Part shown: positions 1 through 32,000 of the stretch, piece by piece
Numbering within the stretch: position 1 is the stretch's first letter
Layout of the letters: every line of letters starts with the position of its first letter
From: Methylorubrum extorquens
GTDB lineage: Bacteria; Pseudomonadota; Alphaproteobacteria; Rhizobiales; Beijerinckiaceae
DNA length: 32,000 bases
Reading direction: 5' to 3'
Assembly: GCA_900234795.1 (NCBI GenBank)
Contig: LT962688.1
Coordinates: 5,610,001-5,642,000, forward strand
Notes under the pieces: model-generated
What the model saw: the letters and a program-made list of their open reading frames with translations, nothing else
What the model was told of the DNA's origin: nothing
Database searches by the model: none
Position numbers and translations under genes: made by a program

Positions 1-708
1 GCCGCCGAGGATGATCATCGTCTTGGCGTTGCGGATATCGTTGTAGGAGTTCGTCTGGGCGCCGTAGCCCCAGGTGTTGGCCACGCCCGCCACCGTGGTC
101 GAGTGGCAGATGCGCGCCTGATGGTCGATCGAGTTCGTGCCCCACAGGGCCGCGAACTTGCGCATCAGGTAGGAGGCCTCGTTGGTGAACTTGGCCGAAC
201 CCAGCCAGTAGACCGAGTCGGCGCCGTTCTTCTCGCGGATCTGGACCAGCTTGTCGCCGATCTCCTCGTAGGCCTGATCCCACGAGATTCGCTTCCACTG
301 CCCGCCTTCGAGCTTCATCGGGTACTTGAGGCGGCGGTCGGACGAGACGAGCTCGCGGATCGCCGCGCCCTTGGCGCAGTGCGTGCCGCGGTTGATCGGG
401 CTGGCATAGGACGGCTCCTGGCCGACCCAGACGCCGTTCACGACTTCGGCCGTCACCGTGCAACCCACCGAGCAGTGGGTGCAGACGTTCTTCTTGATGA
501 CCGTGTCCGGTCCGACGGCGGAGGAGCCGGCGGCCTGCGCCTTGCGCACCGAGCCGAGCTGGATCGTGCCGGCCGCGGCGAGCGCGCCGGCGGTCAGCCC
601 GGACTTGCGGAGGAAGGCGCGGCGGTCGAGCACGCCCGCGGCGAGGCCGGCGGCGACGGCCTGGTGCTTGGTGCGAGCAGCGTCGCCGCTCTTGCGCTTG
701 ATCAGCAT
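1..708 (-). CDS. Formate dehydrogenase catalytic (alpha) subunit, FdnG/FdoG-like molybdopterin oxidoreductase; N-terminal 236 codons only, continues past the window edge
   Basis: Own minus-strand translation from the ATG at 706-708. It gives MLIKRKSGD...LDRRAFLRKSGLTAGALAAAG (twin-arginine signal) and CTHCSVGCTV...NRGTHCAKG (N-terminal 4Fe-4S Cys motif). It also gives HQARICHSTTVAG, the active-site motif, with Cys where E. coli FdnG has Sec. It is absent from the ORF track because it is open at the edge. Confidence 0.9.
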   Translation of the reverse strand, partial: MLIKRKSGDAARTKHQAVAAGLAAGVLDRRAFLRKSGLTAGALAAAGTIQLGSVRKAQAAGSSAVGPDTVIKKNVCTHCSVGCTVTAEVVNGVWVGQEPSYASPINRGTHCAKGAAIRELVSSDRRLKYPMKLEGGQWKRISWDQAYEEIGDKLVQIREKNGADSVYWLGSAKFTNEASYLMRKFAALWGTNSIDHQARICHSTTVAGVANTWGYGAQTNSYNDIRNAKTMIILGG

Positions 709-715
709 GGCAGCC

Positions 716-961
716 TCACTTCGGACCGGTGGAAGCCGGATCAGTGTTCTTCTTCAGCGTCTCGTAGCCGTTGGTCCGGTAGAACGCCTTCACGTGGTCG
801 CTCTCCCGGTAACGGGCCTTGGTCTCGTCGTTGCCCGGATCGTAGGCCTGGGCCTCGGTCGCCCCCATCGGCGAAGCGACGGCGGCCGCGGCGGCCACCG
901 TGCTGCCGCCGAGCGCCCGAAAGAACTGGCGACGACCGAGCGTCTTCGGATCCTGTCGCAT
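716..961 (-). CDS. Small twin-arginine-signal protein of the formate dehydrogenase region (TIGR02811-like 'formate dehydrogenase region TAT target')
   Basis: ORF 716..1000. The internal start MRQDPKTLGRRQFFRALGG... at 961 is preceded by GGAGGAGACGAGGGTG (a Shine-Dalgarno sequence). It has an RRxFF Tat motif and sits 7 nt upstream of the FDH alpha start. An alternative start is at 1000. Confidence 0.75.
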   Translation of the reverse strand: MRQDPKTLGRRQFFRALGGSTVAAAAAVASPMGATEAQAYDPGNDETKARYRESDHVKAFYRTNGYETLKKNTDPASTGPK

Positions 962-1037
962 CACCCTCGTCTCCTCCGGCGGCTGCCTGCTCTGGGGCAA
1001 CGCGCCTCGATTTCATTTGTCACGACGGAGCAGCCCT

Positions 1038-1673
1038 TCAGCCTTCCATGGCGAAAGCTTCCGCCTCGATCTCGATAAAGGCGCGGCCGAGCCCCCCGAC
1101 CGCGCGGTAGAACCGGCCCGCCTTCGCCTTTTCCAGGTCCGCGAAGAAACGGTCCGCCCAGGGTTCGATGTGCCGGGCGAAGAAGTGCGCCTGCATGCCG
1201 GGCTCCGCCTCGAACCGCCCCGCCGCGAGCCCGGCCATCACCTCCAGAAGGATCGCGAGATGATCCTCCGGCTCGCTCATCGACTCGTCCCGCTCGATCC
1301 CGAGCGCGGCGAAGTCTTCGCGCACGCGGGCGAGCGGACGCTCGTTGAGGAAGCCGGTGAGGTAGTAGGAGGCGTAAGGCAGAAGCTCGCCGCGACCGAC
1401 GCCGATGAACAGCGCGAAGAACTCGCGCTCGACGGACTCCGTATCGGTCTCGGCGGCCGCACGGCGCAGGGCCGCGACCTGTCGGCCCAGAACCCCGTCG
1501 CCCTCCTTCACGGCGGCGAGCGCCGCGAGCAGCGACGAACCCGGTGCCCGGCCGAGCAGCGCGGCCAAGAGATCGTATTGCTGCGCGCGCAGGAGGTCGA
1601 TCTCGTCCGGAACGCCGACGACTCCAGACACCTCATCTCCCGGAAGTGCCATCACCGACGCGACCGAACTCAT
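1038..1673 (-). CDS. TorD/DmsD-family redox-enzyme maturation chaperone
   Basis: 211-aa ORF. The REFFALFIGVGRGELLPYASYYLTGFLNERPLARVREDF and EPEDHLAILLEVMA motifs are typical of TorD-like chaperones. GAGGGAAACG lies before the ATG. The position directly upstream of a Tat-dependent molybdoenzyme fits. Confidence 0.85.
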   Translation of the reverse strand: MSSVASVMALPGDEVSGVVGVPDEIDLLRAQQYDLLAALLGRAPGSSLLAALAAVKEGDGVLGRQVAALRRAAAETDTESVEREFFALFIGVGRGELLPYASYYLTGFLNERPLARVREDFAALGIERDESMSEPEDHLAILLEVMAGLAAGRFEAEPGMQAHFFARHIEPWADRFFADLEKAKAGRFYRAVGGLGRAFIEIEAEAFAMEG

Positions 1674-1760
1674 CGTTTCCCTCGGGCCCGCCTGGAGGAC
1701 CGCTTGTTTGGATCGATAATAAAAAGCGTTTGGCTTTGCCGCAATCGAAATGCGCGTGAA

Positions 1761-2471
1761 TTACGAGGGCATCGCCCCACCATGGCGCCGCAGGCGAGGC
1801 CGGGGGAGGGTGGATTGTACGACCTCAGGGGACTCGACGGCGGCAACCGCGACCGGAGCGTGCAGGTCCGGCATCGGAAGCGGAACGCCGTCGGTTTCAG
1901 GGGCGGTCTCGGGTTCCAGGGGCGCTGCGTCGGCGATCTGCGGAGCTTCCTCCGACGCCGCCGTGGGAGCGTCCTGCGGCTCGGTATCCGGTTCCTCCTC
2001 CGCCGGGACGGGGACACCGTCGATGATCCGCTTCAGCATCGCCTTCACGTCGTCGGTCGGCAGGAGCGGGCCCATGCCCGGCACGCCGCCGGGCGTGTTC
2101 CAGTCATAGGCGTATTCCCGCGCCTCGCTGACGAAGTCGCGGATCGCCGGGTCGAGCGACCACATCCGCCGCAGGGCCGCGTTGCGCAGGGCCGTCGGCA
2201 CGCCGGACTGGAGGAAGGCGGTGAGGTCGGTCTCCGGCGTCAGGGCGTCGAGCGAGGGAAGCCGCGCCAGAAGATCGTCCGTTCCCGCCTCCGGTTCATC
2301 GCCGGTCAGGACGACAGGCTGCGGCGGAGGTGATCCCTCGCCGGTATGCGCCTCCGCATCGAGAGCGGCCTTCGCCTCGACCTCATCCGTGACGGCGGGC
2401 GCAACGGTGCGCTCGGTGGCGCGCACGGCCTCCTTGCGGCGGGCCCATCGGGAGAGGAAGCTGCCGCTCAT
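1761..2471 (-). CDS. DUF3306-like protein
   Basis: 236-aa ORF with a basic N-terminus (MSGSFLSRWARRKEA), an acidic Pro/Glu-rich linker and a conserved-looking core (LRRMWSLDPAIRDFVSEAREYAYDWN). Its start overlaps the upstream stop (ATGA at 2468-2471). The family name is from memory. Confidence 0.8.
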   Translation of the reverse strand: MSGSFLSRWARRKEAVRATERTVAPAVTDEVEAKAALDAEAHTGEGSPPPQPVVLTGDEPEAGTDDLLARLPSLDALTPETDLTAFLQSGVPTALRNAALRRMWSLDPAIRDFVSEAREYAYDWNTPGGVPGMGPLLPTDDVKAMLKRIIDGVPVPAEEEPDTEPQDAPTAASEEAPQIADAAPLEPETAPETDGVPLPMPDLHAPVAVAAVESPEVVQSTLPRPRLRRHGGAMPS

Positions 2472-2986
2472 TCTGGCTTCCCCTGCGTGCCGGGGGCGCG
2501 GCGCGCCAGGGCCTCGGGATCGGCGCGGTCGCGCTTCCGCTTCTCGAACTTGCGCTCGATGTGGAAGGCCTCGAAGAAGGCGAGCAGCTTGGCCTGCACT
2601 TCGGGCGGCATCGGCACCGCCTCGACGATCTCGCCGATACCCTCGGCCATCGATTCGCCCTCGTAGGGATCGGCGGTCACGCTCGCCACCGTGTAGGTGT
2701 CCTCCGATGTGGCGTGGAGCGTGACCCAGAGCGAGGGGCGGCCGGAGACGAGGTTGTCGCGGTAATGCGCCGTCTCGCCGATGTGCAGCGTGACCTCATG
2801 GGCGCCCGCGTAGAAGGTCGCCTCCTCCTCGGTCTCGGAGAGCTGGGTCCAGAGCGCGGTCTCCGGCGCTGCCGGAAGTGCCTCGACCGGCAGCCAAGCG
2901 TGGCTCGCCCACGGCCCTTTGAGGCGGCGGCGCGCCACAATGATGCCGACCTCGAAGCGGTCTTCCGGGATCTGTTCCGGCGTCAT
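2468..2986 (-). CDS. DUF3305-like protein
   Basis: Internal ATG (2984-2986) of track ORF 2468..4030. This gives 172 aa, MTPEQIPEDRFEVGIIVARRRLKGPWASHAWLPVE...VTADPYEGESMAEG. The upstream extension of that ORF is Arg/Ala/Gly-rich antisense shadow of the 2995..4005 gene. Confidence 0.8.
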   Translation of the reverse strand: MTPEQIPEDRFEVGIIVARRRLKGPWASHAWLPVEALPAAPETALWTQLSETEEEATFYAGAHEVTLHIGETAHYRDNLVSGRPSLWVTLHATSEDTYTVASVTADPYEGESMAEGIGEIVEAVPMPPEVQAKLLAFFEAFHIERKFEKRKRDRADPEALARRAPGTQGKPE

Positions 2987-2994
2987 GTCCGACC

Positions 2995-4005
2995 TCACGC
3001 GGCGGCCCGGTCGGAGGCCAGCGGCAATCCGACCACGAGGTTCTGTGGTTTGAGCTGCACGGTCTTGTCCGGCGACATGGCGAGCAGGAGATAGACCGGC
3101 CGCTCGCCGACCCGCGGATCGACGCGGGCCGGATCGGCGAAGGTGAGGCTGAACACCGCGATCACCCGCTCGCGGGCGGCGTCGTCCAGCATCTCGCCGC
3201 GCCAGAGCGCGTTGCCGATCCGCGTGCCCTCCGCGTCGAGCCCGACGAACCAGCGCCAGTCGGGATCCTCGAGCCGGTCGAGGGGCTTCACCGTGACCTC
3301 GGCGTTGAGGAGGTGACGCACGAAGGCCTCGATCGCCCGCGCCAGCCCGTCCCGGCTTCGGCCGCTGGAGCCGAGGTTCAGCGCCATGGTGAAGGCGTCC
3401 GACCGGCTCCAATAGGTCCAGGCGTTCTCCTCGTTGAGCACGTCGAGTTCGCTCGCCGCCTCCTTGCCGAGCATCGTGACCAGGGGCGAGAGCGGCGCGC
3501 CGCCCTCCCGCGCCTCGATCACCTCGGCATCGGCGAGCAGCACCGCGCCCTCGTGCAGGCTGGCGCGCTGGGAGCGGAAGAACAACTCGGCGGCACGCAG
3601 CACGAACGGGTCTTCGCAGCCGTCGAGCGCGTTGCGCAGGATGAGATGCACGAGTTGGATCAGGAACAGCCCCGGCACGCCCTGCAACCCGCCGCGCACG
3701 AGCGCGAGATAGGCCGCCTCGACCGAGCGGGCCGTGAGCAGCCGCTCGCGAAAGGCCAGCATCACCTCCCAGTTCTCCCGCGCATCCGCGTCCGCGATTT
3801 TTTGGAGTTCGCCGGTCGAGACGGGTCGGCGTGGGTCGCTCAGAAGGCTGGCGTGCAGCGCGCGTTCGGCCGTGCAGGCCTCCTCCGGCGGCACCAGTTC
3901 GGGGCGCGCGAGATAGGCGAGGATCAGCTCGTCGGTGACGGCGAGACCGCCCCCTTCCGTCCGCTGCGTCAGGTGATGGCCGCTCGATACCCAGAACTCG
4001 GTCAT
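2995..4005 (-). CDS. Conserved hypothetical protein (recalled as DUF6352-like; unverified)
   Basis: 336-aa ORF with normal amino-acid composition and codon bias, no signal peptide and no TM segment. Its start overlaps the upstream stop (ATGA at 4002-4005). It ends 8 nt before the DUF3305 start. Confidence 0.7.
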   Translation of the reverse strand: MTEFWVSSGHHLTQRTEGGGLAVTDELILAYLARPELVPPEEACTAERALHASLLSDPRRPVSTGELQKIADADARENWEVMLAFRERLLTARSVEAAYLALVRGGLQGVPGLFLIQLVHLILRNALDGCEDPFVLRAAELFFRSQRASLHEGAVLLADAEVIEAREGGAPLSPLVTMLGKEAASELDVLNEENAWTYWSRSDAFTMALNLGSSGRSRDGLARAIEAFVRHLLNAEVTVKPLDRLEDPDWRWFVGLDAEGTRIGNALWRGEMLDDAARERVIAVFSLTFADPARVDPRVGERPVYLLLAMSPDKTVQLKPQNLVVGLPLASDRAAA

Positions 4006-4568
4006 GCTCTCTCAGCCCCCGCGGAGGCATCGCTCAAAAGTCCCACGAGGTCGGCCTGTTCGTCTGGCCCGTCCTCGTCGGTCTCGACGAAGTGGAAGGC
4101 GCGTCCGTGCATCGGGTCCGCGCCCGGTGCGCGCTGGTGCAGGGTGCGGAATTCCTCCGCGATTTCCCCATCCTGCGCGCTTCGGTGCATGGCCACGACG
4201 CTGCCGACCGGCAGATTGCACAGCGAGGCCGCGACCTCGATCTCCTCGCGCGCGGCGGCGCGGGCCGCCTCGCGATCCGGGGCGCCAAAGCGCTCGTGAA
4301 TATGGCGGGCGAGATCCTCGATCGCCGCCTCGCGCTCGGCCTCGCTCGCCTCGCTGACGACGACCAGGGTCGAGAAGCCGAGGGAGCGCACGCCAACGAA
4401 ACCGGAACGGAACGCCGCCCGCTCCTTGCCGGCAAGCGCCGAGAGGTCGGCATCGAAGAACAGGAACGAGCCCGTCACCGCCCATTCGCCGGCCTCGGCG
4501 GCCCGCGCGAAGACGAAGGTGTCGGAGGGGTCGAGCCGCAGGGTCCGCGGCAGCTTGCCCACACTCAC
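4002..4568 (-). CDS. Conserved hypothetical protein (recalled as DUF6505-like; unverified)
   Basis: 188-aa ORF with acidic, cytoplasmic-looking composition. Its GTG start overlaps the upstream stop (GTGA at 4565-4568). Confidence 0.7.
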   Translation of the reverse strand: MSVGKLPRTLRLDPSDTFVFARAAEAGEWAVTGSFLFFDADLSALAGKERAAFRSGFVGVRSLGFSTLVVVSEASEAEREAAIEDLARHIHERFGAPDREAARAAAREEIEVAASLCNLPVGSVVAMHRSAQDGEIAEEFRTLHQRAPGADPMHGRAFHFVETDEDGPDEQADLVGLLSDASAGAERA

Positions 4569-5344
4569 AGCCGCACCGTGCCGGAGACCGGGTCGCGCCA
4601 GGAGGGGGCGGCCAGCGCCGGCCGCAGCGGAAGCGTCTCACTGCGGCCGTCGGCGTGGACGAGCCGGGCATCGCCGCTCGGCTCGATCGTCGCCCGCACG
4701 CCCGGCGGCAGCGCGAGGCGGGTGAGATAGCGGCCCGTCGAGCGCGCGGCGCCGTCCTCGTCCCAGATCTCGAACGCCTTGGTGAGATGGCGGGCGAAGC
4801 TCTCGACCAGGGCTTCGCGCAGGTCGTTCGGGAACCCCTCTTCCTCCAGGGAGGTCGAGTCGGGCGTGAGGCCGGGATCGCCCGCATCCCGCTTCGAGGC
4901 GAGCAGCATCGCCGAGAAGACGAGCCAGTCCGGCGTCTCGGTCTCGTCGCAGCCCTCGGGCCAATGCAGCGCGCCGCCGCCGAGACGGGCGCCGTTGAAG
5001 CTCAGCGTATCGGGCCAGTGGAGCGTCACGGGGATTTCCGGTGGCCCGAAGGCGCCGACCGCGTCGGCGAGCGCCTGCATCCCGATGAAGATGGCACGCC
5101 GCGCCGTGGCCAGCGGCTCGGTCGGCGCCAGCACCACCGCGAAGGCGATGACGTCGTCGCGCTCTTCCATGAGGAGGGTGGCGGCATCCGCCTCGCCGCT
5201 CTCCGCCATCCGGCAGGCCAGCCCGGCCGCGGAGCCCGCCGCGACGAGACCGGTGAAGGCCGGCGGCAGGACGAGCGGCGCGAGGCGCAAACTCGGCGAT
5301 CCGATATCGAGGGGGAGGGTCATAGGCGGTCTCGGGCGGGGCAC
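4565..5344 (-). CDS. Biotin/lipoate protein ligase (BPL_LplA_LipB) family-like protein, divergent
   Basis: 259-aa ORF with a GTG start at 5344 (alternative ATG at 5323). VTLHWPDTLSFNGARLGGGAL resembles the KWPND(L/V)..(K)K(L/I)(A/C)G motif of BirA/LplA. I see no GRGRxGR-type loop. It is the first gene of the coupled operon. Confidence 0.65.
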   Translation of the reverse strand: MPRPRPPMTLPLDIGSPSLRLAPLVLPPAFTGLVAAGSAAGLACRMAESGEADAATLLMEERDDVIAFAVVLAPTEPLATARRAIFIGMQALADAVGAFGPPEIPVTLHWPDTLSFNGARLGGGALHWPEGCDETETPDWLVFSAMLLASKRDAGDPGLTPDSTSLEEEGFPNDLREALVESFARHLTKAFEIWDEDGAARSTGRYLTRLALPPGVRATIEPSGDARLVHADGRSETLPLRPALAAPSWRDPVSGTVRL

Positions 5345-5463
5345 GGTCCCGGGAAGAGTACCTGCGCCCGCATGTCCGTTCGTCGTTTTAGAATGATACG
5401 ATTATAAGGAAGGCAGGCTTCCGCGCGAAGGCCCTCGCGCTCCCAATCGTCTCAGGTTCAATC

Positions 5464-7503
5464 GTGTCCGATCGTCTCGTGTTCGCCTGTTCCTGCGAGA
5501 AGACGATGCCGCTCGATGTCGCGGCCCTGGAAAAGGGTTGCGGTACCCGCGTGCGCACCGCCGACCAGCTATGCGGTCGGGAACTCGACCGTTACCGCGA
5601 GGCTCTCGCGACGGGCTCGCCCGTCACAGTCTCCTGCACGCTCCAGGCGCCGCTCTTTGAAGAGATCGCCGCCGAGATGGAGGCGGAGGAGCGCGTCACC
5701 TTCGCCAAGATCCGCGAGACCGCCGGATGGTCGTCTCAGGCCGAACGGGCCGGTCCGAAGATGGCGGCTTTGCTGGCTGCGGCCGCGGAGGCGGTCCCCG
5801 TCGCCGGCACGGTGCCGCTGGAGAGCCGCGGTGTCACCCTGATCTACGGGCGCGATGAGGCCGCCATCGAGGCCGGGCGGCGTTTGGCCGAGCATCTCGA
5901 CGTCACCGTGCTGCTCAGCTGGCCGGGCGAGGTCGCGCCGCTCCATCGCAACGAGTTCCCGGTGATCCGGGGTACGGTGCGCGGGGCGACGGGCCATCTC
6001 GGCGCGTTCGACCTGCGCATCGACGACTACGCCCTGCCGGCGCCGTCCTCGCGCACCCACCTCGTGTTCGGGTCGGGGCGCGACGGGGCGGTTTCGACCT
6101 GCGACCTGATCCTCGACCTCACCGGCGGCACGCCGCTCTTCCCCGCGCACGAACTGCGCAGCGGGTACCTGCGCGCCGACCCGCGCGACCCGGCGGCGGT
6201 CGAGCGCGCGGTGATGGCGGCGTCCCACCTCGTCGGCGAGTTCGACAAGACGCGCTTCATCGATTTCCGCGGCGAGCTCTGCGCCCATTCCCGCTCGCGC
6301 ATCACCGGCTGCACCCGCTGCCTCGACGTCTGCCCGACCGGGGCCATCTCGCCCGCCGGCGATACGGTGGCGATCGACCCCTATGTCTGCGCCGGCTGCG
6401 GCAGTTGCGCCGCCGTCTGCCCCACGGGGGCGGCCAACTACGCCCTGCCGCCGGCCGACGCGCTGATGCGCCGCCTGCGCAGCCTGTTGCGCGCCTACCG
6501 GGCAGCCGGCGGTGCGGACGCGGTGGTGCTGTTCCACGACGGCGACCATGGCGAGCCGCTGATCGACGCACTCGCCCGCTATGGCGAGGGCCTCCCGGCC
6601 CACGTCCTGCCGGTGCGGGTCAACGAGGTGACGCAGTTCGGGCCCGAGGTTCTGGCCGCCCTGTTCGCCTATGGTGCGGCTGGGGCGCGGGTGCTCGTGC
6701 GTGAGCGCCCGAAGCACGACCTCGACAGTCTGCACCGCACCGTCGCGCTGGGCCGGACGCTCGCCGACGCGCTCGGCTACGGCGCCGGCACGGAGGCGCC
6801 GACCGTCGCCCTGATCGAAACCGACGACCCCGATGCGCTCGGCGCGGCGCTCCGCTCGGACGTTCCCGGCCGGGCGACCACGGCGCCGGCCGGCTTCGTG
6901 CCCGTCGGCGGCAAGCGCGAGATGCTGCGCCTCGCCTTCCGCGAGATGCATGCCGCGGCCCCGACGCCGGTGGCCGCGGTGCCTTTGGCGGCCGGGGCGC
7001 CGTTCGGCGGGCTCCAGTTTCGCACGGAGGACTGCACGCTCTGCCTCTCCTGCGTCGGCGCCTGCCCGACCCACGCGCTGTCGGACAGCACCGACCGGCC
7101 GCTCTTAGCCTTCGAGGAGAGCCTTTGCGTGCAGTGCGGCCTGTGCGCGGCCACCTGCCCGGAGGACGTGATCAGCCTGAAGCCGCAGATCGACTTCGAG
7201 GCTTGGGCCGAGCCCCGCCGGATCGTGAAGGAGGAGGAACCGTTCTGCTGCATCACCTGCGCCAAGCCGTTCGGCACCCGCGCCACCATCGAGCGGGTGA
7301 TCGGCAAGCTGCGCGAGCGGCACTGGATGTTCTCAGGGGAGGCCGGTGAGCAGCGCATCCGCTCGCTGATGATGTGCGACGATTGCCGCGTCGAGGCGGC
7401 CCTGACCCAGGGTTTCGACCCGCACGCCGTGCCGCCGGCCAAGACGCGCACCACCGAGGACTACCTGCGCGAGCGGGAAGCCGCCGGTCGGCTGCCAGGA
7501 TGA
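5464..7503 (+). CDS. Large 4Fe-4S poly-ferredoxin-like protein (679 aa)
   Basis: It has two 2x[4Fe-4S] modules. The first is CTRCLDVCP (about 6310-6336) plus CAGCGSCAAVCP (6388-6423). The second is CTLCLSCVGACP (7033-7068) plus CVQCGLCAATCP (7126-7161). There is an N-terminal FACSCEK...C cluster and a C-terminal CCITC...CDDC pair. It is divergent from the BPL-like operon. Confidence 0.85.
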   Translation: MSDRLVFACSCEKTMPLDVAALEKGCGTRVRTADQLCGRELDRYREALATGSPVTVSCTLQAPLFEEIAAEMEAEERVTFAKIRETAGWSSQAERAGPKMAALLAAAAEAVPVAGTVPLESRGVTLIYGRDEAAIEAGRRLAEHLDVTVLLSWPGEVAPLHRNEFPVIRGTVRGATGHLGAFDLRIDDYALPAPSSRTHLVFGSGRDGAVSTCDLILDLTGGTPLFPAHELRSGYLRADPRDPAAVERAVMAASHLVGEFDKTRFIDFRGELCAHSRSRITGCTRCLDVCPTGAISPAGDTVAIDPYVCAGCGSCAAVCPTGAANYALPPADALMRRLRSLLRAYRAAGGADAVVLFHDGDHGEPLIDALARYGEGLPAHVLPVRVNEVTQFGPEVLAALFAYGAAGARVLVRERPKHDLDSLHRTVALGRTLADALGYGAGTEAPTVALIETDDPDALGAALRSDVPGRATTAPAGFVPVGGKREMLRLAFREMHAAAPTPVAAVPLAAGAPFGGLQFRTEDCTLCLSCVGACPTHALSDSTDRPLLAFEESLCVQCGLCAATCPEDVISLKPQIDFEAWAEPRRIVKEEEPFCCITCAKPFGTRATIERVIGKLRERHWMFSGEAGEQRIRSLMMCDDCRVEAALTQGFDPHAVPPAKTRTTEDYLREREAAGRLPG

Positions 7504-7512
7504 GCACAAAAA

Positions 7513-7557
7513 ACGACCCGCCATCGCATCGAGGGCAGGTCGGATAGGGGGTCTTTT
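7513..7557 (+). terminator. Possible intrinsic terminator after the poly-ferredoxin gene
   Basis: An A-run (7507-7512) precedes the stem CGACCCGCC (7514-7522) / GGCAGGTCG (7534-7542, one mismatch). An alternative stem is GACCC/GGGTC, followed by TCTTTT (7552-7557). The geometry is ambiguous. Confidence 0.35.
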
Positions 7558-7718
7558 GTCGCAGGAGAACAGTTCGTCAAACCCTGGAGTGCTGGCTGGT
7601 TCCGCGGTTCGCGCGCCGAGGACGGGGAAACGGCGGAAAATGTAACCGGCGATCGCGGGGTTCGCGGCCCCGATCGCCGTGCTATAGCGCGCCGCCCATT
7701 CGTCAGCCCCGAGCCCCG

Positions 7719-8641
<923 letters not shown>

Positions 8642-8645
<4 letters not shown>

Positions 8646-9421
8646 TGGGCGTATCCATGCTGAACGTCCCGGCGGTCCTCGCCATCTACCGTTTCGAGAT
8701 GGCCCGGTTCTGGCGCACCGCCTTGCAGAGCATCGTCGCGCCGGTGATCTCCACCTCGCTCTATTTCGTGGTGTTCGGCGCCGCCATCGGCTCGCGGATG
8801 CAGACGGTCGACGGCGTTCCCTACGGCGCCTTCATCGTTCCGGGGCTCATCATGCTCTCGCTGCTGACGCAGAGCGTCTCGAACGCCGCCTTCGGCATCT
8901 ATTTCCCGCGCTTTGCCGGCACGATCTACGAACTGCTCTCGGCGCCGATCTCGCCGTTCGAGGTGGTGCTCGGCTATGTCGGCGCGGCGGCGACGAAGTC
9001 GATCATCATCGGCCTCATCATCCTCGCCACGGCCTCGCTGTTCGTGCCGCTGCACATCGAGCACCCTTTCTGGATGGTGTTCTTCCTGCTGCTCACGGCG
9101 CTGACCTTCAGCCTGTTCGGCTTCGTGATCGGCCTGTGGGCGGACGGGTTCGAGAAGCTGCAACTGGTGCCGCTCCTCATCGTCACGCCGCTGACATTCC
9201 TCGGCGGCAGCTTCTACTCCATCGACATGCTGCCCCCGTTCTGGCGCGCGGTGACCCTGTTCAATCCGGTCGTCTACCTCGTCAGCGGCTTCCGCTGGGC
9301 CTTCTTCGGCAAGGGCGACGTGGCGGTTGGGGTCAGCATCGCCGCGACGCTGGCGTTCCTCGCCCTGTGCCTCGGGCTCGTGACCTACATCTTCCGCACG
9401 GGGTACCGGCTGAAGAGCTGA
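8642..9421 (+). CDS. ABC-2 type transporter permease (YadH-like)
   Basis: 259 aa with about six hydrophobic segments. Its start overlaps the ATPase stop (ATGA). Confidence 0.9.
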
Positions 9422-9445
9422 ATCCGGACAGGGGTGGCGATCCGC

Positions 9446-9910
9446 TCAGAGCGGGCGCACAGCGTCGAGCGTCAGCGTCCGTGCCGCCGCCCCGCATCCG
9501 AGAACGCGGAGCGAAACGCTCTTGCCCACGTTCAGCAGGGTTTCGAGGGAGTGCTTGACCGCGCCGTTGGTGGCGGCGTCGAGATTGCGATAACCGTCCT
9601 CGACGTTGATGAAGCTTCGCTGGCCGGATTTCTCCTCGACGATGACCGACTCGAGAGAGAGCCCGTCGCGGCCGAACGCCCGCACCACCACCCGGCCCGC
9701 CAGCTTGGCCGGAAGGCAGCCTTCATCGGTCGAGAGGTTGCTCAAGCCGACCACCTTGCCTGCGGCATAGGTGAGCTTCGGCTGCGCCAGGGCGGTGCCG
9801 CCGAACACCAGCAGGAGGATGGCCAGGACGATCAGGGCGTTGGCGAGCGCATCCGCCACCACCGAGCGGAGAACGCCGTCCGCGGATGTTTGCGAAGTCC
9901 GACCCGGCAT
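9446..9910 (-). CDS. Hypothetical exported or membrane-anchored protein
   Basis: It has an N-terminal hydrophobic segment (ALANALIVLAILLLVFGGTALA-QP) and then a soluble domain of about 110 aa with two Cys. I do not recognise a family. An alternative start is at 9934. Confidence 0.5.
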   Translation of the reverse strand: MPGRTSQTSADGVLRSVVADALANALIVLAILLLVFGGTALAQPKLTYAAGKVVGLSNLSTDEGCLPAKLAGRVVVRAFGRDGLSLESVIVEEKSGQRSFINVEDGYRNLDAATNGAVKHSLETLLNVGKSVSLRVLGCGAAARTLTLDAVRPL

Positions 9911-10048
9911 GACCCATTCCCGAAGAATGGCCACAGCTTAAGGGCGGATCGGGCTCCGGGCGCAGTCCGTCAAACGATCTACCACCAATAGGCCGTTCGG
10001 ACTGGCGCGGGAGCCGACGGGACAGACTCTGCCCCGTGACGCGCGCCG

Positions 10049-10825
10049 CTACGGACGCTGCTCCAGGAATTCCAGCACGCCCTTGCGGTGCAGCCGGTCG
10101 CCGACCGCCGTCGAGTGGTCGCGGTTCGGCAGATCGAGGGCGCGGGCGTTCGGCAGCAGCTTCACCAGTTCCGGGCCCGAGCCCGCCACCGTGTCGAGCG
10201 TGCCGACCGAGACCAGGGTCGGCGTCTCGATCGCCGAAAGTTCGGCCCGTGACAGGGTCTGGCGTGAGGCGCGGATGCAGGCGGCTAGCGCCCGCAGGTC
10301 GCTCTTGGTCTGCTCGGCGAAGGTGCGGAAGGAGGCGGCCGTCGGGTTCGGTGCGGGCACGCCGGCGGGCGCTTCCAGTGCCTCGGCGATGCCCTGCGGC
10401 AGGCCGCGCCCGTCCACGAGGTTGAAGCCGAGGCCGCCGATCAGCAGCGAGCGGACCTCCGCTGGATAGTCGAGCGCCATATGCGCGGCGATTCGTGCGC
10501 CCATGGAATAGCCCATCACGTCCGCCCGCTCGATGCCGAGATGGCGTAGCAGCCGCACCGCGTCGCCGGCCATCTGGTCGGAGGTGTAGGATGCGGGATC
10601 GTAGAGCTTCTCGCTCTGCCCGTGGCCGCGGTTGTCGTGGGCGATGACCCGGTAGCCGGCCTCGGTCAGCGTGCGGACCCAGAGCGTATTGACCCAGTTC
10701 ACCGCGTGGTTCGAAGCGAAGCCGTGGATCAGGAGGACGGGATCGCCGCTGCCGCCGGAGGCACCTTCCTTGGCTGGTACGTCAATATAGGCGATCTGCA
10801 CGCCGTCGGAGTCGAAGCTCTGCAT
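10049..10825 (-). CDS. Alpha/beta-fold hydrolase
   Basis: It has the oxyanion-region motif LLIHGF, the nucleophile elbow GYSMG and a late NRDH motif. Length is 258 aa. Confidence 0.85.
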   Translation of the reverse strand: MQSFDSDGVQIAYIDVPAKEGASGGSGDPVLLIHGFASNHAVNWVNTLWVRTLTEAGYRVIAHDNRGHGQSEKLYDPASYTSDQMAGDAVRLLRHLGIERADVMGYSMGARIAAHMALDYPAEVRSLLIGGLGFNLVDGRGLPQGIAEALEAPAGVPAPNPTAASFRTFAEQTKSDLRALAACIRASRQTLSRAELSAIETPTLVSVGTLDTVAGSGPELVKLLPNARALDLPNRDHSTAVGDRLHRKGVLEFLEQRP

Positions 10826-10964
10826 CCCGATGTCTTCGGGTGCCGGCGCGCCGTTGTCAAAGGCGGCGATGGTGCTTCGTGCGACAACGGACGGCGTTTG
10901 GCGCGTCGCGCTCGATGGCGCCCGACTTGCCGCGGCTGCGCCGGGCTGGCATCACCCCGGCACG

Positions 10965-11810
10965 ATGACGGACACCTCGCCCTACGGCACCTACGCCCCC
11001 ACCGGCCTCGTTGCGCGGATCGCGGAGCGCACCCAGAAGCTCCCCGAGCATTCCTGGCGTGCGCGGCGGATGGCGATGTTCCTGCGCCGCCTCGCCATCT
11101 CGATGATGCGCGGCCGGCCGCTCGACGTCGAGCGCTACGGCGCGCGGATGCGGCTGCACCCCTACAACAACAACTGCGAGAAGAAGGTGCTCTTCACCCC
11201 GCAGTTCTTCGATCCGCAGGAGCGGGCCTTCCTCAAGGAGCGCCTGCGCGACGATGCGGTGTTCCTCGACATCGGCGCCAATATCGGCGCCTACGCCCTT
11301 TTCGTGGCGGGCTTCACTGGCCGGCGCGCGCGCATCCTCGCGGTGGAGCCGCAGCCCGACGTGTTCGATCGCCTGACCTTCAATATCGGCCAGAACCCGT
11401 TCGGCACGGTGAAGGCCATCGCCTGCGCGGTGGCCGACAAGTCGGGCGAGCTGACCCTGTTCATCGATCCGCGCAACCGTGGCGAATCGAGCGTGAAGAT
11501 CGTCGGCACCCACAAGAACGCGACGGTGCGCGTGCCGGCGGTGACGCTGGTGGAGCTGTGCCGTTCGGAAGGGATCGAGCGCATCGACGCGATCAAGCTC
11601 GATGTCGAGGGCGCCGAGGATCTGATCCTGGAGCCGTTCCTGCGCGATGCGCCGGCCTCCCTGCTCCCGTCAGTGCTCGTTATCGAGAACGGCGCCGACC
11701 AATGGCAGATCGACCTGCCGAACCTGCTGAACAAGTACGGCTACCGCCAAATCGCCCGCACGCGGCTCAACCTGATGTTCGAGCGGGTTGAACCGTCGCG
11801 CCCGGCGTGA
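10965..11810 (+). CDS. FkbM-family methyltransferase
   Basis: It has VFLDIGANIGAYALF (SAM-binding glycine-rich motif), AVEPQPDVFDRL and DAIKLDVEGAEDLIL. The ATG at 10965 is preferred over the track start at 10830, which would leave only 4 nt to the divergent hydrolase gene. Confidence 0.8.
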   Translation: MTDTSPYGTYAPTGLVARIAERTQKLPEHSWRARRMAMFLRRLAISMMRGRPLDVERYGARMRLHPYNNNCEKKVLFTPQFFDPQERAFLKERLRDDAVFLDIGANIGAYALFVAGFTGRRARILAVEPQPDVFDRLTFNIGQNPFGTVKAIACAVADKSGELTLFIDPRNRGESSVKIVGTHKNATVRVPAVTLVELCRSEGIERIDAIKLDVEGAEDLILEPFLRDAPASLLPSVLVIENGADQWQIDLPNLLNKYGYRQIARTRLNLMFERVEPSRPA

Positions 11811-12513
11811 GGATCGGGACGGGCGTGTCGATGGCGACGCCCTCCGGCCCGACCGCGCAGGTATAGGCGTAGGCCTCAACGCCCACTTCCAGCGCCATGC
11901 GGAGCGCGCGATCGAAGACCGGGTCGATGTCGCGGGCGACGTCGAAGGCGCCTGCCCGCATCTGGATCACCACGATCAGCATCGCCCGTCCGCCCGCGGT
12001 GACGACGCCGGCCAACTCCTCCATGTGGCGGGCCGAGCGGGCGGCCTTGCAATCGGGAAATTCCGCGAGGCCTGCCTGGCGCATGAGGTGGCAGTTCTTC
12101 ACCTCGACATGGCAGGGCAGCAAGCCGCCGCCGCTCGCCAGGAAATCGACCCGGCTCGCCTTGCCGTAGGCGACTTCCGGCCGGAGCGTCTCGTAGCCGA
12201 TCAGGGGCGCGAGCTTGTTCTCGCGGAACGCCTCTGCGACGAGGGCATTGGGCCGGGCGGTGTTGATGCCGACCCATTGCGGCCCGCCGGGCAGCTCTGC
12301 CTCCACCAACTCCCACGAGTACCCGAGCTTTCGCGAAGGATTGGTCGAGGGCGAGAGCAGTACCCGAAACCCTTCGGCGTTGAGCCCCAGCATCGCGCCT
12401 GGGTTGGCGCAATGCGCGGTCACCATCGTGCCGTCGACCAGCGTTACATCGGCGAGGAAGCGCTTGTAGCGCCGCACGAGGCGCCCTTCGATCAGGGGAG
12501 TGGGGAAACGCAT
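11767..12513 (-). CDS. sfsA: Sugar fermentation stimulation protein homolog SfsA
   Basis: MRFPTPLIEGRLVRRYKRFLADVTL...HCANPGAMLGL...VEVKNCHL is a typical SfsA sequence. Length is 248 aa. Confidence 0.85.
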   Translation of the reverse strand: MRFPTPLIEGRLVRRYKRFLADVTLVDGTMVTAHCANPGAMLGLNAEGFRVLLSPSTNPSRKLGYSWELVEAELPGGPQWVGINTARPNALVAEAFRENKLAPLIGYETLRPEVAYGKASRVDFLASGGGLLPCHVEVKNCHLMRQAGLAEFPDCKAARSARHMEELAGVVTAGGRAMLIVVIQMRAGAFDVARDIDPVFDRALRMALEVGVEAYAYTCAVGPEGVAIDTPVPILTPGATVQPARTSG

Positions 12514-12596
12514 CGCGGGCCGGGGCGGAACGAGGGGCTTTCGCTTTCGCGCATCCGCGCCCTAGCTTCCACCCCGATCATCGCCCCCGAGGCCGC

Positions 12597-13335
12597 ATGC
12601 CCCAGAGTTCAGACGTCACCGCCGCCATCCTCGTCATCGGCGACGAGATCCTTTCGGGCCGCACCAAGGACAAGAACATCGGCACCATCGCCGAGGTGCT
12701 GACCGAGATCGGCGTGGACCTGCGCGAGGTGCGCATCGTGCCGGATGTGAAAGACGAGATCGTCGCCGCGGTGAACGCGCTGCGGGCGCGCTACACCTAC
12801 GTCTTCACCTCCGGCGGCATCGGCCCGACCCACGACGACATCACCGCCGACAGCGTGGCGGAGGCCTTCGGCGTCGGCATCGACGTCGATCCGCGGGCCC
12901 GCGCCATGCTGTTGGAGCGGCACCGGCCGGAGGATCTCAACGCGGCGCGCCTGCGCATGGCCCGCATCCCCGACGGGGCCGACCTGATCGCCAACCCCCG
13001 TGTCGAAGGCGCCGGGCTTCCGGCTCGGCAACGTCTTCGTCACGGCCGGCGTGCCGCAGATCATGGCGGCGATGCTCGACGAGATCCGCCCGACGCTGAC
13101 GGGCAACGCGCCGGTGATGTCGGAGACGATCGAGGCGGGTGCGATCCCCGAGGGCAACTTCGCCGGCGGCCTCTCCGACATCGCCGCCGCACATGGCGAC
13201 GTCTCGATCGGCTCCTATCCGTCGATGACGCCGGAGGGGTTTCGCAATCGCATCGTCGTGCGCGGCCGGGACGCGAACGCGGTGGCGGCCGCGCGGGCGG
13301 CGGTGGAGGCCTTGCTGGCCGGACTTCGGTCTTAG
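12597..13335 (+). pseudogene. CinA-like / MoCF-biosynthesis (MoaB-MogA fold) domain protein, interrupted by a +1 frameshift
   Basis: The N-terminal part (12597 frame) reads AILVIGDEILSGRTKDKN...FTSGGIGPTHDDIT...RIPDGADLIANP. The C-terminal part (frame of 13000) reads VSKAPGFRLGNVFVTAGVPQIMAAML.... The two join into one ordinary protein of about 246 aa if one C is removed from the C5 run at 12995-12999. Confidence 0.75.
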
Positions 13336-13345
13336 GCATTTCGCT

Positions 13346-13363
13346 TCCGGCCCCCCGGCCGGA
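13346..13363 (+). terminator. Hairpin after the CinA-like gene
   Basis: TCCGGCC-cccc-GGCCGGA is a 7-bp GC stem, 10 nt after the stop at 13335. It has no clear U-tract. Confidence 0.35.
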
Positions 13364-13447
13364 TCCCATGAAATAAATCTCTGCCGGCTGGGAGCGCGCA
13401 AGCGCTGCCATACGTTGGGCTGCGACGAGACGACCGCCGAGGGCCGC

Positions 13448-14335
13448 ATGTCCCAGGAATCCTGTACGCACGGAGACCCGGACGACCAGGGTGAAGCGAA
13501 GACCCACGGCGCCCATACCCGCGAGAAGGACAATGCCCAGGTCGAGAAGGCCCACCGCCCGGACGCGCTGATCCTGCACGAGATCATCCGGCGGGAAGGC
13601 GAGGAGGAGATGCGCCGCACCTGGCTGGCCCTCTCGCTCTCGGGGTTCGCCGCCGGGTTGACCATGGGCTTCTCGCTGATCGTGCCCGGCGTGCTCAAAG
13701 GGCATCTGCCGCACGCGCCCTGGGCCGAACTCGTTACCAGCGCGGGCTATTCGATCGGCTTCCTCATCGTCGTGCTCGGCCGCCAGCAGCTCTTCACAGA
13801 GAACACGGTCACGCCGATCCTGCCACTTCTGACCGAGAGGACCTTCGGTGCGTTGCTGCGGGTCGTGCGGCTCTGGGGCATCGTGCTCGTCGCCAACATC
13901 CTGGCGACGATCGCCATCGCCTCGGTGCTGGCCCATACCGATGCGTTCAAACCGGAGGTGCGGGAGGCCTTCGCCGAGATCAGCCGCCACACCATCGAGG
14001 ACCCGTTCTGGACCACAGTGATCAAGGCGGTGTTCGCAGGCTGGCTGATCGCCCTGATGGTATGGATCCTGCCGGCCTCGGGCTCGGCGGCGCCCTTCAT
14101 CATCATCCTGATGACGTGGCTGGTCTCGATGTGCGGGCTCGCCCACATCGTCGCCGGCTCGGTCGATGCCTATTACCTCGTCGCCATCGGCGAGATCGAT
14201 TTTTCGAAGTACCTCACCGGGTTCTTCGTCCCGACGCTGCTCGGCAACATCGTCGGCGGCGTGACGCTCGTCTCGGTGCTCAATTTCGGGCAGGTGGCGC
14301 CCGAGATCGAGGATCACAATCGCGTCGGCGCCTGA
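13448..14335 (+). CDS. Formate/nitrite transporter (FNT) family protein, YfdC-like
   Basis: It has six hydrophobic segments. The motifs GRQQLFTENT and GLAHIVAGSVD and the C-terminal LLGNIVGG are typical of the FNT family. The ATG at 13448 is preferred (track start 13415). Confidence 0.8.
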   Translation: MSQESCTHGDPDDQGEAKTHGAHTREKDNAQVEKAHRPDALILHEIIRREGEEEMRRTWLALSLSGFAAGLTMGFSLIVPGVLKGHLPHAPWAELVTSAGYSIGFLIVVLGRQQLFTENTVTPILPLLTERTFGALLRVVRLWGIVLVANILATIAIASVLAHTDAFKPEVREAFAEISRHTIEDPFWTTVIKAVFAGWLIALMVWILPASGSAAPFIIILMTWLVSMCGLAHIVAGSVDAYYLVAIGEIDFSKYLTGFFVPTLLGNIVGGVTLVSVLNFGQVAPEIEDHNRVGA

Positions 14336-14381
14336 GCGTGCAGGGGCGCCACCGCTTAATGCCCCGGCAGCGGCGGATCGA

Positions 14382-15500
14382 TCAGGCCGCCGGCGGCTCC
14401 GGCTCGCTGGCGAAATGCTTCGAGAGCTTCAGCCCCTGCGCCTGATAGTTCGAGCCGGCGCCCGCGCCGTAGAGGGTCGCGGGTCGTTCGAGCATGCGCT
14501 CGTAGACGAGGCGGCCGACGATCTGGCCGTCTTCCAGGAGGAACGGCACGTCGCGCGAGCGCACTTCGAGCACCGCACGGGCGCCGGCCCCGCCCGCTTC
14601 ACTGAGGCCGAAGCCCGGATCGAAGAAGCCGGCATAGTGGACGCGGAACTCGCCGACCAGGGGATCGAACGGCACCATCTCGGCCGCATAATCGGCCGGC
14701 ACCCGCACCGCCTCCTTCGAGGCCAGGATGTAGAACTGGCCGGGATCGAGGATCAGCGTGCGGCTGCCGTCGGCCGGCAGCGGTTCCCAGAAGTCGCGGG
14801 TTCGGTGACCGCGCGGCCGGTCCACGTCGATCAGACCGGTATGGCGCTTGGCCCGGTAGCCGATCAGCCCCTCGAAGCCTGCGAGATCGACCGAGACCGG
14901 CACGCCGCCCTGAAGCGAGGGGGTTGCGGCATCGATCAGCGGGTCGCTGGCGTGAAGCGCGGCCAGTTCCGTCTCCCGCAGCCGCGGGTCGCCCTGGCGG
15001 AAGCGGATCTGCGACAGGCGCGAGCCGGTCCGCACCCGCACCGGGAAGGTTCGCGGTGAGATCTCGGCGTAGAGCTGACCGGCATAGCCTGCCTCGATCT
15101 GGTCGAAGGCGCTGGCGCGGTCGGTGATGACGCGGGTGAACACGTCGATGCGCCCGGTCGAGCTTTTGGGGTTGGCGCTGGCGCTGAGATCGGGGGGGAG
15201 CGCCAGGGTTTCCTGCAATTCGGCGATGTAGACGCAGCCCGTCTCCAGCACGGCGCCCTGCGTCAGGTCGATCTCGTGCAGCGCGAAAGCCTCGACGCAG
15301 GTCGCGACCGAGCGCCCGCTGCCGGGCAGGAAGCTCGTGCGCACCCGGTAGGCGCGGCGACCGAGCCGCAGGTCGAGGCTGGCGGGCTGGATCTGGTCGG
15401 CGGCATAGGCGGTCGCGGGGCGGATCGCCCCGGCTTGCGTCAGCGCCGTGATGGCCTGCGCCGGCAGGATACCGGATGTGGCCGGCACGTCTCCGCTCAT
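14382..15500 (-). CDS. 2'-deoxycytidine 5'-triphosphate deaminase, long (about 370 aa) DCD family form
   Basis: 372 aa. The N-terminus GILPAQAITAL...IQPASLDLRLG and the later FRVHYAGFFDPGFG match the double-domain alphaproteobacterial dCTP deaminase family (PF06559, from memory). Confidence 0.8.
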   Translation of the reverse strand: MSGDVPATSGILPAQAITALTQAGAIRPATAYAADQIQPASLDLRLGRRAYRVRTSFLPGSGRSVATCVEAFALHEIDLTQGAVLETGCVYIAELQETLALPPDLSASANPKSSTGRIDVFTRVITDRASAFDQIEAGYAGQLYAEISPRTFPVRVRTGSRLSQIRFRQGDPRLRETELAALHASDPLIDAATPSLQGGVPVSVDLAGFEGLIGYRAKRHTGLIDVDRPRGHRTRDFWEPLPADGSRTLILDPGQFYILASKEAVRVPADYAAEMVPFDPLVGEFRVHYAGFFDPGFGLSEAGGAGARAVLEVRSRDVPFLLEDGQIVGRLVYERMLERPATLYGAGAGSNYQAQGLKLSKHFASEPEPPAA

Positions 15501-15946
15501 CGTCCCGTTCCCTCGCCTTTGCGTTTGGCCTCGGCCTCCGCGCGCTCCGCCGCCTCGATGGCGACGACCATCCGTGCCAGCGCGAGCCGGGCGCAGGCGC
15601 CCATCGCCACGAGACCGGCGAGCGCGCTCGCGAGCAGCGGAAACAGATCGGGCCGCAGATAAGATACGCCCGCCACCACAAGCGCACCGATCCCCATCGC
15701 CTTGCCAAGCGCCAGCATCGGCGTAGGCAGGCCGCGGATCTCAGTCTCCACGCCCGTCCGCTGCCGGACGGCCCGAGCCGCGATCCGCGCGGCGGTATCG
15801 AGGCCGAGCGCCATCACGAGCGCGAGCGCCGGCCACCGGTTCTGAGCCGGGTCCCACCACGCGAAGGCAAGGGCGAGAGCGAGCGTCAGGACAGAGCCGA
15901 GAGCCGGCCCCGCCGCGAGGGGCGGGCGGTCGGGCCGCGTAGCCAT
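15497..15946 (-). CDS. Hypothetical small integral membrane protein
   Basis: The ATG at 15946 is preceded by GAGGGAG. It has about four hydrophobic segments and a charged tail (AERAEAEAKRKGEG). Its stop overlaps the dCTP deaminase start (ATGA at 15497-15500). Confidence 0.5.
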   Translation of the reverse strand: MATRPDRPPLAAGPALGSVLTLALALAFAWWDPAQNRWPALALVMALGLDTAARIAARAVRQRTGVETEIRGLPTPMLALGKAMGIGALVVAGVSYLRPDLFPLLASALAGLVAMGACARLALARMVVAIEAAERAEAEAKRKGEGTGR

Positions 15947-16113
15947 CAAGGCTCCCTCGAATTCTCCCCGGTGCGAAGCGTTCGGCACGTGGTCTCCGGC
16001 CTCCGCTCACCGTAGGATACCGTGATTGACGAGGTTTCTGGCGCCACGTACCACGGCGCGTCGCGGATGTCGCGATGCGGCCTGCGTGCCGTCCACGGAG
16101 ATGCTTTCACGCG

Positions 16114-16506
16114 ATGTACAAGGCCGAGACGCGCGGCATCATGGTGACGGTGGAGCCCCGTTTCGTCGAGGAGGAGTCCTCGCCGGGCGAGAGCCGCTAC
16201 TTCTTTGCCTACACGGTCGAGATCGTGAACAACGGCAGCGAACAGGTGCAGCTCCGCTCGCGCCACTGGCGGATCATCGACGGACGCGGCGCCTGCCAGG
16301 AGGTGCGCGGCGCGGGCGTCGTCGGCAAGCAGCCGGTTCTCGAACCGGGCGAGTCGTTCAGCTACACCAGCGGCTGCCCGCTCACCACGCCGGACGGCCT
16401 GATGGCCGGCAGCTACACGATGTCCACGCTTGGCGGCGAGAGCTTCGAGGCGGAGATTCCGGCCTTCTCGCTGGACTCGCCCCATCTGCGCCGCGTCGTC
16501 CATTGA
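16114..16506 (+). CDS. apaG: ApaG protein
   Basis: [41 protein letters not shown]...[11 protein letters not shown]...[22 protein letters not shown] is a canonical 130-aa ApaG. Confidence 0.9.
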
Positions 16507-17678
16507 CGACGCCGGTCGGCGGCACCCGCCTGACGCCATTGGAGCTTCTGGAGCGGCTCGTCGCGTTCGACACCGAGAGTTCGAAGTCGAACCTCGCGCT
16601 GATCGACTTCGTAGCCGAGTATCTCGACGGCTGGGGCGTGCCCAATATCAGGGTGCCGAACGCGGAGGGTGACAAGGCTGCCCTGTTCGCCACCCTCGGG
16701 CCGATGACGGATGGCGGCGTCGTGCTCTCGGGCCATACCGACGTCGTGCCGGTAACGGGGCAGGCCTGGACCTCCGATCCGTTCCGCCTGCGCGTTGCCG
16801 ACGGCCGCGCCTATGGCCGTGGCGCCGTCGACATGAAGGGATTCGACGCCCTGGCGCTCGCCATGGTGCCGGCGGCGCTGGAGGCCGGGCTGACACGGCC
16901 GATCCACATCCTGCTTTCCTACGACGAGGAGACCACCTGCCTCGGCGTTGCCGACACCATCGCCCGCTTCGGCGCCGACCTGCCGCGGCCGGGCGCCGTG
17001 ATCGTCGGCGAGCCGACGGAGATGCAGGTGGCCGACGCACATAAGAGCGTCGTGACCTACAACACCACGGTGCACGGCCACGCGGCGCATTCGGCCAAGC
17101 CCGGGCTCGGCGCCAACGCTGTGATGGCGGCGGCCGACCTCATCGCCGAACTGAACCGCATCGCCGACGCGATGGTCGCCCGCGGCGACGCCTCCGGCCG
17201 GTTCGACCCGCCGAACACCACCGTCCATGTCGGCGTGATCGAGGGCGGCACCGCCCGCAACATCCTGCCGAAGCTCTGCACCTTCCTTTGGGAGTTCCGC
17301 GGCCTGCCCGACCTCGACATGGCCGAGATTCCTGCCTTGTTCGCTGCCGCCTGCGAGCGTGTGACCCGTGAACGCCTCAACCGCTACGGCGAGTTCGGGC
17401 ACATCGCGACGGTCGAGGAGGTCTCCGTGCCGGGGCTCGCGCCCGATCCGGGCTCCGAGGCCGAGCGGCTGGCCCTGCGGCTCGCCGGCCGCAACGCGAC
17501 AATCACCGTGCCCTACGCGACCGAGGCCGGACGCTTCCAGCGGGCCGGCATCCCGACCGTGGTGTGCGGGCCGGGCTCCATCGATCAGGCGCATCAGCCC
17601 GACGAGTTCGTCACCCTCGCCGAACTCGCCCGTGGCGAGGCCTTCATGCGCCGGCTGGTCGCGGCCTGCGCCGGCTGA
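16503..17678 (+). CDS. argE: Acetylornithine deacetylase (M20 peptidase family)
   Basis: [41 protein letters not shown] and a C-terminal [15 protein letters not shown]. The only plausible start upstream of the conserved N-terminus is the TTG at 16503-16505, which overlaps the apaG stop (TTGA). The track ORF start at 16026 is an upstream read-through over apaG. Confidence 0.85.
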
Positions 17679-17688
17679 GACACGTGCC

Positions 17689-18609
17689 ATGATCGTCCGT
17701 CCCCGTCCCGGCCTGCTGACGATCCTGTTCGCCATGCGCGGCTCGATCCTGCCGAAGGTCGCGCCGCAGGTCATCGTGATCGCCGCGCTCTCCTTCCTCG
17801 TCGTGGCAATCGAGCAGCGTCACGCGGCCTGGTTTCCGGTCACGGCCGGGATCGGTCCCTTCACCCTGGTCGGGCTCGCGCTCTCGATCTTCCTGAGCTT
17901 CCGCAACGGCGCCTGCTACGATCGCTGGTGGGAGGCGCGGCGGGCCTGGGGCAGCCTGATCGTCGAGTTGCGCGGGCTCGCGCGGCTGCTGCCGGCACTG
18001 CTGCCGGAACCCGAACACGAGGCCCTGCGCCACCGCAGCCTGCGCCGGGGAGCCGGCTTCGCCCATGCCCTGCATGCCCGCCTTCGCGGACTCGACGAGA
18101 CGGAGGCGCTCGCCCCCTGGCTGCCCTCGGAGGAAGTTGCGACCCTCGGGCAGAGGCCGAGCGGGGCCGACGCGGCGCTGACGGGGCTGACGCGGGATCT
18201 CGCGGGCGCGGCGAAGGCCGGCGCGCTGAGCGACGTGCTGTTCGTGAGCCTGGAGCACAAGATCGCCAGCCTCTCCGCGATCCAGGCGACCTGCGAGCGC
18301 ATTCACGGCACGCCGCTACCCTTCGCCTACACGCTGCTGCTCTACCGGACAGCCTGGCTCTACTGCCTGCTGCTGCCGTTCGGGCTTGCCGGCTCGCTCG
18401 GCTGGTCCACCCCGATCATCGCCGCGCTCGTCGCCTACGCGTTCTTCGGCCTCGACGCGCTTGGCGACGAGCTGGAGGAGCCGTTCGGCACCGACGCCAA
18501 CGACCTGCCCCTCGACACCCTGCTGCACACCGCTGACGCCGCGATTCTTGATGCGCTGGGCGAGACCGGCCGAGAGGCACCGAAGGCCGACCGGTTCATG
18601 CTGCGATAG
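17689..18609 (+). CDS. Bestrophin-family (UPF0187/YneE-like) ion channel
   Basis: The ATG at 17689 gives MIVRPRPGLLTILFAMRGSILPKV.... It has FRNGACYDRWWEARRAWG, TPLPFAYT and a C-terminal GLDALGDELEEPFG, which is typical of the family. Length is 306 aa. Confidence 0.85.
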   Translation: MIVRPRPGLLTILFAMRGSILPKVAPQVIVIAALSFLVVAIEQRHAAWFPVTAGIGPFTLVGLALSIFLSFRNGACYDRWWEARRAWGSLIVELRGLARLLPALLPEPEHEALRHRSLRRGAGFAHALHARLRGLDETEALAPWLPSEEVATLGQRPSGADAALTGLTRDLAGAAKAGALSDVLFVSLEHKIASLSAIQATCERIHGTPLPFAYTLLLYRTAWLYCLLLPFGLAGSLGWSTPIIAALVAYAFFGLDALGDELEEPFGTDANDLPLDTLLHTADAAILDALGETGREAPKADRFMLR

Positions 18610-18702
18610 CCGCGCGGCCCTGAAAGGCGGCCAAGGTCACGGCGACGACGAGCTTGACCCGGCCAGAGTTCCGCGTCGCGCGTCGATGCCCGTTCCGGAG
18701 GC

Positions 18703-18807
18703 TCAGCGCCTGTGACGCGTCGGGGTCGTCGCCCGGCCGGTGAGCCGGCGGCTGATGAAGGCGATGACCCTCGGCAGGACGAGGGCGGTGAGAAGCTTGC
18801 GGATCAT
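18703..18807 (-). CDS. Candidate 34-aa small protein (below the ORF-track size cut-off)
   Basis: Own translation gives MIRKLLTALVLPRVIAFISRRLTGRATTPTRHRR. There is a strong Shine-Dalgarno sequence (GGGAGACAACC-ATG). It starts 23 nt after the stop of the upstream stress gene. Confidence 0.3.
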   Translation of the reverse strand: MIRKLLTALVLPRVIAFISRRLTGRATTPTRHRR

Positions 18808-18830
18808 GGTTGTCTCCCAAATTGCGGCGC

Positions 18831-19214
18831 TCAGCGCGACGGGCGCGCGAGCCAGCCCAGCGTGAAGGCGGCCGCGGCGATGCCGAGCAGGGTCGAAGTG
18901 CGGTTGGAATCGGCGTAGCGGACGCCGCGGCGACCGTAATCCCGGCCGCGGCGGCGGGCCTCGCCGGCGTAACGGCGCCCGTCCTGAAGCAGGTCGTCGG
19001 CCCGTTCGCGTGCGGAATGGGCGAGGTGTTCGCCGTCGCGGGCGAGATCTTCGATGCGGTCGCGGGCGCTGCCATAGGCGTATTGCGCCCCGCCGGCCAC
19101 TTGGTTCGCGGCACCGCGCACTTGGCGGACCGGGTCACCCGTGACGCCGCCGAGGGCGGTCTGGGCGCGGCCCTTGATGTGACGGGACGCGCCGCGGAAC
19201 TGATCGCGGTTCAT
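18831..19214 (-). CDS. CsbD-like N-terminus fused to a DUF883 (ElaB/YqjD-like) membrane-anchored stress protein
   Basis: The ATG at 19214 follows GGAGAGAGCC and gives MNRDQFRGASRHIKGRAQTALGGVTGD... (CsbD-like). The C-terminal LLGIAAAAFTLGWLARP is an anchor like the ElaB family. Length is 127 aa. Confidence 0.7.
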   Translation of the reverse strand: MNRDQFRGASRHIKGRAQTALGGVTGDPVRQVRGAANQVAGGAQYAYGSARDRIEDLARDGEHLAHSARERADDLLQDGRRYAGEARRRGRDYGRRGVRYADSNRTSTLLGIAAAAFTLGWLARPSR

Positions 19215-19289
19215 GGCTCTCTCCGAATGACGAGTGGGAAGGGCAAAGGGGAGGGGGACGGGGCCGGCCCGGCCGGCCCCGAACAAGGA

Positions 19290-19493
19290 TCAGTGCTTGC
19301 CGGTGACCTTGTCGGCGAGGTTCTTGGCACCGTCCTTGACGTCGCCGACCGTCTTCTGAGCCTCGCCTTTCAGCTCTTGGGCCTTGCCCTCGGCCACGAG
19401 CTTGTCGTTACCGGTGACGTTGCCGATGCCCTGCTTGACGTTGCCGGCCGCCTCGTTGGCCAGGCCCTTGATCTTGTCGGTCGTGCTGCTCAT
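19290..19493 (-). CDS. CsbD-family general stress protein
   Basis: 67 aa: KIKGLANEAAGNVKQGIGNVTGNDKLVAEGKAQELKGEAQKTVGDVKDG. It has the canonical CsbD repeat pattern and AAGGAGAG before the ATG. Confidence 0.85.
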   Translation of the reverse strand: MSSTTDKIKGLANEAAGNVKQGIGNVTGNDKLVAEGKAQELKGEAQKTVGDVKDGAKNLADKVTGKH

Positions 19494-19544
19494 CGGATGC
19501 TCTCCTTTTAGGTGGTCAGGCTCACCGGCAGCGCCGGTCGTGGA

Positions 19545-19570
19545 GGCTCCCGCCGCTGGCGGCGGGAGCC
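19545..19570 (-). terminator. Strong GC hairpin after the 303-aa membrane protein gene
   Basis: GGCTCCCGCCG-(4 nt)-CGGCGGGAGCC is a perfect 11-bp stem, 14 nt beyond the stop at 19584. It has no U-tract. Confidence 0.5.
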
Positions 19571-19583
19571 GAGGGAAGGGTGA

Positions 19584-20495
19584 TCAGGCGCGGCGGCCGT
19601 CGTAGGTGCCGACGAGCGTTGCGGGCTTCGGGGCGCCGAGGCGTCCGCCGAAGAAGGCGGCGAGGGCGCCGAGGATCAGCGCCAGGGCCGCGTAGAAGGC
19701 GCCCTGGGTGGCGGCGGACTTGGCGGCGACGGCGGCGGCTTCGGCCTTCTGCTTGGCCGTGGCGACGGCCTGCTCGTACTGCTTCTCGTATCCGTCGATC
19801 TGCGCCTTGGCCTGGTCGGGCGCGATGCCCTGCGCCTTGGCGAGCGCGTCGGCGGCGCGGCTCTTGGCCTGCTCCTTCTGGGCCGGGTCGCCCGACAGGA
19901 CGGCACGAACCGCTGCGACGGCTGCATCACGGGCGGCCTGCGGGTCCTGGCCGGCGGACTGCTCGCGAACCGTCCGCTCGATGCCGTCGAGCGGGTTGGC
20001 GATCTTCGACAGCGAGGGGGCTGCGGCCTGGGCCGCGGTCTGCACCGTGCCACCGACGAGGTTGCCGGCGCTGCCGAGCGCGCCCGAAACCGTGCCGAGC
20101 GTGCCGCCGACGAGGCCGCTCGCGGCCGAGGTGATGAGGTACAGAACCACCAGCGTGGTTACTGCCCAGGCGACGAGGCCGTGCAGGGCGGCCACGCCGG
20201 GCAGTGGCTTGCCGGAGAGGCGACCGGCGATGACACCGCCGGCCAGCGAGGCGACGATGCCGGAGACCACGAACCACAGCCCCGCACCGAGCGAGAAGGT
20301 TGAGGCGTCCGGATTGTCGGCGGCATTGGTGCCGACGGAGGCCAAGCCGACGCCCACTCCGACGAGGTTCAGGACGACCTGGGTCACGAGGGCGGTCACG
20401 GCGCCGGCGAAGATGGCGCCCCAGGACACCTCGTTGAGCAGTACGGCCCGCGTGTCGCCGGCAGCGACGGGGGATAGGCTTGTAGTCGTGGTCAC
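19584..20495 (-). CDS. Gly/Ala-rich multi-pass membrane protein with a C-terminal coiled Ala/Lys/Gln-rich region and a terminal TM segment
   Basis: The GTG at 20495 follows CCGGAGTAACTGC and gives VTTTTSLSPVAAGDTRAVLLNEVSWGAIFAGAV.... It has four glycine-zipper-like TM segments, then QKEQAKSRAADALAKAQG...KQKAEAAAVAAKS, then a last TM. The part of the track ORF upstream of 20495 overlaps the next gene and looks like shadow. Confidence 0.65.
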   Translation of the reverse strand: MTTTTSLSPVAAGDTRAVLLNEVSWGAIFAGAVTALVTQVVLNLVGVGVGLASVGTNAADNPDASTFSLGAGLWFVVSGIVASLAGGVIAGRLSGKPLPGVAALHGLVAWAVTTLVVLYLITSAASGLVGGTLGTVSGALGSAGNLVGGTVQTAAQAAAPSLSKIANPLDGIERTVREQSAGQDPQAARDAAVAAVRAVLSGDPAQKEQAKSRAADALAKAQGIAPDQAKAQIDGYEKQYEQAVATAKQKAEAAAVAAKSAATQGAFYAALALILGALAAFFGGRLGAPKPATLVGTYDGRRA

Positions 20496-20538
20496 GCAGT
20501 TACTCCGGTGGTCAGAGAAGTCGAAAAGAAGGGAGGTG

Positions 20539-20880
20539 TCAGAGCCGGCTGACGAGAAGGCCCAGGCCGAAGCCGACCGCGGCGGCAATGAGAAGCGAGG
20601 TGCCCGGCGCCTCGGAGACGTATCCGCCGACATCGCGGGATCCCTCGCGCAGGGTGCGGCGGCTCCGGTCGTAGGCGTCCTCGGCATAGTCGGAGACCTC
20701 GTCTGCGGCGTGCCGGACAGCGTCCTTGGCCTGGCCGTAAAGGTTCTCGGCGGTGCCTTGTGCTTCGCGGAAGCGGCCCTCGACGGAATCGTTCTTCGAG
20801 CCGGTCAGGTCGCCGACCGCGCCCTGAGCCTTGCCGCCGAACTCCTTCGCGGCGCCCGTGATCCTGTCCGTATCGACCAT
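20539..20880 (-). CDS. CsbD-like N-terminus fused to a DUF883 (ElaB/YqjD-like) membrane-anchored stress protein
   Basis: The ATG at 20880 follows GAGGAGAATGAC and gives MVDTDRITGAAKEFGGKAQGAVGDLTGSKNDSVEGRFREAQG.... The C-terminus is SLLIAAAVGFGLGLLVSRL. Length is 113 aa. Confidence 0.7.
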   Translation of the reverse strand: MVDTDRITGAAKEFGGKAQGAVGDLTGSKNDSVEGRFREAQGTAENLYGQAKDAVRHAADEVSDYAEDAYDRSRRTLREGSRDVGGYVSEAPGTSLLIAAAVGFGLGLLVSRL

Positions 20881-20938
20881 GTCATTCTCCTCGTGTTCTT
20901 GAAGGACCGGCACGCCGATGTGCCGGATGACCTTCGGG

Positions 20939-21094
20939 TCATTTGCTGCGCGGTGCGGCCTTCGACCGCTGCACTTGGCGCTTCTGAGCCTTGCCCTCGG
21001 CTTCGACGCGGGCATCACCCGTCAGCTTGCCGATGGCCTCCTTCACCGAACCCTTGGCTTCGGTGGTGGACGTCGATTTCAGGCGGTCGGTCAT
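20939..21094 (-). CDS. Short CsbD-like protein (51 aa)
   Basis: The ATG at 21094 gives MTDRLKSTSTTEAKGSVKEAIGKLTGDARVEAEGKAQKRQ..., which has the CsbD signature G.LTGD...EGKA. Confidence 0.6.
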   Translation of the reverse strand: MTDRLKSTSTTEAKGSVKEAIGKLTGDARVEAEGKAQKRQVQRSKAAPRSK

Positions 21095-21189
21095 GAGCAC
21101 CTCGCGAGCGACTGGGAAAAACCCGGCCGGCTTGAGATGTCCGCTCGCGCGCGCCAATCAATAGTATCAAAATACCAGTAGAGCGGTTT

Positions 21190-22650
21190 TTACGTACCGG
21201 CGGGGTGGAGCGGAAAGCCGTTCTCGCGTCCCCAGATCACGGCCTCCGCCCGTTTGTGGACGCCGAGCTTGCGGTAGAGCGCGGCACCGTGGTTCCGGAC
21301 GGTGTTACGGGAGAGGTTGAGCCGCTTGGCGATGGCGTCGTCATCGAGGCCGGTGCAGATCAGGTTCAGGATCTGGCGCTCGCGCACGGTGAGGATCGGG
21401 CTGGCTCCGTCGCCGTCGTGGCCGCCGGGCTGGCGCAGGTTGGCCAGCTTCTCGATGAGCCCGCGGCTGAACCATGAAGTGTCGGCCATCACCGCCTCGA
21501 TGGCCTCGAACAGCTCGCGCTCGCCGCGCTTGCGCTCGGTGATGTCCTGCAGGACGAGCAGAGCGAAGGTCTCCTCGCCGATCTCGACGCGCTCGGCGGA
21601 GGCGAGGCAGTCGAGTTCCGACCCGTCCTGGTGGCGCAGGCAGACCTCCTGCCCAGGGACGAAACCGGTGCGCCCGACCGCTTCCTCGAACCGCTCGCGG
21701 GCTGCATCGGCCACCCACAGCCCGGTCTCGGAGGGTGAGCGCCCGACCACGCTATCCTCGCCGTAGCCGAAGACGCGGGTGAACGCGTCGTTGATGCTGG
21801 TCACCGTGAAACCGTCCAGGCGCGCCAGCAGCGTCGGCACCGGGGTCAACCGGAACGCCGTGGCGAAACGCTCCTCGCTCTGCCGGAGCGCGGTCTCGGC
21901 CTTCCGGCGCAGTTCGAGATCGGCGAAGGTGAACAGCATGCAGGGCTCTTCGCCCATCTCGATGGGCTGGCCCGCGACGATGACGAAACGCGAACCGCCC
22001 TCCGGCAGGTTGAGACAGGCTTCCATCTGCGGGATGGTGCCGCCCTCGTTCAGGCGCGACACGGCGAGGTCGCGGTTGCGGGCGCCGGCCAGCACATCGA
22101 CCTCGTAGACGCTGCGGCCGATGACGGCATCACGGACATAGCCCGTCATCTCCAGGAAGCCGGCGTTCACCTTGACGTGGCGCAGGTCGGACAGCCGGGT
22201 GATGATGGCAGGCGCCGGGTTGGCGTTGAAGGTCTTCTCGAAGCGCTCCTCGGCCTCGAACTGGTCCGACACGTCCTTGAGGATGAGGGCGAGGCAACTC
22301 GGCTTGCCGTCGCGGTCGGTGGCGACCAAGCTGCGGAGCGAATGGACGAAGTAGACGTCCGGGCGGTCTGGCTGCCGCACCTCGAGGACGACATCGTGGA
22401 AACGCTCGCCTGCGACCACCCGCTCGATCGGATAATGCTCGGGCGCGCGATTGTTGCGGTAGCGCAGGGCAAAGCGCTCACGGTAGGCATCGACGGTCGC
22501 GCCCAGTCCGTCGAGGGTCTCGACGCCATGCATGGCAAGCGCGGCCTCGTTGGCGTAGGCGATGGTCTGGTCGGGCTCGACCAGGATCACGCCCTCGCTC
22601 AGGCCGGCGATGATCTGCCGAAGCTCATGCCTGTCTACATCCGCCGTCAC
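21190..22650 (-). CDS. Triple-PAS domain LuxR-family (HTH) transcriptional regulator
   Basis: 486 aa with three PAS-like repeats (LSEGVILVEPDQTIAYANEAA..., FNANPAPAIITRLSDLRHVKVNAGF..., FRLTPVPTLLARLDGFTVTSINDAF...). The C-terminus is LTVRERQILNLICTGLDDDAIAKRLNLSRNTVRNHGAALYRKLGV. It has a GTG start at 22650 with GAGGGAG upstream. Confidence 0.85.
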   Translation of the reverse strand: MTADVDRHELRQIIAGLSEGVILVEPDQTIAYANEAALAMHGVETLDGLGATVDAYRERFALRYRNNRAPEHYPIERVVAGERFHDVVLEVRQPDRPDVYFVHSLRSLVATDRDGKPSCLALILKDVSDQFEAEERFEKTFNANPAPAIITRLSDLRHVKVNAGFLEMTGYVRDAVIGRSVYEVDVLAGARNRDLAVSRLNEGGTIPQMEACLNLPEGGSRFVIVAGQPIEMGEEPCMLFTFADLELRRKAETALRQSEERFATAFRLTPVPTLLARLDGFTVTSINDAFTRVFGYGEDSVVGRSPSETGLWVADAARERFEEAVGRTGFVPGQEVCLRHQDGSELDCLASAERVEIGEETFALLVLQDITERKRGERELFEAIEAVMADTSWFSRGLIEKLANLRQPGGHDGDGASPILTVRERQILNLICTGLDDDAIAKRLNLSRNTVRNHGAALYRKLGVHKRAEAVIWGRENGFPLHPAGT

Positions 22651-22701
22651 GCCCGCGTCGCTCCCTCTCGCGCCAAGCTGCCAAGCCGACAGCTGTGCTC
22701 A

Positions 22702-22726
22702 AACGAATTGCGCGCAAAGCGGTTCC
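22702..22726 (-). promoter_or_regulatory. EcfG-type (alphaproteobacterial general stress sigma factor) promoter motif upstream of the PAS-LuxR gene
   Basis: The minus strand reads GGAAC-CGCTTTGCGCGCAATT-CGTT, an exact GGAAC-N16-CGTT. The CGTT ends 51 nt upstream of the GTG start. Confidence 0.45.
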
Positions 22727-23257
22727 GGAACGGAGTTAGTAATTCGGGATCACGCCGCTGATATCAGGGGACCGGACGCCTCGCTCGGTCCGGCGTCTGG
22801 CGTCGCGATCTTGAAGCCGTCAGCCCCGGCGACGAAGCGTACGTGAGAGGGCAGTTCGCGTGTGCTGACCGTGTGTCGCAGCCACGGCCGATCTCGGCAG
22901 CATCGTCACCGGTTTGACGGGGCGACACGACGATGGGCGGGACCATCATCGTTCATTTTGAAATTAGGCAAGCATACCCTCGCACCACCCCGCGTATCCG
23001 CAAGGCAGTGATTACGATCGCGCCGCGTAGCCGAAGCTTCGGCGTCACTGGATATGCTGAAAGTCGGTCAGGAAGCTGACTTCAACGCTCGCCGGAGCTT
23101 AGTGATCTCAACGGCTTACGAGTTTGCAAAGCAGGTGGCGGAGACGGAGGGAATTTCCGAAGGAATGGCCCAACCCGTTCTCGTGCGCACAAGTCTCTGC
23201 GGTCGCTGGACTTTCGGGACATGCTGCGGGACAAATCGATGTTCCGAGGCGGCCGCC

Positions 23258-24840
23258 ATGCCCCGAAAGCCCGATCCGAAGAACGGCTATCTGGGACTGC
23301 ACGACGGGTACGACCGCGTCACGATGGGCGTTCCGGCCAAGCTATGTCCACTGCTCGGCTACCGGCCCAAGTGGGCGCTCGGCACGAAGTCTTTGTTGTC
23401 TGCCAACGTGCTGAAATGGCCCGTCGTGAAGGCTTTCAAACCGCCGAAAGACAAAGCCAGGGGATACTTGAAGACCAGCCGCGCTCGGCTCAAGCGGAAG
23501 CAATCGAATGGGTGAAGATTGTCTCCGATGGTCGCGAAAGAAACGATCCGGAGCTTTATGAGCTCCTCGGAGCCATTGATCTTCGCGCCTACGAAATCGA
23601 GTTCGAAGGCGCGGCAACCCAGCTGGTCGACGTCGACGACGGAGAGTCGCTCGAGCAGCACGAGGAAGCCGTGCTGCGCGAAGATGCGGAACAGCGGGCG
23701 GCACACTTCGCGGCCGTGGCTCTCGGCACCGCGACACCCATCGCCCTCCATCACGACGCCTTCATCAAAAGCACGAAGATCAAGGAGCGATCCCTCAAGG
23801 ACGATGTCCGGGCCATGCATATCCTGCTGAAGTGGTGCGCCGCACGCGGGATCGAGCCATACCTGGAACACGTTACCATCAAAGTCGCCGGCCGCTTCGG
23901 GGATGAGATCGAAGAGTTCACGGGTCTCGGATGGGCCTCCTGCACCAAGTACATTAGTCGACTTAGGGCCTACTGGAAGTACCTCGTGAAGAGAACTCCC
24001 ATAGAAGCGAATGTCTGGATCGGGATCAGCCTGAGCAAGCCCAGGATCGAGCCAGACGAGGAGGAAAGAGCCTTCACTGATGCGGAGGTTCAGCGTCTGC
24101 TGATGGGCACGGCCGATCTCGCCATGCTCGACGTCATGCTGGTTGCAGGTTTGACGGGCGCCCGACTCGACGCGGTGATCGACCTGCGCGTCGGCGAATG
24201 CGAGGATGGATGGTTCACCTTCAAGCCGCAGAAGAAGGAGAGGACGATCCGCGATGTGCCGATACATCCGGACCTGTGCGAACTCGTCGCCCGGCGTGTT
24301 GAAGGCAAAAAGCTTGGAGACGACCTGTTCCCCGAATGGCCTGGTCCGAGAGCTGCATGATCCGTAAGGGAGCGCTCATCATACTTCTCTAAGCGTTTCA
24401 CGAAGTACCGGAGAGATCTCGGCGTCGACGACGTAGTCGAAGGCAAGCGCCGCTCGCTCGTGAATTTCCATTCCTTCCGGCGATGGTTCATCACGAAGGC
24501 CGAGCGGGCCGGTGTCGACGGAGACCTGCTGGCTGCGATCGTCGGCCACAGGCGGTCGGGCCTCACCTTGGGCCGCTACAGCGAAGGTCTCGAGATGGAA
24601 GCGGCAAAGGCTGCGGTCGCGAAGGTCAGACTGCCGCCGTTGGACGGCACTCCGATCGTCGAAGCGCGGCCCCTGATGCCGAGGCGCCGGCAGGTCGCTT
24701 CACGATGGCAGGCGGCGGTCCGGCAGCCGATGTCGCGCACTCCCGACGGGTTCCGATGCAAGCCGTCCCATGTCGCGGCTCGTCGAGGACGTAGAGCGTG
24801 CTCCCTCGCGGGCCCCTCTGCAGCTTGGTCTAAAGCTTGA
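23258..24840 (+). pseudogene. Tyrosine recombinase (phage-type integrase), disrupted
   Basis: - The N-terminus MPRKPDPKNGYLGLHDGYDRVTMGV...LKWPVVKAFK lies in one frame (stop at 23515).
- The body continues in another frame (..AEAIEWVKIV...LLKWCAARGIEPY...AGLTGARLDAVIDLRVGE...RTIRDVPIHPDL).
- An in-frame TGA at 24358-24360 splits it from the catalytic C-terminus LVNFHSFRRWFITKAERAGV...IVGHRRSGLTLGRYSEG (HxxR, GH and Y motifs).
- The 3-prime limit is uncertain. Confidence 0.8.
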
Positions 24841-24956
24841 TGCGCTGGGCCTCGCCACCGGAGAGTTCGGTCGGCAGTTGACCTAGGTCGCGACGCCATA
24901 TCGGTTGGCACAGATGAGGCCTGCCGTCATTGGCCCTGTGGATACGGAGGGTCTGG

Positions 24957-25275
24957 GTGGCTCGGATTGTACTGACGGATGGGGAGTGGGCGTTCATCGA
25001 GCCGTTATTGCCAACGGATGTGCGCGGCAAGGCGCGGGTGAACGACCGGCGTGTGCTCAAGGGCATCTTCTGGCGGCTACGCATGGGAGTGCCCTGGGCC
25101 AACTTCCCAGGCTGCTACGGTCCCCCCTACACGACCTGCGGCAACCGCTTCCGGCGTCGGCGCAGGCACGCGGGATCCTTGAACAACTTATGGATGCTCT
25201 ATCAAAGGCATGCAATTGTGACCTGCAGATGAATGCGGCGAGGCGGTTGCGGCACCCGCCGGCCGGTAAGCGAGC
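24957..25275 (+). mobile_element. IS5-family (IS427-like) transposase gene fragment, frameshifted and 3-prime truncated
   Basis: GGAGG plus a GTG at 24957 gives VARIVLTDGEWAFIEPLLP...RVNDRRVLKGIFWRLRMGVPWANFP..YGPPYTTCGNRFRR. The sequence continues in another frame as GILEQLMDALSKA..DLQM. No DDE region follows. Confidence 0.6.
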
Positions 25276-25281
25276 GAAGGC

Positions 25282-25548
25282 CTACCGAATGGTGTGCCAC
25301 AGATCGGAGACGGTGCGGGCCGCCGCGGTTCGGAGCAGGCCCTTCAACTTGGCGAAGATCTGCTGAGGGGTCGCCGACCGCCAGGTCGGTTGGTGACCAC
25401 TGATCGGATTGAAGTCTGGGTTGTAGGGCGGAGGGTAGAGCAGCCTTGCCCCGGCGGCCTCGATGGCCTCGCGCACACCCGTCACCATGTGGGCCTGCAG
25501 GTTGTCGAGGATGAAGGTGTCGCCGGACCTGAGCACGGGCACGAGTCG
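25282..25548 (-). mobile_element. IS630-family transposase C-terminal fragment
   Basis: LVPVLRSGDTFILDNLQAHMVTGVREAIEAAGARLLYPPPYNPDFNPI....FAKLKGLLRTAAARTVSDLW is the typical C-terminal DDE-region sequence of IS630/Tc1-like transposases. The N-terminal two thirds are missing. Confidence 0.6.
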
Positions 25549-25652
25549 GCATACTCTTTCACCCCTCAACGTCCCAACTCCCAAGCCGTCCCAACCCGCT
25601 CAGCCAGGACTCGGCGCTCCATTGTCTGTCGAGCCCTGTACCAAGCTTACCT

Positions 25653-26153
25653 TCAAGCCGGCTCGGCGACCTTGCGAGACTGACCAGCGCGCTTCGGCTT
25701 AGAGGCCATCGTCGGTTTAGGTGCCGGCTCAGGCGCAGGCTCCGCTTTTTTGCGCGGATTGCCCAGGCCGAGCTGCTTGGCCAGCGCCGAGCGCGATGCC
25801 GAGTAGTTTGCAGCGACTGAGGGGTAATCGTTCGGCAGTCCGTAGCGAGCTCGATACCCTTCGATCGTGAGACCGTGCACGCTGAGATGCCGCTTCAGGG
25901 TGCGATATGGCTTGCCATCAACGTACGAGATCAGCGCGTCCGGCGTAACCGACTTCTTGATCTGCGCTGGCGTCGGCTTCTCGATCTCGCTACCAGCTTC
26001 GGCTGCCGGTGTTGCTGACAGGCTGACAAACGCACCATGCACCTGCAGCAGCAGGGTCGGCAAATCGCATGCTGGGACGGAGTTGTTGCTGACATAGGCA
26101 GCGACGATATCCGCCGTCATCGTGAGCAAGTGGGGTGATGTGTTGTCGTCCAT
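25653..26153 (-). CDS. MucR/Ros-family transcriptional regulator homolog lacking the two zinc-ligand cysteines
   Basis: The ATG at 26153 gives LTMTADIVAAYVSNNSVPACDLPTLLLQVHGAF (Ros N-terminal oligomerisation region). It continues KKSVTPDALISYVDGKPYRTLKRHLSVHGLTIEGYRARYGLPNDYPSVAANYSASRSALAKQLGLG, versus Ros ...[21 protein letters not shown].... It has a long Pro/Lys-rich tail. Confidence 0.85.
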   Translation of the reverse strand: MDDNTSPHLLTMTADIVAAYVSNNSVPACDLPTLLLQVHGAFVSLSATPAAEAGSEIEKPTPAQIKKSVTPDALISYVDGKPYRTLKRHLSVHGLTIEGYRARYGLPNDYPSVAANYSASRSALAKQLGLGNPRKKAEPAPEPAPKPTMASKPKRAGQSRKVAEPA

Positions 26154-26262
26154 AGTGGTGTGCTCTTTCTCAGGCGGCACAATCACGACATTTGCCGTAT
26201 CGCAACAGGTCCACACTAAAATATTTGTGTGGAGGCGTTCAGTTTATCCGGCAGGAGCTTCA

Positions 26263-26292
26263 GCGGGTAGCAGCGGCAAGGCTGCCACCCGC
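26263..26292 (-). terminator. Hairpin directly after the GapR-like gene
   Basis: The minus strand reads GCGGGTGGCAGC-cttgcc-GCTGCTACCCGC, a 12-bp stem with one G-U pair. It begins 9 nt after the stop at 26301. It has no clear U-tract. Confidence 0.45.
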
Positions 26293-26300
26293 CGGAAGAG

Positions 26301-26576
26301 TTAAGCTGCCTGGGCGACGGGCGCAGGAGCATCCATGGCGCGCAGGTAGACCTCCAAAAGGCTCTCCTGTTCGTCGCGCTCGTCCTTGTCCTGCTTGCGC
26401 AGCTTCAGGATCTCTTTGAGCACCCTCACGTCGAGGCCTTCGCCCTTAGCCTCGACGAAGATCTCCTTCTTGGTCTCCATTAGATCCTTGATCTCGTCCT
26501 CGATCCGCTCGACGCGTTCGATGATGGAGCGGATCCGCTCACCTGCGACGCCTACCGTGTCCGTGGTGTCGGTCAT
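26301..26576 (-). CDS. DUF2312 / UPF0335 protein, GapR-family nucleoid-associated protein homolog
   Basis: The ATG at 26576 gives ..GERIRSIIERVERIEDEIKDLMETKKEIFVEAKGEGLDVRVLKEILKLRKQDKDERDEQESLLEVYL. This aligns closely by eye with Caulobacter GapR (..[49 protein letters not shown]...). Confidence 0.85.
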   Translation of the reverse strand: MTDTTDTVGVAGERIRSIIERVERIEDEIKDLMETKKEIFVEAKGEGLDVRVLKEILKLRKQDKDERDEQESLLEVYLRAMDAPAPVAQAA

Positions 26577-26659
26577 GCGTTCCTCGTGCTCACTGGGCAC
26601 GCGCAATCTCGCGGCTCAGGGTAAGCGAGGCGTTAAAGCCGAGATCGCGTACGCGGGTG

Positions 26660-26850
26660 CGGGCGCTGGCCCGGCCCGGTAATGACCGAGCTGATGCGGG
26701 TGCTTGATTGGCGGATCATGCGGCCTGCTCCGCCGGCCATCGCACGACGACGCGGCCGCCCTACCGGCCGGTGCGCTGCCGGTGCTGCGCAAGCCTTTCG
26801 CGCTCGGCGACCTGCGGACGGCCGTCGAGCGGCTCCTGGAGGGCCGACCC
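26660..26850 (+). pseudogene. Remnant of a response-regulator receiver domain (C-terminal end only)
   Basis: One frame reads ...LLRRPSHDDAAALPAGALPVLRKPFALGDLRTAVERLLEG, the typical last strand and helix of a receiver domain. There is no intact N-terminus or start, and the surrounding frames are broken. Confidence 0.3.
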
Positions 26851-27291
26851 GGCCGCATCCTCCCATTCCTGCGGACGGACGATGGTGGGGACGGTCGGGC
26901 CCGTGGAACGGCGGGAAGCCGCCGAGACGGCTCTCCCATCCAGGGCCGCGTCGAGGAAGCCGGCTTGCTCCGAACGGCTCCGAAGAGCCGGCCTCACACC
27001 TGGGCAGCCCCCGAACGCCTCCCACGACATGCTGGTATTGTGTTCGCCGCTTACAGGTCCGCTTTCTACTACTGAGCGGACTTCTGGACCAGCACGCTTG
27101 AAAGTCCGCAAGAATTCGGGAGTTCATACCCCATTTGTTCGGCTGTACGCCACGAGCCGACATTGAGTTAGCAGGCGCTGAACCGCAGCTCTCGGCCCTA
27201 CTCGGACCCCTGAAAAGGCTGCTTCAAGGCAGTCTGATTGAGTGGCCCTGAACGACCGAAGCTAATCGATCGTGGCCCGACCTCCTTTTGA

Positions 27292-27867
27292 TCAGTTTGG
27301 GAGCAATCCCGCCTTTTGATAGCTCTCGATCAACGAGTCGAACAAACGTATGTCCGAGCGGCTTCGAGCGATGATCTGTGCCCCAGCAACAGCAGCATAG
27401 ATAGCGCGGGCTCTCGACTCGCTATCTGTTGGCTCAACTAAGCTTGCAGCGACTAGCTGCTTGCTTAGCCAAGCCGCATTAACGTCTGCAAAAGTCTGAA
27501 CCTCCTTCAACACAGGCTCGGGCAACTCGTCATGTTCTGTAGCCATAAAGCTGCTGAGGCATATACGATTATTGCGTTCCAATGATAAGCGAAAAATACC
27601 GGGATACTGCTTCAACGCGTCAATCGGGCTCTGAGTAGACATGGAAATAGACTCAAGGTCGCGCGCTATATCTTCCCAGTAGCGACGCGCTATCGCCTCG
27701 CCGAGGAGAGCCTTGTTGGCGAAATAGTAGTTGATGCTCGCGGCTTTGATGCCGACAGCTTCCGCGAGGTCGCGAAAATTGATGCCGCCGTAGCCATAGG
27801 CCATCGCTGCATCCCTCGCGGCGGCGAGGATTGCCTCCCTTACATTCGCCTTCAACGTTGCTGCCAT
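27292..27867 (-). CDS. TetR/AcrR-family transcriptional regulator
   Basis: The ATG at 27867 follows GGAGGTTGGAG. The HTH is REAILAAARDAAMAYGYGGINFRDLAEAVGIKAASINYYFANKALL. Length is 191 aa. The track ORF extension to 28077 overlaps the divergent GST gene. Confidence 0.85.
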   Translation of the reverse strand: MAATLKANVREAILAAARDAAMAYGYGGINFRDLAEAVGIKAASINYYFANKALLGEAIARRYWEDIARDLESISMSTQSPIDALKQYPGIFRLSLERNNRICLSSFMATEHDELPEPVLKEVQTFADVNAAWLSKQLVAASLVEPTDSESRARAIYAAVAGAQIIARSRSDIRLFDSLIESYQKAGLLPN

Positions 27868-27879
27868 CTCCAACCTCCG

Positions 27880-27950
27880 TCTGCCATATGGCAGACAGGG
27901 GTTGACAGCACAAGGCTTGGGCCGTAGCCCTCTATCTGTCATCTGACAGA
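27880..27950. promoter_or_regulatory. Two related 16-bp palindromes (putative TetR operators) and a TTGACA box in the TetR/GST divergent intergenic region
   Basis: TCTGCCATATGGCAGA (27880-27895) and TCTGTCATCTGACAGA (27935-27950) share the half-site TCTG(C/T)CA. TTGACA (27902-27907) lies between them. Confidence 0.5.
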
Positions 27951-27981
27951 CAGACGACCTTCTTCGGAAAGCGAGACGACA

Positions 27982-28680
27982 ATGTCCGACAAGCTCAAGC
28001 TCTTCACCTCTCCCTCGGCCTTCCCCAACCCGCAGCGCCTGCGGATCTTCATGCACGAGAAGGGTATCGCCGGTCACTTCGACGAGACGATCTATGATAT
28101 GTCACCAGTCGGCGAGCAGCGGGGTTGGAAGCACCTGAAGATGAACGCTTGGGGCGAGACACCGACCCTTGCGCTTGCTGACGGCTCTTACCTCAGCGAG
28201 ACCTCCGCCATCGCCCGCTACCTCGACGACACGTTCGAAGGCCGCAAGATCATGGGCGAGACGGCGCACGAGCGCGGCCTCGATCAGATGTGGGACAACC
28301 GGGTGTGGGTGCACATCCTCTATCCCATCGTCACTGCATTCCATGTCCTGCACCAGGGGCTGGGACCGAAGCTCGAACTGACCAGCAATCCGGCCTGGGG
28401 CGAGCATTCGCGTAAGGTGGCACTGACGCACGCGGGTCTGGTCGACCGACATCTTGCGGACGGGCGGGAATGGCTGCTGGGCGGCAGTCAGCCCACCTTC
28501 TCGGACATCACGCTGGCGACGGCGATCGCTTTCTCCAAGTTCCCGATCAATGCCACCCCGCTCGATGAGCGCTTCGAGCATATCGACGCCTTCTGGCAGC
28601 GCTGGCAGACTCGGCCAACCTTTCTTGCTGCCTACGCCGATAGAAGCAGCGGCGTGCCAGAGATCGACAGCCGCGCTTGA
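27982..28680 (+). CDS. Glutathione S-transferase family protein
   Basis: 232 aa. The N-terminal thioredoxin-like part has ETPTLALADGSYLSETSAIARYLD. The C-terminal helical domain has FSDITLATAIAF. Confidence 0.85.
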   Translation: MSDKLKLFTSPSAFPNPQRLRIFMHEKGIAGHFDETIYDMSPVGEQRGWKHLKMNAWGETPTLALADGSYLSETSAIARYLDDTFEGRKIMGETAHERGLDQMWDNRVWVHILYPIVTAFHVLHQGLGPKLELTSNPAWGEHSRKVALTHAGLVDRHLADGREWLLGGSQPTFSDITLATAIAFSKFPINATPLDERFEHIDAFWQRWQTRPTFLAAYADRSSGVPEIDSRA

Positions 28681-29116
28681 GTATCCTGCAGTGATCTCGG
28701 CGGCTGACTGCTCTTACTTTGAGCCGAGGAGACGATTAAGCCTTATATCTTGGTGCGGAGGGCTTTGATGACCCTCTGCCCAAGAGGGCCCATAGACTGA
28801 TTGAGTGCACGAGGACGAAGGTCCGGTTTTGGGCATCAATCTAGCATCCGCTGTCCACCCTTTGCAGAAGCTGGGAACGTCTGCTTGTGAGATCGTAGGT
28901 TAGCCCGCGACCTATAGGCGGGTTGGGTGGGTTTGCGGCGGTCTGCTTCTGAGTGGGAGTTGTCGAAAGCGGACGCTGCCGGCGCCCCACTCGCCAGCGA
29001 TGCCTGCCGCTCAGGTCATCCGCATGTTGAGCAGCGAACGATAGATTGCAGGAGTAAACTAAGCGGGTACCTATCATTGGCGCTGTTCAAGGTCTGGGTC
29101 TCGGTGGCCTGCCTCC

Positions 29117-29595
29117 TGAACAGTGGTCCTCCTTGAGGTATGGCTTTAAGCAATGTGGAGGACGTTTTGATGCGTCGGAAGAGGCATGCGGCTAAGATTC
29201 CGTCGCCAAGCTGCGTTAGGTCGATGTCTTGGTCTCGCAAGGCCGCAAGGTCGCTGAAGCAATACGGTCCATCGAGGTAACGGAGGTCATGTACGGACGA
29301 ACTCCTCAACGGCGAGGTGTCCTACACCCTCTAGGAAGCCAGAGTCGTGATCGAGCAATGGCGGACGCTCTACACCAGCATTCGGCCGCACGCTTCACTC
29401 GGCTGCCGCCCACCTGCGCCGGAGGTCGTCATTTGCCAACGGAACCGAGCGGCTCAGTGCCGTCCGCTCGCCCTGCCATCGTCACACGACCAACGATGCA
29501 CGAACTTCGAACCTGGGCCACTGGATCGGGATAGGCCACTTAGACCTGATCGGAGCCTTTATCTGTGCGCCGATCAGGAGCCATTGAATGCCTAA
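29117..29595 (+). mobile_element. Degenerate, internally deleted IS3-family element remnant
   Basis: - orfA starts MRRKRHAA (ATG at 29170), then shifts frame to ..VAKLR*VDVLVSQGRKVAEAIRSIEVTEVMYGR (HTH), with stops near 29193 and 29217.
- At about 29296 it jumps directly into the orfB C-terminus DELLNGEVSYTL*EARVVIEQWRTLYTSIRPHASLGCRPPAPEV (TAG at 29332-29334).
- The element ends are not defined. Confidence 0.6.
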
Positions 29596-29959
29596 TGACG
29601 CGAGGTCTCCGGCCTTCGACAGTCTCGCCCCTATCCCGCCGGCAGACTTCGTCGCGGCTTGGCGCACCATCGTCGGTGAGCCTCCCGCTGTCCTGCTTCC
29701 GAGCCGGTCCGAGATGATCCGGATCCTCTTTAAGAGCATGCCGGTTGCGTCAGCTCGCATTGACGAGCCGGCTCCATGCGTATCCCAATAGAGATCTGGC
29801 AGAACCCAAAAATGGAACGGCCACAGGGGCCGGAACGAAGGTGCACGTACATCCGGCGTCACCTTAATCCCGGCATCGTGGCCGCGTCCGATCAAGCGAC
29901 AGGATCGCGATCTGCATGACCCTGCGATGGGGACAGCATAGTTAACAATCAATGAGCGG

Positions 29960-29993
29960 CCCCGCCGCCCGATCTGCTCACGGGCTGGCGGGG
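29960..29993 (-). terminator. Strong hairpin after the small secreted-protein ORF
   Basis: CCCCGCC-GCCCG-atctgctca-CGGGC-t-GGCGGGG forms 12 bp with a one-nucleotide bulge. It lies 16 nt beyond the stop at 30009. On the minus strand it is followed by a T-containing tract, CTCATTGATTGTT. Confidence 0.5.
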
Positions 29994-30008
29994 CGTGTCG
30001 TGCCCCTG

Positions 30009-30290
30009 TTATCGCCTTGGGCCACCAGAGGTCATGCCGTAATTGGGCACATAGCGGTCATTGAGTTCCGCGTTGCCCTCTTTGTCTGAGCGATCGATGC
30101 CGCGGTTCCAATGTGTGCCGATGGAGCCGGTCGTGAGGTCATCGAAGGCGTGCGGTGCCGGCCGATCCGTGAAGAAGCTCGACGGCTTTTCACCTCGGAT
30201 CGTTGAATAGTTCTGAGCAAAGGCAGGCGGTGAGAACGCACTAACGCCCAGAACAAAAGCGGTGATAGCAGAATTGATACGAGTGTTCAT
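30009..30290 (-). CDS. Hypothetical small secreted protein (93 aa)
   Basis: The internal ATG at 30290 gives MNTRINSAITAFVLGVSAFSPPAFA-QNYST..., a clear Sec signal peptide with an AFA cleavage motif. A terminator hairpin lies downstream. I recognise no family and the Shine-Dalgarno sequence is weak. Confidence 0.45.
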   Translation of the reverse strand: MNTRINSAITAFVLGVSAFSPPAFAQNYSTIRGEKPSSFFTDRPAPHAFDDLTTGSIGTHWNRGIDRSDKEGNAELNDRYVPNYGMTSGGPRR

Positions 30291-30530
30291 AGCACAACCC
30301 TGTAAGGCTTGCGCGGTCTCCGTCGAATGGCGGCTGGCCGTGACTTGTTGCGTAGCGGTGAGGTAGGCCTGAACTTTCTGGAATGACGTGCCGTTTGGCA
30401 CTGCACCATCGATGCCTTTCTCCTCATCCGATGTATCGCGACCCCGCAGGTTCTCCAGGTTTTCGTCGGCGGCTGGACCATGATGCTGATCGGCAGGATG
30501 GTGACCCAGGCGCGTGGCGATTGTGAACAT

Positions 30531-30848
30531 CTATCGCCGCCCGCGCCGGCCAGTATCGCCGATGTGCCGCCGCCCTTCCTCTATGGGCCTTGAGGGGCGG
30601 TGGACCTGATACTCGAATTGCGCGATCTCGCCCGCCGCCAGAGGGAGGACACGGACCGGATCGCCGAGTGCGTCCGCATCATCTGAGAGGAGTCGAAACG
30701 CCAGACCGAACTCCTCGGCCTCATTGAGCGCGAGCAAGGGATCGAGAACCGGGCTCATCACCCCGGAACCAGCCGTGAGCCCCTGCTTCGTCGCCATCAC
30801 CCTGGCCAGCATGCTTGCGAGCGGGAAGCCGTCTAAGGACGCCCGCAC
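30531..30848 (-). CDS. Hypothetical ORF (105 aa), possibly a gene fragment
   Basis: This is an open frame only, with no recognisable motif. It is in the same reading frame as ORF 30009..30530 and separated from it by a single TAG (30531-30533). Confidence 0.25.
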   Translation of the reverse strand: MRASLDGFPLASMLARVMATKQGLTAGSGVMSPVLDPLLALNEAEEFGLAFRLLSDDADALGDPVRVLPLAAGEIAQFEYQVHRPSRPIEEGRRHIGDTGRRGRR

Positions 30849-31682
30849 CTACCTCTACATCGGCCCAAGCACGCGCATCACGATCCTGCACTAAAGCGCA
30901 TGAACCTTACATGTATTAATATTTCTTTAGATTTAGCGCGCAATCACCATATTACTATAAACTTATAAGCGATATTTGCATCGACAAGCACCTAATGTGC
31001 TGCAGGCGGGACAGCTGTTTGCGCAATTGATCGACCGATACGGCTCATCGGGGGCGCCGTCATTTGAGCGTTAGACATTGGCACGAGGATGCAGATCAAA
31101 AATAAGTTACGGGTATCGTAAGCGGTCGAACGTGAGGCGGCAGTCCGACCGCTCATAAGTTGTGAGTTATAAGTATATCGTGCGGCGGGTCGGTTGTGGT
31201 TGTTCGTATTGTATCCGGCCTGTCCGGATCCATAGGCCAAGCTTATGCGAGATGGCGGGATCCCATAGGCAGCCACAGAAATCGAATGGCTGCTGTTGGG
31301 TGCCAAACAGCCATTCCGACAGCGGAGATCGAAGTTCCGAAAGTGGCGCGTAGCCGACCAGTCGGCATGCTAACTCCTGACCCATAGCTGACTATTCGCA
31401 TCAACACTTTGAAGGTCTGCTCTTCGGCCTGAAGCAGACGCGTCACGGCCAGTCATAACGTCAGCAGGTGCGGGCAAATTTGCGACCGGATCGTACCCGG
31501 CCCTAAGGCCACGTCACATCCGGGCTAAAGCTTACTCACACCGACGATAGCGTGCGGCCTGCAAGCCGGGCAGTGCCCGCCTGCGTCCAGGACCGGTCGG
31601 GTGCCCAGGCGCACACTTTAGATCGCAAGCTAACGAATTGTTTGGCTTGCCACATCGTTCGAGGCTAGAAGGGACGAGACAT

Positions 31683-31862
31683 CGACGCGCGGGAGAGAGC
31701 CGGCTTGGACCGGCCGCCGAAGGAGCAACCGCCCCGGAAACTCTCAGGCACCCGGACCGCACGTCGTTCAACACTCTGGAAAGCGGAGCGGCAGCTCCCG
31801 CCGATGGTGTAAGGTGTGGCCTCTCCCGAGGCCGCGTTGAAGCTCTCAGGCCGATGACAGAG
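31683..31862 (+). promoter_or_regulatory. Tandem glycine riboswitch (two aptamers)
   Basis: - Aptamer 1 (31683-31768) is GACGCGCG-GGAGAG-..-CGCCGAAGGAGCAA-..-CTCTCAGGC-ACCC-GGAC-CGCACGTC. Its P1 is GACGCGCG/CGCACGTC.
- Aptamer 2 (31774-31862) is CTCTG-GAAAG-..-CGCCGATGGTGTAA-..-CTCTCAGGC-CGAT-GAC-AGAG. Its P1 is CTCTG/CAGAG.
- Both match the conserved glycine aptamer cores GGAGAG, CaCCGAAGGgGCAA and CUCUCAGGCaaaaGGAC. Confidence 0.85.
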
Positions 31863-31933
31863 GGGGCTCGCACGCATGCGGCGTGCGGAGCAACCTTGGA
31901 GGCCTGCGCGATGACGCCCCCATAGCCCGACAC

Positions 31934-31953
31934 GCCGAGCCCTCGGGCTCGGC
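31934..31953 (+). terminator. Hairpin in the riboswitch expression platform
   Basis: The stem is GCCGAGCC / GGCTCGGC (8 bp; 9 if the closing C-G pair forms over a 2-nt loop). It lies 70 nt after aptamer 2. A second 7-bp hairpin, CGCACGC-atgcg-GCGTGCG, is at about 31870-31888. There is no U-tract, so its role is uncertain. Confidence 0.3.
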
Positions 31954-32000
31954 ACATCCTTCCCATTCGCACCGACCGGCTCACACCGTGGGTCGCGGCG

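Follow-up and report, generated by a model that had tools for sequence, protein, structure and literature searches.

The window analyzed here, a stretch of 32,000 nucleotides from Methylorubrum extorquens, contains the start of an FDH3-type operon, in which genes for predicted cytoplasmic accessory proteins precede those for a Cys-type Mo/W formate dehydrogenase (FDH), FdhX-FdhABC, that is exported to the periplasm by Tat. The ORF list and translations bear out a preliminary description of eight head-to-tail minus-strand genes, and the Pfam families assigned there all score far above the gathering threshold. To these genes we add a conserved, divergently transcribed polyferredoxin gene (5464-7503), which belongs to the accessory set and had been omitted. 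The features are as follows:

1-708, minus strand: FDH3 alpha subunit FdhA, N-terminal 236 residues, cut by the window end (translation)
716-961 (ORF 716-1000), minus strand: small twin-arginine protein, FdhX-like (TIGR02811)
1038-1673, minus strand: TorD/DmsD-family chaperone, FdhT-like (Pfam Nitrate_red_del, E 1.9e-32)
1674-1760, minus strand: intergenic gap of 87 nt with a promoter-like element (alignment of 15 loci)
1761-2471, minus strand: DUF3306 protein (Pfam E 2.3e-20)
2468-2986, minus strand: DUF3305 protein (Pfam E 4.9e-38)
2995-4005, minus strand: DUF6352 protein (Pfam E 1.7e-56)
4002-4568, minus strand: DUF6505 protein (Pfam E 1.1e-54)
4565-5344, minus strand: BPL-like protein, PF16917 BPL_LplA_LipB_2 plus a BirA-C-like tail (Pfam E 4.5e-60)
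5345-5463, no strand: divergent intergenic region between the BPL-like and polyferredoxin genes (conserved block in the 15-locus alignment)
5464-7503, plus strand: polyferredoxin, 679 aa, predicted cytoplasmic (Pfam Fer4 families)

The junctions reported for the first five genes can be read directly in the sequence: a GTGA overlap at 4565-4568 (BPL-like stop and DUF6505), ATGA overlaps at 4002-4005 (DUF6505 stop and DUF6352) and 2468-2471 (DUF3305 stop and DUF3306), and an 8-nt spacer at 2987-2994 from the DUF6352 stop to DUF3305. Loci of Methylorubrum, Sinorhizobium and Bradyrhizobium show the same overlaps. For the BPL-like gene, ATG 5323 is a likelier start than 5344, because homologs begin MTLPLD and a 99%-identical homolog has 252 aa; for the small Tat protein, ATG 961 is the more likely start, giving 81 aa, the length found in related loci. 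A 520-aa ORF at 2468-4030 that overlaps the DUF6352 gene is a high-GC artifact, the real DUF3305 gene being 2468-2986. The same window also holds, about 7-8 kb away, a MoCF_biosynth-domain gene and a FocA-like transporter.

The FdhA fragment, which shares 97% identity with the 980-aa protein of a related locus (L001), carries the Tat motif DRRAFLRKS, and its active-site residue is Cys, not Sec (ARICHST). FdhB and FdhC lie outside the window; in loci of 83-94% identity they follow the 980-aa FdhA. In relatives FdhA is succeeded by fdh3B and a cytochrome b subunit; for Sinorhizobium, Bradyrhizobium and roseobacters, the PGAP annotation of the beta subunit reads "formate dehydrogenase FDH3 subunit beta". 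The small Tat protein, with an RRQFF motif, matches TIGR02811 ("formate dehydrogenase region TAT target") at 55.2 bits (cutoff 48.45), and the TorD-family protein, whose Shewanella equivalent is named FdhT (PMC13066108), matches the NCBIfam TorD/DmsD models below cutoff. A TorD-family chaperone, a TIGR02811 protein and a Tat-signal FdhA in succession, with fdh3B and the cytochrome b subunit read in related loci, mark a periplasmic locus of the FDH3 type.

Ahead of torD, an alignment of 15 loci reveals a conserved promoter-like element, TTGCGG-17 nt-TATTAT, within the gap at 1674-1760. Its core, AACGCTTTTTATTAT (1716-1730), occurs once per locus and always in the pre-torD gap in 17 loci and the window; no terminator is predicted in this gap. 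Because the element is located here, a single transcript across the gap is doubtful. At the other end, the polyferredoxin, transcribed divergently from the BPL-like gene, has 27 Cys and two 2x[4Fe-4S] regions. Its PDB matches are to ferredoxin domains only, and it shows weak NapF-type matches.

Profile comparisons identify the BPL-like protein as a genuine relative of BirA-type biotin protein ligases (EC 6.3.4.15). It matches PF16917 at 202.8 bits (cutoff 27) over profile positions 1-182 of 183, the family profile aligns with S. aureus BirA over 175 positions at E 1.7e-6 and with E. coli BirA at E 6.4e-4, and hhalign against E. coli BirA gives E 9.4e-4 (137 columns). These matches place ORF 4565-5344 inside the BPL superfamily, as the preliminary description had supposed. 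LplA and LipB gave no significant match (hhalign probabilities 0.2% and 0.1%, 11-12 columns aligned), so that the protein does not qualify as one of these lipoate-octanoate transferases, for which homology together with Lys133 (LplA) or the Cys169/Lys135 dyad (LipB) would be expected. Another member of PF16917, PDB 3BFM ("biotin protein ligase-like protein of unknown function"), is about 35% identical (E 3.7e-22; family profile, E 7.2e-64), and among the sequences examined it is closest to roseobacter-type proteins of a PolyFd-DUF6494-Mrp-BPL-DUF6505 operon. As a structural-genomics entry, 3BFM provides a fold and no mechanism.

Like BirA (E. coli 1BIA; S. aureus 3V7C/4DQ2), the protein has a homologous catalytic-domain core and C-terminal domain and keeps the WP(N/D) strand and the xxGG that follows; the motif claimed previously, of the type WP(D/N)..L..NG.(K/R)LGG, is present as WPDTLSFNGARLGGG. 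Unlike BirA, it lacks the catalytic Lys, the GRGRxGR loop and the N-terminal HTH, and its gene sits in the FDH3 operon, not with biotin genes. E. coli BirA K183, the catalytic lysine in the KxxG strand, aligns with Arg120 in hhalign, and in the family profile the lysine of S. aureus "GKVCG" ("DNGKVCG") aligns with the "r" of "ngarvGg"; across 33 family members this column holds R, L, M, I, Q, T, V, G, H, A, K, F or C. We also find no GRGRxGRxW biotin/ATP loop, nor any GRG-type adenylate loop, anywhere in the BPL-like sequence, in agreement with the earlier reading. Profile alignments to BirA start just past the Gly/Arg-rich loop, where the family consensus has only ~6-8 residues and is not Gly-rich. 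Because the catalytic-Lys column is Arg here and unconserved family-wide, and the Gly/Arg-rich loop is absent, the protein is very probably not a ligase, and the suggestion of a pseudo-enzymatic ligase fold gains support.

The remaining four proteins match Pfam DUF6505, DUF6352, DUF3305 and DUF3306 at 184.7, 192.3, 131 and 74 bits, respectively (cutoffs 23.9-25). DUF6505 has no PDB relative by sequence or by profile. DUF6352 is the most conserved of the five proteins (70-93% identity across Methylobacterium); its AF2 model (pLDDT 81.8, pTM 0.85) has no Foldseek match in the PDB below E 1, and the DUF3305 model (pLDDT 84.7) has no fold match there. DUF3305 matches the C-terminal portion of the NCBIfam model NF011058 ("MobA, DUF3305 domain-containing"; E 4.1e-19), in which it occurs fused to MobA. 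DUF3306, always paired with DUF3305 in the loci examined, consists of three short conserved motifs with acidic low-complexity linkers between them. Because structure and sequence searches found no relative of known function for any of these four proteins, the molecular roles we propose for them are guesses. All five proteins lack a signal peptide, as had been stated, and also lack any hydrophobic or transmembrane segment (maximum 19-residue Kyte-Doolittle mean <1.6 versus 2.55 for FdhC), and we infer from their sequences that all are cytoplasmic. The designation of DUF3305 and DUF3306 as putative membrane proteins (Bay et al., PMC4464133) is unsupported by the sequences here.

A gene-neighborhood survey substantiates the proposed tie to a Tat-exported FDH. 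Of 61 informative genomes, meaning those in which the sequence extends at least 5 kb past the BPL-like gene, 60 have FdhA downstream. This proportion does not come from an unbiased sample: the 80 genome loci represent the nearest relatives, with 41% identity or more, among 363 matching genomes. Per locus, DUF3305 is present in 72/72, DUF3306 in 63/64 and DUF6352 in 71/72; DUF6505 follows the BPL-like gene in 65/72, and likewise in roseobacters; and the polyferredoxin is the divergent partner in 70/70. Plasmid records number 84 for the BPL-like protein and 88 for DUF3305, with nearly identical taxon counts. Four architectures with reshuffled order and strand remain clustered with FDH3, those of roseobacters (plasmids), Azospirillum, Hartmannibacter/Breoghania and MAGs. 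In roseobacters the polyferredoxin heads the operon containing BPL-DUF6505, and Azospirillum retains BPL-DUF3305-DUF3306 with no polyferredoxin nearby. Neighbors in relatives include mobA, mobB, a moeA-like gene (glp), fdhD, a tungstate/molybdate-type ABC transporter and Mrp/NBP35. The linkage is very strong: the gene set travels with FDH3 across Alphaproteobacteria.

The five genes had been viewed as one dedicated cytoplasmic module built around a ligase fold. The predicted location stands, but the block divides into two separable modules: A, comprising the BPL-like gene with or without DUF6505, DUF6352 and DUF6494, and B, comprising DUF3305 and DUF3306. Their union in one operon is a lineage-specific fusion, seen only in some Hyphomicrobiales and related lineages. 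DUF6352 is absent from roseobacters and Azospirillum; some lineages do without DUF6505 and some without DUF6352, and because of such absences neither can be a universal requirement.

Part of this association has been seen before. In Shewanella, the genes SO4503-SO4509 (FdhD, two hypotheticals, an Fe-S protein and FdhA) change together in expression (PMC2535785), which speaks for the biogenesis reading favored below. The association of DUF3305/DUF3306 with dmsD and fdh was published in 2015 (Bay et al., PMC4464133), and the link of this pair to FDH is thus already known. The DmsD(fdh) operons of that study (PMC4464133) and Shewanella FdhT-FdhX-FdhABC (PMC13066108) share with our locus the FDH type, the TorD-family chaperone, the small Tat protein, the Fe-S protein and upstream DUF3305/DUF3306; neither description mentions the BPL-like, DUF6505 or DUF6352 genes. 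We take the Shewanella DUF3306 and DUF3305 proteins to be SO4504 and SO4505. Our literature searches likewise returned no experimental description of the five proteins. Single fdh3 mutants of M. extorquens are reported to show little phenotype because other FDHs compensate, and function is accordingly hard to see.

The BPL-like protein could be an active ligase or transferase that places biotin, lipoate or a new acyl group on an FDH subunit or a DUF protein, making the block a post-translational modification system. Superfamily membership, the WP(D/N) strand, the GG after the Lys position and the BirA-like C-terminal domain agree with this, but the unconserved catalytic-Lys column, the missing biotin/ATP loop and the lack of a significant LplA or LipB alignment do not. 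Moreover, a biotinyl/lipoyl acceptor domain was seen neither in the Pfam-scanned genes of the window's first ~15.5 kb nor in those called in related loci, and the Azospirillum version is a 207-aa core only. We consider an active enzyme very unlikely, and post-translational modification by this protein unlikely. A ligand sensor or regulator that gates FDH3 assembly or expression by Mo/W, Moco or formate, much as BirA senses biotinyl-AMP, would be compatible with the BirA homology, C-terminal domain included, and with a locus (L097) in which module A adjoins a ModE-like regulator and a molybdate/tungstate-type ABC transporter. However, Pfam detects PF16917 alone and no DNA-binding domain in the protein, the ligand-contacting loop is lost, and translational coupling to DUF6505 and DUF6352 suggests a stoichiometric complex over a regulator, leaving such a role quite unlikely.

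For the set as a whole, the polyferredoxin with BPL-like and DUF subunits might form a working cytoplasmic redox partner that reductively activates, repairs or exchanges electrons with the FDH3 system. This would suit the universal linkage of the 27-Cys protein, co-operonic with BPL-DUF6505 in roseobacters, and a WD40-cytochrome c fusion that adjoins the cluster in 59 loci and suggests elaborate electron-transfer wiring. The catalytic FdhAB is located in the periplasm, however, whereas the accessory proteins lack a signal peptide or membrane anchor; the cluster offers no flavin or NAD(P) domain as donor or acceptor, Azospirillum dispenses with a nearby polyferredoxin, and the MobA-DUF3305 fusion indicates cofactor synthesis. 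We therefore regard a redox partnership as unlikely. That the five genes serve another process and stand beside FDH3 merely through the shared ancestry of close genomes is highly improbable. Our 80-locus sample favors relatives of the window, one metagenomic locus (L101) carries the BPL-DUF6505-DUF6352 trio but lacks an FDH within about 9-10 kb, and A. lipoferum has an orphan DUF3305-DUF3306 pair; yet the genes remain clustered despite extensive rearrangement in Hyphomicrobiales, Rhodobacterales and Rhodospirillales, something for which shared ancestry alone is insufficient.

With moderate confidence, we favor a cytoplasmic FDH3 biogenesis or cofactor-loading set that includes a non-catalytic BPL-like binding protein. 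NapF and NapD (for NapA), TorD (for TorA) and FdhD and FdhE (for E. coli FDH-N/O) are cytoplasmic, enzyme-specific, co-operonic helpers that act before Tat export. Our locus resembles these systems in its TorD-family member and in the weak NapF-type matches of its polyferredoxin. Among the five, no protein is homologous to NapF, NapD, FdhD or FdhE, and the two arguments for their putative membership in this class of maturation factors are genomic linkage and the MobA-DUF3305 fusion. A fold kept for binding or regulation after loss of adenylate chemistry is known from HisZ, the HisRS-like regulatory subunit of ATP-phosphoribosyltransferase, which has the class II aaRS/BPL fold; HisZ belongs to a different pathway and has no sequence relationship to the BPL-like protein beyond the superfamily.

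In the most likely scheme, four accessory parts (module A, module B, the TorD-family chaperone and the divergent polyferredoxin) would work on apo-FdhA/FdhB in the cytoplasm, ahead of Tat export. Module B may link the final step of bis-MGD synthesis, performed by MobA, to the TorD-bound apoenzyme, with DUF3306, mostly disordered and motif-bearing, as a flexible tether. The polyferredoxin may contribute Fe-S or redox maturation, assisted in some lineages by an Mrp/NBP35 carrier, a role that would resemble the one proposed for NapF with NapA. Having lost adenylate-forming chemistry, the BPL-like protein would be a scaffold that binds a ligand or protein rather than an enzyme. Since the gene set travels with FDH3, it probably helps to build or service the enzyme.

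The series of head-to-tail minus-strand genes proposed in the preliminary description is borne out by the open reading frames, and its family assignments (BPL_LplA_LipB_2, DUF6505, DUF6352, DUF3305, DUF3306 and the TorD family) are correct and strong in Pfam. Two gene bounds probably need correction, namely the starts of the BPL-like protein and of the small Tat protein. The locus reads as follows:

4565-5344, minus strand, BPL-like ORF (probable start ATG 5323)
4002-4568, minus strand, DUF6505 ORF (Pfam)
2995-4005, minus strand, DUF6352 ORF (Pfam)
2468-2986, minus strand, DUF3305 ORF (Pfam)
1761-2471, minus strand, DUF3306 ORF (Pfam)
1038-1673, minus strand, TorD-family ORF (Pfam), with an 87-nt gap between DUF3306 and torD
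716-961, minus strand, small Tat protein (TIGR02811; probable start ATG 961)
from 708 and off the left window end, minus strand, N-terminal part of FdhA (from translation)

The four junctions that couple the first five genes (GTGA, ATGA, an 8-nt spacer and ATGA) are exactly as claimed and recur in Methylorubrum, Sinorhizobium and Bradyrhizobium. The region has a G+C content of ~70%, and its nearest relatives are from Methylorubrum and Methylobacterium; the BPL-like protein shares 94% identity with its counterpart in Methylobacterium sp. Leaf123 and 82-85% with the M. podarium and M. rhodesianum versions. A 520-aa ORF at 2468-4030 (minus) was rejected as spurious. It is of a kind typical of high-GC DNA, it spans the whole DUF6352 gene in another frame, and it is real only over the final 172 codons, which encode DUF3305.

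The FdhA fragment carries a twin-arginine motif and has cysteine, not selenocysteine, at the active-site position, and the small Tat protein (FdhX) passes the TIGR02811 model, "formate dehydrogenase region TAT target". The operon of close relatives goes on with FdhA (980 aa), an Fe-S subunit (198 aa) and a cytochrome b (345 aa), and PGAP annotates the beta subunit as "formate dehydrogenase FDH3 subunit beta"; the enzyme is therefore of the FDH3 type. FdhT-FdhX-FdhABC of Shewanella is the same kind of enzyme (PMC13066108). Some 7-8 kb away from the operon lie a MoCF_biosynth-domain gene (12597-13376, plus strand) and a FocA-like formate/nitrite transporter (13415-14335, plus strand), which are also neighbors in Methylorubrum rhodesianum.

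Scanning one genome per species yielded 363 genomes with a relative of the BPL-like protein, and the window proteins were placed by tblastn on the best 80 of the 363 loci. Among these 80, FdhA lies downstream at 60 of 61 informative loci (at least 5 kb available), the one FdhA-less locus containing a 99-N scaffold gap. The divergent polyferredoxin is present at 70/70 informative loci, DUF3305 at 72/72, DUF3306 at 63/64, DUF6352 at 71/72 and DUF6505 at 65/72, all within a sample that comprises the closest relatives of the window and is biased toward them. We therefore examined more distant loci, where the genes stay beside FDH3 in all but one, in differing arrangements. On roseobacter plasmids, PolyFd-DUF6494-Mrp/NBP35-BPL-DUF6505 is divergent from DUF3305-DUF3306-TorD-X-FdhABC, and DUF6352 is absent. 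In Azospirillum brasilense, a 207-aa BPL core immediately precedes DUF3305-DUF3306-TorD-X-FdhABC, with no polyferredoxin, DUF6505 or DUF6352 found nearby. Hartmannibacter and Breoghania carry the BPL-like gene after FdhC and a WD40-cytochrome c gene, and three further loci (L095, L097 and L099) contain a BPL-DUF6505-DUF6352-DUF6494 unit that is separate from, or joined to, DUF3305-DUF3306-TorD-X-FdhAB. Plasmid records number 84 for the BPL-like protein vs 88 for DUF3305, and the taxon counts are nearly identical. Exceptions are a metagenomic contig with a BPL-DUF6505-DUF6352 trio and no FDH within ~9-10 kb, and an orphan DUF3305-DUF3306 pair on Azospirillum lipoferum 4B plasmid AZO_p4 (L093, 9893-11066) with no FDH, TorD or BPL-like gene within 10 kb. 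Clustering kept through so much rearrangement is good evidence that these genes share a function with FDH3, and both the counts and the rearranged clusters agree with the tie to a Tat-exported FDH and TorD asserted in the preliminary description.

Two additional features of these loci deserve mention. A Xanthobacteraceae MAG (L076, 1024-17584) has two tandem FDH3 operons, the first preceded by polyferredoxin and DUF3305 and the second by BPL-DUF3305-DUF3306, without DUF6505 or DUF6352. A fusion of a WD40 beta-propeller with a c-type cytochrome (CSVCH) at the C-terminus adjoins the FDH3 cluster in 59 loci (for example L094, 8434-9840; L096, 8025-9464; L005, 8516-9805) and directly follows FdhC in Hartmannibacter and Breoghania; neither the window nor its nearest Methylorubrum relatives carry it. 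This protein may be a periplasmic electron acceptor of FDH3.

These arrangements bear on the proposal of a single coupled five-gene module, which holds for the window lineage, where the genes are fused into one translationally coupled run. Elsewhere the block separates, and it is best described as two modules plus the polyferredoxin: in module A, the BPL-like gene is variably accompanied by DUF6505, DUF6352 and DUF6494, and module B is the DUF3305-DUF3306 pair. The polyferredoxin (5464-7503; 679 aa, 27 Cys) is linked as tightly as any of the five and is therefore a member of the set. A 67-aa DUF6494 protein also recurs in the cluster, as does, in roseobacters, an Mrp/NBP35 Fe-S carrier ATPase (DUF6494/Mrp/NBP35 loci: L006, 10713-11992; L009, 10726-11986; L095, 12318-12524; L097, 12415-12618; L099, 2690-2896); neither DUF6494 nor the Sulfitobacter Mrp has a tblastn match in the window at E < 1e-4. 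The idea that DUF6352 and Mrp/NBP35 are simple substitutes was rejected because one locus, L087, has both.

In the PDB, the BPL-like protein hits 3BFM (E 3.7e-22), described as a "biotin protein ligase-like protein of unknown function". A profile built from 33 diverse family members matches Staphylococcus aureus BirA (E 1.7e-6, 175 positions) and Escherichia coli BirA (E 6.4e-4), and hhalign against the latter aligns 137 columns, the C-terminal domain included. LplA and LipB gave no alignment, and Pfam gave no cross-match to the canonical PF03099 at E <= 10. Acyl-adenylate formation by BirA requires both a catalytic lysine and a Gly/Arg-rich biotin/ATP loop. In both alignments, the lysine (K183 in E. 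coli; the K of "GKVCG" in S. aureus) corresponds to Arg120 of the window protein, an arginine that is invariant in close relatives; across the wider family, the column holds R, L, M, I, Q, T, V, G, H, A, K, F or C. The loop has no counterpart: the BirA alignments start directly past it, and the family has at this position a short non-Gly-rich stretch of ~6-8 residues. The protein is thus a true BirA relative, but, since both requirements are missing, it has very probably lost its chemistry and is not a ligase. The superfamily fold, the missing GRGRxGR-type loop and the pseudo-enzymatic character suggested in the preliminary description are thus all upheld. The family is of moderate size, with 682 representatives (50% identity, E <= 1e-3), and the organism-named members are all alphaproteobacterial. 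One 432-aa metagenomic protein (P0411) combines BPL_LplA_LipB_2 with the C-terminal half of DUF6505 in one ORF; this may reflect a genuine fusion or an artefactual frameshift where the two genes overlap by 4 nt, and we did not count it as a fusion.

DUF6505, DUF6352, DUF3305 and DUF3306 contain no transmembrane or signal segment, as expected from the earlier claim that signal peptides are lacking. DUF3305 and DUF3306 have been labeled "putative membrane proteins" (PMC4464133), a designation that we reject because the sequences have no transmembrane segment. DUF6352 is the most conserved (70-93% identity within Methylobacterium), with conserved charged and His/Cys positions. AF2 models of DUF6352 (pLDDT 81.8, pTM 0.85) and DUF3305 (pLDDT 84.7) are confident, and Foldseek found no PDB neighbor for either (nothing below E 0.28). 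PDB sequence searches with the four proteins returned chance matches only, and a DUF6505 profile hit antibodies only, detecting no relative of known structure; its one weak Pfam match (E <= 10) was the sub-threshold DUF7715. The NCBIfam model "MobA, DUF3305 domain-containing" matches DUF3305 through its C-terminal domain (E 4.1e-19), a gene fusion that ties DUF3305 to the final step of bis-MGD synthesis. Most of DUF3306 is disordered; its three short conserved motifs, FLSRWSRRK (N-terminus), LP…AALRRxWxxDPxIRDF (central) and RRHGGAxP (C-terminus), are separated by acidic low-complexity linkers, an arrangement typical of tethers or adaptors. The N-terminal motif has a twin arginine without a hydrophobic region, and it is pure speculation that it mimics a Tat leader to bind a TorD-family chaperone.

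The gap at 1674-1760 contains a conserved AT-rich element, GATTGCGGC-N8-AAACGCTTTTTATTATCGATCC (core 1716-1730, minus), which can be read as TTGCGG-17 nt-TATTAT. A single copy of the core is present at each of 17 Methylobacterium/Methylorubrum loci and in the window, in every case within this gap. A promoter and terminator scan of the gap detected neither; the conserved element probably serves torD-fdhX-fdhABC as an internal promoter or operator, such that one transcript for all eight genes is not assured. The intergenic stretch that separates the divergent BPL-like and polyferredoxin genes (5345-5463) holds a block conserved across Methylobacterium species, TTCGCG…CATATACTCGTATCATTC(T)AAAAC(G/T)ACGAACGGACA, a candidate shared regulatory site. 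An Rfam search over window positions 1-9000 returned nothing, and hence no Moco riboswitch is present there.

Most plausibly, the set would act in the cytoplasm on apo-FdhA/FdhB ahead of Tat export. Module B would link the TorD-bound apoenzyme with MobA and the cofactor, and the BPL-like protein would serve as a binding subunit without catalytic activity. Fe-S or redox maturation would fall to the polyferredoxin, joined in roseobacters by Mrp/NBP35, in a role akin to that proposed for NapF. Nearby genes fit this picture: relatives' loci include mobA, mobB, a moeA-like gene, fdhD and molybdate/tungstate-type transporters, and the MoCF_biosynth-domain gene and FocA-like transporter provide supporting context in the window. 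The Shewanella counterparts are co-regulated (PMC2535785).

Other explanations differ in their prospects. An active modifying ligase would accord with the BirA ancestry and is unlikely given the substituted lysine and absent loop. Mere hitchhiking beside FDH3, weighed against the FDH-less loci on one side and the retained linkage on the other, is also unlikely. It is possible that the proteins form a working cytoplasmic redox partner, for which the cysteine-rich polyferredoxin could be considered, or that the BirA-like fold is a ligand sensor. Within the cytoplasmic biogenesis reading, a more specific version is a long shot: that the BirA-like protein was repurposed from acyl-adenylate to MGD, bis-MGD or MPT-AMP binding and forms, with DUF6505 and DUF6352, a hitherto unknown, FDH3-specific cofactor carrier/insertion machine onto which DUF3305/DUF3306 dock MobA and TorD.

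The Pfam families exist, PGAP already names the genes, and a 2015 paper described the DUF3305/DUF3306-dmsD-fdh association (PMC4464133). Our literature search uncovered no account of the BPL-like, DUF6505 or DUF6352 genes, no function for any of the five, and no mention of DUF6352, DUF6505, DUF4444, DUF6494 or their Pfam accessions. Enzyme-specific accessory genes of a Tat-exported molybdoenzyme are known in kind; the components, the degenerate BirA fold and the two-module architecture are new. FDH3-type enzymes are widespread periplasmic formate dehydrogenases, and that of Shewanella is under development as an O2-tolerant CO2-reduction catalyst (PMC13066108); alpha-subunit maturation limits heterologous production of metal-dependent FDHs (PMC13396061). 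If they are FDH3-specific biogenesis factors, these conserved proteins would be missing parts for producing FDH3 in other hosts. The biogenesis hypothesis is directly testable in Methylorubrum extorquens, for which FDH mutant backgrounds exist, and, if true, would widen Mo/W-cofactor biology by new protein families, among them one with a degenerate biotin-ligase fold.

Follow-up and report, generated by a model that had tools for sequence, protein, structure and literature searches.

Described relatives of the locus

Ros/MucR proteins were initially described as specific repressors (PMC9779718), and in Jiao et al. 2020 (PMC7710501) MucR is presented as a xenogeneic silencer. Zinc-independent members of the family are known from Mesorhizobium loti, as the first-pass annotation of the present DNA had noted: these are Ml4 and Ml5, for which Ser at the first zinc-ligand position is the hallmark (PMC12948726, PMC11662661), while Asp at the second is the most frequent state within the family (PMC12948726). 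Ml5 folds without zinc, forms dodecameric (12-mer) rings and bridges AT-rich DNA in an H-NS-like manner (PMC11662661, PMC12948726). In Ml4 the segment aligned to Ros H76-C82 terminates in Glu81 (PMC5933289), so its second ligand position may be Glu, not Asp. A recent description of MucR2 and MucR3 from S. meliloti has them binding DNA without bridging it (PMC13297338).

According to Jiao et al. 2020 (PMC7710501), Methylobacterium genomes carry 31-45 MucR homologues each, 15 of the 31 in strain 4-46 lie in AT-rich genomic islands, and co-transfer of MucR with AT-rich DNA was proposed; island-borne MucR paralogues in this genus have thereby been described before. Text searches of this review brought up neither a linked gapR paralogue nor the basic tail motif. 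At the NtrC sites within a mobile element of Caulobacter, MucR1/2 sites overlap with GapR sites or adjoin them. The locus considered here is, with fair probability, a two-gene nucleoid-protein cassette on a decaying island, best described overall by a silencing, stealth-like model.

The island in Methylorubrum

The window, meaning the whole 32,000-nt stretch of Methylorubrum extorquens contig LT962688.1 that was analysed, changes in composition at about 22.9 kb, where GC in 1-kb windows drops from 0.66-0.75 upstream (about 0.69) to about 0.55-0.64 (about 0.60). Outside the cassette itself, the features beyond this point are:

22900-32000, lower-GC accessory region, GC 0.51-0.69 in 300-nt windows, its right end lying beyond the window
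23258-24711, plus strand, tyrosine-integrase pseudogene of the DUF6538 + Phage_integrase type (tblastn of the L086 integrase, Pfam)
24930-25232, plus strand, N-terminus of an IS4/IS5-type transposase, DUF4096 (Pfam)
25282-25584, minus strand, DDE_3/IS630-type transposase fragment (Pfam)
27292-27867, minus strand, TetR gene (Pfam)
27982-28680, plus strand, GST gene (Pfam)
29347-29595, plus strand, IS3-type rve_3 fragment (Pfam)

Two lesions disrupt the integrase, a frameshift close to codon 60 and an in-frame stop (24358-24360), and its orthologue in CP073633.1 is intact at 484 aa. Both transposase fragments in 24930-25584 stand between this pseudogene and mucR, and blastn homology of the window to the sister genome L086 stops at 27198. 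Judged from its sequence, this part of the Methylorubrum/Methylobacterium chromosome is a decaying island that was acquired horizontally, and the fall in GC, the dead integrase and the IS5-, IS630- and IS3-type fragments agree with the degraded island of the first-pass annotation. The GC content of the island is only moderately lowered (about 55-63%), that is, not truly AT-rich. The closest assembly, LMNP01000029.1, is 99.7% identical and breaks off within the island, at window position 27702. A search for att sites or direct repeats at the island borders returned short, chance-like matches only, and no tRNA genes were found in the window. The integrase was also considered as a part of the cassette; a DUF6538-type integrase is near no other MucR locus among the 103 loci compared, so it is taken to be specific to this site and not to belong to the cassette. 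A reading of the locus as a defence system was set aside, as neither the MucR-like nor the GapR-like protein has a PADLOC hit.

The MucR-like protein

The cassette lies between the second transposase fragment and the TetR gene and consists of the following parts:

25607-26645, minus strand, gapR-mucR cassette, 1.04 kb, limits from blastn
25653-26153, minus strand, mucR-like gene, 166 aa, ATG start, MDDNTSP (ORF and Pfam)
26154-26300, minus strand, intergenic region of 147 nt, probable mucR promoter (conservation alignment)
26261-26294, minus strand, GC-rich hairpin with a 14-bp stem and a 6-nt loop, beginning 6 nt past the gapR stop
26301-26576, minus strand, gapR-like gene, 91 aa (ORF and Pfam)
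26577-26645, minus strand, gapR upstream region of about 65 nt including TTAACGCCTCGCTTACC (26620-26636), the upstream end of the cassette

The MucR-like protein matches ROS_MUCR (PF05443) along the full length of the profile (positions 2-123 of 123, E=6.4e-38, 130 bits, cut-off 25.4), and Ros87 (2JSP) aligns to it with E=8e-16 (8.2e-16); this family assignment, like that of the GapR-like protein below, was already made in the first-pass annotation and stands on full-length Pfam matches and on the alignments to Ros87 and to GapR in the PDB. In the 2JSP alignment Ros C79 and C82 become S76 and D79, H89 is retained for Ros H92, and H93 faces Ros H96/H97 with a one-residue gap, much as had been claimed when the CxxC zinc ligands were said to be replaced and the His residues kept. 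With S76, D79, H89 and H93 in place of C79, C82, H92 and H97, the protein has neither a Cys2His2 nor a CysAspHis2 zinc site; Ser for the first ligand Cys and a variable fourth ligand give it instead the zinc-free, Ml4/Ml5-like pattern as defined from PMC12948726 and PMC11662661. A search of the DNA-binding domain and tail returned zero Cys residues, and Cys ligands at shifted positions, which would have spoken against the replacement, are likewise missing from the DNA-binding domain. The label "cysteine-less" is correct for that domain and too broad for the protein, which has one Cys overall, the non-conserved C29; it stands in the N-terminal domain, at a position that is Ser in most aligned homologues.

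The Ser/Asp substitution, marked at first reading as worth checking, is not special: Ser at ligand 1 and Asp at ligand 2 are invariant in 120/120 closest homologues, mostly from Methylobacterium and Methylorubrum, and the Ml4/Ml5 signature has been published. No Cys was found in the DNA-binding domains of these 120 proteins, among which the fourth ligand position is H, N, R, A, K, S or Y. The subfamily is multi-copy, with three loci apiece in four genomes and two in AP025942.1. These alignments place the window protein within a Methylobacteriaceae expansion of zinc-free (Ser/Asp) Ros/MucR proteins of the Ml5 class.

The N-terminal domain holds the oligomerisation motif L31-P32-T33-L34-L35, in which L34 is invariant and L31 near-invariant across the homologue alignment; a motif of the L-P-x-L-[LIV] type occurs in 112 of the 120 homologues and is the counterpart of Ml5 L34/L37/I38. 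The oligomerisation residues of MucR (L36/L39/I40) and Ml5 (L34/L37/I38), taken from PMC11662661, thus have equivalents in the window protein, as matched by eye without a structure. A Pro/Ala/Glu linker leads into a Pro/Lys-rich tail, and the long tail noted at first reading is real and predicted to be disordered (pLDDT<50 for residues 134-166). The AlphaFold model itself, built from a 30-sequence alignment, was discarded as unreliable, with pLDDT of 60.5 and the DNA-binding domain built as helices.

The basic tail KPKRAGQSRK is a degenerate version of the subfamily motif KPKRAGRPRK, with Gln for the central Arg that is present in 76 of 80 matched tails; other cassette copies retain the complete motif. 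An AT-hook has a Gly-Arg-Pro core with basic residues on either side. The window tail is without GRP and is not an AT-hook by this definition, GRP being found in 33 of the 120 homologues. Position 77 is Tyr in the window, where 119 of the 120 homologues have an otherwise invariant Phe. The changed tail and the F77 to Tyr exchange may have weakened the window copy. A lead from this comparison is the basic tail motif that the subfamily conserves.

The GapR-like protein

The GapR-like protein matches GapR_DNA-bd (PF10073, DUF2312) along the full length of the profile (E=6e-27, 93.5 bits versus a cut-off of 22.6, positions 2-72 of 72). It also matches seven distinct GapR sequences with solved structures in the PDB, with E values from 2e-19 to 3e-15. 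The protein is below the cut-off of the NCBIfam GapR equivalog NF052541 (77.6 versus 140 bits), and so does not count as an equivalog; its PRK13694 score is 85.5 versus 94. It is about 85% (83-88%) identical, in an identity matrix, to the syntenic 93-aa core GapR of the Methylobacteriaceae. The core gene adjoins an alpha/beta-hydrolase gene at four Methylorubrum loci and at two of three Methylobacterium loci, and neither mucR nor IS elements were seen at the core gapR loci of the two genera. The window gene is not this syntenic core copy; it sits in an island cassette of varying context. This agrees with the earlier expectation that the pair is outside a conserved core context, the cassette occurring elsewhere in differing IS-rich places. 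Alignments show that TTAACGCCTCGCTTACC and adjoining bases are conserved 5' of accessory and core gapR genes alike, and a motif common to both upstream regions indicates duplication at the DNA level. Since identity to core GapR is about 85% and the core upstream region is retained, the sequences identify the window gene as a recent in-family duplicate of the host gapR, copied along with the native sequence upstream of it. Accessory status of the window gapR and mucR is suggested by related genomes and the literature, by which this genome would also contain the core gapR and further mucR copies.

These properties of the two proteins could be read as an anti-silencing module, in which mixed oligomers weaken host MucR and GapR and de-repress island or other foreign genes. 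The conserved N-terminal oligomerisation motif, the heteromers made plausible by 85% identity to core GapR, the degenerate basic tail of the window MucR copy and the S. meliloti MucR2/MucR3 proteins that bind but do not bridge DNA (PMC13297338) would suit such a module; however, the DNA-binding domains of both proteins are intact and conserved, neither resembles a truncated dominant-negative such as H-NST, and the KPKRAGRPRK tail is complete in other cassette copies, which makes this reading improbable.

Spacer, copies and contexts of the cassette

The GapR-like gene lies 147 nt upstream of the mucR-like gene on the same, minus strand, just as the first-pass annotation had it. The spacer at 26154-26300 is conserved among cassette copies and is also retained 5' of mucR copies that are without gapR; it contains an AT-rich palindrome, CCACACAAATATTTTAGTGTGG, at 26211-26232, as well as an RBS-like GAAAGAG. 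Window homology to L093 and L094, which have mucR without gapR, ends at 26290. This pattern of conservation suggests that the mucR-like gene is transcribed from a promoter of its own within the 147-nt spacer. The terminator hairpin reported between the genes is in part upheld: a 14-bp hairpin is present at 26261-26294 and the intergenic fold has z=-4.4, but this terminator-like element has no U-tract. A canonical terminator was rejected after an empty consensus scan, leaving only the U-less hairpin as a part of the gapR unit. The hairpin travels with gapR: the same one follows gapR in L104 and L105, where no mucR start was found in the remaining 212 nt (L104) or 148 nt (L105) before the contig end. 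Transcription of the two genes is probably separate, and what links them is mainly their shared descent as a 1.04-kb segment.

With a spacing of 147-148 nt, the cassette occurs in at least three Methylorubrum contexts: beside the integrase (the window, L001, L002 and L086), among IS elements with SNase and patatin genes to either side (L087-L092), and in M. aminovorans (L006). Among these copies dN/dS is 0.05-0.10 for gapR and 0.12-0.19 for mucR, indicating purifying selection on both genes, which in the window are intact beside a dead integrase. M. salsuginis (L007) also has an accessory gapR linked to a mucR gene, but this encodes another MucR paralogue (65% identical) and the order is reversed, mucR then gapR. 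An origin by tandem duplication was considered for this order and rejected, as the region 5' of the L007 mucR has no gapR 3' remnant or hairpin; a separate juxtaposition is more likely on the sequence.

The gene neighbours of the pair differ wholly by context (integrase and IS elements, SNase and patatin, or a histidine kinase), which bears on whether the two proteins are ordinary local transcription factors for specific island cargo genes and not nucleoid proteins. Ros/MucR proteins did enter the literature as specific repressors (PMC9779718), and genes for TetR and a PAS-GerE/LuxR-type regulator are nearby, but the pair is constant while its neighbours change entirely, and no conserved target gene travels with it across the contexts compared. 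Such a role is highly improbable.

How general the pairing is

The GapR/MucR pairing is not a general rule, and the survey for recurrence that the first-pass annotation had suggested went against it. A GapR-like gene is present within 6 kb of 2 of 80 wider genomic MucR loci, no MucR-like gene lies within 4 kb of gapR at the three best plasmid gapR loci (0/3), and in 4 of 51 viral contigs that carry MucR, a GapR-like gene stands on the same strand 3-5 kb upstream of it. Each family is also found by itself on plasmids (501 and 62 records) and on phages (6 and 37). The close mucR copies of L093 and L094 are without gapR, gapR is without mucR in L003-L005, L104 and L107, and adjacency is almost confined to one clade, with mucR copies 75-95% identical.

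This distribution is what would be expected if the adjacency had no functional meaning, that is, if a single chance juxtaposition was followed by the spread of a 1-kb segment within Methylorubrum through IS-rich recombination, with the proteins acting or idling independently. The dozens of MucR paralogues per genome described in PMC7710501 would make such an encounter easier to accept, and the spacer, with its hairpin and retained promoter region, makes the genes look like separate units. Against it are the purifying selection on both genes in all cassette copies, the second arrangement with another MucR paralogue in M. salsuginis, the upstream, same-strand GapR-like genes of the viral contigs, and the common targets of GapR and MucR in Caulobacter. 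Chance adjacency is a possible, though rather unlikely, account.

Proposed role

The preferred reading, a nucleoid-protein cassette with a silencing, stealth-like role, can be laid out in steps. The MucR-like protein would oligomerise through its conserved L-P-x-L-L N-terminal helices, could bind and bridge AT-richer DNA without zinc by analogy with Ml5, and might in this way act as an H-NS-like silencer on lower-GC island DNA, probably also repressing its own promoter. At the same regions, AT-rich or overtwisted, the GapR paralogue would raise GapR dosage or join host GapR tetramers. Overall, the element would supply its own pair of AT-preferring nucleoid proteins, and this supply may limit unwanted expression of the island as well as titration of the host's own pools. 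Silencing of the stealth kind is a plausible role; a stealth or anti-silencing function as such is something that we infer.

A bolder version would make the cassette a dedicated mobile two-component chromatin module of Methylobacteriaceae, in which the GapR paralogue and a zinc-free, AT-hook-tailed MucR paralogue cooperate at common AT-rich or overtwisted sites in insulating newly acquired DNA, the loose GapR...MucR linkage of Methylobacterium-type prophages being a second form of it. This is speculative and, on balance, doubtful. If true, it would provide the first GapR paralogue recruited to xenogeneic silencing and the first case of two unrelated nucleoid-protein families mobilised together, and cooperation of the two proteins would tie supercoil-sensing GapR to xenogeneic silencing. 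Both components fall in described classes, and their joint travel as a 1-kb cassette is mildly new. The locus bears on how MucR-type silencers handle foreign DNA in Alphaproteobacteria and on why Methylobacterium retains the dozens of MucR copies reported in PMC7710501. The 1-kb cassette is also a natural test case, with a zinc-free MucR and a near-copy of the essential GapR in several contexts, and with the same site in a sister genome having the cassette beside an intact integrase.

Comparison with known systems

In comparing the MucR-like protein to Ml5 (mll6119, Q98A76) and Ml4 of Mesorhizobium loti, the Ros/MucR fold family is common to all three. Ser replaces the first Cys and the fourth ligand is unconserved, a likeness drawn from published descriptions and not from sequence alignment; the N-terminal L-x2-L-[IL] residues are conserved and the tails are flexible in both. 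Unlike Ml4 and Ml5, the window protein is island-borne; the expansion of which it is a member is specific to Methylobacteriaceae and adds a tail of about 30 aa, ending in the subfamily motif KPKR-x-G-R-P-RK. It has its host genus in common with the Methylobacterium MucR expansion of Jiao et al. 2020.

The GapR-like protein has a full DUF2312/GapR domain match to Caulobacter crescentus GapR (CCNA_03428 / CC_3319), with E=5.7e-19 to the structure, and in the clamp region most basic residues are retained. Identity to Caulobacter GapR is only about 46%, and unlike that protein the window copy is an accessory duplicate below the equivalog cut-off.

For the cassette, the nearest described systems are the H-NS-type stealth paralogues Sfh (R27), Sfx (R6K) and Pmr (pCAR1), in which a mobile element likewise carries a paralogue of a host AT-binding nucleoid protein, with the proposed role of sparing the host silencer from titration and keeping element genes quiet. 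As with Sfh, the cassette lies on DNA that was transferred horizontally and has paralogy to a nucleoid protein of the host, its gapR being 85% identical to the core gene. Unlike the elements of Sfh, Sfx and Pmr, the present one is a decayed island of the chromosome, in which no transfer genes are seen. Where those systems carry H-NS or MvaT proteins, this one carries members of the MucR and GapR families, two nucleoid proteins together.

Gene pair and genomic setting

Both genes belong to the families proposed by the first-pass annotation, MucR/Ros and GapR (DUF2312). Pfam matches are full-length for both, ROS_MUCR for the MucR-like product (E=6.4e-38) and GapR_DNA-bd for the GapR-like product (E=6e-27). 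Among solved structures, the former hits the Ros domain Ros87 (2JSP; E=8e-16) and the latter seven GapR sequences (E from 2e-19 to 3e-15). No second copy of either gene is present elsewhere in the window. The mucR-like frame begins with ATG (MDDNTSP), preceded by a ribosome-binding-like GAAAGAG.

Features of the gene pair and its surroundings (window positions)
23258-24711: tyrosine integrase pseudogene, DUF6538 + Phage_integrase type, frameshift near codon 60 and in-frame stop at 24358
25607-26645: 1.04-kb cassette with both genes
26153 down to 25653, minus: mucR-like gene, 166 aa
25653-25750, minus: C-terminal tail of mucR-like (homologue alignment A1)
26211-26232: palindrome CCACAC-AAATATTTTA-GTGTGG in the mucR upstream spacer
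147-nt spacer, minus, downstream of gapR-like and before mucR-like
26576 down to 26301, minus: gapR-like gene, 91 aa
26620-26636, minus: 17-nt motif TTAACGCCTCGCTTACC, about 45 nt upstream of the gapR start codon, with a loose likeness to a CtrA-type TTAA-N-TTAC box

The pair lies on an island, as had been claimed: GC content, 0.66-0.75 up to about 22.9 kb, drops there to 0.55-0.64. Rightwards from that point come the integrase, IS4/IS5-type and IS630-type fragments, mucR-like, gapR-like, TetR, GST and an IS3-type fragment. The integrase at the same site in CP073633.1 (locus L086, 9440-10894) is intact, with 484 aa; homology to that sequence is 95% over 9.5 kb, up to window position 27198, past which divergence is complete, with TetR/GST in the window and MarR/FUSC efflux in CP073633.1. 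No att repeats were found around the island, and the window holds no tRNA genes. Two database contigs, LMNP01000029.1 of GCA_001423385.1 and one from a JGI metagenome, encode the exact MucR-like protein and match the window at about 99.7% identity; close relatives carry the name Methylorubrum extorquens. An 89-aa ORF upstream of gapR (26761-27030, minus) is called in both of these contigs; it has no Pfam match, lies within a GC-rich stretch (0.68-0.69) of the island and may be no real gene.

Distribution and selection of the cassette

Within the close Methylorubrum clade, gapR and mucR form a unit. The cassette, with a spacer of 147-148 nt, is found in three settings. It sits at the integrase site in the window, both exact-match contigs and L086; several M. 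extorquens genomes (L087-L092) have it in an IS-rich stretch, flanked by SNase and patatin genes; and the third setting is M. aminovorans (L006). The cassette is mobile, and it is under purifying selection: between cassettes, dN/dS is 0.05-0.10 for gapR and 0.12-0.19 for mucR, so both genes are maintained. The dS of the window copy against L087 and L006 is 0.40 and 0.24 for gapR, and 0.67 and 0.42 for mucR.

Outside this clade the link is weak. A GapR gene lies within 6 kb of a subfamily MucR gene (54-83% identical) in 2/80 genome loci, only L006 and the M. salsuginis locus L007; at two loci (L093/L094, 75% identical) mucR persists with its spacer but without gapR, and no MucR-like sequence lies within 4 kb of the three best plasmid gapR copies. 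Each family on its own is common on mobile DNA, with 501 plasmid and 6 phage records for MucR-like and 62 and 37 for GapR-like, which also matches phrog_4212. Recurrence of such pairs, which was to be surveyed, is no general rule.

That two paralogues merely hitch-hike, their adjacency being meaningless, is a rather unlikely reading, and two observations speak against pure accident. Firstly, the order is reversed at L007 (6001-6845): another MucR paralogue (65% identical) comes first, an accessory gapR (92% identical) follows 74 nt past its stop, and no relic of the cassette spacer is present. Secondly, among 51 IMG/VR contigs with a subfamily MucR, four Methylobacterium-type prophage contigs (L111, L117, L125, L144) contain a distantly related GapR-like gene (40-45% identical) 3-5 kb upstream of an S..D-type MucR on the same strand, with putative RusA, HNH-endonuclease and adenine-methylase genes between them (ORF sequences read by eye). 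Across the 51 viral contigs, ligand 1 is Ser in 48/52 MucR matches, under a search pattern that favours the S..D subfamily. A small tyrosine recombinase gene is located 2.5 kb downstream of the L007 pair.

Origin of the GapR copy

The nearest relatives of the GapR-like protein include 93-aa DUF2312 proteins from Methylorubrum (P0136, 85%) and Methylobacterium (P0181, 83%). Their genes adjoin an alpha/beta-hydrolase gene at four Methylorubrum loci and 2/3 Methylobacterium loci, and their surroundings are free of mucR, IS elements and integrases, which marks them as the core copies; the window gene does not lie in such a core context. The mucR-linked copies form a tight group (92-95% mutual identity), and their distance from core GapR is about that between genera. 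The motif TTAACGCCTCGCTTACC and adjacent bases are shared by accessory gapR and by the core gapR of both Methylorubrum and Methylobacterium (L097, L102), showing that accessory gapR is a DNA-level duplicate with its native 5' region; the motif may be a candidate gapR promoter or operator. A GC-rich hairpin 3' of the gapR-like stop also follows another accessory gapR, that of L104/L105, where the contigs run on for 148-212 nt and hold no mucR start there; the core copies come with hairpins of their own.

Zinc site and tail of the MucR-like protein

Zinc-ligand columns read from two alignments, to Ros87 (HMMER) and with 120 homologues (MAFFT), agree. Ser76 and Asp79 stand opposite Ros Cys79 and Cys82, and His89 opposite His92; His93 aligns with His96/97, one residue being deleted there. 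Zinc ligands have been lost, as had been claimed. The protein was called cysteine-less, which is correct for the DNA-binding domain and tail, so no Cys ligands exist at shifted positions, and incorrect for the N-terminal domain, where its sole Cys, C29, is Ser in most aligned homologues. The S/D pattern, flagged as worth checking, proved ordinary, occurring in all of the 120 closest cluster representatives, mostly from Methylorubrum/Methylobacterium and, if full-length, 56-95% identical, and belonging to a class already in the literature; the fourth ligand position is variable (His in 79, Asn in 35, another residue in 7). A 248-aa MucR homologue from a metagenome (P0041) has, after one N-terminal domain, a tandem pair of nearly identical DNA-binding domains of the zinc-free S..D type.

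The long PAPEPAPKP/Lys-rich tail noted earlier corresponds to residues 134-166, of low confidence in the AlphaFold model. In the Methylobacteriaceae S..D subfamily, the ~30-aa tail is a Pro/Ala/Glu linker with a terminal basic motif, KPKR-x-G-R-P-RK, which resembles an AT-hook; GRP is present in 33/120 homologues and the central Arg in 76/80 matched tails. The window tail, KPKRAGQSRK, has Gln at this Arg, and position 77 is Tyr where 119/120 have an otherwise invariant Phe. As the protein is identical in the isolate assembly and the metagenome contig, these differences are not sequencing errors.

Possible function

MucR acts as a xenogeneic silencer, and Methylobacterium islands are rich in its paralogues (PMC7710501, PMC9410896); on a Caulobacter mobile element GapR and MucR1/2 sites overlap or adjoin at NtrC sites (bioRxiv 10.1101/2023.06.06.543975). 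On the likeliest reading the cassette adds to the supply of AT-preferring nucleoid proteins, which would cover the lower-GC island without drawing on the host pools. An anti-silencing, dominant-negative role is improbable, and a role as local specific regulators more so. The mucR gene is probably autoregulated through the AT-rich palindrome, which contains AAATA, the AAATA/T-A-step core being a reported Ml/MucR target; other cassettes keep the palindrome only in part.

Comparison with known systems

Among Mesorhizobium loti homologues, Ser can replace the first Cys, ligand 2 is commonly Asp, and conservation of the fourth His is incomplete (PMC12948726); zinc is not needed for folding and DNA binding of Ml4 and Ml5 (PMC5693944). 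Ml5, whose first ligand residue is Ser, assembles into 12-mer rings via L34/L37/I38 and bridges AT-rich DNA in an H-NS-like manner (PMC11662661); these residues are matched in the window protein by L31-P-T-L34-L35, a motif type seen in 112/120 homologues. Text searches of MucR papers returned no description of the subfamily tail motif. Zinc-free Ser-type MucR, the island expansion of MucR in Methylobacterium, and plasmid and phage homologues of both families are documented or readily visible in databases. The tight gapR-mucR cassette, its gapR as a core-gene duplicate including the upstream region, and the conserved AT-hook-like tail appear undescribed in the literature searched, and are leads rather than surprises.
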